In this document: in pieces, positions 1 to 64,000 of the stretch | Layout of the letters: the number at the start of each line of letters is the position of its first letter | Numbering within the stretch: the stretch's first letter is position 1 | Assembly: GCF_036588685.1 (NCBI RefSeq) | Contig: NC_086381.1 | Coordinates: 31,496,001-31,560,000 of the forward strand | Length of the DNA: 64,000 nucleotides | Reading direction: 5' to 3' | Source: Mytilus trossulus | Lineage: Eukaryota | Made by a program: the position numbers and the translations under genes | Notes under the pieces: model-generated | The model's input: the letters and a program-made list of their open reading frames with translations, nothing else | Told to the model about the DNA's origin: nothing | Databases searched by the model: none

Positions 1-120
1 GAAACACGACTGCTATGATAATTCCAATACTAGCTAAGACACTTATTCCAGAGTATATCACTGGTGACACTCTTAACATTTCTGTCCGTACTAGATTTCT
101 GTCCATAGGTGGCCCGTTTC
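1..120 (-). CDS. GABBR2: GABA-B receptor subunit 2-like, coding exon 10 (stalk + TM1; runs off window)
   Basis: CCTAG|(G)NGPPMDRNLVRTEMLRVSPVIYSGISVLASIGIIIAVVF; PPxD stalk followed by hydrophobic TM1. Confidence 0.85.
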
Positions 121-425
121 CTAGGAATTAAATTTCTTGAAGTAATTAAATAATACTTCCTAACATAGAATAACTCGTTCTACAGAATATTTTTATGTTG
201 GAATCTTGTTTGTAGCTTTATTATGTATGTTTTCTTTTACATTTCAATACATTAAGTAAAGATAGGAATGTGATGAACTACGGTAGAATACTTTTTACCA
301 CATTCATATAGCTTCTGTTATAAATGCAAATATTGTAAATTCTGACTTCATATTGTCTTTTCAGAAGAAGTAGTGAGTTATTGATAATTTGTGATGTTTG
401 CAATTATCAATTCTTTTTGGGATTC

Positions 426-510
426 GAGCGTCACTGATAAGTCTTTTCTAGACGAAATGCGCGTCTGGCGTATATACAAAATTTAGTCCTGGCATCTATA
501 ATGAGTTTAT
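426..510 (+). mobile_element. retrozyme fragment with degenerate type I hammerhead
   Basis: cgtca-CTGATAA-gtct..agac-GAAA-tgcgcg-TC-tggcg; core G8 changed to A. Confidence 0.75.
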
Positions 511-1200
511 ATATAATAATAGTTACAATTCCTTATATATTAAAAACATCCTTATTCGAATAAAGCCTTGATTGATTCATTGAGTCTTTAAAGTTTAAAT
601 GCGAGTATCTTAAAATTAATGCATATGAAAATAAAGAAATGGAAACGAAAATGAAAAAAATAAGTAGAAGAAATGTTCCACTAAAAAGTCAGTTCAACAA
701 CCTTCATAAGGAAGATTTTACAATACTATTGTCAATGCCCGGTAAATCTTTCTATCTTTAAGAGTTAAGCAGCATCCAAATTGTTTCTTCAAATTATGCA
801 AATGAATTAGTAACTCTATAGTGAATGAAAGACAAACGTTTGAATTGTATCATATGATTTTTTTCAATATTACATCTGTATCAATCCAAGACACCAATAT
901 TATCCCAAGAGATATTCTTGAGACATTGGTTGAAGGTTGATACGGAGCGTTAATTTGAAAAAATCAATATACTTTACACTTTATTATAAACCTCACATGA
1001 GTTTTTTATTTGACACGACGGCAGATAAGGGGTTTGATAAAGCCTTTGTAACCGTGACTGATATTATGACGGATATAAGTTAGTGATTGCAAATAACTTT
1101 CTGGAATATTTCTCCATGACGTTCAGTACAAAGACGGATTCCGATATCATACATTTGTCAGTGACAATTGCAGATACAAGTAACTTATACAATTTAGTAC

Positions 1201-1278
1201 CTGTCCACTGTATTTTATCCGTTATTACAAGTTCATCAGTTGATCTATCATATGTACCAATTTCTTTTAATTTCTTAT
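1201..1278 (-). CDS. GABBR2: GABA-B receptor subunit 2-like, coding exon 9
   Basis: TTTAG|(D)KKLKEIGTYDRSTDELVITDKIQWT-G|GTACTA, 78 bp, phase 1-1, matches flanking exons. Confidence 0.82.
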
Positions 1279-3672
1279 CTAAAAATACAAGTTCATAAAT
1301 TTAAGAATCTACCAACTATATAAAACAAGTAAGATAATGTGTTTTTACAATGAATAATACAAGAAGCCGAGTCCATCTTAAAAATCGACAGCAGGGTAAA
1401 GTAAAACGTTTCCTAAAAGCATTATATATCATATAAAAACTAGCCTCGATTTGTTTTATGTATATGTTGGCAAATCTTAAACATCAAATGATAATAACTA
1501 AAAACATGCTACTAAGGTTTAATAATTTTTCTTGTTCTAGAGAATTGAAAGAAGTATGTTCGGTAAAGGTCATAATTGGCCCCGATTATAAAATTGAATG
1601 ATACAAGATAAAATGTGTTTTAAGTTGTGTTAAAGACACGCGAGAAAGTTTTGTTCCAAACGTTGATTTCTACATCCCAAATAGGTAAAAATAAGAGATT
1701 TTGAAGAATTTAACAAAATTGACCAGGAAACACAGAGCCCAGGCTTCGACAAACTAAATATTCAAGTTGATCATGAAGAATGCCATTAGAAACATTGTGT
1801 TCAAAGATCATGTTTGTCGACGTATGCGCTCTATGTTTCCTGTCCAATAATCAATTAGCAATTTTACCTGACCATATCGGGAAATAGGTATTTAGTCGGA
1901 TCTTAACACGTACTTGTGATTTGGTTAAACAGGTTTTGTTATAAATATGCGGCGAAATGTCGAAATGTTCAGAACTTAATTTAATCCGTATTTCGGTAGG
2001 ATGGTGCAAGCATACGATTTTTATTGCTTCTTACACTTTGAGAAGCGAATAATCTTTAAACTACTTTATTTAAATATTGTGTAAAAACATTGATTTTGAG
2101 CTTTGAAAGTCAAGTGACTCGATCATTTTCCTGAGATAGTTTTACAAAATTGCAAAGAAATATTTTTACAGTGGGTTAGCTTTTATTAGTCTTCACTAAC
2201 TATAGATTAACAACTTCTGGTTATATTTATAATTTTGAATCATCATTGAAGGTGGAGCACGATTGCGCAGTTAATCAATTCTATTGATGTGCCATTTGTA
2301 TGCAAGAGTGACATTCCGTTGTATTATGTGCCAATTCTAAAAAGTTATGCGAGTATTCTCTCCCCTTAACAGGTTAATTATTTTATAATTAAGTTTACGT
2401 TTCTAAAATAATTATGAATAATTACAAAATGTTTACATGCATATATTTTAGTTTTTGTTATTGGTGTTTCAAAAACATTGCTGTACGAATATAATTTCAT
2501 AAATTTGAAACGTTTAAAATGATTACATACCAATATAAAGTACCGTTCATCATTTTTGAAAAAGACTATGGACGAAATTTGAATAAATTATCTTCTCTTG
2601 ATGATGGATTGATTGGCAAATGAACCAGCGTTATCTAATGGTAATCACAGAAAGGGACCGGCGAGCTATTGTTAATTGTAGCTTATTCAACCTTAAACCA
2701 ATGTTCCACTATAAACAAATGTTACTTTATTTAAATATAAGGACTTAGTTAGCTAAATCTCCTTCTTTTTTTTTTTAGATATTATGATTTTTTATTGCAA
2801 TAGATTAATATGCTAAATCAATGCACGTTTTACCAATTTTCATTGAAAATAAAAATGATTACTGTTTATTACGTCATCAGAAGAAGGCAGGATGGTAAAT
2901 TGTTAAAAAAAAAAGCTTGTTTCCTATATAGTCAATACATTATCTATGATTTATTGTGATATTGGTCAATAAAGCCTAATTTGAAATTTAAGGTAAAAAC
3001 GATTGCCATTTAAGGGCCTTATCGAACATACTCCTTTCTTGTGCATACCATTTCTATTTTCTAGATGAGATGCCTCAGTTTTGTTTCTGGCTTTAAATAC
3101 AAATGCAAACTTAAGTGTATGTGACAGGTCATAAAACTGCTCTATAGGATCTATAATCGCTCAATTTACCATCGTGTCAAAGTGGATACAATATACATTC
3201 CGATGATTAGACAATTCCTGCGAGTCATTAGGTAACTGCTTAATGCATTTAGCATTATTGGACAATTTGATGTAATGTGCCTTCACGTCTGATTATTTGT
3301 TGATAACCTTGGTATAATCTAGTGGTTTTAGTCATTTTCTGGATTAAAAAATGTATACAACCCATTGCTTCCTAAATAAGTACATTTAGTTATTTTCTAA
3401 CAAATTGTATTGTTTATAGAATATGAACGCATTGACCAAATTGCAGAATATGTTTTTCGTTTACATGGTATATTATATGGCTTGTGAAAGATGATAGGAA
3501 TTTGAACTGATAATATTAAAAGCACACGATTATAATTTCGGATTTTAAGACTTTGAGTAATGCCCTTTGCTAAATATAACTAAGATCTTTATACATTCAG
3601 GGCTCGGACATGATAAATGGATTTGAATACTTCCCATGTTCAAAAATCAGTTATCTAGTCGTTGATTTTACA

Positions 3673-3719
3673 AACCTACGATTTTACCAACCTACGATTT
3701 TACCAACCTACGATTTTAC
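3673..3719 (+). repeat. 16-bp tandem repeat x3 (aacctacgattttacc)
   Basis: direct inspection. Confidence 0.85.
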
Positions 3720-4446
3720 TCTATCACTCGTACCAAGTTCCCTATTACACAATCATCAAATGAGTATATAAATGTTGATGCAATTATGCACTTCACAATT
3801 TGATATTAAACAAAGGGAAACGCGATGACCGATGCATCCGTAAACAGTCAAACTTTTTAACGTGTGACAAACAAAGTACATGCAAGTTCATTTTGTATAA
3901 CTTTGGTAAAAAATCATACATTTATTCATTATATACGTAAAACGATGTACTTGGTCATTTTTGCGATATGGTCGAGACGACCACGCTATATGAAGACAAT
4001 TATGTTACCAAAAAGACTACGAAAAGGCCCGTTTTTATTGACTTTGACACAGTCATTATTGTTAAGCGTTGAAGGTCAAATAATATGAAAATCAATCTGC
4101 ATTACAAATGAAACTGCATCATATCAGTTGCAATACGCTAAGTTGATTGGATAGTACTACCATACATTCTATATTGTTCCATTTACACACATTTTAAAAT
4201 GTGATACTATATGTTTGATTCTGTTTAAAAGTGAAATAAATGAAAACATTGAACAGTACTTACTGTAAAAACAAATAGAGATAGACAACACTCTCTCTCC
4301 GAATTTTTTTTTTACTAAAAAAAACATGCTTGTTTTGATCGAGAGTAACTTTTCCGATGTGTTCCCTCGGTTGTCGTTTGTAAACCGGATTTGTTTTACT
4401 CAATCGATTTATGTCTGCGGTATATTACTTTTGCCTTTATTCATAC

Positions 4447-4507
4447 CTTGCAGTTGCTTGATTGATACCAATCCAATTCTGTCTGGTCCATCGAAGTGTA
4501 CCCGTCC
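4447..4507 (-). CDS. GABBR2: GABA-B receptor subunit 2-like, coding exon 8
   Basis: ATTAG|GRVHFDGPDRIGLVSIKQLQ-G|GTATGA, 61 bp, ends in phase 1. Confidence 0.85.
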
Positions 4508-4785
4508 CTAATAAAGAGTTAATAAAAATCTACATTTATCCGACACTAGTATATAACTATTTGCTGGTTGAAAATTTGAATTTAAACAAATATTTCAGCT
4601 TTTGAAATACTTTATCTGTAATATCCACCGATTGAAAACATTTAATGGCTTTATTTTCATTTAAGCAAGACCTATGTTTTGCAAAAATAAACTTTATGTT
4701 AGTTTTGAAACACGTACTTTAGGGTCATCAAGATAAAAAATACTTAGAATATTGTTTTTATTCGTACAAAAGTCAAAGAACTTAC

Positions 4786-4998
4786 TGTAACTCCAATAAA
4801 ATCTGTTTCGTTTAACGCCAGTGCCATTGAATCACCCCTGAAAAAATGTTCTTCAACTGCAGTCGGATATTTCCTGTTTCTTAGGATTGTATCTATGGCT
4901 TTAGCAATCACCCAAATTCCATCAAATGCATAACCATGAAAAACACTAAACTCTCCGTCACGTACATCATTATAGTGTTTCTTGTATTCTTTAGGTTT
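4786..4998 (-). CDS. GABBR2: GABA-B receptor subunit 2-like, coding exon 7
   Basis: TTTAG|KPKEYKKHYNDVRDGEFSVFHGYAFDGIWVIAKAI...ALNETDFIGVT|GTAAGT, 213 bp; FHGYAxDGIWVIAK motif as in GABBR2. Confidence 0.9.
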
Positions 4999-5239
4999 CT
5001 AAAAAAGATAAAAAGACGCCTTAACACGTTTTGTTCTTCGGAAGTGAATTCTAGAATAATCCAAATCAGGAATGCTAAAACCTTAAATTTGTCAACGATG
5101 AATGTGTCCTTTGCGTACACCATTGATTGATAATTTACTGTTAATAAAAAGGTGCATAATCAAATCGCTAAGAGTTTTCTACGCCTCGGAATGTTCGGTT
5201 TAAGTGTTCTTAAACCTCGTAAAATTTATTTGGCTACGC

Positions 5240-5320
5240 AACTAGTTTGATTTTGATGTGAGTTTTATGTAGACGAAATTCATAGATGGCCAAATTATCA
5301 GCCTGGTATCTGAGTGTTTA
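5240..5320 (+). mobile_element. highly degenerate retrozyme fragment
   Basis: gagttttatgtagacgaaa...cctggtatc matches the hammerhead repeat family. Confidence 0.55.
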
Positions 5321-5335
5321 AAAGATAAGACATAC

Positions 5336-5527
5336 CAAACCTGATGCCGTACGTTCGTTGCTATGCGTTAGAATTAAAGATTCCATCATAAGATATCCTT
5401 CAGCAGCTTGTAATACTTCGTGTTTTCTACACGGGACTGAAATATCTTTCGTACTAAACCATTTTTTCGAATAACCTCCAACTAAAATCCACTGATATTT
5501 TTTACCGTACATATTTTGCTGGAATAC
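5336..5527 (-). CDS. GABBR2: GABA-B receptor subunit 2-like, coding exon 6
   Basis: TGCAG|VFQQNMYGKKYQWILVGGYSKKWF...TASGL|GTATGT, 192 bp. Confidence 0.9.
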
Positions 5528-5871
5528 CTGCAAGTAAAATGTAATTTTAGTATATAAATTAATTAAAGGACAGTGTTACACGAAAAACAAATATGTAACA
5601 CAAAAACAAACGACAACATCTGAATGGTAAATTCAGAAGATCCCAAGAAAATTTGATGTCATACTTAGTTTTCGACTTATTTGCCGGCAACAGTTATTTC
5701 ACCTGATAGGAGAACATTTTTGTTTTCACAATCGGTCGAGAAATGAGAAAATTTATAGTAGAAAAAGTAGATAAATTGTAAAATAAAAAGGTGTGAACGA
5801 TTGTTTGTGGAGGACATGAATAATTTTCATGGAAGACATTTTATGATAAACGTATTCCTATTCTTACTTAC

Positions 5872-5937
5872 ACTACAAAATATTTTCCTTGCCATCGTTT
5901 CGTTAAAGAAACCAACAATGATTCTGGCATCTAGTTT
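5872..5937 (-). CDS. GABBR2: GABA-B receptor subunit 2-like, coding exon 5
   Basis: AACAG|KLDARIIVGFFNETMARKIFCS|GTAAGT, 66 bp; D(A/V)RII(V/L)G..F....A.K.FC motif. Confidence 0.9.
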
Positions 5938-6479
5938 CTGTTAAAATAAAATACAAAATAAAATAGTTAAGTACGTCAACCTTATACATGTATCAATCTA
6001 TAGATGTACACAGCAAATCCTGACGGAAAGTGTAGAATTATGATATTATTATTGCTATATATTTGAAGTTGGTTTTACAATATAACCAGAATATGTTTTT
6101 CAATGTTCGACAAACTGTCTACAGTGTTATGTAACCTGTGTTTTTCCGTTATCTCATTTTTTTCTATGGTGTTGTCTTTTGTCTTGTTATAGTTTTATAT
6201 CCATTTGGTATGTATCCCTTTTGCATAATATACATCTATTTTTTTAGTTGGTTTAAATTGCTAGTTACCTTTTCCTACTGAAGTATTTTTTTCTAAAATC
6301 ATTTGTTATTGTTTACTTTCAGTAAATAGAAAATTTATGAAACTTTTAAATAATCAAATTACTATGGGAAGTATATCCCGGGCAAAGATTGAGTTAGCTG
6401 CGTTCAACTGTTCTGTTCGGAATTTACCATTCTAATGCTTTTGTACTAAGCATTTGATTTTACTTTTTTACTGTTTTCT

Positions 6480-6565
6480 TCGAGTGACACTGGTGAGTTG
6501 TATGTACTATACGAGTCACGTCTGAAGTATCAAAATATAAGCCTTGTATATTTGATGACAATTTT
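6480..6565 (+). mobile_element. highly degenerate retrozyme fragment
   Basis: cgagtgacactggtgag...cgtctg..gtatcaaaatataagcct..tttgat. Confidence 0.5.
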
Positions 6566-6661
6566 ACTCAATCCAAAATGCAGAATATTTTAGATCAACT
6601 TGAACGACAATGACCCAGTGTTGTCATTCAGGCATAATTCTGGTAAAACATAAGTGGTTAC

Positions 6662-6763
6662 CTTTATATTTTCGACAGCTGAGCTTGGATCATCGAGAAA
6701 ACTCTCCACTTTTAAAACTTCTATATTGGCATCATCGATGACTTGTATAAACTTATTGTGTGC
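6662..6763 (-). CDS. GABBR2: GABA-B receptor subunit 2-like, coding exon 4
   Basis: AATAG|AHNKFIQVIDDANIEVLKVESFLDDPSSAVENIK|GTAACC, 102 bp. Confidence 0.85.
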
Positions 6764-9177
6764 CTATTTCAAAAAATCTAAAATAATTAATTTAGATTCG
6801 CCTCAGTCTTTGTTTGTCAACGCAATATTCAGTCTCTTAGAGTTCCTAGCCAACATGATGGTCATAAATTTAATTAATGATGTTTTAATGCATATTATAG
6901 ATAAGCTTGATTATTTATAGCAAATGTCCACTAACCTCTTTGATGGATATATTAACAGTGGTTATACTAAAATGTTAATTCCACTCCAAGTAAATGCTGT
7001 CCTGTGTGTGTCTTCTTAGATGTGTGTACCTTATGAAGTTTATTCAAAACACTTGATGCGCACTGAAAAAAAATCTCTTAAAGAGAGTTTTATACTGCTG
7101 TAGGTCTTTTTTCTTTTTCTTTAGCTTTGGCGTTTTCAGTCTTTTTTTTCGACTTATACCTTTGAATGTCCTTTTGGTATATATTCACGACTCAAAAGAG
7201 CAAATTGTATTTAATTTGTAAATGCACATGAATCATCAAATTAATAACATGTTCAATATTCATTAAAGTTGATGAGACAATTGAACAATCATCAAATAAA
7301 GTGTCAATAAATTAGGGTTTTGTTATCCAAATGGCATTGCTTGCTGTCAGAAAACACAGCAAACAATTAATACGAAATTGTTTTGGTATAATACATTCGT
7401 TAGGTGTAAAAGGTCAGGAAACTATTAAACAAATTAAATTTAAAGTCACATAATAAACTCTTCTGCCAGCTTTGCATTTAAACTGCTCTGTATTAATCCT
7501 GTAGCTGCCGATTTAGAAACCTTTAAAATTGTACATCGTTCAGTAAGAATATAAATTCTATAAATTTAAGAACATAAAGAGCTAGTAAAACAGAAGTCAT
7601 GTCGATGTGCGAGATATTGTAAAGAAAAGTCAACATATCAAAGGTGACATTATAACTGCATAGGGAAATTAAATCAATGGACCTCTGATTAAACAAGGAT
7701 TACATTATATCACAAGTTCTACAAGTAAATACAATTTATAACGGATCAAACTGATACAGGGAAACTTAATAATTCTGACTCAATGTTATGAAAGTATTTG
7801 TATTGAACATATTAATTGTAGAAAAAAATATTTATCCGTTTTGTCAATTCAGTTTGTATTAATCATCTTAATATTTGTTAAATTTATAGTCAAAAGCCTA
7901 CATTGATATATTGTACCTCTTACAAATATAATTCAACAATATGCACGTTACCAACGGAGTACAATGTGTAAGATAGTTTACTCATATCAATGTGTTTTGA
8001 TTTCCAATGATTATGTTCACTTTGCTGTGAAGGCAAACAGTCAACAGGACCATTAAACCAATATCAAAAGCACGAAAAGGTCCCATAAACTCCAACAGCT
8101 ATCATTGAGATTTTAATGTCTGCAGGTCATCATATGTTTCGGAAACGGTGAGGAAACAGATAAATCTAGAGATAAATCCAGAGATTGATCCCCCCAAATT
8201 TGTTTACAAAAATGTACATGTATCCTTTATGATGTAGATCTGATATTTCATTGAAATGGATTTAATTTGGCAAATAACTTATTGATGTGATTGTATAACC
8301 TGAGTTTTATATAAAATTTTAGGGTCAGGACATGAGCAGAACAAAAAGAAGGAAGTGGATGGAAATATATATTCGTAATAAACTGGATCTAAAAGATGCG
8401 CAAAACACACATATTGTTGATGTAAAATACTCCTCAATGTCTGCAACGGTTATCGTTATTTAGTATTTTTTACCGATTATTTAACATTATTCCAGCAAAT
8501 GACTTTGACTGCGTCAATAAGTTACGTTCAAAAATTGTTCGATTTAGAAAATTTTCGATGCAAATTATATTTGGTCTTCTGCGGGCTTTCGATACATAAG
8601 TGTGCATATACACAAGTTGAAAATTCATAAAAGGATAACATATTATTTTTTTTAGATTTGGACAGTACACTGATCTCACAAACGAAATACCAAGACCTAC
8701 GAAAGAATATATGTTTAAACAAAGACAAACAACAACGAACTGTTCATAGTTCAGAAAGCATACACAATGTGGTAGAAAAACCGGTTGTACTTGTTAAAAC
8801 TCTCCCACCCTTTTTAACTTTGTAGAAAGTGTGTCGAAAAACAAACACACAAGTTGTGCACATGCAGTGTAGATACATATCGAGTTTTGCTAAATTATAC
8901 AATCATCATGCATAATAAACTTTACAATGCACAGTTAAAGATTATAAAATGTTTGTACTATTTGAGTCTTGTGTCGTGCATCAATCCATGTGGTCACATG
9001 TGGTCAGTTTGAAATTATAAAAATAAATCGAAACTACTTGAAAGTCTATACGTTTGAAATATAAGTAACCATTTCACATAACCATAAATCTGCCTATTGT
9101 TCAAGGAATTTACTACGTCTGTTTTAATTCAATAATAACGGTCAAAGGTAACTAGCTCTCATTTTAATATAACGTAC

Positions 9178-9360
9178 AATACCGTATCTGTCAGATTCTA
9201 TCGATGCATCTTGAAATAAGGTCGCCACTCTTGTCCAATTATATCGCTTTAGAAATGCCACTTTGGCCGGGTTAAAATCTTTATCGCTTGGAACTGTCCG
9301 AAAGAAATTAGAATATGTTGATCTGTCTGACAGCTTTGGATCAGTGTCGGCATATGACAA
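9178..9360 (-). CDS. GABBR2: GABA-B receptor subunit 2-like, coding exon 3
   Basis: TACAG|LSYADTDPKLSDRSTYSNFFRTVPSDKDFNPAKVAFLKRYNWTRVATLFQD...YGI|GTACGT; FFRTVPSD motif of GABA-B receptors. Confidence 0.92.
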
Positions 9361-9642
9361 CTGTAAATGATGAAATATCAATATTAACGTCTGTTCTTTT
9401 TAACTTCCCTGAATATGTAATTTCATAGAAAATAAACATAGTTGGAGAAAAGAAAAAAACCCATAAACTTGACAAATTGATATTAAAATACCGGTTTCTT
9501 TTAAAAGGTTACATGTTTTGACAATGCAATTTTCTGTAATTTAACAAAAAGTAATGCAGGTTTTTTGAATTATGTAGTTCCAAACATTATCAAAATTATC
9601 AACGCGTCCAACACGTGCCAAAATATGAATCTTTCTACTTAC

Positions 9643-9780
9643 TTGAGACATATTCCACCACTTTGATATTTGTGCTAAAGGACCAGTAACGTTAGGACAT
9701 GCATCTCCAAATAACATCACTTTTGTTGTATTTTCATGCATCATGTCGAAAAATATCTTTGTTGCTTTAGCCATGTCACA
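9643..9780 (-). CDS. GABBR2: GABA-B receptor subunit 2-like, coding exon 2
   Basis: TTTCAG|CDMAKATKIFFDMMHENTTKVMLFGDACPNVTGPLAQISKWWNMSQ|GTAAGT, 138 bp, phase 0. Confidence 0.9.
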
Positions 9781-10569
9781 CTGAAAAAAACATTGCATCG
9801 CTCATTTAATGCAGCATACATTTTGTTCAATCTCATTTAAATTCTGGTCCATATAAGTCGCGAGCTTGAGTATAAGGACAACAAATTAGAATTCTGTATT
9901 CTAATTATTTTGTGATTCATTTATATTTCTAAAATGTTTTAAATCATTTGCTTTTGTTGTTTTCCCTCAAGAGCACGTCATTACATAATTTTTATATCAA
10001 TGCCTACTTAACCGGAGATATAGTGATCCTTGTGTCCGTCATCCTCCTAGATTTGAAAGTATTTTGCAGTTTTCGAGTTTTTTTTATCGTCGTATGATAT
10101 GATTGGTAGAGCTTACCTGTACCAATAAAATTATATGTAGTTTGCCATATCTTGGCAAAAGAGGAAAAGTTTTGGTACACTTTTTGGGATCTACTAAAAA
10201 ATGATTGTTTTATACATATCTTCAAGTCAAATATTTTTCAAAAAAGTGGAAGTCGTTCCAAACAATTACTTTAATTCTACATGTTCTCCCTATATTTGTT
10301 CTTCAAAAATAATGACGGTAGTCCATCAATCTTGTTCATATATTAGTTATCTTATAGATACATTAACCTTTTTAATTTAGTTCTATGCTAATGTTACACT
10401 TCTGATGTAATACTGTATGAACATCTGCCAGACGTGTTTCTATTCCAATTTCAATTCTTGTTGATTCAATAAACCAGAAAGTGAATTTGCCGAGTAACAC
10501 AATTACTGCTACATTATTTGAAATACAATATAAATGAGGAATTATAATAGTACCAAAGGATTCGCACGT

Positions 10570-10660
10570 TTTTATTCGAGCGTCACTGACGATTCTGCTG
10601 TAGACCAAACGCTCGACCGACGTACAAAATGTTTACCCTGATATCAATAATGAGTATTTT
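10570..10660 (+). mobile_element. degenerate retrozyme fragment
   Basis: ttcgagcgtcactgacga..tgtagaccaaacgc..gacgtacaaaat. Confidence 0.6.
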
Positions 10661-11757
10661 AACAGATAACAGACACGAAAACTAAGACAAATTCTCGAAC
10701 CCTGAAATAAAATTCTCGTTTTTAGATTTTTGTATCTCTCTCATGCATATCAGTTCAAACTGAAAAATTAAAGAGCGGCCCATCAAAGACATAAAACGTA
10801 ATTACTTTGAATAATTTGACTGAATCGACATATATATATACTCATTATTTCGATTTCATATACTAGGACTTACAAAGTTAAATAAAGGCAACAGTAGTAT
10901 ACCGCAGTTCAAAAATCGTAAACAGATTGTTTAAATATTTACGCGTAATACTATTACCGATAGTAATGTGCTATCAAACGAATGGATAACAACTTATTCA
11001 TGACTTAGAACAGTCATTTTCATATGTAGAAATGGAGGATGAAAGCTGGTTTTATAGCTAGCTAGTCGTCGCACTTGTATGCCGGTGTATTAAATTCCAA
11101 ATATATGTATAATAAAACATGTTAGGATAAACCCACTAATAAGTCTAATTCGATAGATTCGCAGAAATTTGACAGGATAATGGGAATATATCTGCTATCA
11201 TCTGTAAAACGGATTTTCAATAACCGTAAAATTTACGATGGAATGATTTGATCTTTGATTTTAATTTTAATTTTTTTTTAACTAATGATTGACCTAGTTA
11301 GCTATAGTAACATTAAACATAACTTTTATCAATAATATTATACCCTGAATGAGGGATTCTGCACTATATACTTTGATGCTTCTTTGTTATTAGGAAAAGA
11401 AAATTGATACAACAGAAAGTACATGTTGCTAAAATTTCAAAGCAAGAGTGTTCATTATCCGTGATACTGAAATCACTGTATCATTTTAAAAAACAGAATT
11501 GCATTAACTGTTTGAATACGCTCTGTGTCGTAACATTTGATGTCTAATGTGAAATTAATCAAATTTGATTTCAACACAGAAACTGCAAACACAATTAGCT
11601 TTGCTTCTGTTATCTGCGTGACTGCATTAAAAGATTTAATATAACTAAAATACAATGTGTCGTCAGAGTTTATGTAAATGAAATTTGCCATCAGTGCACT
11701 GTTCGATTGTAAAAACGGTCAACTTTCCTTTTAAACGAGAGTAACCTTAGCACTAGA

Positions 11758-12262
11758 GAGTGTAAAAGGATTTTCCCACTACGTTGGTCGGTTGATACAT
11801 TGTATGTACCATTTGATAGTGAAGAAGGGTCTTCCAACTTTATTTGCCGATTAATATATATTATACAGTGTAAACGGGTCCTCAAACTTCGTTTGTCGGT
11901 TTAAATATAATTGTATCAATAGACCGTGTAAATTATCTTCTAACTTGGTTTGTCAGTTTATATGAAACATAAGGCAGTGTAAAGGGTCTACCAACTACAT
12001 CTGTTTGTTCACATATAAAATAAGATGGTGATAAGGGTCTACTAACTTTATTTGTCGATTTATATATATCAATAGACTGTGTAAAAGGGTCTTCTAACTT
12101 CGTTTGTCGGTTTAAAGATATTGGTAGCATAAGACAGTGATAAGTCTTTCAACTTCGTTAAGCGGTTTATATTCAGCATTAGACGGTATAAAAGGGTCGT
12201 CCAACATCGTTTGACAGTTGAATTAATGCACTAGACAGTGTAAAATGGTCTTCCAACTTTCA
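11758..12262 (+). repeat. imperfect ~62-bp minisatellite, ~8 copies, in GABA-B intron 1
   Basis: recurring gtgtaaa(a)gggtcttccaacttcgtttgtcggttta at ~62-bp spacing. Confidence 0.8.
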
Positions 12263-12779
12263 ACTTCATTTGGTGGATTGCAAAATTGGGACAATAACTG
12301 CAAAGATCTTGAAAAGTATTCTAGTGATATATATTATATATACAAACCGCCTAAAAAGGGCTTTACTTGTACTTCAAAGAAGTTTTTGTTGTTTTTTTAC
12401 CGATCATTTTGTATGCAAAATTTTGCGATTCCGTATAATTTATTTTATAATGTTTAAACATTGCAGAGAATACCCAGACTATCCAGTAATCTTATAGACA
12501 GATACTGTAACTTAGTACACAATTTAGACTTTAATAAAAACAGATTTTACCATATTTATATTTATAAAGCCTATACAATTTTACGCTAAAAGTCGCTTCG
12601 ACTTATTTTGAGGTGTCCATAATCATGTTTGAATCAATCTGATATGAAAGAGTATAATTATTCTTTAATATTTTAAATATCAAGTCAGGAATATGACAGC
12701 TATTATCATTTCGTTTGATGTGATTGAGTTTTTGGTTTCGACATCTGATTACGGACTTTCTAGTTTGTTTTAAATTTAA

Positions 12780-13010
12780 ATGATAGTGTGGTCATTTTTA
12801 TAAATTTCCTGTTTACAAAACTTTGAAGGTTTCTAAAAACTAAGGATTTTCTTATCCCAGGCATAGATTACCTTAGTCGTATTTGGCACAACTTTTTGGA
12901 ATTTTGGATCCTCAATGCTCTTCAACTTTGTACTAGTTTGGCTTTTTTCTTATGAAGACGAAACGCGCGTCTGACGTACCAAATCATAATCCTGGTACCT
13001 GGTAACTATT
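12780..13010 (+). mobile_element. retrozyme partial monomer (5' half of hammerhead deleted)
   Basis: closely matches 58760-59020 (ttttataaatttcctgtttacaaaac...gacgaaacgcgcgtctgacgtac...cctggtacc). Confidence 0.8.
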
Positions 13011-13596
13011 ACCTGTTGTGAAGAACCGTTTTGATGCTCAGTTAACTTGCCCTATGATTGAAAGTGACAAACTACGTGCAGAACTATTAAAATTAAAATG
13101 GTGTCTTGAAAGATCATCACGAACACTTATTGACCCCCCCCCCCCCCCATAAGTATAACATTTCAAGATCAAAAGTTGAAAAAAATTTAAGGCATAACTA
13201 TATGAGAAATTAAAATGAAATAAGTGTAACGAAGTTTTTAATAATAAAGCGTTCTAATACATGTTCCAACATATGTCAACTGAAAAGATTTTTTTGACGG
13301 ACTGAGTCTACAAAATTTCCGGATTTCGGTAAATATTAAAATATCAAGTGATGATCATTAGCTTATTTTTTACTATAATAAATATAATGTTGAAAGAAAT
13401 GTTTGCGACACAATTGCTTAATGTTTCCAGTTCAAGACACTAATGGACGATGAATTCTTGAAATATAAATATAGAAGGGTAAAAAAATAAACTGTTTTGA
13501 AATCATATATTTCGTTCGTAGTGAAATTAGAATAACATAAAATTTTGTGGCATTTTATTTAAATTAAATTAATTTTTGCAGCTCTAATTTAATTAC

Positions 13597-13845
13597 CTGT
13601 GTATCATTCCAGGTCATCTGCAGATCATATCCTGGAAGTATGTCGGTATTATTATTAACTATGTCCAGTGCCAACTTCACAGCAGGTCTAACACCACGGC
13701 CAATTTGTCCGGCCTCTATGTCATATGACGTCGGAAATAATCCTGCGATAACAATTTCAGTAAGCCGATTTTCGGGTTCAGCATAAATCCTTTCCAAATA
13801 CAGGGTAACAGCAATCCATATGGAATAAGAAAATCTACGATGCAT
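13597..13845 (-). CDS. GABBR2: GABA-B receptor subunit 2-like, coding exon 1 (signal peptide + start of Venus flytrap domain)
   Basis: MHRRFSYSIWIAVTLYL...IAGLFP...GQIGRGVRPAVKLALDIVNNNTDILPGYDLQMTWNDTQ resembles GABBR2 GSIGRGVLPAVELA; donor GTAATT at 13596; probable acceptor at 13959-13960 implies a 5'UTR exon further upstream. Confidence 0.88.
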
Positions 13846-16800
13846 TTCGCTTCTTGAAATTCAAAATATACGAATCTGAAAAAAATTAAGTTTGAACTCT
13901 GACGTCGTCTTATGATCATCAAAAACAAAAATCCTTAAGTTATTGTCCTATATCCTGCCTGAAAGTAATAATGTATGTTTTGAACCTTCTCACATAGACT
14001 CAGGAAACATTGTCGAATAACGATCATGCCAGATAGACCATTTCCTGATAAGCATGAACTAATCGATTCAAATTATACCTATTTTCATTTTATTTAAGAA
14101 TACATTTGTTGTCAATATAAAACTAGTAACTCCCAATGGATTATTCAATAAATCGGATACAAGATCGCTATGACAGAAACATATTTCCAAGAGATTGTCA
14201 ATTATAGAATGATGCAGTGTTTCCTATCAGATCGGATTAAATCTTCGACAATATACCACTGACACGTACAAATCAGAATATATTATAAGGTATTGACAAA
14301 AAACTTGCTATAAAAGATGATTGAGACGTCTAACGGAGCGGATGGTGACTTTCAAATTGGCTCTGATAATTTACAGCTCTGATGTGTCAAAACCCTGCTT
14401 GAATAATCGTTCGAGCTTTGTCTACGACAAAAATTGAATGTCCCTTAATGATAAAAAGAGTTTTGGAAATCGAGAGTAGAGTGCATTGAAATTGCAATTT
14501 ACATCCAGCAATGTATTTATCATTGATATACTGTTTTTAATCCATAGACTTTGCTATATCCATTTTGGTTTTATTTTTATGAACAAGTATTGTAAGTCAT
14601 CTGGCATTATTTAAGGTTTTGTCGTAATTTTGTTTTAGACACTCTCTACTGGATACATGCATGATTTTGCATATATTTCTGCTGTTATCTGCTTTATGGT
14701 CGGGTATATATATAGTTAATAAAATTGAGATGTCTTTTTCACACTTTCCCCATTTCCAATTTCAATATTATTACAGGAAAAGCGTATATGTCGATTCCCG
14801 CGGTTCCCTGAATTGTGTGATTTAGATTGTTCTGTACTACATATGTTGTTTTAAAATGAGGTGGCCGTCCGTATGGAACACAACTCACTCTTCTTTACTG
14901 CAATTGATATAGACTTTTTGATTTGAAACAAATCAAATACATTTTCATGAAAGATGAAAGAACAAATGGTGACTTTTAAATACAAACAAAATTAAATCTA
15001 GTTTTCAAATGAAAGAGTTAACAGAACAACTAATTAAACTGAAGGTAACCTTAATAAGATAAGTATGTTAATATAATTGTATTTTAGAATTATATTAGAA
15101 AAGAAGTGTACAATCACGTTAATATTTTAGACCCATTATCAAAATATTTACAAATATACTTCAAAACAGTATGGACATGTCAGAAGTAAGAAATTTGGAT
15201 AACATATTAAATATCTAAGCATAAACAAATAAGCAATGAAAACTTCGGATATATTGTAGTTTCCTAATTTCTTTATCATCTGTTACAAATTAATTTTAAA
15301 AATAAGACCAAAGTTACAAAAAAAAAAGACTTCCTAAGCAGATAAAGCTTTCACTGAAAAAAAAAATGTACAATATAAATAATTTTGTTGTGAAATGCAT
15401 TGTGAAAACATTGACAACTTACAAGTAAGGTTAATAATCCGAAACTTCATACTATTTTTAGCACATTTTGTCCCATGACGTAACATATCAGATTAATTCC
15501 GTTACAATAGACTGCTGACATTCGATATGACGTTCACACCAGAATATTCTATTAACTATTGACATTAATCTGAACATAAAGTATTTTAATAATTAATTCT
15601 TAGAACACAGACGATTGCAATTATTATATTCCGAACGCAATATGTGCCACTGGTCTGTTCTCAGTCATCTAGAAAATATACTAAATGATCAGACTGTCAA
15701 TGTTCAATAAAGGAATTAGTAATCGGCGGTCAAGCTCTGAAATATTACTAAAAGTACAAGCCATCGATGCAAATTGCATTTTGTTTTGTATATTGCTTAA
15801 TGAAATAGACAATGTATGGCTGAAGCTTTTCAACAAAGAATATATTATTTAATTATTATTTCGTTTATAACAGAGTATATGTGTTCACTTCTTTTCGGTG
15901 GTAACCACGGCTTCGTATTGAATCCGTGTTGAATACCGTACCGCACCTTGACCATTATTCTTTAACAAATTGTGATTTGGATGGAGAGTTGCATCATTGA
16001 CATTCATGTTCCATCTTCTTATATCAATGTATTTAAATGCGTTATTGTTGTAATGTACGATAGGCCGGTCGTGTAATTACTCGTTTCAAATTAATGATTG
16101 TTAAGTCCAAATAGAGATGTTTTAAAAGTCTACTTTAAACTGAGAACTGTCAAGTTTGGAATGGCCGTACCAGTTTTCCATACACTACAGCAATACCACA
16201 TGGTAGTTAAACCGCGTTTACTCCAAGATATGATCGGTATTACAAATATAAAGTGTTCATAATTTAGAATGGAGGTCGCAATTTTACCTCATTTAAAGAC
16301 GAAGTATGTACAAATTGATAGATATTTTTTTCGGAAAATCGTTCTAAAAATAATGACCAAATGGAAAGGATGTTATACCGCTCGGATACAAAGTCCATAA
16401 GGAAATGAGTAGCGGGCACTTTGTTTTTGACCAGAAATGACAGTTAAGAATGATTATTGATTAGTATTTAGGGAAATTCTGGTAGAATAATTATCGTATT
16501 CCACATACGAAGAAGATGAATTGACTGTTGATGGCGACAAAAATATCGCGTTTCTTCAGAGGTAATAGGTTTGAATAAATCTGTTATCAATTTCTATTTC
16601 TTGGTATTAGCAGTAATATAAGATGCAATGAATATTTACATAGTTCGTTTCTCTTCGTAATTGCAATTTTCAAATTGTCCTCAATGTTCTACTGTAGTGT
16701 GCATTTTTACATTACTTAAAAAAATTATGCCGGTCAATAGTTACAAATATTTTTTTAAATATAAGGTGTCTGAGTATTATGTGTTTATTGTTAGAATGCT

Positions 16801-19800
16801 ATCGACAATACACGTATATTTGTATACAGCATCATTTACCTTTTAGATATTAAAGAAATTACACTCTCAACTTTTAAAAGACCTTGTAAACTTGTAAATT
16901 TTCTTTTTGTAGAGTGTTAATAGTAGAGTAAACTAGTGTAAAATAGGAAGATGTGATTTAATTGCCAATGAGAAAACTCTCCACAAGGGATCAAATAACT
17001 TAGATGATTACAACTATTTGTTTTAATTCTAGAAATCAACTCCTAGGTTTTAGAATTATTTTTTTTTTCTCTTAAAACTAAACTTTATTGACATATTCAC
17101 ATTTGTTGATAGATACTAGTACATCTAATACCGGTACTTTATCCCAGCCTTTTTAATACCAAATAATATTACAGATATCATCATCGCTTTTTAAATGTCA
17201 CAATTATGAATATGGGTATTTTGACCTCCTGGTGCATGTCTTTTTATTACTTGCCTCGTTGTGTTGCTGCCTTTGTGACTCATATGAATCAAAATTCCTT
17301 TGATTGCTTTCTTAACTTCTTCGTTGAATGTGAATTTGATCTACAGACTTGCATACATATTTTGTAACGTTTGTGTTAATGAAGCTGCTTACCAACATAA
17401 CCCAAAATAAATATGATTGTTTTTTTTTTTTTTTTTTACAGTTATCAGTTTTAACAGAAATAAGACGAAGGTTGAAAGTTGTCTTACTGGCAATCATACA
17501 ATTTAACAAACCACGTAGAAGTTAGCATCTCACCGTACGGCCTTTAACAATGATAAAAAATAATTACATATTAAGATAATATATACAAATCCATGCGCAT
17601 ATTTCATTTTACAGCTTGTTTTCATTGATGATTAGTTTTAACTGCAATTTATCCTTGCAAAAATCTACTATTTTAAGAAAATACTGAAGACATATAAAAT
17701 ATATATCAAGGATTTTATATTCACATGTTTTCGTGTTCGATTAAAGCTTTCTGTTTAATGAAGAAGACGAATTAATTGAATAATTGATATTCCGGTATCA
17801 TGATTTTTAATTAATCTATCTTCTTCTTTGGAAAACATTACAGGACAAATTTTGATACAGCATCAGCAAAAATCGATTGATCGTCATTTGCCATCGTCCA
17901 GCACTTTGATCAATTAAACAATTATCTCTACGTCTGTGTTCTCAAATCGGTCATTTCTATCGCGAAGAAATAAATTGAGCTTTGGTAGTGTTGACAATAG
18001 AATCCGTCAGCTGTAATCTGTTTCAATACAGCTAGAGATTAATTTCTGTGGATGTGTATCAAAACGCAATTTAGAAGCCAAGAATTGAATTAATCAACAA
18101 ATAACAAGAATTCGAATCGACATAGATTGATCTGCGAGTGTCAGTTTACTTTAACGTTGTCACTAATTGACTAGGAAAATAATTTCAACATAGTCCAAGA
18201 ACCGAGATACGAACAGACGTGTTAGATCATACACACAAATGAACACCTAACTGCATATGGTTTAACTACGGATACGCTACAGGTTAATATGAGTGGAAAG
18301 AGATTTGAAGATATTTTTTTTTACTTAAAAAAACTACATTTGGTTGATTTTTTAGTTGTTTAATGTCCAGTGGCTCTACTTTGTTTGAGATGAAGAGTTC
18401 GACTCATTGAACATTGCAGCGGGTTATACCAGTTTGTTCTTATGTTTCGATGTTACGTCACTGACCAAGAAGGAGTGTCAGTAGCCCGGAAACATGTTTA
18501 TTTCCGCCACATACATGTATGTCAGAGAGTTGTTCCAATGGCACATCTTCTTAATTTTATACCACATCTTCTTGATTTTATATACCAACATCTACCTATG
18601 GGAGGTAAAAAGGTCCCTGGTAGCGCTAATGTTGCTTTCGAAGTGGTTGTCCTCTTTTGGTTCGAAAACCTTTCTTTTATCAAATCCGACCATCTGTTGA
18701 TAAGGATCTCACATACAATACATGTTGTACTTTTATACTGCAGTGAGGCAGTCTTGATAAAACTAATGAAAATTAGAACTTAAAAGCATATCATTATTAG
18801 TTATTAGTTTAATGCTATTTCTAATTCAACAGTGTCATCTGATGATAATCTTTGAAACAGGAGAAGTCATATTAACCATAGGTTTCTCACCATCATATTT
18901 AGTTCATTAAAATTAAGGATAATTTATATAAACGACAGTGACATGGAATCGAACAATTATATCATGGAGTCGGACACACAACCTGCTGCTCAGTTTCAAA
19001 ATAAATAACTTTCCTTAAAACTAGTATATATTGATAGGGGATTAATTGAGGAATCAAAAAAGCAAAAAGAATATAGGCGAGATATTAGCCATTGAAAGTT
19101 TGGCGGGAAAATGTTTTCTCTAGATTTTTCATAGCTTCATCATTGACCAGTTAAAGTTCTCAAAAACTATTAAAATATAAATAAGATTTTATAAGACTTT
19201 TACAAATGGCTTATAATTATACATGTAAAAGATTTATAAAAAGCAAAATGGGGGTTCATGGGCAAATTTTTTTAAGGCCTTCAAATGGATAAAACCAGAG
19301 GATTTCGAAAATCTGACAAATAGTCCAAAACATGACAAGCAAACATCCCTAATAACAGAAAAACAAGAAATGATGTATAGATTATTCAAATATTATATGC
19401 CTCTACCTGTGCCGTCTGCACCTAATGACATACAAGTTGTATCACATGGAATTTACAAGAAAGAAAAATAATTTTATTTACTTTTCACCGTACATGTGAA
19501 AAAGGAATATAGCTCCGATCCATGCTTATCATTTTATGATTCTAAATGAAATTTTAAACACCATGAAGACTACCAAATAACATTAAGATAACCACTGTTA
19601 TTACCCAACACCCTTAATCAAATTTTGCAAGCGAAATTTTTTAATCAAAAGTCTAATTTAAACCATTCTGTGCTGTTTAATAAAATACATGTACGAAAGT
19701 GTGTAATTTTCATTATATCATAATTCATAATGAACATTCAACAAAATATTTAGAATTTATAGAAATAATTTAAATTGATTTACAACGCACTTGCATGTGC

Positions 19801-21914
19801 ACATGATGGTTGATACACAAAATTTAAACCCCACTTAGAATCAAATATGTCTTCCCAAAACCACAGTAATTGGATTTGAGGGAAAATAAAACTAATGTCA
19901 AAAAAAGATTTCCCAATTTTGGCATTGAATTTGAATTTTTGATTATTTTGTTATTTCCCATTAGGTTAATGACAATGACTATTTTTAGACAACAGTAATT
20001 TCACAATTTGAGTGAGGAATTCTAGTTCTACAGATAATGCATGTCTTGATTGTATGGTATTCCATGTTTCAATCTTGGTCTAAATTATTTCCTTGCGTGA
20101 CAAGACAATTTAGTTTTGCTTTTTATGTTGCTGTGACCAATTATTACTTGCTAAACAATAATTAACTCCGACTGTGATATCATTTAAGACAATTTAACTT
20201 GACTGCGTTGTTCGTTTCCTCACGTAATGATAATATTGCGTTCATTGTCTACTTGGGAACTGGTAATTTGTTTACAAAGTATATTTATCATCACATAATA
20301 ATATATTTAAGAACAGACTATTTTTTATATCTGATTATAAACTTTTTAGAATCCGAGATATTTGGAGGTATAAATATATGAAATAGACATCTTGTATGAT
20401 TTTTAACTTTAGTTCATTTATATATTTCGGAATTTGGTGTGATATCCATTTTCACTGAAATTATATGTATACACATTTAATTTAGGGGCTAGCTATGGCC
20501 CACCTCCCGGTGCGGGATTTTCTAGCGACATTGAAAACCCATCTGTCATCTGTTCTTTGGTCAGGTTGTTGTATCTTTGATATTGATGCAATGAAAATCT
20601 GTGACCTTTTCCTATCAAAACGAATGTTCCAAATGATGTTGCACTATAATTTTAATTGTAGGTATACACAATATTACATTTTCAGGAACATCAGAAAACC
20701 GAGCATACATGTAGTTGTTTGAATACAACCTTCAGTTTGGGATATTTAATAATCCCCTTACACTGTCATTAATGCGCACATCTGAAATAAGCTTTTAAAT
20801 TGATTTAATGATCTGTTATAGATAACATAATATTTTTCTTGACGTATTTGTGTTGTTGTTACCCATGTAAGGTCTTTTAGCCTAAATTTGTGTTACCAAT
20901 TGTCTTCTTGAAATCAGAAAACGTCGATGTTCTTTGCAAATCTGTATAACAGTTAAGTTAAGGTTGCATTATAATAGAACATCAAAGTCAATTTTCAGTT
21001 CTTCAGACACCCGTACCACGTGATAGTGCACTGCCAATCGCAGCCATTGCATTGGTATTGTCATGAATAAAATATACATTTTGGTTGATAAACCTATTAG
21101 TTATCATTTTATAGACCATTCAATTTAAAATCTGAACTGTGTAGGATTTCAATGGTATGATTTTGTTACATTTTTTGTGTACAGAATACATGCTTAATGT
21201 AGAAAGGCAAAAGTTATTCCAGAATGTGCACACGTGAAACTTGTTAAATCCAATCATATTGTGGGCTGATACACGGTTAGGCTATATATCTGAATCATAT
21301 GTTGGTTCCATGTGGTTTCAACAATTAAAGGGGTTTGTTGGGATCTATTGTATATTACAGTAATTACAGTAATTCGTGATATCCTTTAAATGATTTTTTT
21401 CCTTCCGCATAGTTTTCACACTGAAATTGAACGAACTTTGCTATTTCAGAGTCCTGTCTGATTTAGAAATCTGAAATATAAACGACATACCGGATTATCC
21501 ATTACATTTTTCGGCTCAATATTTATAGTTGGCTTCAATTGTACACTAAATCATTTTGTTTACGTCATTACAAGTACATGTTTAAATGATATACGAAAGA
21601 CATTTTTACATGTATATGCAAGTTATTTACCTATCAGTTACTCCAAACTGTCTTAAGATTTTAGTCTGTAATGCATTACAAATATATCTGCATATTAAAA
21701 TGTCATACCAGCTGATGGTAAGTATTTCAGAAATTTATTTTGAAGTATTTAAAACATTTTGTAATTAAGGAGTAACGTTAGTTGATGTTAACTGCATTTG
21801 TATACGTTAAATTTTAGCACTTGAAGAAAAGTTGAAAATAGGATGATAGTTTATTTCTCGAGCATTTTTAAAATGAAGTGTATAATTTTCGTTTTGTATT
21901 ATGGGACATGTCTT

Positions 21915-22063
21915 ATCGGGGCCTTTTATAGCTGACTATGCGGTATGGGCTTTGCTCATTGTTGAAGGCCGTACGGTGACCTATAATTGTTAATGTCTGT
22001 GTCATTTTGGTCTTTTGTGGATAGTTGTCTCATTGGCAATCATACCACATCTTCTTTTTTATA
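21915..22063 (+). repeat. short interspersed repeat ending in gttgtctcattggcaatcataccacatctt
   Basis: same tail recurs at ~15970-16020, ~38280-38320 and reversed at ~16945-16985, ~34290-34320, ~40197-40235. Confidence 0.7.
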
Positions 22064-22194
22064 TTGGTTAAATATTTATTTTTACGATAAAATTACTTAA
22101 TCTATTTTAGTAGTCTCATTACTACTTTTACTTATTTATGTGTTTTAATTTTGGTATACATTTCCGTTATACACAGGTGTCTGCATGTTACAAC

Positions 22195-23010
22195 ATGACA
22201 GAAAAAAACCTGTTTTTTTTTCAGAACTATTGCAATAATCGTACTTGTAGGCTGTTTATAGCTGATTAAAATCTAAGTTAACGAAAACATATTTGAAACA
22301 AAACAGGCAAAATTCGGTATATTACACAAATATTTCATTCCAGCTTTACATATGTTCAAAAAGTAAAAAGTGTAGATAATAATCAGAAATAAGGTCTTGA
22401 ATGCTTCCAAATTTGTACATTATGAAGATATCAATGATATTTTACTTGATTTATGTTTTAGGGAAGCAACCACCAGTTTTATTTTATGCAGCAATTGTAA
22501 AGAGATCTTTTCCTCTGAATAAACACTCTGCAATTGTATTCGAGACTGTAATCATTAACGAAGGTGGCCATTATAACAAGAACGGTGGAGTATGTGTTGC
22601 TCCCCATGATGAAATTTACATGTTTTCATGGACAGTAGCTACTGTAATCGTCCATAATGTTGTAACAGAGTTAGTGGTTGAAGAAAAAGCAACCACCGGG
22701 GAAAAAGAGGTAGATTCAGGCTCGTGGACGTCTGCTTCGATGACAGTTATTATTATAATAATAAATTTGTTTATTAAAGTGTAACATATTGATTGCCATA
22801 AAACATATACAACAATTATAATATTTACACATAAAACAATAAATATCTAGCCATAAATACTGACTTATGAGACACTACCTTATTTATCGGATGAAGAGGG
22901 ATGAGCACGCTTGGATTAGAACAAATGATTGGGGTACTGACAATTATATACACTGTACTGGTAACTACCCTCAATCTACATTTTCTGGAATACTCATTCA
23001 TGCTGAATGA
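22195..23010 (+). pseudogene. C1q domain-containing (C1qDC) pseudogene
   Basis: exon from 22462: VLFYAAI..IVFETVIINEGGHYN..G...AP...IYMFSWTV...TELVVE...WTSASMTVI, resuming after an insertion as YRMKRDEHAWIRT...QSTFSGILIHAE* (22885-23010); upstream signal-peptide-like exon (22195-22316) carries a frameshift and stops. Confidence 0.8.
22752..22884 (-). mobile_element. 5'-truncated LINE 3' end inserted in the C1q exon
   Basis: TTATT duplicated at 22747-22751 and 22880-22884; minus strand ends AATAAA-caaat-(TTA/TAA)n; removing it restores the reading frame. Confidence 0.7.
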
Positions 23011-23929
23011 CTATTCGACTACCTACTGGAGCACACTGTATTTAATGTTTAATATTGTTTTCAAGTTTTAAAAAAGTGTTTGACGTCAATATTTGTTTTA
23101 TATAATCTGAAAGCTGTTTTTTATACGGAATAAAGAATCTTATGGTGATACTCCCGTTTCGATTCAAAGCATAAGAATGGTTTTGCAGGACGTTTGACAC
23201 CACCAATTTGGTTTTAAATCATACTAAATAGACTTTTTTACTTATTATGAACCAATTCAAACACACACAAAAACAGCAGCATAATTTATGTGCAAAACAA
23301 AAGAAAGAAAACCAAAGTTGAAAGGGAACAACTGGATTTCTGGCTCCTGATTTGCGACAGGCACATATAGAATGTAAAGAATGTTTACCATTTATTCATT
23401 CATTTCATTAAAAATTCTCATAGTATGTGTTGTTAGAGTTATTTTGTAGCCTTGTTTTTACCCTAAACGGAGTACGGTTGTTTCAAATATAAATTGACAA
23501 AGATATCTGCCTTATCAGGTTACATTGTAAGTCCACCATTCCAATAATTGCAAAAAAGAACAAAATTCCTCCGAATGTCTTGATAGCTTTTGTTGCCCTA
23601 ACATATGATGAGGAACAATTTGTATAATATGTTCTGCCTGTTATTGAGGCTATTGCAATATATTTCAGTAATGTAATGATTATTTGAAATATATTTAATA
23701 TTTAAAGTTTTAAAGACGATGTTTGTAAAGGAAAAAAAACGGTTTCTGATCCTCTTAAATGAAAAATAACTGATTGTACCTAACAATTTTGACAATTTAT
23801 TATAATCAAATAACATTTTTTCTCACTTGTTTCTGTTATTATTTGACAAGCTGCTTCTCATCTTACAAAGTAACCAAAATATCGTTCTTACATTTAATTA
23901 TTTTAAAATACAATTTTTCTCCATTCATG

Positions 23930-24170
23930 AAATTGAGAATTGAAATGGGGAATACGTCAAAAAGACAACAACCCGATCTAAGTGTGGAAAAACAGCCAAA
24001 GGTCATAAATGGTCTTCAATACAGCGAGAAAATCCCGCATCAGAGGGTGCTTCAGCTAGACCCTTAACCAAAATGTTAAATAGTTCAGTTATAATGGACA
24101 GGCGCAAAAATGCGGCGGGGTTAAACATGTTTATGAGATCTCGATCAACCCACTATACTTCAAGCTAATG
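23930..24170 (-). mobile_element. 3' tail fragment of the Naiad-type PLE family
   Basis: reverse complement of 57425-57750 (gacaggcgcaaaaatgcggcggggttaaacatgttt; aaattgagaat.gaaatgggga). Confidence 0.75.
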
Positions 24171-25494
24171 TATATTGTTTAGATAGGGACTTATATCGAC
24201 CGATGAATGCAATGCTATAGCCATATTACACGACCATAATACTTTATCACGTTCATTTGATGCGTTTTGTATGATTAAGATACACATTTTGTGGTTTCAC
24301 TTCCCATCTTTATAACCTTGAATGTTGTTTTTTCTTTATTTTTCGATGACGATCGTTCAAGCTTTAAATTATTATTCATACGATTAAGAATGTATGCATC
24401 AAGTGGTTGATGTTCGATCTGACAGACTCTACTTGATAAGAGCAAATAATGATCATCACCAAAGCCTTTCGCTTAATTGATAACATATACATGTCCGTTT
24501 TCTGTAAGCTAATTTTCAGGATCGATGGTCTAATTGAGACATATGACCGAAGTTATATAGTATAAGTGAACTGCGAATTCTATAGAAGACAACTTAAATC
24601 GTGAACAGATTTTCTTTTATTAGATTCTGGAATCTGAAATTACAAACGGGTTAATGAAATTATTTAGATGGAAATACCACTTCATCATTTTAAGATACAT
24701 TTACGGGCTTCTTTTTGTGTGTCTTTTCTATGGTCTTTTATATTTTAACCGCCAATATCAGCAATTCTTTCGTTAAAACATGTACTGATAAGACGGAGTC
24801 ATCAAATTTACTTAATATGTTAGCCAATATGATAGCCCTTTATTTTTAATATTACATGTACAGAAGCAAAAACATGAATGTTCTGGCAATTTTAAGTAGA
24901 AAATTATTAATCAAAAATCGAACGACAAAGGCTATTTCAAAAAGTGGGAAGGCTATTAAATCTACTACATTATAACTGCAGTTTGTACATCATTAGTGGC
25001 ATTACCTCAATATTCGGATAGCTATGAAACTTTACTCTCTTCTTCAACACTTTGTTAGAGGCCTGTTCAAGATAAAATTAAACATGAATAATTGTCTCCG
25101 AAAATAAACCAATAAACTGAAACACATTTTGTTTAACATTAAAAGTACTGATGATTACTCCATACTATGCATACAGATAACATCAAATGGGTGGATGCTG
25201 CACAAGGCTCTTTTAAGTATTTCTATATAATGTTTGAGATTGATTCATAGACTTTTCGTGTTTTAGCCAAATCTAGCTGTAGTAAAGTGTTTTTCTGCAT
25301 ATCTGATTATTATTGTACAAATGAAATAAGACTGTATCCATCATACTTATATTGAAGAAAAACTGAGATGAACTTTGAGCTATATTTATGATTTGACCAG
25401 GCTTTCCAAAACGATACAAAACATATTCAATGGTAATGTATAAAATAGTAATTACTTATTTTATATCATATTTGAAGGAGAAAATTGTTCACCA

Positions 25495-25862
25495 AAAACT
25501 AGGGGTGATCTCAGGTGCTCCGGAAGGGTAAGCAGATCCTGCTCCACATGCGGCACCCGTCGTGTTGCTTATGTGATTACAAATCCGGTAAATAGTCTAA
25601 TTCTGTAGGTCAAATTCATGAAAGGGAAGGGGATTGTAGTTACGAAATAAGGAACATATCCGATATCATTTGTGAAACGGTTATTCCATAACAGTCAACC
25701 AACTCGTGATGGCGTCCGTTAAATTAACGAAGGGGTGATTTCAATTTCACCATTTGGAACTCTTGGTTTAATAGCTTCCTTGTGAGCAGTAACCCTCTAT
25801 CAAGAAAATCATGATAGGAAATGCAAGCACGGGAATATCGTATCAATTGGGAGATATATACC
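25495..25862 (-). mobile_element. Penelope-like element family 2, 3' fragment with RT C-terminus
   Basis: minus-strand GVYISQLIRYSRACISYHDFLDRGLLLTRKLLNQEF..., homologous to GVYISQLVRFGRVC...KLLHQGF in the 55807-57123 RT; second copy at 49000-50060. Confidence 0.8.
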
Positions 25863-26944
25863 TGAGGTTTCACAATACTCGCCAGTATCAGATGCAGATG
25901 GACTACTTATTAGAGGGTTTGCGCTCCTGTATTTGTTCTTTTGATGAAAAAGTCGGTCGTTTTTTCAAATGTTTATCAATGCTTCCATGAATCGATTGCT
26001 ATTAATATAATTGTGTAAATGTATATTCTTTATTTTTTTAACACATTGTTATTGAAATTACCTAATCAACCTATCGTATATTCCTTTTTTAGCAATATCA
26101 ATGGTTTGTTGCTAGTAACACAAGACTTTTTTTTACAATTCTGGCATACCCAAGTTCACCACTGGTCTTGGTATAGTTCTTGTTGCTCAACCTTTAGATC
26201 GATGTCAAGTGTATTGATTTTGCTGTTTGTCTCTTTTTAGATTGACAGTTTTGATCATATAAATATTTTCTGTTTTGTGTTAAAAAATATAGTTACTTAA
26301 TCTGTAACAGTTATTTGTCTTGCATTGTTATTGATTTCTGTTCTAATGATTAACGATACTTATTAATCATCAAGGAAGTTCCGTTGACATGTCCGCTTAT
26401 TTCCTGGAGTAAATTGACAACTTAAATAATGCCTTGTCCAAAATGAACAATGTGCAATTGCTCAATACTGATCGTCGTTCTTAGGCGATCCTAAATAGTT
26501 TATTATTATTGAATTTACATGACATATGTTTTTTTTTATATAGTATCAAAACGTTTTCTTTTGAAATGTAAAAACTCTATGTATCTGCAATTATAGAAAA
26601 ACAACTGAAGTTTCTGCATATATTCTTCTTCAATTCATGGTTTTATTCAGTTAAACAGATATCCTTTTTTTGGTTTAATGCGAATTTTTAAAAGTTAAAA
26701 AAAAAAATTAAAAGAAAGGCTGAATAATAAATAAAAGTGTGCAAATAACATGTACAGATGTTATATGTATGAATTAGCAATCAATGGGGAAACAGTTTAA
26801 ACTCAAAAATGGCAGGTACAATTTGAAATGGTCAATGCAGCAATAATCAAATTCAAAATTATGCACAACAAAACCGTTTATTTTTGTTGATGTGTGTTTG
26901 GAATTTTGATAATAACCTTATGGTATTATATACAAAAATATATA

Positions 26945-27416
26945 TATCATATTCTTCATTGCAATGTGTGATCTAACATGTATCATATTCTTCATTGGAA
27001 TGTGTGATCTAAAATGAATCAAATTCTTCATTGCAATGTGTGATCTAACATGTATCATATTCTTCATTGGAATGTGTGATCTAAAATGAATCAAATTCTT
27101 CATTGCAATGTGTGATCTAACATGTATCATATTCTTCATTGGAATGTGTGATCTAAAATGAATCAAATTCTTCATTGCAATGTGTGATCTAAAATGAATC
27201 AAATTCTTCATTGCAATGTGTGATCTAAAATGAATCAAATTCTTCATTGCAATGTGTGATCTAAAATGAATCAAATTCTTCATTGCAATGTGTGATTTAA
27301 AATGTATCATATTCTTCATTGTAATGTGTGATCTAAAATGTATCATATTCTTCATTGTAATGTGTGATCTAAAATGTATCATATTCTTCATTACAATGTG
27401 TGATCTAAAATGTATC
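26945..27416 (+). repeat. 36-bp minisatellite, ~13 copies
   Basis: unit (t/a)atca(t/a)attcttcattg(c/g/t)aatgtgtgatctaa(a/c)atg. Confidence 0.95.
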
Positions 27417-27902
27417 GAATCAACATGTACAGTAACTTGTTGATTACAGTTTGTTCTTCACGCATTGACTAATTTTCTTTGAAGAAATATCGTCAACTAT
27501 TTTTTTGTCTTGCTATATGTCCTTGGTCAAGGTAATTTGGCAGTATTGTAATTCAATGGTACATATGCTTATAGAGGGCATAACTGCGTCACAGATGGTT
27601 ATGTCACACCTTTTTTTAACTCCGTTCGGAAGTGTTCCAGTACTATTGTTATTTCATTTGAATCTTGACTTCAGTAATCAAAAGTTCATTTCGACGGCAC
27701 ATCTTGTCCTCATATATCCCCTATTGAAGCGTTCCTCAGATTTTGTTCTTGTATTCAGAATTTGAGCCATAACCCTTGGCCGTAACGGAGAGTCAATGAA
27801 ACCTAAAAGACAGCTAAGGTATCTTTTTTAGATGAATAGTTTGTAAAGATTTTGATTAGAAAGATTGAAAGAATCAATAATTGCACCAGGGTGTTATACT
27901 AC

Positions 27903-29076
27903 TGTAACGAAAATCAGTCATAGCTTATTTATTTGTATGTGAATCACCAGTTGTCTTTCCCTGTTAATTGTGTTTCTATATGTTTATAAGTTTCTCCATA
28001 GTTGGAGCACCATGTATTACTTAAAACACCCCTAATTTTGGTATAGTCTTGATTTTCACCCCTTCACGTATAATGGACCGTTCCATATCGTAGTATATAA
28101 GGCAGCTCAAGACAGAGAAACTTTGTCAGTTATATGTGGACCGTTGAAGTGTTAACATCAGGATTAAATATTCCAACTGGTAAGTAGAGTGAAATAAGTG
28201 ATTCCAAAGGATATATATAAATAGTGTTCGGATTTATATGTGGATGTTGCAATAGTGATTGTGATACAATGTATAAAGTGAATCTGATATATATATATAA
28301 GTGATTTGTATTAATGAGAATACAAGGTGAATACTTGCTGGTGTTGCAAGTTGTACTATGTGGAAGTGTGAATACTTCATAAATTTGTATTAGTGAAAAT
28401 ACAACGTGTTTACTTGCTGGTGCTGCAAGTTGTAATATTGTGGAAGTGTATTCGTGAAAGTGTACTGTGTTAAACCTTACCAGTTGGATAATATTCATTG
28501 TGTGTGAACTCAAGGAGATAGTTAGTGCGTGAGTTCAGCTGTGTTTATATATATATTCCTTGTGCATTGATGGATTTGTGCATGTGTAAAGGTGTCATTG
28601 TGTTATTGTGGTTAGTTGTAGACTAACAAGGTGATACTACATTTTGGTTGTAAATAGAAGTTGTATATATGTGATCTTGTGTTAATACGTTTTGTGTGAT
28701 ACTTGCTTGATGCATGTTGCAAAGTAATCTGTTGGTGACATTGTGTAATAAAGGGCCGTTAGCATGTTGCATAATAATCTGTTAGTGACATTGTGAATAA
28801 ATCGGTCTGATACATGTTGCATAGTGATTGCAAGGTGACATTGTGTATATATATTCTGTTATGAAACATTGTGTCTGTGCATTGTGAATAAGGTACTTCA
28901 CCTCAGTAATTAGATTTAAGTGCATTGTGCTGTGTATGTTCGACATTGTGAATTCATTTAAGGGTGTGTTAATTGTTTTGAATAGGACAACTGGTTATGG
29001 TGAAAAATTGAGTTAAACACTTGAAATCATGATTTATTCAGATACGGATCCATTGATCGTCCGGTTACACGTTACA
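27903..29076 (+). mobile_element. solo LTR (Ty3/gypsy-like)
   Basis: TGTAACG...CGTTACA termini, 4-bp TSD CTAC (27899-27902 / 29077-29080), TATATAAG at ~28094, internal ~52-bp repeats at 28710-28850. Confidence 0.8.
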
Positions 29077-32000
29077 CTACAATGTTCACAAACTTAATTG
29101 TTGAATTCTTATGTAATGCATGGTATGGGTAGATTGTGATGCACATTTGTCTATACTTCGTATTTATATATATATGTTGTTGTTTGTCATTTAAATTTGA
29201 TAGTATCAAGAAAAAACATTAAAAGCTGGGTGAGAAATATAAAAGAGCTCATTATACATTGTAATGGGCATGGTTATAGTAAAGTGAGTATAATTCAACC
29301 TGGTAAGTTTTCTCTAAATTGGGCTATCGAAAATACAAGTGAACGGATTAAGCAGCACTAAAATGGGCTCTGATGTCGGCACTTTAATTTCCCCAGGCAG
29401 TTTCAATTTTTCGCCAAAATGTCATGTGCTCATTTTTCTTCTAGTAACATAGAGATGTTCATCATCTATTTGAGCTTTTATGCGAATGTGAGCACCGTCA
29501 TTCACACTGACTGCGATTGAAACAAGTTGTATTTTCATTAAAAACAACCCTTACATGATATGTTGTTGTCCATTCCTTTGATGTGTTTGAGCTTTTAATT
29601 TTGCCATTTCATTAGGGACTTTCCGTTTGGAATTTTCCTCGGAGGTCAATATTTTTGTGATTTCACTTTTTATATATGATCGCAGTCTTAACATTTGTCA
29701 ATCCGGAGGAATATCTACAAACTAACTTGTTCAAGTCTACTTCATGTTTCTTGTCATTTGATTTTGTTTTTTAGATAGTTTAATTTGATTAGTTAATTGA
29801 TAGATTTTGTTTTTGCAGTTATTTCATTCATAATGTTTGATATCCGTTCTTCAAAACCGATACATTTAAAACAATACCATAGCGGTAGTATTAATTTAGC
29901 AATAAACCGGTTTCAGATACGTGTTTTATCGGTTTATTCGTATTTTTTGTTTGTTTTTCTACTGCTTATTCTAGCAATTTTACGAAATTTTCCTCTGATC
30001 ATACTGACTGATAATTACCTTTCTCAGTACAGTAGAATATGAAAAATAATCGGTAGAAACTAAGGGCACACGTGCTCGATGTCAAATGAAATTAACAACG
30101 TCTTCAGAGGTATAATATCGATAAAAAAGATTATTATTGGTCAACTCAACTCGATTGCTTTTCTCACTTTTGCCGTACCGGCTCAAGCGAGAAAATCAAT
30201 CTCGTTGAGATGATCAACGATAAATTATAACTAGATTAATTAAAGGATTGGTTTATATAATGATATGCAACTCTTCACAAATTACAACACTTTAACGTTA
30301 CTCATTAGAAAACAACCATAAAGTAATTCTAACCAATACATTGTTGGCGTGTTTATTTTATGGGTAATTTTTTTAAACCTGCCTAGTTAGTTCGATTTAA
30401 AGTTTGGTTTGAATGTTTTTAAATTAGACCTCTCCCCACCCAGAGACGTACCGCATGTTGGGAATTATAATATCGTATATCAAGAAAATAAAAATAGAAT
30501 CCTTAAAATCTAACAAAAGTAAACTCAAATCAGATCACCTCCATTTAAGAAACAAACATAAATTTCTGTTTTAAGCATAAGTTTTCAGAAAATAACTTGA
30601 ATTGTAAATGGGAATTTTGCATAAAAGTTAAGGATTTGCCCATAATATGTATTGCTACCATTTAAAATATCCATGTAAAAGATTTCGAAGGTCAGTGATG
30701 ACTATTTTGTACTTGTTATGTACAAAGTACTGAAAATTTGAATATAGATATCAGTTGAAAACTATTTAATTCTTCTTTAATTTATTTCTTATTGATTTTA
30801 CCAGTAAGTAGTAATTTCAACATCATTTTAAAAGATTTATAAAGTTTTATTGATTCAAAAGGCATGTTAACAAGCAAAGATCGATGTTCTTTTCATGTTT
30901 ATTTGAATGGTTGAACACACTTTTATTGTAGGAAATATAGTACAGAGCGCGTATATTGGATACACTACACTTTCCAAATCATCGCAGGTTTCTATAAATG
31001 TCATTTCAAAGTGTTAAACAGTGTTAAGAGGGTGTATACATGATATAAACAAAACGAACTTTTAACTCTTTCAGTTCATCAATACATTCCAATTAAATGT
31101 TCAACAGATCTATTATACGAACAACATTGATAATATAATCACATGTGAAGTAACATGACTTTTACTTCTTGGTTGCAAATAAACATCATTTCAAAAGTAT
31201 TTAGATAGCTATAAAGCCAATAACCTTTAATCTGCTACTTTAGCTGAGGAAGTATGAATTGTATAAAATATCGGAAAATTAGCTACAGGGCATAAAATAC
31301 AATTGAGAGCGTGCAGTCCATTACTTAAGCGCATTTTTTGAAAAATTTAATGTTTGTTGTCTTTACCGACAGAAAATATATATAACTACTGATAAACTGC
31401 TATTCTCTAGATTTGCATCTGCTATAAAGATAGCCAGGGGGTTTACCTTACCATTTCGATTTTTCTAGTATCATTTTAATAAAGGCTTTCCGATAAACTA
31501 GTAAGGCCATTGAATCCTATATTTGGTACAAAATATTTTGCAAAACTAAGACAAACCTTTATACAAGATAACAAACCTACAAAAACATTATGTTTATTCT
31601 CATGAGGGAGATAGCATATATATAGCAGCTTGAAAGGGAAAAAAATAGAGAGTAATTTCCATAGTATAGCTAGGTTTAATCGTTACGGTGAAACTGAGAA
31701 TGCTATAACTTTCAACAAGCATAGGTAACAAATTCACATTTTACACAAAGTCATTAATTTGAATTTAAGTCATATTACAATTAAAACCATTGAGCCCAAG
31801 AAACATTTCATTTTGAGATAAATGCGTTAGTCTAGAATGCATTGTCTCTACAAAAATAGTAATGTCTATTTGATCGACGTTTTCTTACTTATCACTTGAA
31901 GAAGGTATACTATGATTATAATATTAATAAGACATTATATCGTGCATCAAATCATTTCCTCTTGCATGATCTACGTTCTTTCACAAACCCTCGTATTACC

Positions 32001-33029
32001 TAAAATGGTCGTAATGCTAAAACTTCACATTATCATGAAAACATAGAGATAAATGTTATTCCCATAAGGTGATATACTGTAACATTAAAGTGACGAACAA
32101 AAAGGAAATTTTTTGTATATCAAAGTTCATGCCTGTAAATCTATAGAGTGTTTAAACCCAATCAAACAGTTTCAGTATTTTAATGTTTGAGACACTGAAA
32201 TGCTTTACTTTAAAGCATCTAATTGAAGTTATGTCTTTCCCGGAAGCACGAACTATTACGAGTTCACTAATAACTTCTTCTGTCTGTGTGTCAATTATTG
32301 CTGTTATTTTAGTATCTGTAGTACAAATTTAATGGTGTGTTGAGAATATCAGTAAAAAAAAACTGAACTTAGATGACATATTTTTTTTAATTCTTATAAG
32401 TACATGTATGTCTACATACATTGCTCAGTGATGTATGTCTCATTCATTATTTAACTTAAATCAATAGTAAAGCTAGAAATATAACTTACAAATGAAGAAA
32501 ATAATTGTGTTCGTTGACAGTTTAGTTTATGTCTTTTCTTGTTAATGTGGTTTCTGTAAAGAAAACTTAGATACTCTGACTAATTGTTTTTTTTTATTTC
32601 TGTTAAACTCTTTGACGAATTATATTTCAAAAGTTCATTTAAGTTAGTAATGAAAACGTCTTTATTTTCCTTTAGTTCAGAATTAGTGAAAACATTACAA
32701 ATTTGGAACCTTCTTAGCTTTGAACAAGTGTAATATACTTAACATCTCTTTCTGTTATACTTTAAAATAGAGCACGCCGATGATCAATACATGTACCTGA
32801 ATATAATATACAAAAGACAACAGACATGAAGAATATGATGCTGAAATACTATTTAAAAAGAACTAATGAAACAAAACATAATATTAATATTAATACGAAA
32901 TGTTTTAATGGTTATTCGGAATGTATAATCTGAATGTATGCAATTTCCATGTTTTGTATAGTTGCATTTAGTTAATTATAAATACATTTTATTTATTCGA
33001 TGACAATATGCAAACAATAAAACTCTTGT

Positions 33030-33325
33030 AAATAAAGGCAACAGTAGTATACCGCTGTTCAAAACTCATAAATCCATGGACAAAAAACAAAATTGGGGTA
33101 ACAAACTAAAACAGAGGGAAACGCATTAAATGTAAGAGGAGAACAACGACACAACACCGAAACGCAACACACACAGAAACGGACCAAGCATCAGACAAAA
33201 CACCACGAGAATAACAAATATAACATAAAAACCATGAATTTGGGATAGACAAGTACCGTGCCACGTCTTATCTCCATATCTCAAAAATAAGAGAAAACAC
33301 AAACGACTCAACGTTAAAATGTAAC
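33030..33325. repeat. interspersed repeat beginning aaataaaggcaacagtagtataccgc
   Basis: related copies at ~10880, and reversed at ~4330-4442, ~48120-48406, ~60540-60675. Confidence 0.65.
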
Positions 33326-36300
33326 AAATATCAAATACGAAACCAGAATAAATATTATATATAATATAATATACCCTGCCACTTTCGTGTTTTTGTTTTA
33401 TCTGTTTATATTTTGTGTGCTTTGTGTCGAGGTTAAGCCTTTTTAACTGATTTGTATAGTTTGTTTCTATGTTGTGCTGTTACACCACTGTCCAAGGTTA
33501 GGGAAGGTTGAGCGCTATAAAAATAACAATTCGTGAAACCACAGAAGAGGAACCATTACTCTCACAGGCAAGACACAATTACAAGTAGTAGACATACTAA
33601 TATATAAGAATGATGAGATTGATAGCTTATTTCTATTTGGAGTTATCTACATGTCAGTATGTTGCCCTGTCGCTGTTGTCTGCTCTACGGTCGGGTCGAG
33701 TTGTTGTCTCGTTGACACACTCCCCATGTCTCATGTCCATTCTAAATGTTATCAGACAATTTAATTTAGTACTATAATTGAATGTCACAACTTTCAAACA
33801 ATCGTTATGAAACTGACCTACATGGAAACACATAGCAGCAAAATTGATAATTATTTATTTACAGTTGTGGTTGTCATATTGTATAGTGATGTCAATCATG
33901 TTTCACGGCAGTGTATGATGGTGTGGATAGGGATACCAACATAGAGAATAATGGGTCAAATCTACAGAAAAGTGGTCAAAAAAATACTAGGGTGCTATAC
34001 AATATAACAGAGTGAAGAGCAAACTATTTAAGGAAAGGGGATAAATGAACTTATTAATAAAGAATACAGAAAGTAATTAACCTTTATTCAGAATCTCACG
34101 TCAACCATGTCTTAATATAATATTTGTAATAACAAAAGTATACTTAAAAGATACAACAAACCAATTTCACATCCATGTTATTTAATATGTAAATTGAATT
34201 ATTGATATACTAGTATATCTTAAAAATTAATTGAATTTCTATAAGATATTTGTTTAGTTTCATTTTTTGGGTTTGTTATATCAATAACAAGATGTGGTAT
34301 GAGTGCCAATGAGACAACTTCTCACTCAAGACACAGTGCAAGAAATGTTAACAAGTCTAGATCAATTTTGTCTTTAACGGCAAGCTTAATATAATTGAGC
34401 ACAGTGGGTTCCCATAAAAATACCGATTGAATATAAAGAAGACATGTCTAAACACAGTAATAAAGCGTCTCGGTTGTGTGCGTTTCATTACGTTATTTGC
34501 TTTTAAAAATCGGGGTGGTTTTAATTTTTATTAATTATGGTTCATCTTCCAAAATTCAGATATTTGCATCTACGTACCAGAAAGTTCTTGGTTAATGAAA
34601 AAAAAGGTTGATCTCATTAATTCGACCTGTCTAATGTATTTTGTATTCATGTTTTAACTCCTCGAAAGGTTTTATGAGAAATATATTATCTGTCTATCTA
34701 CGATTAAAAATTAGGGATATTCATGAATAGGATACATGTAATGACTTCAGTTAAAGTTTTTGATTTTTTTTAGTACCTACATTGTATACATCTGATTCAA
34801 AACCCACCAAAAGTATGTAGTTACCCACACATTATATGTACTTTGAAATGCAGTTTTCATTTGTTACAATAAAGATGCTGATTATCTGGAAAGTGGTTTC
34901 GTGGGGCATTTAGCAGACTTTGTAATATAACATTGTTTGTAATATATTTATTGACTAGGTTTCAAAAATTACTAAATCTGTAAATTTCTTTATACTTTTA
35001 AACAGTACTTTAATAAGAATATTTTTGTATAATAATAATGAACATTATTGATAGAAATTGGCCTTCCTTTTTTTGATATATTTCTTTGAATTTTGCTTTG
35101 AATTTTGCGTTCATTGCAATCCTTTTGGGATTCTGCCAAATTCTGAATTGATATTGCATTGATGTAAAATTGCACACTATTATTCAATTAAAAAATAAAC
35201 AGTGCAATTTTCTTTTTTACCAGATTTGAATGTCTTCCTGCAGCTTTGAATTGTAATTAAACGTCAAATTATCTTTGACATCGCGTGAAAGCTGAAAGCT
35301 ATGCCATTCAAAATCTCTCCAAATGATTAAAAATGCTTTTAGATAAATTGCGCTTTGGAAGATTACTGTTTTGCACAATAATACCGAACACAATTTGTAC
35401 TTTTGAATTAGTAAACAATATTAGATAAAATTATCCAGTGATTAAATTTCATGCTTTCATACACGCAAGTAATTTTTATCTGATTTCTTTCGTTACAATT
35501 GAAGACAATAACAATCAAAACCAAGAAGTAAACAAAGCCTCATCAAACCAAAAGACATTTACATCTATAGGTACAAATAATTAATAAGAAACAAAACGAA
35601 CTCCACTTAAACCCGGGAGTGAAATCAGGTGCTCCGGAAGGGTATTTATCTGTTCAGCTTGGTAATGATAGAAGGTTATTATGCCAGTGACTGAGGAAGA
35701 ATATCATATATCGTTTAATATGAAGAAATTTCCGGAAACATGACTGCGAGTCGTGTAAATTGAAAGTAAAGGCGATATAAATTTGACTGTTTTCTTTTTA
35801 TTAAAAGATGTGGATATTCAATTAACCAAATTGGTACATATGAAATGTTAGCATTGTCAATTTTCAATTTACTATTTGTACTTAAGAGTACCAATATATT
35901 TCAATTTCAACAGGTCTTCATATGAAACGATCGGGAGTTTTGAAAAGTTTTGAAAGATAGATACAATGTACACAAATATTTTTCAGTTGATCAAATACCC
36001 GAATTACAATTCGAAATGCGAAAATATTACAAGAAAAAAATATACAACAATTTTAACACACATATTCATTGTTTAAATGGTGGTATTCTAGTCCACCTTT
36101 ATCTATTGTGCTACTTTTATTTTTAAACTTTATTTCCATGTTAAACATATTGTCTTCCTAGTTTTAACACTCTCACATAACTACTGAGAACCGACTTTGG
36201 ACTAAGCTTGTGATATGTAGTGACTTAACATCTTCTTGAGATGTTTATTTTTAAATTAATTTTTTTATTGTGTGTACTGTCTGCGTTATTTTAAAAAGCA

Positions 36301-37539
36301 TGTGACTTTCAAAAAGAGAGAAAATGCCAAAGGTCAATATAAAAATAAGTTATGTTTGAAAAAGCCAGACAAAACCATTCATAAATAAACAGGCACTAGT
36401 AAACGACGAAAACAAACACAACAAAAGCTGGCGCTCAGGGTTCTTTGTGATATTTTTACGAGATTTGTTCGAGATCACCCTGTTATTTTGGATTCGTGTT
36501 GCTCAGCCTTTTAATCGTTTTCTATGCTGTGTATTGTCTTCTGTTGCTTTTTTAATATCTCTTTTTGTTTTGCAGCGTCCTTGTTAGTTTTTTTTCGACT
36601 TAACTTTTAATCAATACGAATCCAGAGCATATGGAAAAAAGACTATTATAATTCTAATATTCAATAGAACTTAAACACAAGGGCATTTACTTCCTAAATG
36701 ATTGTTGATTTTGTGACACAAAAAGTGCGTCTCACTGAGGAAAATATTTTCGATTTTTTAACATCCACCTCGAGCGAATCCATAACTTAAATGCAATTTA
36801 GTGGCTCAAGCATGATGACTGAGTAATAGCTTCTATGTTTTAATCAGAAATGAAACATAGCGGAAGTAATTGTCGAAAATGTTATCTAATGTACTGCAGT
36901 AAAATAAAATTTTAAGCAAGATTATGTTGTTTTTCTAAAAATTGTCCAGAACGGTTAATCTTAGTTCTTCTAAATAAATTATGGAAAAAAATTAGATAAT
37001 GTGATTGTAAGATTGCTTTGAATATGACAAAAAATTATGGTTTTGAGATTTATTGCAAATAAAATCATTCACATTTTGAATAAAACATAAAAATATTACA
37101 TGATAGTCTTATATTCGTTTGCATTTCAAAATCTTAACCAAATTCAAAACATAGTGGATGGTTCCTGCTTATTCTATTTAAATAACAGTAACAATGCAAA
37201 GTGTAAAGTTAGGAAATATACTTTTTTATAACTACAATGTATAGTAAATTTGCCAAGTGAATATTGTATCTTCCAAAAACCAAAATATCACAACAGACGC
37301 AGAAACCAATTTCTTATTCCGAACTTAATATTAGACAATAAAGAAGCCCTTCACGTTTACAATGTAAAATTGAGGATGGAAATGGGGAATGTGCCATGTG
37401 TTTGCTGAAACATTATAATATAATAAACGTAAGCATGCAGCCACATTTTTAAAGTGAGTTAGATAGAGAGTACTAGGTTAATTTTGTGATTTTTTATAAC
37501 GGAATTCTTGTGTTTTAATAACAAGGAATTTAAGTCTTT

Positions 37540-38330
37540 AATTTGACCTGTTGATACTGTATATAATGCTTTCTTGTTATTTTTAATTTATTTGGATCTT
37601 GTCTGTATACCAGCTTTGATTATTTGTAATATCTTCAATTTTCACTTATTCTTACTACATTTGCATAATTTTCAAGATTTTTTTTTTTTTTTTAAACCGG
37701 TTTTTTTCTAAAGTGAATATTGATCAATATTTTCGTAGTGTTAAATATTTCTCAGTGGTGTACATGTCTTGCCATGGCTTTATTTGAACTTGTTTTTTTG
37801 CTAATTGGTCTTGAATGTTTGTCTCATATATTTTATTAACAGTGCATGTGTATTCAGATATCCCAGATCAAATTTATTCGTTCATTGTGTATTAATTTAC
37901 GTTTTTTGATTGGGTTAAGTCTGCCAATTGATATTTTATCGTGTGTTTTTCTATGTTGTGATGTTATGCTATTGTTTCAGAAAAAAAGGAGAAGGTTTGG
38001 ATCCATTAAAACGTTTGATCCCGCTGCAAATGTTTGCACCTGTTCTCAGTCAGTAATCTGATGTACAGTAGTTGTCGTTTGTTTATGTAATATATAAGTG
38101 TTTCTCGTTTCTCGTTTTTTTTTTTTTTAGATTAGACCGTTGGTTTTCCCGTTTGAATGGTTTTACACTAGTAATTTTGGGACCCTTTATAGCTTGTCGT
38201 TCGGTGTGCGCCAAGGCTCCGTGATGAAGGCCGTACATTTACCTATAATGGTTTACTTTTTTTTTTTAATAGTTATTTGGATGGAGAGTTGTCTCATTGG
38301 CACTAACACCACATCTTCCTATATTTGTTA
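37540..38330 (+). mobile_element. interspersed non-autonomous element of unknown class
   Basis: interrupts the similarity between the GPCR1 and GPCR3 3' flanks; ends in the common ggagagttgtctcattggcac..accacatcttcc tail. Confidence 0.55.
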
Positions 38331-38878
38331 ACCATATTCTTCTGTAATATGTCTGCAATGCGATTCTAAATTTTTATTAGACCCAGTGTATATTCACGAA
38401 ACCGTTCATCAAAATAAATCATAGATTACTGTAATATATCAATGTACACTGAAAACAAAGTCCATGCATCCTTCAAAGAAGCACTGAAGGACCCATATCA
38501 CCAGCGTTTACGACGCACTAAAATTTTCTTAAGTGACATATTCTGTTGGACAGTGATTTATTTAAAAAAAAATTGCATATTTTTTGTTTTGGTCATCATC
38601 ATTGTAATGAATTACCAGTCATATAAATACATAAACTCCTTAAAACATTTTTATAATTGAATTAAAAGTAAAAAAAGCTTCAAAAGAAAAGTCTAGAAAA
38701 CAGGTTCTATTTGACAATAAAAGAGTGCTAATAAAAAGTCCAACTTTTTGTGGTGCTGTTTCACACAAATATTGGTTAGCCTTACGTGTCCGAAAGTATT
38801 TAGATTGGATGTATGGATAAGTGAAAAAAACATTTACACATTTTCCGTTAAATATGTGTCGAGGAAAATTCGCATCTT

Positions 38879-40006
38879 TTAATGCAAAATACACCTGGTT
38901 CTACAGAACATCACTCGTTTACATTGTGTAAGGAATGTATGATCTAGGCACAAATACACAAACGGATTTATAATGTTGTTGAGTAGAAAACTTCTTGATA
39001 AAATAGGAATAATTCCTTGGGTTATACTATCCGACTTGTACTGACCATTTGAAAGGGCAGCGACCATTTTCACTGTTATATAAGGTAAATAACTTAAAAT
39101 AAAGGCAATGCTCAAAACAAATGCTGTCTTAGACACTCTTCTTGATTCCCGATTTCTTTGCGAAGTTTTCCGTTGTCTTTGGGGGGATTTTATACCGGCC
39201 CCGGAAGAGTTATCTTTATTTTTTTTACTAACAGTTTTACTTGAAATGCTACTTTCATCTCCTAATGTAACTGTTTGAACACCACTTTGCTCATTAGGGA
39301 TGTTTATCTGCGCTGATATATGTATAGAACTTGTTGACCTGAAATTCCCTTTTCTTCTGAGTTTATTCCATATGATCGCATATATCGTAATTAATGAAGA
39401 GACACATAGTATAAACCCTACAAGCAACACAAAACTGTAAGCAAAGGGATGTGTTGTGCGCTTATAGCTGTCGGCTATACCGCAGTCATACCCAGTTATA
39501 TTGTTTTTTCGTTGTTTTAAATTTATTCCACTTAATATACCTTCAGGCCAGGAAACTGCTGTTACAAAGCTCCCAAGAATAATGACACAAACCAAAGCTT
39601 GACGTGTTGATAAAGGAACTTTTAATGGCCACCAAATTCTATATAGTCTGTTAGCGGACATCATTACTAGCAAAAGTGCAGCCATTACAGATAGATGAAC
39701 ACTAATTACTTTGAACGACTTACATGCACTCTCTGAATAAAATGTTAACTGGTGTGTCTGCTGGTAAAATTCAAAAGGGATATGTATTATGCACATAAAA
39801 AAATCTACAATAGTAATGGTACGAATAAAAGTCCAGTGTGCTCCTTCGAGTTTCCATAATGATCCGAAATATATAAGAATTACCAAAGTATTCCCAGGTA
39901 TCCCGATAACCACGACTAATGATAAGTAAACTATTGTCGGAATACGTTCCATCAATTCCTCCGTATTCAAGGTCTCCAAAGTAATTGGTGCCTCCGAAAC
40001 ATTCAT
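38879..40006 (-). CDS. orphan rhodopsin-class GPCR (CCK/peptide-receptor-like), copy 1
   Basis: 375 aa, 7 hydrophobic segments, GIPGN (TM1), TM2 Asp, Cys pair (ACK / YDCG), SANRL at the DRY position, SYLPY (TM6), NPFVY (TM7). Confidence 0.93.
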   Translation of the reverse strand: MNVSEAPITLETLNTEELMERIPTIVYLSLVVVIGIPGNTLVILIYFGSLWKLEGAHWTFIRTITIVDFFMCIIHIPFEFYQQTHQLTFYSESACKSFKVISVHLSVMAALLLVMMSANRLYRIWWPLKVPLSTRQALVCVIILGSFVTAVSWPEGILSGINLKQRKNNITGYDCGIADSYKRTTHPFAYSFVLLVGFILCVSSLITIYAIIWNKLRRKGNFRSTSSIHISAQINIPNEQSGVQTVTLGDESSISSKTVSKKNKDNSSGAGIKSPQRQRKTSQRNRESRRVSKTAFVLSIAFILSYLPYITVKMVAALSNGQYKSDSITQGIIPILSRSFLLNNIINPFVYLCLDHTFLTQCKRVMFCRTRCILH

Positions 40007-40762
40007 GATAACTCGCTCTTATGAGGACTTAATTTTTAAACTTCATTAAATCGTTGTCTAAAAAGTAAACAGAAAAACATTATTATGATGCACATTTATT
40101 TTACATTTCAAAATGAATGCAAGGTAAACATACATAGCTTCCCGGCCAATAATATGTTATTTTAAAAGAGAAATTACCCGATGATAACATATAAAAGGAT
40201 GTGGTACGAGTGTCAATGAGAAAACTCTCCATCCAAGTCATAAAGTACATGGCTTCGTTAATTAATTCATTTAAAATGCTCCGTTAATTAATTTATTTAA
40301 AATGTTCTTCATATGAAAGTCAAAATAGTTATAAACTTCGCATGATGATAAAATTGAGAGACTTTCTAACATATAAATTGTTATTTGTCTTCTAAAGCTT
40401 ACTATTAAACTGTTTTCAATTGTTAAAAGTTGAAATTGTTATACATAACTCAATCATATTAAGACATATTTTTAAAAGAAACCAATAGTCTGTGGAAAAT
40501 AATCGTGAATCACTTTAATATCAGCTAACACTTTGATCCAATCAATCTAGTAACTAAAACATGGTTTGATTTTTATCCAATGTACTTAGTTTATATTCAT
40601 ATTTTAAAAATACTTCAGACTAATGGAATTTGAAAAATTAAAAACAAACCTACCGTTCTTCAAAAGATTGTGAACGTTTTTACTAAGGACAGGAAACAAG
40701 GAAAATAAAAATCATTTGTTATGTTATGCAACGCTTACATTATATAAAAAGGTTAAATATTT

Positions 40763-40772
40763 CCATATAAGG
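40763..40772. promoter_or_regulatory. CArG box (CCATATAAGG) upstream of GPCR1 non-coding exon
   Basis: CC(A/T)6GG, ~109 bp from the conserved donor at 40653. Confidence 0.55.
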
Positions 40773-41867
40773 AGGTTGTTTCCGTTTCGGATATAAGTAA
40801 ATAACGTGATTTTACAAACACAGATATCTATACTTGATTATATATATTAACTGCACATTATAAAACTTAAATAATTGTCATCAAATGAAAAAAAAATTAG
40901 TGACATGTACATACGCTCAATTAAATACCAGTACATCACTTACATGTAAGAGTATTGTATATTGTAAATTACTAGTAGCACATTGATGGTAACATGTTGA
41001 AATATATGTAAAGCGTGTATATCACTAATCTACTTGAAACTGAATGCAATACTTTGTCAAAATCAAAGCTGAGTTATAGATAGATTGTATTTCTACAAAC
41101 TGACTTAAGACTGAGATCAAGGTCTTTGCCTAACAAAGCAATTTACTTTTATTAGATTTGTTGATTGTGATGAGCTCGTTTATGATAATCAACCTTTTTG
41201 CATACCCAATGATCACTAAACAACGACTTAAATGTGCAAATATATAAAATGATCATGGTCAGCCTCAATTAAAATAATTTAAACATATGTGTTATTCTTC
41301 ATGCCTGTTAAGCTTCGAACAATTCAGTATTCATCTTTAACAAAACAGTTAATTGACTTGGTTTAAACTTACCTAATAAAATATTTTAGACAAAGACACA
41401 AACTTAGTTGAAACAAATATTATTTACCGTAATAACTTAAGCCACTTTATTTAAACTTCAAATTTAACATAGTTCTGTTTTTTTTTTACAGCATATATAC
41501 TACTTAAAACTCTTTATCGTTGACACCTTGAACTGATGTGCGTTCTGTAACTACAATAGCTGTCACTTAACAAACTTTATATTGCTTACGGAAACATATG
41601 CAAATACGTTTCATATGCAAAAATAACTCCTACAAACAGGAAATCGGAAATGTTTTCAAATGTAACCAAGTTTAGTAAATACGATTATTTTGTCAATACT
41701 TTTTAAATATGCACAGAGTTTAAATATCTAGTGTGTCTCATTTAACAAGCAAAATTTATGATATGTATGTTTAAGTCAAAAGCGTCGTTCTACACAATGA
41801 ATCAAAACATGAAAAGTAAATATGAATGTGACGTTTATGCTTTGGATTTCAAATATGTTGGCCACAA

Positions 41868-41911
41868 GCATCACTGAAGAGACATGTATTGTCGAAATGC
41901 GCATCTGGTGC
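41868..41911 (+). ncRNA. type I hammerhead ribozyme, CUGAAGA variant family
   Basis: gcatca-CTGAAGA-gaca tgtat tgtc-GAAA-t gcgc a-TC-tggtgc; intact core, paired stems I and II, palindromic stem III. Confidence 0.85.
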
Positions 41912-42072
41912 AAGACAATTGGTACCGTACATATTATTATGAATAGAATTTATTTTTCAAATATATCAATGTATAAATTGCCCAGGACTCTAAGAAGTAG
42001 CAGAAAGAAAGGAAAAACAGATTGTGTCGACTTATTGGAACTGTATAAGTGGTGAAATACCATAGCCCAATT

Positions 42073-42630
42073 ATGGAGGTTCGAGGGTACAAAAAAATTA
42101 GCAAAAATTGAAATATTTTTTTTCCATTACCAATTTTATGTTCTTACACTATTAGTTGTTACTTCATGATATGGTACAAAAATCAACTAAATAAATCAAT
42201 TCGTTTTGACCCCAGATGACTTTCAAAATGTTTATATCATTGAAAAAGCTCCAAAATTATCTCCCTTTGGTGAAAAATGGAACTTTTTAGCATTACAATT
42301 GAAATAACTTGATTTTTTTAACTCATCAATGACCTCTATTTTTTTTTTTTTTTTAATGAACTTTTCTTAAACTATTATAAAATTAAAGCGATTTCTGTAA
42401 TAATTAGTTCTCTTATTTTTATTTCGCTTTTACCTTTTTTTCTCCGATTATTTCAACAGAAAAAAGTACCTTAACAGAAATGCATTCTTCCTACAAAGGC
42501 AGATTGGGAGCTTAAATTAATTGTGACCCCATATTTTCATTTAATTTTTCTTTTAAAAATAGGATAAAGTTTATTTATAGAAAAAAATTGTGAAATCCTA
42601 TATTTTAAAACAAAACCCGAGAGCCCACTA
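42073..42630. mobile_element. decayed MITE (possibly Kolobok-like)
   Basis: imperfect terminal inverted repeats ggaggttcgaggg ... cccgagagcccac with TTA/TAA flanks. Confidence 0.35.
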
Positions 42631-42845
42631 AAGGGTTTGTTATTTATATTTATAACAAACAGACAAATATAAAAGTAGAGAAACAATAATGATGGTGTTA
42701 ATTATGCTACCATGGATATAAGTAAGTATAGTAAGTGTTGTTTTCTAACTTGAAAACATTCATCATGTTCATAATAAATCAAAGCAGCAGCTGTTACATA
42801 GTATGTCATGTTCAACGAACTAAATCTGTTTCTGTTTCGAAATTT

Positions 42846-43430
42846 TTTCCTCGTCAGTTTTAATATAGCGTGGTACTACAGTACATGATATATAAGGCAT
42901 GGAATTGTTATTTTTACATTAATTTGTAGGATCCTTTACTATAGATAATTTAGCTGATCTGTAAAAATAACATATCCATGCCTTATATATCATGTACTGT
43001 AGTACGACGCTAGATTAAAACTGACGAGGAAAGGTAACAGACGGCCACCGAAAGCTTTATTTTTGTGAAGCCAAGGTGGCCGTGTGGTCTAGCGGGACGG
43101 CTACAATGTAGGCGATTTGGTGTCACGATATCTCAGTAACATGGCTTCGAATTCCGACGAGGGAAGAACAAAAAATTTGCGAAAGCAAATTTACAGATCT
43201 AACATTGTTGGATTGATGTTTAGACGAGTTGGATATACATTTTGTACACAGCCATGTATCACCATCATTGCTGATGATCCGATGGATAAATCTGTTGTAG
43301 AGTTGTCACTGACTCAGACGTACTTATAAATATAATTATTTTCTATGACTGTATCTTCAATTAATTTGTAGGATCCTCTACTATATATAATTGAGCTGAT
43401 CTGTAACAATAACATCTCCATGCCTTATAT
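42846..43430 (+). mobile_element. tRNA-like (Pol III) repeat in partial tandem (~442-bp period) with inverted 5' arm
   Basis: 42846-42918 is the inverted copy of 42960-43032; 42918-42990 repeats at 43360-43430; A box TGGCCGTGTGG (43077) and B box GCTTCGAATTCC (43144). Confidence 0.65.
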
Positions 43431-44320
43431 ATTTTATAAAAATTATCCAAATTTTGTCCAATAAGGGATCATCCATATTGGTAGCTGGGCTGTGCGGATT
43501 TTGTTTTGTTTATTTTACTTTGGTTTAACTTTGGCCCTTTGTTAAAACCTACCTTACGTTTTCAGATTTCTTCATGGATTGATTCTGTTGGACAAAAAAA
43601 TGCAACGACATATATTTGTTTTGGTCATCATCATTATAATGGAATATCAAGTCAGATAAATACATAAACTCCACCAAAGAATTTTGTTTCTAAATTGAAG
43701 TTAGAAAGCTTTAAAAGAAATATTACACAGCTTTATCAATATAATGGAATTTGCAGAGACTATCATGCAGGTGAGATGTTTAGGTTATTATAAAATCAGT
43801 TTTGATCCAACGTTTTCTGTAAAAGAAATATATGTACCAAGGCTGTTGTTGTCCATTCGTTTGATGTGTTTGCGATTTTGATTTTTCCTCGGAGTTAAGT
43901 ATTTTTTTTATCCACAAAAAGAGGGTTTTTTTTACAATAAGAGTGGTAATAAATAGTACAACTGTGTGTGGTTAGCCATACGTTTGCGAATATCCGAGTA
44001 TTTTGATAGTATAGATGTATAAGAAAACACATTTATACGTTTTCAGTATAGAAATAGAAATTCTTAATTATTCAAATTATTGACCCTGGCGGTTTTTAAT
44101 TTTCATACAATGTTTACAATGCTTATTTTTATGATAATGAAATAATTAAATGAAATACAGAACAAAAGAATAGAATAGAAGATTACATAATTTTGCATGC
44201 ACATGACGAGAAGAGAAAATAGGGGAGACAATCAGTAATATGTAAGAATAATTCCGCTTTGAACAGAATCTTAATATTCTTTGAAAATCTGTTGGTTTTT
44301 TTTTTCAGAGATTGCAAATT

Positions 44321-45430
44321 TCACCTAACTCTACAAAATAATACTCGTTTGCAATGTGTAAGGAATGTCTGATCTAGACAAACATACACAAACGGATTTA
44401 CAATATTGTTGAGGAGAAAACTTCTAGATAAAATTGGTATAATTCCTTGAATGACACTATCTGGCTTGTACTGACTGGTAGATAGGGCGGAGAACATTTT
44501 CACTGTGATATAAGGTAAATTACTAAAAATAAATGCAATGCTTATAAAAAATGCTGTTTTTGTCACTTTTCTTGATTTTCGATTTCTTTGCGAAGCGTTC
44601 CTTTTTCTCTGGATAGATTTGGTACTGGAGCCGGAAGAATTATCTTTGATTTTCTGACTTACAAATTTATTTGAAAAGCTACTTTCATGTTCTAACTTAA
44701 CAGTTCGGACACCACTAGACTCATTAGGGATGTCTATCTGTGGATGTGCAGAATTTGTTGACCTGAAATTTCCTCTCTTTCTGAGTATATTCCATATGAT
44801 TGTATACATTGTTATTAAAGTAGAGACACATACTATAAAGCCTACAAGTATCACAACGCTGTAAGTGAAGGAATGTATTTTGCGCTTATACCTGTCAGCT
44901 AGACCGCAGTCATACCCAGTTATATTGTTTTTTTGATGTTTTAGATTTATTCCACTTAATATACCTTCAGGCCAGGAAACTGCTGTTACAACGATCCCAA
45001 GAACAATGACGCTAACAAAAGCTTGACGTGATGATAAAGGAACTTTTAATGGCCACCAAATTCTATGCAGTCTATTAGCGGACATCATCACTTGCAACAG
45101 TGAAGCCATTACAAATAGATGAACACTAATCACTTTGAACGACTTACATGCACTCTCTGCATAAAATGTTAACTGGTGTGTCTGCTGGTAAAATTCAAAA
45201 GGGATAAGGATTATGCATATAAGGAAATCTACAATAGTAATGGTACGAATAAAAGTCCAGTGTGCTCTTTCAAGTTTCCATAACGATCCGAAATATATCA
45301 GCATTACCAAAGTATTCCCAGGTATCCCGATCACCATGACCAATGATAAATAAACTATTGTTGGAATACGTTCCAACAATTCCTCCGTATTCAAGGTCTC
45401 CAAAGTAATTCGTGCTTTCGAAACATTCAT
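44321..45430 (-). CDS. orphan rhodopsin-class GPCR, copy 2
   Basis: 369 aa intact paralog; SANRL, SNLPY, NPFVY. Confidence 0.92.
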   Translation of the reverse strand: MNVSKARITLETLNTEELLERIPTIVYLSLVMVIGIPGNTLVMLIYFGSLWKLERAHWTFIRTITIVDFLICIILIPFEFYQQTHQLTFYAESACKSFKVISVHLFVMASLLQVMMSANRLHRIWWPLKVPLSSRQAFVSVIVLGIVVTAVSWPEGILSGINLKHQKNNITGYDCGLADRYKRKIHSFTYSVVILVGFIVCVSTLITMYTIIWNILRKRGNFRSTNSAHPQIDIPNESSGVRTVKLEHESSFSNKFVSQKIKDNSSGSSTKSIQRKRNASQRNRKSRKVTKTAFFISIAFIFSNLPYITVKMFSALSTSQYKPDSVIQGIIPILSRSFLLNNIVNPFVYVCLDQTFLTHCKRVLFCRVR

Positions 45431-46654
45431 GATAACTCTTTCTTTTGATTAAATTATTAACTTTCATGTAATTAATGTCTACAAAGAAAATAAAAATGGA
45501 CGTTGAAGATACACATTTATTTGTTTCAAAAAACATGCATAGTAACTATATATAATTTATTAATGTTGTGTTATTTTGAAATAGAATCATAAAAGAAAGG
45601 GATAAAAGCAGTAAGAAGTCAAACTTTGTCAAAATAAGCTAAAACTCGTCGCTGATGTATTATTTACCTGCAAGTGAAAAATCTAACCTCATTTGAATTC
45701 GTATATTTATGACCGTCAATTTTACCATTTACCGGAAATTTGCTACGCATGTACTTTTAAAAGTTAAAATATGTCTACATTAAAGGTCAAACAAGGATAA
45801 AGCATTTCGTTTACTGATTCGATACACAAACGAAAAATCATTTGCATATATTTAAAAACGATGTAACATTTTTTTTTTAATCAAATTGCACGTGGCGAAG
45901 GTCATGTTGGTGGTGAATAAGATGGCGTCTAGACTATATACACACGAAATGCTGATACACTTTATCGAGTCAATGCATTGTGAATTGTTCATGTATTTAT
46001 ACTTTTTTTCTAGTTTGGATATGCGTTTTAGCATGTATAAATCATAAAGAAGAATTTGGATCAATTCGGTTTAGATCAATTTGACAGCTAATGCTCTTTA
46101 AAATAAACTTACCAGTTGTAAATCACGATCGTTAAAAAAACCCAAATCATTTCGTTTAAATGTGCATAATGAACAATACTGCTGGAAACTGTTAATACAG
46201 TTTAAGTACTTTCACCACAAAAGTCCAAATATTTGAAAACTTCAAATACATGTAATAATTGCATTGAGAGACTCTCTAAAAAAATCTTTTTGATGGCTAA
46301 ATAAATCTCTTTCATTCTTTAATGGCTTAATGATGTGATTGTTATAAATAACTTAACCATTTAAGTCATATTTTAAAAAGAAATCAATGATCTGTTGATA
46401 ATCTAACTAATCGTGAATAACTTTTATATCAGCTAAAATGTTGATTCAATTAACCAAACTAATACATAATTTATTTTTTATCCTTTGTACTTAATTAAAA
46501 TACTTCAAACTTATTAAAATGGAAAGATAAATTTCAAAATAAACTTACCGTCCAAATGTTTCTGAAAACTTTTACGAGTTACAAGAAACAAGGAAAATAA
46601 AAATTATCTGATCTCTTATGCAACGCTTTCACTATTTCAACATGTGAAATATTT

Positions 46655-46664
46655 CCATATAAGG
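46655..46664. promoter_or_regulatory. CArG box (CCATATAAGG) upstream of GPCR2 non-coding exon
   Basis: ~106 bp from the conserved donor at 46548. Confidence 0.55.
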
Positions 46665-46746
46665 AATTTCTTTCGTTTTCAGATAATTGATTATATCTAT
46701 TAGGTGCACCTTATGAAACGAAACAAAAACTGTTACATTTGTTATA

Positions 46747-49000
46747 TGTTAGTTCAAGTGATTTATGCAATTGTATCAGGTTTGCATACATGTGTATTTA
46801 CACTAACAGCAGTTTAATACAGTTAGAGATCATCAGAGATATTAATTAAGAGTTATAATTAGATTTCTTTGTTTGACTATTCAGCCCTTATGATTTGCAT
46901 ATAGTGGCCTAGTAAATTTATGTATTGAGGACGGAGCAGTCGGAGCACGGATAAATGGCGCACCCGGATTACCGGAGCATCCGGATTCCTGGAGCACGGA
47001 ATACACGGAGCCCGGTTCCCTAGTAGTTTATATTTGTATCCGAGCTTGAAGAAGCTATATAAAAGAGAGAAAGAGCGTTAGATTGGGGGGAGGGAATTTA
47101 TAGTGAGGAGAGAACAGTTGCGTTTATATACTAGAGAGGACAACCGTGTTATTGAGCATACAGTTAGATGTTAATTTTGTTAAACTTGTTTAATGTTATT
47201 TTGATAATACAGTACTGAACTTTTATTCGACTTGGTCTTTATATTCACTTACAAGACTTTGTTCAGACTGCACCAGGATCCATTTATTTTTTATACATGT
47301 GACTAGTAGGATTCCCTTAATAATACTACCAGTAGATTTCAAGTGTTACCTTACTGTGTGTGTCTTCAACGAACTTGTAATAATATAATGATATAACCAA
47401 TAACAACAATAAGGACATCAACTCAGGCTCCAATGCTCTCTCGTGTAAGTCAAAATTACGTAAGAAACCAGGTAACTATCCCAGCAGATTCTGGGTTGGG
47501 TAGTTTGCCTGCCACTGGTACTAACAATGGTATTTGCACGGAGACTATGCCAGATATCCGGTATCGCCGGATGTTCGAGCATTGTTCACACAGGAACAAT
47601 CATGATAGAGCTTCAAGGACTGGAAATGAGCAATACGGGAAAAAGACGGAGGAAATGGTTGGAAGAAATTTTGGCAAATATGGGTGAATTTGCTTATTCT
47701 CAGTAATGGCATGGTCGCACCAGCATGTATTTATTTTTCCTAACAACCAGGTTATACAGAAGTCTCAGGAATACGTTACGCTTTTTAAATACTTTGAAAT
47801 GAGCGTCACTGATGAGTCTTATGTAGACGAAACGCGCGTCTGGCGTACTAAATTTAAATTATAGTCCTGGTACCTTTGAGAACTATTTTGACTGGACTGA
47901 TAGTTTAGATAGGATTATTAATTTGTATAATTGTTCTGAAATAATATTGAATTTCATTCTAAATGGTCTAACTCAGGAAATAGACAATGCTTCAAGAACA
48001 TGGTCTTGGAAGATACGAAGCCAAGATGACATTTGTATAAAATATATCTATAGGACTCCGGCTCGCACCATAATGGATGAAAACAATACTCCCTATGATT
48101 CAGATGAAATTCCCTCTTAATGTTACAATTAACACTGCAATTAGAGGAGAGGTTTTTCATGCCACAAAACCGGGTTTAACCCACCTTTTTTCATAAAATG
48201 TCCTGTACCAAGTCAAGAAAATGGCCATTGTAACCTTATAGTTCGTTTGTCTCTGTGTGTTACGTTTCAGGGCTTTGTCTCTGTTGTGTCGTAGTTCTCT
48301 TATATTTGAAACGTTTCCCTCAGTTTTAGTCTGAAACCCGGATTTGTTTGTTTTCTCTTTTGATTTATGAATTTTGAACAGCGATATAATACTGTTGCCT
48401 TAATTTACTCCTGTCCTAGTTCTTATAGCCCTGCTATTAACAGGCACACGGAAATTGAGGTATCCGGGCAAGAATCGGAAAACATGGGCACATCGACAAA
48501 ACAATTTCAATCGCCAGATTTTCAGTCAGGCAGATGAATTAACTACAGATACGCCGAAAAACAGGTGTTTTCGTGTAAGCAAATGATCGACCAGCAAGTG
48601 AATATTCTGTCCGTAGAACATTTTCTGAAGTTAGCAATGATGTATGGAATGAGTTTATTCAATACTTTGAGAATATATCCGAGTTAAATGTATGGAACAA
48701 TGAAAAGTCACGAGGGGTCCTACTTAGTACTTTCAATGGTCCAGCTGATCAATGTATGCATACGGGATACCAGTTATAATACAGAGAGATTGTAGTCGCC
48801 TTGAAAGAAAGTTGAAAGAGAGATAAGGATACACAGCGATGAAAGAAAGGTTATGACAGGGCCATTACTGAGTGAGATAACACCGGATGAATCTTTTGAG
48901 GATTTGTACCGTAGAGCGTATCCGAGCAATCCTGAGAGTGTAGAGGAGAATTAAACCTGAGAGTGTAGAGAAGAATTCTATTAAAGCGTTCCTTTACAAG
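46747..49000 (+). mobile_element. degenerate Ty3/gypsy element: 5' LTR (46747-47526) + gag relic
   Basis: TGTTAGT...ACTAACA then aTGG; TATATAAAAG at ~47056; broken gag at 48605-48995: VRRTFSEVSNDVWNEFIQYFENISELNVWNNEKSRGVLLSTF...TAMKER...EDLYRRAYPSNPESVEEN/SIKAFL. Confidence 0.75.
47804..47845 (+). ncRNA. type I hammerhead ribozyme (retrozyme fragment ~47790-47888)
   Basis: cgtca-CTGATGA-gtct tatgt agac-GAAA-c gcgc g-TC-tggcg; consensus core, predicted cleavage after 47840. Confidence 0.9.
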
Positions 49001-50060
49001 AAGGGCGACATATACCAGAGAGTCAGTCAAACTCTTAAATCGAAAATAAACTGACAACGCCATGACTAAAAATAAAAAAGACATGACACGGGTTGTGTTC
49101 ATATATGGTATGATGGTATGATACTAAACCCCTAACGGGAGGGATTGTGCCTAATATTCATATGATGAAGACAATCGTTCAATCAATGTAATTGAACTCT
49201 GGAGATTTCAGTTAACTGCTAGTAGTCTTTTGCTATATATCTATAACTGTCATTTTGTTTATTTTCTTTTGTTACATCTTCTGACATCAGACTCGGACTT
49301 CTCTTGAATTGAATTTTAATGTGCGTATTGTTATACATTATTTTTCTACATTAGATAGAGGTAAAGGAGAGGGTTGAGATCTCATAATAAATGTTTAACT
49401 CCGCCGCATTTTTGCGCCTGTCCCCAGTCAGGAGCCTCAGACCTTTGTTAGTCTCGAATTGTTTTTAACTTTAGTTTCTTGTGTATGAATATGAGTTTAG
49501 TATGGCGTTCATTATCACTGAACTAGTATATATATTTATTTAAGGACCAGATAAAGGACGCCTCCTGGTGTGGGAATTTCTCGTTGCATTGAAGACCTAT
49601 TGGTGACCTTATGTTGTTGTCTGTTATATGGTCGGGTTGTTGTCTCTTTGAAACATTCTACGTTTCCATTTTCAATTTCAAACAATAGTACATATGAAAC
49701 AACAAAGAAAACTAAAGACTAAGCAACACGAACACCACCAAAAGCTTGGATTGATCTCAGGTGCTCCGGAAGCGTAAGCAGATCCTGCTCCACATGTGGC
49801 ACCCATCGTGTTGCTCATGTTATTACAAATCCGGTAAAAGTCAAATTATGTAGGTCACATTCATGAAATGGAAAGGGATTTTAGTTACGACGTAAGGAAC
49901 GTATCCGATTTCATCTGTGAAACGGTTATTCTATAACGGTCAACCAACTTGTGATGGCGTCCGTAAAAGTTACGAAGGGTTGTTTCAATTTCACCATTTG
50001 AAACTCTTGGTTTGATAGATTTTTTATGAGAAGCAACCCTTTATCAATAAAATCATGATA
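49000..50060 (-). mobile_element. PLE family 2 3' fragment, split by a Naiad tail insertion
   Basis: 49745-50060 matches 25500-25815; its tail continues at 49000-49081 and 49680-49745. Confidence 0.75.
49082..49680 (+). mobile_element. 5'-truncated Naiad 3' region with mutated SECIS
   Basis: aligns with 57152-57750; SECIS 3' GA changed to AA at 49153. Confidence 0.88.
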
Positions 50061-51142
50061 AATACGGTGAACTTTGAAGATAATAAATTTGTTTTTCTTC
50101 AAAAGACCTAAAAAAGGAGAATAGACACGGGAACCTCAATTAAAGAAACTTATAATTAATAGATGTTGGAACAATTTCTTCTTCAATATTTTAGGACCAA
50201 ACATGATATTAGTTAAGACGTTTTCCTGACTAGAATGCTGATAAAAATAATTCCCTCATGTATGTTATGTATCTGCTGAATTATTATATAAACGTAAGAA
50301 TGCAGTCACACTTAAAAGGGATTTTGATAGTGAGTAGGTTAACGTTTGTGGATTGTTATGACGGAATTCTTGCGTTTTAGTAACCGAGAATCGTAGTCTC
50401 GACCCCATCCTACTGTGAATCAATCCCATTTCTTAATGTATTAATACACACAGTGTATATACATGAAGCTGTTCAACCTAATAAAAAGTAAATTCACAAA
50501 AAAAGGAAACTATGATATTTTACATTACAAAATGTCTCTACCAAGTCAACATTATGACTGTTGTTGTCCATTCGTTTGATGTATTTGAACTTTTGATTTT
50601 GCAATTTGATTAAGGAATTAACTTTGAATTTTCCTCTAAGTTCGGATTTTTTGTGACTTTACTTTTTATCCACAAACATGTTATATTTGATCATTAGAGT
50701 GCTTATAAATAGCCTAACTGTTCGTGGTGCTGTTTCACATAATATTGGTTAGTCTTACGTGTGCGAAAGTGTTTAGATTAGATGAATGTATAATAAAAAG
50801 TATTTACACGTTTTCAGTATAGGAATAGTAATTCATTATCATTCCAATTAAGGGCCCTTGTGGGTTAAAACAAATTCATAAAATGATTACTTTTATAATA
50901 ATGAAATAAATGATAAAATACAAATCAATTCAATTCAAATAGAACAGAACACAAAATTAATTTTACATGCACATGAAGAAAAAAGTTAATAGGGGAGACA
51001 ATCAGAAAATCTGCACGAATTATTCCCCATTGAACAGTATCTTAATAATCCTTGAAGATCTGTTTTTTTCAGAGATGGGAAAAGTACATTAAACGTACAA
51101 GTTTCCTACGTTCAGAAGTGCTGGCAACTTTTAAGGCAAATT

Positions 51143-52294
51143 TCACTTTGCTCTACATAATAATATTCGTTTACATTGTGTAAGGAATGTTTTATCTAGG
51201 AAAACATACACTATCGGATTTATAATGTTGTTGAGTAGAAAACATCTAGATAAAATAGGAATAATTCCTTGGATAATACTATCTGACTTGTACTGACCGT
51301 TTAAAAGGGCTGCGACCATTTTCACTGTTATATAAGGTAAATAACTTGAAATGAAGACGATACTTATAACAAATGCAGTTTTTGTCACTTTAATTGATCC
51401 CCGATTTCTTCGCGAAGTGTTCCTTTGTCTGTTGAGAGATATTTTACGGGAGCCGGCAGAATTACCTTTAATTTTATGACTAACAGTTTTATTTGATATG
51501 CTACTTCCATCTTCTAATTCAACTGTTTGAACGCCACTTGACTCATAAGGGATGTCTATCTGCGGATGTACAGAACTTGTTGATCTGAAATTTCCTCTCT
51601 TTCTGAGTTTATTCCAAATGATCGCATATATCGTTACTAATGAAGCTACACACAATATAAACCCAACAAGCAACACAAAACTGTAAGCAAAGGGATGTGT
51701 TGTGCGTTTATAGCGGACGGCTACACCGCAGTCATACCCAGTTATATTGTTTTTTCGTTGTTTTAGATTTATTCCACTAAATAAACCTTCAGGCCAGGAA
51801 ACTATTGTTACAAGGATCCCAAGAACAATGACACAAACCAAAGCTTGACGTGACGATAAAGGAACTTTTAATGGCCACCAAATTCTATGCAGTCTATTAG
51901 CGGACATCATCACCAGCAACAGTGAAGCCATTACAGATAGATGAACACTAATCAATTTGAACGACTTACATGCACTCTCTGCATAAAATGTTAACTGGTG
52001 TGTCTGCTGGTAAAATTCAAAAGGGATAATGATTATGCATATTAGGAAATCTACAATAGTAATGGTACGAATAAAAGTCCAGTGTGCTCCTCTGAGTTTC
52101 CATAACGATCCGAAATATATCAGAATTACCAAAGTGTTCCCAGGTATACCGATAATCATGACCAATGATAAATACAATATTGTGGGAATACGTTCCATAA
52201 TTTCCTCAGTATTCAAAGTCTCTAAAGTAATTGGTGCTTCCGAAACATTCATGATATCTCTTTCCTTCTGAAATTGGAAATTTTTAACTATCAT
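51143..52294 (-). CDS. orphan rhodopsin-class GPCR, copy 3
   Basis: 383 aa ORF; the Met shared with the paralogs (MNVSEAP) is at 52252; SANRL, SYLPY, NPIVY. Confidence 0.92.
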   Translation of the reverse strand: MIVKNFQFQKERDIMNVSEAPITLETLNTEEIMERIPTILYLSLVMIIGIPGNTLVILIYFGSLWKLRGAHWTFIRTITIVDFLICIIIIPFEFYQQTHQLTFYAESACKSFKLISVHLSVMASLLLVMMSANRLHRIWWPLKVPLSSRQALVCVIVLGILVTIVSWPEGLFSGINLKQRKNNITGYDCGVAVRYKRTTHPFAYSFVLLVGFILCVASLVTIYAIIWNKLRKRGNFRSTSSVHPQIDIPYESSGVQTVELEDGSSISNKTVSHKIKGNSAGSRKISLNRQRNTSRRNRGSIKVTKTAFVISIVFISSYLPYITVKMVAALLNGQYKSDSIIQGIIPILSRCFLLNNIINPIVYVFLDKTFLTQCKRILLCRAK

Positions 52295-53472
52295 TCAATT
52301 TGCGTCTAAAAAAACAACAGAAATGGAACAAGAAGATACACTTTCATTTTACATATCAAAATACATGCTTTATAACTATATATAATCTATCAATTTTGTG
52401 TTATTTTGGAAAAAGAATAATAATAGAAAGAGATATAAGCAGTCAGTGGGGTCAACATTTTTCAAAATAAGCTAAAAATCGTCACTGATGCATTATTTAC
52501 CTGCAAGTGAATAATCTAACCTCAATTGAACTCGTATAAATATGACCTTCAAGTTAACCCCTTTACCGGAAATTTGCTACGCATGTAAGTTTAAAAGTAA
52601 AAGAATGTTTATATTGAGGGTCAAATAAGGATTAGCTATTTTGTTTACTGATTCGACACAAAAAAGAAAAATCATTCGCATACATATAAAAACGATCATT
52701 AAGATACTTTAAAAAATCAAATTGCTCGTGTCTAGTCTTAATACTTACGTATGCTAATACACGTTATAGAATCCATACAATGTGAATTGTTTATGTTAGA
52801 TTAGTTTTGATTTGCGTTTCAATATGTATAAATCATATGGGAGAATTTGGATCGATTCGGTTAAAATAAATTTGACAGCTAATGCCCTTTAAAATTGACT
52901 TACCAGCTGGAATTGATTTTTCATTGAAGATCGTTATAAAACAGATTATTTCGTTTAAATGTGCATAATGAACATAACTCCTTGAAACTGTTGACATATT
53001 ATTTTGTTTCCGCATTTAAGTCCCCATATTTGAAACTTCACATGATAATAGCATTGAGAGACACTCTAAAGATATTGTTTTAATTACCTTTTATGTCTTA
53101 ATATAATGTATAATTATAAAAAAAAATTGTATAATTTTGAGATAGTTATACATAACTCAATCATTTAAAATCATATTTTAAAAAGAAATCAATGAATGAT
53201 ATGTTGAAAATCCAAATAATCGTGAATAATTCATATCAGCAAATATTTTGATCCAATTACCCTAACTAAAACATAGTTGATTTTGTATAGTTTGTACTAC
53301 TTTAAATTCATATTAAATACTTCAAACTGATAAAAATGGAAAGATAAATTGCAAAATAAACTCACCGTAAAAATGGGTCTGAACACTTTTACGAATTACA
53401 AGAAACAAGGAAAATAAAAAATCATCTGTTCTTTTAATCATCGATTTCATTATTTAAACACGTGAATTATTT

Positions 53473-53482
53473 CCAAATATGG
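53473..53482. promoter_or_regulatory. CArG box (CCAAATATGG) upstream of GPCR3 non-coding exon
   Basis: ~107 bp from the conserved donor at 53365. Confidence 0.55.
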
Positions 53483-54043
53483 TGTTTGTTTCTGTTTCAT
53501 AAGATAACTATATTTGATAATATCTTTCAAGTGCACCTTATGAAACAAAAACAACTGTCATTACATACAAAAATAATGATTTAGTCTAATTTAAATACAA
53601 GTGCATCATTTACAAATAATTATATAATTTAAACTTATTACATTGATGGTAACATACCGTGATGTCTATAAAGAGTATGTATCGCCGAACTGACTTGATA
53701 CTACAAGAAAGATCTCTGCAAAAACAATGCTAATATAACTGTGATTATCTTAAAACTGAGTTGGTAATGAAAGATAGGTCTTTGTATTTAAAAGATGGAA
53801 AATTACCTTTATTAAATGAGTTGATCAACATTCCCAAAAATCACTGGACAATGACTTTAATGTGCAAGTATTTTCAATAAACAACAAATATCAGCTTTAC
53901 ATACAAAAAAAAACATATAAATATGTGGTGTCTGTCATGCTTATAAAGCTACCGAGAAGTGTATCATCTTTAAAAGAAAACTGAATTGATTTGACATTTT
54001 CAGCCGAACACATTTATCAATTTTATATAACTTAAATTATTGT

Positions 54044-57000
54044 ATGCTGGTTCATATTCTGGACGCCAATCTTTGCTCCTTTATTATGTCATTCACTAAC
54101 AAAACAATTATGAAACTTAGAAATGGAAAAATACTAAATACTAAACTTGTTCAAAGGGTATCTACACGTCTCAATCTTCAAAATCGGTTATCTAAAAATA
54201 CTACCATCGCTAACATTTTTAACAATAAAAATCGTGGTTACCCTTCTATCGATAAGTGTCATGCCAAATAATGACTTACATGTCCCCGTCTTTCCACCAA
54301 CAATACGGTAAGGTCCACGTTTAATGGTCGCACATTTTCTTTAAATTTTGAAACTGATATAACTTGAAAAACAAACAGTATTATTTATTTACTCACATGA
54401 AACAAACCGGTGTGGTATTCAGTACGTAGGAAAAACTGGAAGAAATTTATCTAAACGCACTCAAGAATATCTGTATCGTTTTAAAAGACCAAATAAATTC
54501 AAAGTATCATTTACCAACACCTTAAGAAGCACAACCATCCTTTTAAATATTTAGCAGTTCAACCTTTAGAAGTAGTAAATAAGCAGCCTGGTGAATCGCA
54601 TTCAAAGTTTGTACGATCACGGAAAATAATTGAATTGAATTGGATTAAAAAATTACAGACAGTTTACCCTCTCGGTCTAAATAATAATATCATGGGAATT
54701 GGTAATATATCTAGAACCAATTCCGTTAACATTTTGGATATAGTTTCTAAAACTGTTCGTAAAAACCGTTCTCACGGTCGTAGAACAAATCGCAATCAAA
54801 GAAAATTTCGGGCCAATCATACCAATATTTCGGACCTAATTTCTATTTCAAAAAACAACGGCAGACATTATCTGTTAACAAAACTCTGTTCGTTGCCGGT
54901 TAATAAGTTAAATAAAATTTTGGAGGATTGCAACACAATTTCATATAGCAGTCCTAAGTATGAAATTGTTCAAATTATTATGGCATATTGTTATTCCAAA
55001 TTATTTCCAAAAATTGATCGCCCTGAAGATCATAAAAAACATTTTATTAAAATTAAGTATGTCAATAAAGGCTTTGATTTTGTATATATTGCCGGTATAT
55101 TTAACGACCATTCTGTTAAAGAACAAATTCCTGGATATTTTGACAATACTGAGCTACCTCTTATTTGTTATATGTACAAGAAATCTACCCGGAAATTTGT
55201 GTTTAATTATAGTCAATTGTGTAAAGATGTTAATATCAGTGAAACTACACCTACTTCATGTAATTGCAGTAATTCCGAATATATTTATGGACCCATTTCC
55301 CATGTTATAACAAGAGATCTTAACATCGTTCAAGACCGAGAGTTAAAATCATTCCTCAGTAAAGGACCTAAATATCGTCCCCCGTCTATTATTAATTGGA
55401 ATGAGTGTCGTAATATCTCCACGACTCACTCCATACTTACTGTATGAAATGGATAAAACGGGAAAAAGTTGACAAAAAATCTTTGGACTCTTTTTATAAT
55501 TCAGTAATGAAGATAGTTGATATACGTATTCAACATTTTAAAGAACATTTTACTATTAACAATAACCACAATAAACCTATTTCTCGTATCAAACATAAAC
55601 TAAAAGAACTAGCCAAGGAATTTGTTTTTGTCCCGGCCGATAAAGCTGCTAATAATATTATTATTGTTTGACGTAAATTTTACATTGAGGTTCTGAAACA
55701 GGAAATCACCATTTCACCAACATTCAAACTGACTCCATTTTCAGAAAACGAAATCTGTAACAAACATAAACTTTTAGCCACCGCTTTACAGGCAGAGCCA
55801 AATACAATGAAAGTCCCAACTATGTATTGGCTTCCGAAGCTACACAAAACCCCTTACAAATATAGATTTATTTCGTCTTCAAGCCATTGTTCAACTACTA
55901 AATTGTCTATTCTTCTTACCAGCACACTTGGTACAATTAAAAACCTTATAATAAATTGTTCAAATAAGGCCTTCGAAAATAGTGGAATAAATTACTTTTG
56001 GAGTGTCAAGAACTCGTTGGAAGTACTTGATAAATTGCATGCTTATATTGGTGATTTTGAATCTGTTCAAAGTTTTGATTTTTCTACCCTGTATACCATG
56101 TATACCACATTGCCTCACATTCTCATTAAGAAAATAATCACACACCTAATTAAATGGGCATTCAAAAAATCAGAATGTGAATATATATGTTCAAACTCTT
56201 TTAGGTCATTTTTTAGTAGCAATAAACAAAAAAACTATGTTAATTGGACATGCTTTGATACTATATATGCCCTTGAATTTTTACTAGATAACATTTTTGT
56301 TCGCTTTGGGGATTCCGTATATCGTCAGATTATCGGAATTCCAATGGGGACTAACTGTGTACCACTTATTGCGGACCTCTTTTTGTATTGTTATGAGTTA
56401 CAATTTATGACAAAAATAAGCAAAGACCCATCAAAACAACATCTGATAAACACAATTAATAATACTTTTAGATATTTGGATGATATTTTGGCTCTCAATA
56501 ATGACGACTTCAGTTTGTATATTAATGAAATTTATCCTGCTGAACTTACTTTAAATAAAGCTAATACTAACAATGACCACTGCCCTTTCCTCGATCTTGA
56601 TATCTATATCACTAACGGAAAGCTGAATACTAAAATTTATGATAAAAAGGATGATTTTTCATTTCCTATTGTTAATTATCCGTTTTTAGATGGTGACGTT
56701 CCCTTGTCACCATCTTACGGTGTTTATATATCTCAACTTGTACGATTCGGTCGTGTATGTAACAATGTTTTAGATTTTAACGAGAGAAATTTATGTATTA
56801 CTGATAAATTATTACACCAGGGTTTTCGATATCACAAACTAGTCAAAACATTTACTACATTTTATCATCGATATAAAGACATCATTCGTAAATATAGCTC
56901 AACATGCAGACTTCTTATACGTTCAGGTATTTCACATCCAATTTTTTATGGAAATATTCTGTATAAAGCACAAAGGTGTCAGTATTCACCTCAGAAACTT

Positions 57001-57123
57001 ACAAAACCTTTGAATAGACTTATTAAGAAGGGATATAATTACAATACTGTTGTCAAGTCATTAAAGATTGCATATTTTGGCGTTAATATTGAGTCACTGA
57101 TAAGGTCTTTGCGTCGGAACTAA
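54044..57123 (+). pseudogene. Naiad EN-RT polyprotein ORF with four Sec (TGA) codons, one TAA and three frameshifts
   Basis: ORF pieces 54044-54271, 54272-54634, 54635-55420, 55444-55671 and 55672-57123 join into one protein; lesions: TAA 54269, frameshifts ~54410, ~54504, ~55418, 9-bp duplication ~56090. Confidence 0.85.
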
Positions 57124-57173
57124 ACACATTTATTCTAAAAACAGTTGTTGGCATGACACGGGTTATGTTCTTC

Positions 57174-57240
57174 TCATATATGTTATGATGGTATGATACC
57201 AAACCCCTAACGGGAAGGATTGTGCCTGATGTTCATATGA
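57174..57240 (+). promoter_or_regulatory. SECIS element (type 2)
   Basis: tcatat..ATGAt-ggtatgatacc-AAA-ccc ctaac ggg-aa-ggattgtgcc-tGAt..atatga; ~50 nt after the ORF stop. Confidence 0.85.
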
Positions 57241-58584
57241 TGAAATCATAATCTTTCAGTCAGTTTAATTGAAGTCTGGAGCTGGCATGTCAGTTAACTG
57301 CTAGTAGTCTGTTGTTATTTATGTATTATTGTCATTTTGTTTATTTTCTTTGGTTACATCTTCTGACATCAGACTCGGACTTCTGAATTTTAATGTGCGT
57401 ATTGTTATGCGTTTACTTTTCTACATTGGTTAGAGGTATAGGGGGAGGGTTGAGATCTCACAAACATGTTTAACCCCGCCGCATTTTTGCGCCTGTCCCC
57501 AGTCAGGAGCCTCTGGCTTTTGTTAGTCTTGTATTATTTTAATTTTAGTTTCTTGTGAACAATTTGGAAATTAGTATGGCGTTCATTATCACTGAACTAT
57601 TATATATTTGTTTGGGGGCCAGCTGAAGGACGCCTCCGGGTGCGGGAATTTCCTGCTACATTGAAGACCTGTTGGTGACCTTCTGCTGTTGTTTTTTATT
57701 TGGTCGGGTTTTGTCTCTTTGACACATTCCCCATTTCCATTCTCAATTTTATTATTATTAAATACGTAAGACAAAGACAAAACATTTATTGAAACATAAA
57801 ATATTTACCGTAATAACTTTTATTAGCCACTTTTATTTAAATTTCCAAATTTAACACAGTTCTGGCTTTTTTCTGTCATACCAGTCAAAACTCGGGATAA
57901 TTGACCTCTTTAACTGATATGCCTTAAGTTGTCACATGCAGAAACAAACTTACTTTTTTACCAACCTTGATAATTCGACAATGTATGCGTCAATAAGATG
58001 TCAACTGAACAAAAATAACGAAAGACAACTAGTGAGTCATATACAATCTTCAACAACTATTAAATCTATATGTATTGTGCATAAATTAAACAGCAACAGA
58101 TCGATATTCAACTCCGATTCCCCCCCCCCCCCCCCCCCAAAAAAAAGTTTTGTTTTTATTAAGATAAAAAAAAAATACGACAGCTAGTGCATTAGAAATC
58201 TGCACCATTCTGATAAATGTGATAATCAAATGTGTAGGATTTATTTTTCAAAGATTTTATCACAAATCTCGGAAAACGGAAACCAGATAAAAGTCGTATA
58301 AAACTCTGGCCTTTACATAACATTCTGATTGCTAACGAAATCAGATTAAATTTCATATTCAGAAATGACTTAAAAAACAGGAAACAGGAAAATATGTCAA
58401 AAGTTATCCAAATCTAAGATTGTTTTGTCAATGTTTACCAAATATGTGCAGCGTATAAATATTCAATGAATCTCATTGAAACAATATTTAGGATAAATAT
58501 TAAAGTCAAAAGCTTTGTTCTACAAAATCAATCAAAATTTGAGTAGTAAATATAAATGTGACGTTTCAGTCAAATCTTCAGTTG

Positions 58585-59023
58585 ACTGAGCGTCACTGAT
58601 GAGTCTTATGTTGACGAAACGCGCGTCTGACGTACCTAAAATATAATCATGGTACTATTTACACAACTGGGTCGATGCCACTGCAAGTGGACGTTTCGTC
58701 CTCGATGGTATCATCAGCCCAGTAGTCAACACTTCGGTTTTGACATGAATATCAAATATGTGTTCATTTTTATAAATTTCCTGTTTACAAAACCTGAATT
58801 TTTATTTCGTAAAACTAAGGATTTTTGTTTGTCCTAGGCAAGATTACATTAGCCGTATTTAGTATAACTTTGGGGAATTTCGGATCCTCAATGGTCTTCA
58901 ACTTTGTACTTGTTTAACTTTATAACTATTTTGAGATGAGCATCACTGGTGAGTCTTATGTAGACGAAACGTTCATCTGGCGTACTAAATTATAATCCTG
59001 GTACTTTTGATACCATAACTATT
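58585..59023 (+). mobile_element. retrozyme: complete 350-nt monomer bounded by two type I hammerheads
   Basis: HHR1 at 58591-58632 (intact CTGATGA/GAAA/GTC, cleavage after 58627); HHR2 at 58941-58982 (CTGGTGA, mutated); spacing exactly 350 nt. Confidence 0.88.
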
Positions 59024-59329
59024 GTAAAGCTGTGGATAGTATTTATATTTCGAATATATCTAAATTTTCAATGGACCTGCGAAGTAAAAGAAAAAAGGAA
59101 TGTTCAAACAAACTTATTAGAACTGTATAAGTAGGGCTATTGATTAGTCTCAATAGACATGTTCATTATAAGCCGATACCGAAACCGGAACCGATACCGA
59201 AACCAAAATTATTAGTGAGGTAATTGATAAATGTTGATAATGCTAATTACCTCAACTCTCAAACTCTATTGTATTGTTTAGAATTTGAATACAATAGATG
59301 GAGTATTACTTCAAAAGTATGAATAATTC

Positions 59330-59523
59330 GAAATACTAAGGATTTGTTTTTTTATTATTACTGTAGCCGTATTTTGCACAACTTTTTTTGTAATTTTGCT
59401 CTTCAACTTTATACTTGATTTTCTTTTTAATTATTTAATCTCAGTATCACTGATGAGTTTTATGTAGACGAAACCTTCATCTGTCGTATCAAATTTTAAG
59501 CCTGGTATCTTTGACAGCTATGT
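59330..59523 (+). mobile_element. degenerate retrozyme partial monomer
   Basis: actaaggattt...gccgtatttt..caactttt...tcactgatgagttttatgtagacgaaac...cctggtatctttga. Confidence 0.75.
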
Positions 59524-59659
59524 TCGTCAATTTATCCATTTATCTGAAACTATCAAAATAGAAAACTGAAATTCAACCATTATTGAAAACAGTGTTGCAA
59601 GTAATATACAATTTTAAAATATGTTGATGAAATTCATTTATGATATACATAATTCATGA

Positions 59660-60190
59660 AGCAGTATCGTCGTTGGGAACGAGCTGCAAATGGTTTAATA
59701 ATAGGTGCAATATTGTTCCGACTACATCTATTATTTTATAAATTTTCATTCGTCTTATAGAGTGTTCTAGTTCTACATAAACTCTTCCTGTACTAATCTT
59801 TTCATTGAAACATTTGCTTTGATCGCAGATTTTTGGCATTTTGATTGGGTAGCTGCATTACAGTATATGGTGTTCCAATATGATGTTCAGATGGATATAT
59901 GGTATCGCCAAGTACGTAACAATCACAGGAAACGGAAATATCTCGTGTGGACCTATCGCATCCATCAAAGCTTAAGTCATTGCGTCATTGTTATGACCTA
60001 TGAAACCAGGTTTGATGTATCTTATTTTCTCCCTTATGTATATTATGTTTGCGTATCAAAATACAGTGTATATGACAATGTCCAATATAAAACAATGGTG
60101 TTTTTTGGTTTGGCGATTTATTCTTTGGGAGGGGTCATCAATAGATAAAAAAAAAACTCCCAATTCTGGCCAATCACCCTTCATATATTA
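59660..60190 (-). pseudogene. Harbinger/PIF-type DDE nuclease (HARBI1/DDE_Tnp_4-like) relic
   Basis: broken minus-strand motifs: KGDWPEL..SID, FYIGHCHIHC, IRYIKPGFIGHNNDA, VLGDTIYP, FNEKISTGRVYVE(LE)HSIRRMKIYKII. Confidence 0.7.
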
Positions 60191-63100
60191 GGCATGTACT
60201 ATATAATTATAACAAATAGGCATATAGAAAAGAAACAATAACGATGATGCTTATTTTAATATGGAGTTCACAATATAGCAGCTGGCTCCTTATTGTAAGT
60301 TTTATTACAAATCAAACCAAAAGTGTTACATGTAAAATTCCATGTCAAAACGAAAGAAGCCATTCTGTTAATCTGTTTCTGTATCTCATTTTTGAAATCA
60401 TTACAAAATCCTACAAAACTTGTCATTTTAATTAAAATGTGCACATTCTATATCCTCAAATGGTTTCATCTTCAATCGAATTAAAAAATAAGAATCATTA
60501 TAAATTCTTTATGTTTTGTCTATTTTTTTTAATTTTTTTTGTAGCAGTTTAGTGTTTTTGTTTTCCATTTATAGTTGATGTGTTTCCTTTGGTTTTGGTT
60601 TGAGACTAGGATTTCTTTTTGCTTAAACGATTCATGACTTGAATAGCGGTATACTATTATACTGTTGCTTTTAATTATATAATGACCCTGTCCAATGACT
60701 AATTTACAAACATCTATTTTTATTTGTGTAATCATCAGTGATTTGATAGAACAACATAGAAACAATCATTAAAACAACCTTTGAAAATGACTTCAATTGA
60801 TTCCCTTAAACATGTTAAATGTCACAAACATAATGTAATTGTTAGAATGATGTTCATAACTACAAAGAGGTAGGACACCACTTAACGACGTTCATAAGTT
60901 ACCTTTTGGCTGAGGCAACTGCAAATATCATAGGATATCACCAACAATGGTCTTACGCGGGGAAGGATTGGGAATCGAAGCGTTGGTCTAAAGATAAAAA
61001 CACGTTTCTAATCATATGTATGTTTTTGCACTGTCACTGTAGGATTATGTTAAATTGTAGAAATAGTCATTGCAACACAATACTTATTTGTGGTTTGGAG
61101 ATTTTGTCCGTTTCCTTATATAATCATGTTAGTAATAAAGTTATATTGTAATAAAGGCAGAGCTGCTTCTTCAACACTATAAATGTTAAAATTGGTTCAA
61201 TTATCAATGATCTTTTAAATTAAAACAAACACACACGATATTAACCCAAACTCATCTATTTTTCTACTCTCATCTTGGTTGACCAATGTATATCAAAAAT
61301 GAAGAGCTCCATTACACAAAAAAACGCAGGTAGTGGTTGTTATGATTTGTAAGTTTAAATGTTCAAGCTTTTTCAGCATAGATTTATTGACTGGACTAAA
61401 CTATAAGCCACCGATCAATAAAAAATAGGTTATTTTCGTGAACAAATTAAATATATAAGAAAAATATTTAACACAGAAACATGTTTCGCTTTTATATAAA
61501 TTTGATAGTTTTACGAAATGTTAAATCAAAATGCCAATATTGTAACATGTGAACTATGCAAAAAAAAAAATATACCGAACTCCAAGGTATATTGAAAACA
61601 AAATGTCCCTAAAATATGCTAAGTCAATAAACGATAGAAGGTGTAGGGTTAAACAATCTTCTAAGAATATCATAAGGCTAATACAACTGGAAACTACACA
61701 AGTCAATACTACTGAATTTTCATTCGTGATTCTACTTCAAACTGACATTATAATAAAGTGTAAGAATTAATTTTTTAACTAAGCAAAAGTTTCAATGACA
61801 ATAGTCCATCACTGAGGAGGCACACACAAGTTATTTCCGTAGAAGTTATCTAAGTTTTTCTAAACAAATTTGTTGTTCGTTTACTTTTTCTTTGGTTGTT
61901 TGTTTACTTCTTTCTTCTAGAAAAATGTGGCGCTGTCGCCTGAATGATTTTTGTTTATTATAGTCATAAAAGATTTAGAGATTAGAACGTACTAAAATTC
62001 AAATGTATATGTAGGATTACAAGTAATATATTCCTACCTGAGGAAAGACCTTATTGTTTTTGTTATTTTTTGTTATTTCTTTTATCTTCCAGCATTTTTT
62101 TGTCACGCCAAAATACCGCTTTTATTGGAGTTTTCAATTTTGTACCATCGATAGTCTTCATCATGAAATTTCACCAGATGAACTTTTGTAGGATTTCGTC
62201 ATCCCAGTTAGAAGTTATCTCCCTTTTATTATTTTTTTCAATATGTCCCCCTCTTCATGGTTCTTAAAGATAGCAGGACTTTATTTGGACAAAAGGTAGA
62301 TCTCAACATGATGTATTACCATATAAGGCTGCATAGGATTTCATCACCCCCATATGAGAGTAATATTTCCTTGAAGCAATGTCTTTCTTTGCATATTCCT
62401 CAAAAAATATTAGAGATAGAATCGATTTGAAAACGGCAACATGTACAAGACCAGATTGCAATGTTAATAAACGTATACAATTATTTTGTTGTTAATCTTT
62501 ATTAGGAGTTATTCCCCTTGTAAAAATATACACATTTTTTTTTAAATTGTATTTCGAGAACCGAAAGTCGTAGAGACTTGGGACCTACAATGATACTATT
62601 AAGTTCATGTGTCCTTCAATTAACACTCAAGGTCAAAGGTCACCGAGTGCCAAAAAAAAATATGCTGCAATTTTAAGCTTGCATATAAAGAAAACGATTA
62701 GAGTTTGCTGCATACATACTATGAACAAAATGTTCCTCTCGACATGCTCTACATTTTATACATTAAGCTAAAAAATGTCCAACCGTCTGTTCAAAAGTTA
62801 CATCAACATAATTCTTTATTTAACAATTTACAGGATATGGTCGGAATAAGATGTAGCATCGTTTCGAGTGAATTTTAGTCAAAACGCCTTTTTTTTAATA
62901 ATCGAGTTGACCTTATTTGACCATATAAGCGATGTAAACATAAACATATATATGAATAGATTAAGCAACTCGTGCGTTTTTATAGGTACATTAAATTTTC
63001 TATAGTAAATTTAAAATTTATGTTTATCGTCGTTTTAACCTTTATAAGAATGATTTTGTGTGGATCGAATCAGTTAATCAAATTATATACCTAGTTTCAC

Positions 63101-63553
63101 TTTCAATGTTGATATTCTTTTCCTTGAAATATCCGTACACAGACAATGCATGCGTTATTCTATCTCTTTCTACGGGGTTAAAATTAAACTGCAAAGATAA
63201 TCAGTAATGCAAGACCTTCAATGTGAGGTCAATGTTACCTCATGATGAAATTTAACCTTGACCTTCAAAGTGTACTATGACCTTGACCATTTTACATTTA
63301 GAACGTCAAGTGGTCCTGAGTTAAATGGTGGTTGTCCTATGCCTCTATGACTTCCGGTTGTCAAGTTGTAACCTAAGGGTAGGAGTTATGGCGGCATAAG
63401 ATTTCAATGTCTTGGCGGCACCCTCGAAATTTACTAGCTAAAAATAAAAGCATGTTATGCAAATATCTTTAATTATATGATCACATAATCAACGTCACAT
63501 ATATGAACATTGATTGTTTACATTGGGACTTGTCAGGTTTACTACACGATAAT

Positions 63554-63935
63554 ATGGCGACTTTAGAAACTATTGCCGATCTTAAGTCTGTTGTCATGAG
63601 TTTTGAATCAAATGTAACACTCTTTACATCAAGGCTAGACTCTGTTGAACAAAACTTAACACATCTAATTACTGCGGTCAAGTCAGAGTTGGTGCAAGTA
63701 AGGTCAGATCTTAGTACTACACAAACGGAGGTGGAAAAGCTTAGAACAGATCATAACGAGATAATGAGAGGTATAGGGCAAATAGGCATAACTCAATACT
63801 TTAAAAATGAAAAAAAATGGAATGTCTGAAAAAAGGCATCGACGACAAACTTTTGGCATTGACAGAAAATGAACATTTTCTTGAGAAACATGACTGTAAA
63901 TACAATATTCTCATTTACGGTATAAAACAAAAGCA
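63554..63935 (+). mobile_element. LINE ORF1-like relic (coiled coil + LEKHDxKYNILIYGI)
   Basis: heptad-rich MATLETIADLK...EVEKLRTDH; after a frameshift DDKLLAL..FLEKHDCKYNILIYGIKQ; interrupted by a retrozyme fragment. Confidence 0.6.
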
Positions 63936-63941
63936 AGTTAT

Positions 63942-63999
63942 TTAGACGAAATCGCGTCTGGCGTACTAAATTATAATCCTGGTACCTTTGATAACTATT
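63942..63999 (+). mobile_element. retrozyme 3' fragment
   Basis: tagacgaaatcgcgtctggcgtactaaattataatcctggtacctttgataactatt. Confidence 0.75.
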
Positions 64000-64000
64000 G

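Follow-up and report, generated by a model that had tools for sequence, protein, structure and literature searches.

To our knowledge, transposons that encode selenoproteins have been the subject of a single prior report, covering four families. In that report, Craig et al. 2021 (PMC8557442) describe selenoprotein Naiads in clams and spiders, namely: Naiad_Mmer, Naiad_Scon, Naiad_Sdum and Naiad_Smim. These elements display the same phenomenon as the mussel locus considered here. The same source defines the motifs of the Naiad group: CxC and GxKF/Y between the endonuclease (EN) and the reverse transcriptase (RT), and DKA instead of DKG.

The window analysed is a 64,000-nucleotide stretch of the Mytilus trossulus genome (NC_086381.1, positions 31,496,001 to 31,560,000), and all features of the element given below lie on its plus strand. 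Positions 53990-57753 of the window are a dead, 5′-truncated copy of a Naiad-clade Penelope-like retrotransposon that is young and present in many copies in this Mytilus host, referred to below as family 1. These limits were obtained by BLAST against a 4023-bp tandem unit found at another locus (L007), of which positions 248-4021 aligned, and they correct the bounds of 54044-57240 given in the preliminary description. The window copy lacks ~247 bp at its 5′ end and has no upstream pLTR. It is 97.9% identical to other genomic copies. RNA reads are confined to ~54004-57753, with loose ends at 57751-57755, and the 3′ flank opens with ATTATTATT.

Several features of a Naiad are found in this family: a GIY-YIG domain followed by an RT in one ORF, the linker motifs, DKA, 5′ truncation and partial tandems. 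Codons 90-110 hold the GIY (SIIY) and YVGET motifs, and the C-terminal half contains YLDD; C385-N-C387 (CxC), KGPKYRPP (GxKF/Y) and PADKAANN (DKA) are present as well. In addition, C50-x4-U55-xx-C58 (the linker finger) and U97-x4-C102 (the Cys pair of CCHH), with UGA codons written as U, lie on near-invariant Cys columns. The family 1 element can be aligned end to end with 45 Naiad-type proteins. Because a Pfam search of family 1's own pieces gave no match, domain identity was drawn from relatives: their profile matches the I-TevI GIY-YIG domain in its N-terminal part and, at 741-809, the RT of a group II intron, and Pfam GIY-YIG scores above the cut-off in two of them (P0129 and P0131). Three copies (L002, L005 and L010) have a partial 3′ copy upstream, and L007 is a full tandem. 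Naiads have no canonical hammerhead ribozyme within the element, and an Rfam E-value scan of 53500-58500 likewise detected none. The hammerhead ribozyme at 58590-58633 was rejected as part of the element, as it lies 840 bp outside it.

In unbroken copies, the EN-RT reading frame (54110-57123 in the window) has 1002 codons. The start proposed earlier, ATG 54044, proved to be private to the window copy; since other copies carry a TAA at 54089-54091, the family ORF is taken to begin at ATG 54110. It ends at a true stop, the TAA at 57121-57123, which is TAA in 29 of 30 copies. The window copy was described as damaged by a private TAA and three frameshifts, and both genomic copies and RNA reads back this. 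The private nonsense codon, TAA at 54269-54271, is AAA (Lys) in 27 of 30 copies and shows T>A in 100% of RNA reads. Relative to the family, two bases are missing at 54409-54411 (at 54410), one at 54499-54501 (at 54500) and one at 55416-55418 (at 55417). Comparison with genomic copies also identifies a private, in-frame 9-bp duplication within the RT (56094-56102).

Besides TAA 54269, the preliminary description listed four in-frame TGAs (54272, 54365, 54398 and 55669), and all five stops were found at those positions. The first three TGAs share a common frame (mod3=2), and the fourth, again as claimed, lies in a frame with 45 open codons on to ATG 55807; this frame closes at TAA 57121. A further expectation, of a ~1000-aa ORF broken only by the four TGAs, is borne out by natural copies, which were tallied in place of a family consensus: 23 of the 29 other genomic copies have a single 1008-codon frame with no TAA or TAG and exactly four TGAs at the same positions. 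Each site is TGA in 30 of 30 copies (the window copy and 29 others, chosen as best matches and hence subject to selection bias), with neither TGY nor random stops among them. A set of 100 further scored copies mostly has a clean 424-codon interval between the second-last and last TGA; for the RT half, 74 of 74 scored copies contain the TGA and are free of TAA and TAG.

The proposal that all four TGAs stand at Cys columns holds throughout an alignment of 45 full-length Naiad-type proteins (840-1279 aa), in which every non-gap row at these columns is Cys. Codon 55 (54272-54274; Cys in 34 of 34 homologues) does belong to the linker finger, but as the second Cys of CX4CxxC and not, as was thought, the first. 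Codon 86 (54365-54367; 40 of 40) corresponds to the Cys directly preceding the GIY motif. Codon 97 (54398-54400; 41 of 41), previously located between GIY and YIG, can now be identified as the first of the two Cys of the CCHH finger, which lies between GIY and YVG. Codon 522 (55669-55671; 45 of 45) is 8 residues past DKA at the RT N-terminus, and many diverged database proteins terminate at 521 or begin at 524-531. Some database proteins carry W at Cys columns: P0372 and P0374 at 86, 97 and 522, P0330 and P0332 at 385 and 522, and P0163 at 86 and 97; P0099 and P0102 are likewise of the W type, whereas P0002-4 are of the Cys type. Only 9 of the ~1000 columns in this alignment of 45 proteins are near-invariant Cys, and the TGAs occupy 4 of these 9; the probability that four randomly placed stops would reach four such columns is of the order of 1e-8.

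The same genome contains a second family (family 2), which has 62.9% protein identity to family 1 and a fragment of which is annotated by NCBI merely as 'uncharacterized protein'. Family 2 has TGA at codons 55, 86, 97 and 522, as family 1 does, and carries a fifth TGA at the CxC motif, another invariant Cys. Between the two families, pS is 0.78 (saturated), pN is 0.24 and dN/dS is ~0.15.

A SECIS had been placed after the real TAA, and a SECIS-like stem-loop is indeed found 51 nt downstream of the stop, at 57175-57239 in the 3′ UTR. It has an AUGA / AAA / GA core and matches SECIS_1 over its full length (30.7 bits, E 0.0037). Scores rise to 32.8 bits in other family 1 copies and family 2 gives 28.4 bits, all matches of both families (28-33 bits) being under the Rfam gathering score of 35. 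The fold z-score is -2.2 for family 1. Between families 1 and 2, both partners have changed in 4 of the 5 pairs of helix I and in 2 pairs of helix II while the core is kept, and the SECIS persists in the 3′ UTR of both despite ~35% nucleotide divergence and complete helix I turnover. A DNA search for the SECIS, in which common words were skipped, returned 116 first-look candidates, a figure that does not represent copy number. The TGAs and the SECIS are conserved under purifying selection. Recoding is hard to doubt because families saturated at synonymous sites share both the UGAs and a co-varying SECIS, a two-family argument that is absent from the consensus-based published report.

Taken together, the window locus is very probably a broken Naiad copy whose intact relatives would recode their four UGAs as selenocysteine (Sec) by means of the 3′ SECIS. 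The UGAs might instead be decoded by near-cognate read-through (as Trp, Cys or Arg) or by another kind of recoding. In favour of this, the decoding of multiple UGAs far from a lone SECIS is normally inefficient, although work cited in PMC8557442 reports that the SelenoP of bivalves decodes a large number of UGAs. Moreover, decoding of this kind would account neither for a full-length SECIS with its AUGA/AAA/GA core in the 3′ UTR of both families nor for TGAs that stand in for Cys in particular, the hallmark of Sec/Cys exchange. The host also carries tRNA-Sec (two matches of 79.6 and 77 bits, the cut-off being 47). We therefore consider decoding other than as Sec very unlikely.

A lower probability still is given to the TGAs being genuine stops, in which case the lineage would be dead or non-autonomous, with Cys-type Naiads copying it in trans, and the SECIS-like hairpin would be fortuitous. 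Potential helpers do exist, as Cys-type Naiads with uninterrupted frames of 1056 and 1000 aa, which served as a control, occur in the same genome; the SECIS scores fall short of the Rfam threshold, and translation is not provable from sequence alone. However, across 1008 codons of AT-rich DNA neither TAA nor TAG interrupts the stretches past any TGA, and these stretches show a dN/dS of ~0.15 between synonymous-saturated families that keep 4 of 4 TGAs. The confinement of the TGAs to invariant Cys columns and the compensatory changes that preserve the SECIS structure likewise argue against genuine termination, which we judge very improbable. Finally, it is scarcely credible that reinitiation turns the five segments into individual polypeptides, so that the RT would be made separately from the parts of the endonuclease. 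Gene callers do yield separate ORFs, such as a 438-aa RT ORF from ATG 55807, but two of the segments are no longer than 30 and 10 codons and interrupt the core of the GIY-YIG domain, conserved start codons are absent after the TGAs, and the protein of relatives is uninterrupted, with Cys at the TGA points. Two further candidate explanations were rejected, namely: sequencing or assembly error, as the RNA is in accord with 30 of 30 copies, and genome-wide TGA reassignment, as ORFs end normally and Cys-type Naiad families are free of TGA.

The remaining 3′ UTR and tail (57240-57753) are by far the commonest part of the element in both RNA and DNA, and their end is common to other repeat families. 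Read depth climbs from ~10 to ~500 across this segment, with loose ends at 57383 and 57711. Both strands are covered by RNA reads, whose depth increases ~50-fold toward the 3′ end. Truncated copies within host transcripts, rather than the element's own mRNA, may account for most of these reads. Further traits of the Naiad clade are an insertion-in-fingers domain in the RT and an insertion bias for (TA)n or other microsatellites. Beyond the 3′ end of this element, the sequence in RNA reads is A/T-rich and varied.

Under the recoding model, unbroken copies would produce a single mRNA with one 1002-codon ORF that encodes, in order from the N-terminus, a GIY-YIG endonuclease bearing two Zn-finger-like motifs, the CxC linker and the reverse transcriptase. 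UGA codons 55, 86, 97 and 522 would stand in for otherwise invariant Cys, and the SECIS stem-loop 51 nt past the UAA would recruit the host Sec machinery so that they are read as selenocysteine. The protein would then insert new copies by target-primed reverse transcription, a process expected to leave many 5′-truncated copies and partial tandems (pLTRs). Beyond Sec insertion itself, which we infer from the sequence, Sec would serve as a Zn ligand or in catalysis, and transposition would depend on selenium. With three UGAs within 43 codons and ~3 kb from the SECIS, decoding is expected to be inefficient.

The element class is known; what is new is the mussel host, the Sec counts of four and five, and two sites of Sec that are unreported for bivalves in PMC8557442. 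It is plausible that the family is uncatalogued, and the Sec pattern of the mussel families is unlike that of the four published ones. The locus would extend selenoprotein transposons to mussels and bring the number of Sec in each protein up to four and five. We tentatively suggest, as a possibility with the balance somewhat against it, that Sec at DKA+8, before GIY and in CCHH is ancestral to a large bivalve Naiad radiation, in which Sec would have reverted to Cys repeatedly and further Sec would have been gained step by step. Such gains may include codon 55 (both mussel families) and CxC (family 2 and another lineage). If this is the case, thousands of selenoprotein genes and SECIS elements would be scattered in the mussel genome, forming a mobile reservoir that could act as a source of SECIS for host 3′ UTRs or as a competitor for the Sec machinery. 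Annotation pipelines cut such elements into 'uncharacterized protein' fragments and also overlook thousands of SECIS-bearing 3′ ends, which could matter for host selenoprotein evolution.

[quoted passage not shown] They share with it UGAs at the pre-GIY site, at the first CCHH Cys and at the Cys 8 past DKA, and they too are present in high copy number and have a SECIS just past the stop, UAA or UAG (PMC8557442). They differ from it in their hosts, which are clams rather than a mussel, and in several other respects, the mussel families being set apart from them on the basis of the published descriptions. In family 1, UGA additionally takes the place of the second Cys in CX2-5CxxC, a site given in PMC8557442 only for a spider family, whereas Naiad_Scon has a UGA in RT6(D) where family 1 has none. 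The fifth UGA of family 2, at the first Cys of CxC, has no counterpart in PMC8557442 in either its site or the resulting count of five. In addition, the alignment of the family 1 SECIS corresponds to the form that has an additional mini-stem, while the families in PMC8557442 have type I.

The spider elements Naiad_Sdum and Naiad_Smim (Stegodyphus) resemble family 1 in having Sec in the CX2-5CxxC finger, at the pre-GIY site and at DKA+8, and Naiad_Sdum has four Sec. Their finger Sec is at the first Cys, or at the first and second; they are without CCHH Sec, belong to a different phylum and are stated to be of independent origin. The Cys-type Naiads, for example the one that Craig et al. count in Mytilus galloprovincialis and the families with 1000- and 1056-aa proteins in this genome, have the same domain order and motifs, but with TGY at all Sec columns and no in-frame stops, so that a SECIS is not needed. 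Outside the transposons, Selenoprotein P, which is Sec-rich in bivalves (literature cited in PMC8557442), is among the small number of proteins that also combine several UGA-encoded Sec with SECIS in the 3′ UTR. It is an unrelated host protein with mostly C-terminal Sec and two SECIS elements, whereas family 1 has a single SECIS and three of its UGAs near the N-terminus.

The window copy of the Naiad-clade Penelope-like retrotransposon (53990-57753, + strand) is a damaged member of its family, here called family 1. Inspection of the sequence in three forward frames confirms all coordinates of the preliminary description: the TGA codons at 54272, 54365 and 54398 (codons 55, 86 and 97) lie in a single common frame, the frame of the TGA at 55669 (codon 522) stays open for 45 codons up to ATG 55807 and closes at the TAA at 57121, and a further TAA is found at 54269. 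The ATG at 54044, previously taken as the ORF start, is peculiar to this copy and accidental; in other copies an upstream TAA at 54089-54091 closes the frame, and thus the family ORF begins at ATG 54110. The proposed lesions are genuine. The TAA at 54269 is AAA in 27 of 30 aligned copies, and the coding path switches frame three times; both other copies and RNA reads give the same frame corrections, and the RNA reads are also corrected at the TAA. In the multiple alignment, the private differences of the window copy (93 in total, at 97.9% identity to the other copies) include frameshifts of -2 at 54410, -1 at 54500 and -1 at 55417, and a 9-bp in-frame duplication at 56094-56102, all on the + strand. 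The window copy itself is unable to make the endonuclease-reverse transcriptase (EN-RT) protein.

A DNA search of the 1.3 Gb genome returned 4577 first-look family-1 candidates, 40 of which were scored at ~98% identity. Natural copies were read singly instead of through a consensus, and stops were scored at TAA and TAG but not at TGA. The ORF of ~1000 amino acids broken only by four TGAs, as had been predicted, is present in 23 of the 29 other copies, each with a single 1008-codon frame (1002 from the first ATG) and exactly four TGAs at identical positions. Among the 30 aligned copies, which are the best matches and not a random sample, TGA occupies each of the four sites in all 30 and the true stop is TAA in 29; the other copies are 99.43% identical among themselves. 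In addition, from the third TGA to the fourth, almost all of 100 scored copies keep an unbroken frame of 424 codons, and in 74 scored copies the RT half contains TGA and no TAA or TAG.

The 424-residue interval of a natural copy was searched against a representative protein library, yielding 2756 relatives, many of them full-length (850-1100 aa). When 45 relatives were aligned with a natural copy in which each TGA was read as X, the non-gap rows had Cys at the four TGA columns in 34/34, 40/40, 41/41 and 45/45 cases, as anticipated for homologues. Across the entire protein, Cys reaches 80% or more in only nine columns (50, 55, 58, 86, 97, 102, 385, 387 and 522), and the TGAs fall on four of these. 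Following the nomenclature of Craig et al. 2021 (PMC8557442), two of the sites belong to fingers: codon 55 to the CX2-5CxxC linker finger, as its second Cys, and codon 97 to CCHH, as its first. The remaining two are the Cys preceding GIY (codon 86) and the Cys eight residues past DKA (codon 522).

The same genome contains Cys-type Naiad families, with Cys codons in place of TGA, whose 1056- and 1000-aa frames have zero stops across the same columns. These coexisting stop-free families lead us to reject the TGAs as an assembly artefact. For the same reason, we reject a genome-wide reassignment of TGA. Examples of Cys-type Naiads are found at C13:53372553-53375303 and C58:65663-68344 (contigs of the genome), and some are in tandem ~4.2 kb or 3.4 kb apart. 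The genome also has two strong tRNA-Sec matches (79.6 and 77 bits, cut-off 47). Separately, contig C10 carries two long tandem arrays (63843916-63855579 and 64461689-64492367; periods 891 and 900 bp), each unit of which includes a tRNA-like gene of 81 nt. Its score against the tRNA-Sec model, 45.9 bits, falls just below the cut-off of 47, and these arrays probably consist of another tRNA.

A SECIS had been proposed after the real TAA, and Rfam SECIS_1 indeed matches at full length at 57175-57239 (+), 51 nt past that codon. The score is 30.7 bits (E 0.0037 for 5 kb, both strands and 4227 Rfam families), under the gathering score of 35. The element carries the core motifs AUGA, AAA and GA, and folds better than its shuffled versions (z = -2.2). 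At 49082-49678 there is an older 3' fragment, truncated at its 5' end and 85% identical, from a Naiad resembling family 1; its SECIS at 49100-49164 has decayed (22.5 bits; 3' core CUAAU vs. CUGAU).

A diverged relative, used as a query against the genome, revealed a second family (family 2), in which five of eight loci have a 1003-codon frame free of TAA and TAG with five TGAs. In a pairwise codon alignment, the two families share 62.9% protein and 65% nucleotide identity; pS is 0.78 (saturated) and pN 0.24, with dN/dS ~0.15 where computable. All four family-1 TGAs are opposite a family-2 TGA, and the fifth family-2 TGA is opposite the family-1 TGT for Cys385, the first Cys of a CxC motif. A full-length SECIS_1 match is present in family 2 as well, 135 nt past its TAA (28.4 bits, E 0.0019 on 601 nt; likewise under the gathering threshold). 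In the cmscan alignments, its 15 pairs are all standard and its core is the same as in family 1, while helix I differs on both sides in four of five pairs, and helix II on both sides in two pairs and on one side in four. Judged from this comparison, untranslated stops and a functionless hairpin would not outlast such divergence, and this is our strongest argument. The 90%-identity cluster of the family-2 RT fragment includes 'uncharacterized protein' entries from Mytilus edulis and Mytilus californianus. Elsewhere in the window are a family-2-like 3' fragment (37538-38324, 85% identical), a short RT remnant (25658-25861, - strand, ~40% protein identity) and several dispersed 30-60-bp matches to element tails.

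Self-comparisons of other loci reveal either an upstream partial 3' copy (pseudo-LTR) or a full head-to-tail tandem with a unit of 4023 bp. The window copy aligns only to unit positions 248-4021 and is therefore 5'-truncated, without a pseudo-LTR. In the pseudo-LTRs of two other loci (L002:595-659 and L005:610-674), a second, upstream SECIS is present, so that a read-through transcript would hold two SECIS, the extra one preceding the ORF. A profile of relatives matches I-TevI GIY-YIG N-terminally and group II intron RT further on, and Pfam GIY-YIG is above cut-off in two relatives, which together indicate an N-terminal EN followed by RT.

The element is found in sequencing runs under four organism labels, from 12 studies, six of them RNA. 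In the raw reads of two 2026 RNA-seq runs, coverage is confined to ~54004-57753 with empty flanks, and depth rises from ~10 to ~500 towards the 3' end with reads on both strands. This profile is consistent with a family made up mainly of 5'-truncated copies, and does not prove an mRNA of the element's own. At 57383 and 57711, ~100 and ~1000 RNA reads per run, respectively, enter the element from unlike sequence, indicating that other, more abundant repeat families share the last ~370 bp or ~40 bp of the 3' UTR; these may be non-autonomous partners using the same tail. Outside the element, ~840 bp downstream, lies a type I hammerhead ribozyme (58587-58635; Hammerhead_1 match at 58590-58633, 33 bits, gathering score 34, E 3.7e-6), with a second, 86% identical copy 350 bp further on (58937-58985). 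Together, the two copies resemble a retrozyme-type or tandem repeat.

Indirect evidence on how widely such elements occur comes from the Sec columns of 270 database relatives. Seven relatives (identity 37-65%) stop exactly at residue 521, ~45 RT proteins begin at residues 524-531, and six carry W at column 522. In the W clusters, the longer members have W either at 86, 97 and 522 or at 385 and 522, with Cys elsewhere, and near-identical cluster mates of W proteins begin directly after the column. Since W stands exactly at Sec columns and the mates start just after, it is most simply TGA read as Trp, likely by a metagenome gene caller applying a TGA=Trp code. Such gene calls conceal selenoprotein transposons. 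The database proteins with Trp exactly at these Cys/Sec columns (86, 97, 385, 522), and nothing else unusual, are P0372, P0374, P0330, P0332, P0163, P0099 and P0102. A FastTree phylogeny built from 122 RT sequences contains a clade of 117 rows, most of them Sec-like at column 522, with Cys rows in at least five places and a minimum of six state changes; P0002-4, 74-78% identical to family 1, have Cys there. These results, judged from ORF boundaries and not codons, suggest that Sec is an old state at this column and has repeatedly reverted to Cys.

Taken together, the observations comprise one long frame, TGAs on invariant cysteines, a conserved SECIS, a host tRNA-Sec and the presence of the family in RNA libraries. 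In the mechanism that we propose, SBP2 and eEFSec would decode the four UGAs as Sec. Within the two finger motifs and close to the N-terminus of the RT, Sec would bind metal as a ligand or be redox-active. Element output would be constrained by how much selenium is available and by how inefficiently multiple UGAs are decoded.

Elements of the same kind, with three or four UGAs and a SECIS, were described in two clams and two spiders and named the first selenoprotein-encoding transposons (Craig et al. 2021, PMC8557442); a full-text literature search found no later paper on such transposons. The element type is thus already known, and the mussel families add to it without constituting a new kind. 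Sites 86, 97 and 522 reproduce the clam pattern of that study, whereas the host here is a mussel, the Sec site at the second Cys of CX2-5CxxC occurs there in only one spider family, family 1 lacks the Sec at RT6(D), and its sister family 2 differs in having five Sec sites, including that of the CxC motif.

Follow-up and report, generated by a model that had tools for sequence, protein, structure and literature searches.

The hammerhead retrozyme of the mussel Mytilus trossulus is probably copied into DNA by the reverse transcriptase (RT)-endonuclease of N3, a cysteine-type Naiad element, through recognition of a 60-nt hairpin that both elements carry; we put the probability of this reading at roughly two in three. 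The sequence data support a Naiad as helper at the level of the clade, on the basis of a leader hairpin at the fixed end of the insertions and of targets other than microsatellites, and we infer that the RT binds the hairpin and is templated by an RNA circle. An earlier interpretation made from the letters of the locus alone (the sequence-only reading) had proposed Naiad-type RTs as mobilizers, which is supported for the clade but not for the selenoprotein-type family beside the retrozyme copy examined here. The return of animal retrozymes into the genome is an open question, for which Penelope-like elements (PLEs) are named only as candidates in the available text of PMC7229834 and PMC7761336. 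The N3 link puts a name to the enzyme, of which intact copies exist, and adds a signal of 60 nt and a predicted site of initiation; if true, it identifies the helper of an animal retrozyme and the signal at which copying starts, something that we found in no paper. Our literature search, outside of which lay subscription journals, Repbase and some supplements, found no paper tying the mussel retrozyme to a Naiad.

The locus lies in a 64,000-nt stretch of contig NC_086381.1 (positions 31,496,001 to 31,560,000, forward strand; hereafter the window), in which blastn detected seven retrozyme fragments. The features are listed in Table 1.

Table 1. Positions, within the window, of the retrozyme copy and the elements around it
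Feature	Position	Strand	Remarks
Retrozyme insertion, 1.2 units, 5'-truncated	58587..59023	+	3' end coincides with the fixed end of the family; divergence from young units ~10%
Hammerhead 1 (HHR1), type I, core intact	58590..58633	+	predicted cut after 58627
Spacer, cut site to hairpin	58628..58665	+	contains the family's insertion end point; 10 nt deleted in the window unit
Leader hairpin, common to the 5' start of N3 Naiad	58666..58723	+	80% over 71 nt, E 3e-11; fold z -3.7
Hammerhead 2 (HHR2), likely inactive	58940..58983	+	A6G and helix III palindrome broken
Older, separate retrozyme fragment	59312..59521	+	73% identity; same fixed 3' end
Selenoprotein-type Naiad neighbor, frameshifted, 5'-truncated	53990..57752	+	not part of the retrozyme, not its likely helper
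SECIS-like hairpin of the window selenoprotein Naiad	57175..57239	+	SECIS_1 30.7 bits, below the gathering score of 35
N3 Naiad fragment (family is the likely helper)	25490..25862	-	97% identity
Further N3 Naiad fragments	49680-50060 and 48998-49083		

Several features described in the sequence-only reading were borne out. Two type I hammerheads lie exactly 350 nt apart, the unit has no open frame longer than 65 codons (minimum of 60 aa), and helix III of HHR1 is a short palindrome (one A-U and one C-G pair closed by a GCGC loop, within a self-complementary 8-mer). HHR1 matches Rfam Hammerhead_1 at 33 bits against a gathering score of 34 (E 2e-4). The second hammerhead is indeed mutated, with A6G in its core (CTGGTGAG) and a broken palindrome. 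The 350-nt spacing is exact here but not special, as young units are mostly 352-356 nt long. The copy is not the complete, discrete monomer it was taken for, being a truncated 1.2-mer that differs from a young unit by 42 substitutions in 428 aligned bases, the 10-nt deletion and small insertions. Many tandem arrays, distributed over most chromosomes and with a repeat period of ~354 nt, match this copy at 85-87% identity. Since HHR2 carries A6G and has lost the palindrome, release of a monomer from this locus is unlikely, and the copy is probably dead. It represents an ordinary fossil of a mussel retrozyme family that is already known.

Assignment of the window hammerhead to the minimal class (min-HHR) of PLEs was rejected. 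Whereas min-HHRs have a long helix II, an extra base before position 10.1 and no helix III (PMC4209133), this hammerhead has a helix II of 3-4 bp, no extra base and a helix III of 2 bp. In the terms of that paper, it belongs to the canonical type I hammerheads of metazoans and has a short helix III. Obligate cleavage as a dimer, also assumed earlier, is doubtful, given that a cloned repeat of the Mytilus galloprovincialis retrozyme cleaves at ~0.1 per min in the available text of PMC7229834, and that most invertebrate type I hammerheads cleave as monomers (PMC7761336). The window copy is separated from the selenoprotein Naiad by 835 nt; this closeness is due to chance, because 9.6% of random positions are within 835 nt of a retrozyme fragment.

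Identification of the repeat as a retrozyme was upheld. The intact hammerhead core has 16,975 exact matches in the genome, compared to none for a reversed-pattern control, and the units each carry a type I hammerhead, are arranged head-to-tail, are non-coding and fall within 150-450 bp. GC content is under 50% as judged by eye, and no LTR, PBS or PPT was apparent upon inspection of the unit. By size, ribozyme and copy number, the window repeat fits the published M. galloprovincialis retrozyme, the two being compared by description. In the available text of PMC7229834, the latter likewise has a type I hammerhead in tandem repeats of 350-390 bp (construct DRtz_Mg353), is non-coding, occurs in thousands of copies and is transcribed, with abundant circles. 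That text names PLEs or LINEs as mere candidates and describes no fixed 3' end, shared hairpin or helper family.

Transcription of the M. trossulus family was seen at the family level, with ~5,000 reads among 8-9 million in two stranded RNA runs. On a young copy, reads in hammerhead sense were ~2- to 5-fold more common in most bins, and the unique flanks of that copy had no reads. Much of the RNA signal is read-through, because about half of the reads (46-48% in the two runs) continue into unlike flanking sequence. Read ends did not pile up at the hammerhead cut site in either run, which is uninformative for circles. A circle junction and a tandem junction are indistinguishable in short reads. 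Separately, ~60 molecules start at one spot near a T-rich stretch, at unit position ~284 (L002:1783), in both runs.

Two further ideas about the RNA were rejected. A minus-strand hammerhead, which would give viroid-like processing in both polarities, was considered for a core-like antisense motif at unit positions 100-140 of retrozyme family A; in the family consensus this motif has A6G and lacks the G-C pair at the base of stem II, and it is absent from families B-E and belongs to the Naiad-type hairpin. Blocking of the hammerhead by the hairpin stretch within a circle was not seen in the predicted fold, and the predicted circle is weakly structured (z -1.6 for a young unit and z -2.2 for the window copy).

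The insertions have one fixed end. Mapping of the ends covered 30 loci from searches and 20 that were fetched, followed by 1.2 Mb that included 664 kb of untargeted DNA. Among fragments of at least 88% identity, a set that includes loci chosen by retrozyme hits, 52 of 58 have 3' ends at unit positions 81-90. In the untargeted 664 kb, 28 of 36 3' ends fall at unit positions 66-90, a range set after viewing the data, and 5' ends are spread evenly. The hammerhead cut is at unit position 42, placing the fixed 3' end ~40-45 nt past it. Junction-spanning copies thus start ~40 nt inside the unit, and their template must therefore be a circle or an uncut multimer rather than a cut linear monomer. Across 20 arrays, units differ by 2.3% within an array and by 6.0% between arrays; private variants are present in all units of 15 arrays, and two arrays are internally as diverse as the between-array comparison. 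Such homogeneity fits one template copied several times, and also fits later expansion at the DNA level.

Target sites and ages were compared as the sequence-only reading had suggested, and the comparison excluded the Neptune type of PLE by its (TA)n targets but did not separate the Naiad families. A (TA)n tract adjoins 1 of 113 retrozyme ends, 1 of 51 N3 ends and none of 37 selenoprotein Naiad ends, versus 11 of 15 Neptune-type ends (p 7e-12). Target overlaps of 2-5 nt were found at four clear retrozyme empty sites, with six more ambiguous, out of 63 insertions; clear empty sites of retrozymes and Naiads together have overlaps of 2-7 nt, and most insertions have no usable empty site. Repeats of 6-8 nt flank 13 of 63 retrozyme insertions and none of 63 controls; for metazoan non-LTR retrozymes, target site duplications, when present, are expected to exceed 4 bp. 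This signature does not choose among Naiads. Age spreads of retrozyme and Naiad families overlap, and N3 is not separable in age from other Naiads, including the selenoprotein one. A putative retrozyme-Naiad chimera formed by template switch (L073) was rejected, as it is a Naiad nested in a retrozyme.

The evidence that points to N3 is the 60-nt hairpin that lies just beyond the fixed end. The bases that follow this end resemble those that follow the tandem junction of a 1056-codon Naiad (z 7.3), while the same alignment test against the selenoprotein Naiad gave z 0.4. In a lenient scan of the whole retrozyme along a unit of the 1056-codon (Naiad_Mgal-type) family, the leader ranked first by only 0.5 points. 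With plain blastn, N3 bases 4-66 match the retrozyme hairpin at 84-87%. A covariance model (R1), built from 13 retrozyme hairpin segments alone and searched against 14 loci, gave 79 bits for the leader of N3 (E 1.5e-19), as against 24.6 bits for that of the Naiad_Mgal type (E 2e-4). In two selenoprotein-Naiad loci and six Neptune-type loci, nothing exceeded 10.7 bits; this best score (E 1.9) lies elsewhere than in the leader of the selenoprotein Naiad. A 92-bit match at L188 is a retrozyme adjoining the element of that locus. The leader of the selenoprotein Naiad was still unmatched by a wider model (R2) that included Naiad leaders.

The predicted folds of the window hairpin (z -3.7) and the N3 hairpin (z -3.6) agree, and 96.9% of cells pair in the hairpin alignment. 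The covariation signal is modest: three pairs change on both sides (four in the RNAalifold version), many columns are invariant, a one-column slide scores 0.092 against 0.096 for the hairpin pairing, and the shuffle test is inflated by related rows. In five retrozyme families with differing hammerheads, the hairpin lies 39-53 nt behind the cut. A pattern scan of metagenomes gave 17 loci, 15 of which were matched by the hairpin model; the other two (L345 and L346) were dropped. The matched loci comprise retrozymes with other hammerheads, N3, and a Naiad with 81% identity to N3 that, in a separate record, has a diverged 3' end and the same leader. Apart from the hexamer GGTA(T/C)C, which occurs in some families, retrozymes and Naiads have no 3' tail in common. 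The leader hairpin alone also occurs in two short tandem arrays (C12:27544251-27545094 and C5:60421833-60422404, with spacings of 131 nt and 78 nt), which may possibly be ribozyme-free passengers.

N3 is 3.37 kb long; exact matches to its end number 11,395 in the genome, and those to its leader 110. Open frames of 993-995 aa, free of TGA, are present in three of 11 copies that bear a leader, and the protein combines an N-terminal GIY-YIG domain with CxC and DKA motifs and a C-terminal RT. The element forms partial tandems (pLTR), is 5'-truncated and lacks a canonical hammerhead. In 20 N3 loci, 11 of 12 leader matches lie directly behind N3's own 3' end and the twelfth is at a locus edge, whereas 22 other N3 ends pass into flanking sequence without a leader; the geometry is the same as in the retrozyme. 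N3 is 55% identical to the 1056-codon, cysteine-type family, which by eye matches the listed Naiad_Mgal protein. At least two more Naiad families were seen as fragments without 5' ends, and a closer partner may exist. A link between retrozyme spread and a selenium-dependent enzyme, drawn in the sequence-only reading, was not sustained: the selenoprotein Naiad has no hairpin match, and N3 has cysteines and no in-frame TGA. N3 has no Rfam match at E up to 5, and thus no SECIS match, so it does not qualify as a selenoprotein element.

The selenoprotein Naiad of the window family has, in a young copy, four TGA codons where the Naiad_Mgal-type protein has cysteine. At its start is a stable hairpin with a GTGGA..TCCCCG core, in the same place as the N3 leader, so this family may cross-mobilize retrozymes. 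It is a young and abundant mussel family (window copy and L192-L220), and the main text of PMC8557442, in its available part, lists selenoprotein Naiads for clams and spiders only. Candidate helpers were surveyed from 149 matches of a GIY-YIG search, 30 loci and 20 fetched stretches being examined; neither Naiad RT piece was named by Pfam.

In the mechanism that we favor, arrays would be transcribed mostly in hammerhead sense, as seen at the family level, and the hammerheads would excise unit-length RNAs that close to circles, as published for the mussel family. The Naiad protein would then bind the hairpin, nick AT-rich DNA and prime at a point that precedes the hairpin by a few bases and follows the cut by ~40 nt, where the fixed end is observed and priming is presumed. 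The enzyme would cross the junction, round the circle or follow an uncut multimer, and drop off at random, yielding insertions of 0.2 to many units that all share one fixed end at the 3' side; this pattern is observed, and the form of the template is presumed. N3 would use the same hairpin signal on its own tandem read-through RNA. More generally, Naiads may start reverse transcription from a portable 60-nt hairpin 3' of the priming site, which hammerhead circles of several mussel families would have hijacked, an extension that we regard as an even bet. If true, any small circular RNA would need no more than the hairpin to be loaded onto a telomerase-like, target-priming enzyme and copied into DNA over multiple rounds. 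The N3 link would also give a first handle on how ribozyme-free Naiads, which are dominant in many invertebrate genomes, recognize their own RNA.

The shared stretch could instead be a transcription start or RNA 3'-end signal, i.e. an internal promoter or a processing hairpin, derived from an N3-like Naiad. RNA would then span leader to leader, with the RT priming at the RNA end and arrays arising by template jumps. In N3 the leader does occupy the extreme 5' end, immediately ahead of the start codon, the available text of PMC8557442 mentions an internal promoter in the Penelope 5'-UTR, and the invariant columns fit a sequence signal. Pairing-preserving changes indicate an RNA fold, however, and RNA reads have no start or end cluster at the junction, mussel monomers are hammerhead-cut circles in the available published text, and the private variants found throughout 15 of the 20 arrays also argue against such a signal, which we consider unlikely. 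Less probable again is the selenoprotein Naiad as a main mobilizer. Its leader, although it has a hairpin of similar core, has no sequence or model match to that of the retrozyme, compared to 79 bits for N3, and its nearness in the window is chance. In favor of this family are its abundance and youth, the target signature that it has in common with retrozymes, an age spread that overlaps theirs, and nesting with retrozymes in both directions.

Frog retrozymes have been proposed to derive from canonical hammerhead-bearing PLEs, and the available text of 10.64898/2026.07.22.740005 links Xenopus retrozymes to pLTRs. A parent and helper of this Neptune/Nematis type is very improbable for the mussel, even though several young Neptune-type families in the genome have a C-terminal GIY-YIG domain and their own minimal hammerheads, located 50 to >100 nt before their ends. 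These hammerheads differ in sequence from that of the retrozyme, the hairpin is absent, and 11 of 15 ends are in (TA)n against 1 of 113 for retrozymes, although a Penelope/Poseidon family may have been missed by this survey of 50 loci from the 149 GIY-YIG matches. It is slightly less credible still that the repeat spreads as DNA, by satellite expansion or Helitron-like rolling circle, with RNA as a by-product. Long arrays exist, with dozens of units at C1:269-285 kb, and one chimeric array (L320) clearly expanded at the DNA level. DNA expansion accounts for such arrays but not for dispersal. The dispersed fragments, which number in the thousands, are 5'-truncated and 3'-anchored and have short target overlaps, the mark of target-primed reverse transcription.

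Naiads in the available text of PMC8557442 resemble N3 in their partial tandems, in an N-terminal GIY-YIG domain and in the CxC and DKA motifs. They also lack canonical hammerheads, as N3 does, which made them unlikely partners on ribozyme kinship alone. N3 is not among the two Mytilus rows of that text, whose passages describe neither a leader hairpin nor a ribozyme-bearing passenger of Naiads, and whose Naiad_Mgal entry lists no insertion preference. In the available text of PMC11167929, the RT of Poseidon_Ac initiates at internal positions of its RNA that lie downstream of the hammerhead, and sequence 3' of the initiation site is required. The mussel retrozyme would resemble it in an internal start 3' of the cut, a need for downstream RNA and nicking at AT-rich DNA. 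Poseidon_Ac, in that same text, belongs to another PLE clade and has its own hammerhead and two start sites (a tail), whereas the mussel retrozyme has one start zone, no tail seen and a helper without a hammerhead. Vertebrate retrozymes described as pLTR derivatives (10.64898/2026.07.22.740005, available text) are likewise non-autonomous PLE passengers, by homology of element ends. That text covers Xenopus only and includes no mussel, other organism or Naiad partner. In contrast to Xenopus, the piece shared in the mussel is the 5' leader of a helper that lacks a ribozyme, and the hammerhead has another origin.

SINE-LINE pairs share a 3' tail. The likeness is that a short common structured RNA reveals which RT a parasite uses; the difference is that the piece shared in the mussel lies beyond the priming site and is missing from the insertion end. 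Unlike a SINE-LINE tail, it would work only on a circular or tandem template.

Other observations were made in the same loci. At 12 separate loci, a retrozyme contains a sense-oriented N3 insertion near unit positions 252-268, compared to none for a control anchor; this is perhaps just a preferred TTA target. At C7:40.31 Mb (L317-L324), a tandem array has ~351-nt units composed of the N3 3' end and half a retrozyme; this chimeric satellite keeps the hammerhead, lacks the leader hairpin and expanded at the DNA level. Four retrozyme copies lie within a 1.05-kb repeat beside TTAGGG-like repeats near the start of contig C1 (L061). At least five young Neptune-type families (L141, L157-L161, L171-L175, L134 and L170) each have a minimal hammerhead of their own, (TA)n targets and optional tails, and the hammerhead of one of them has a U3-A8 core swap. 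Two copies of a canonical-type PLE (L166 and L178) have in common a TGA that is in frame at a zinc-finger cysteine of the endonuclease, which may be a shared nonsense change. The window also contains a 36-nt tandem repeat (26838-27528), with a 179-codon open frame on the minus strand that has no Pfam match, and three tandem, single-frame rhodopsin-family GPCR genes (Pfam 7tm_1) on the minus strand at 38879-40018, 44321-45448 and 51143-52294.
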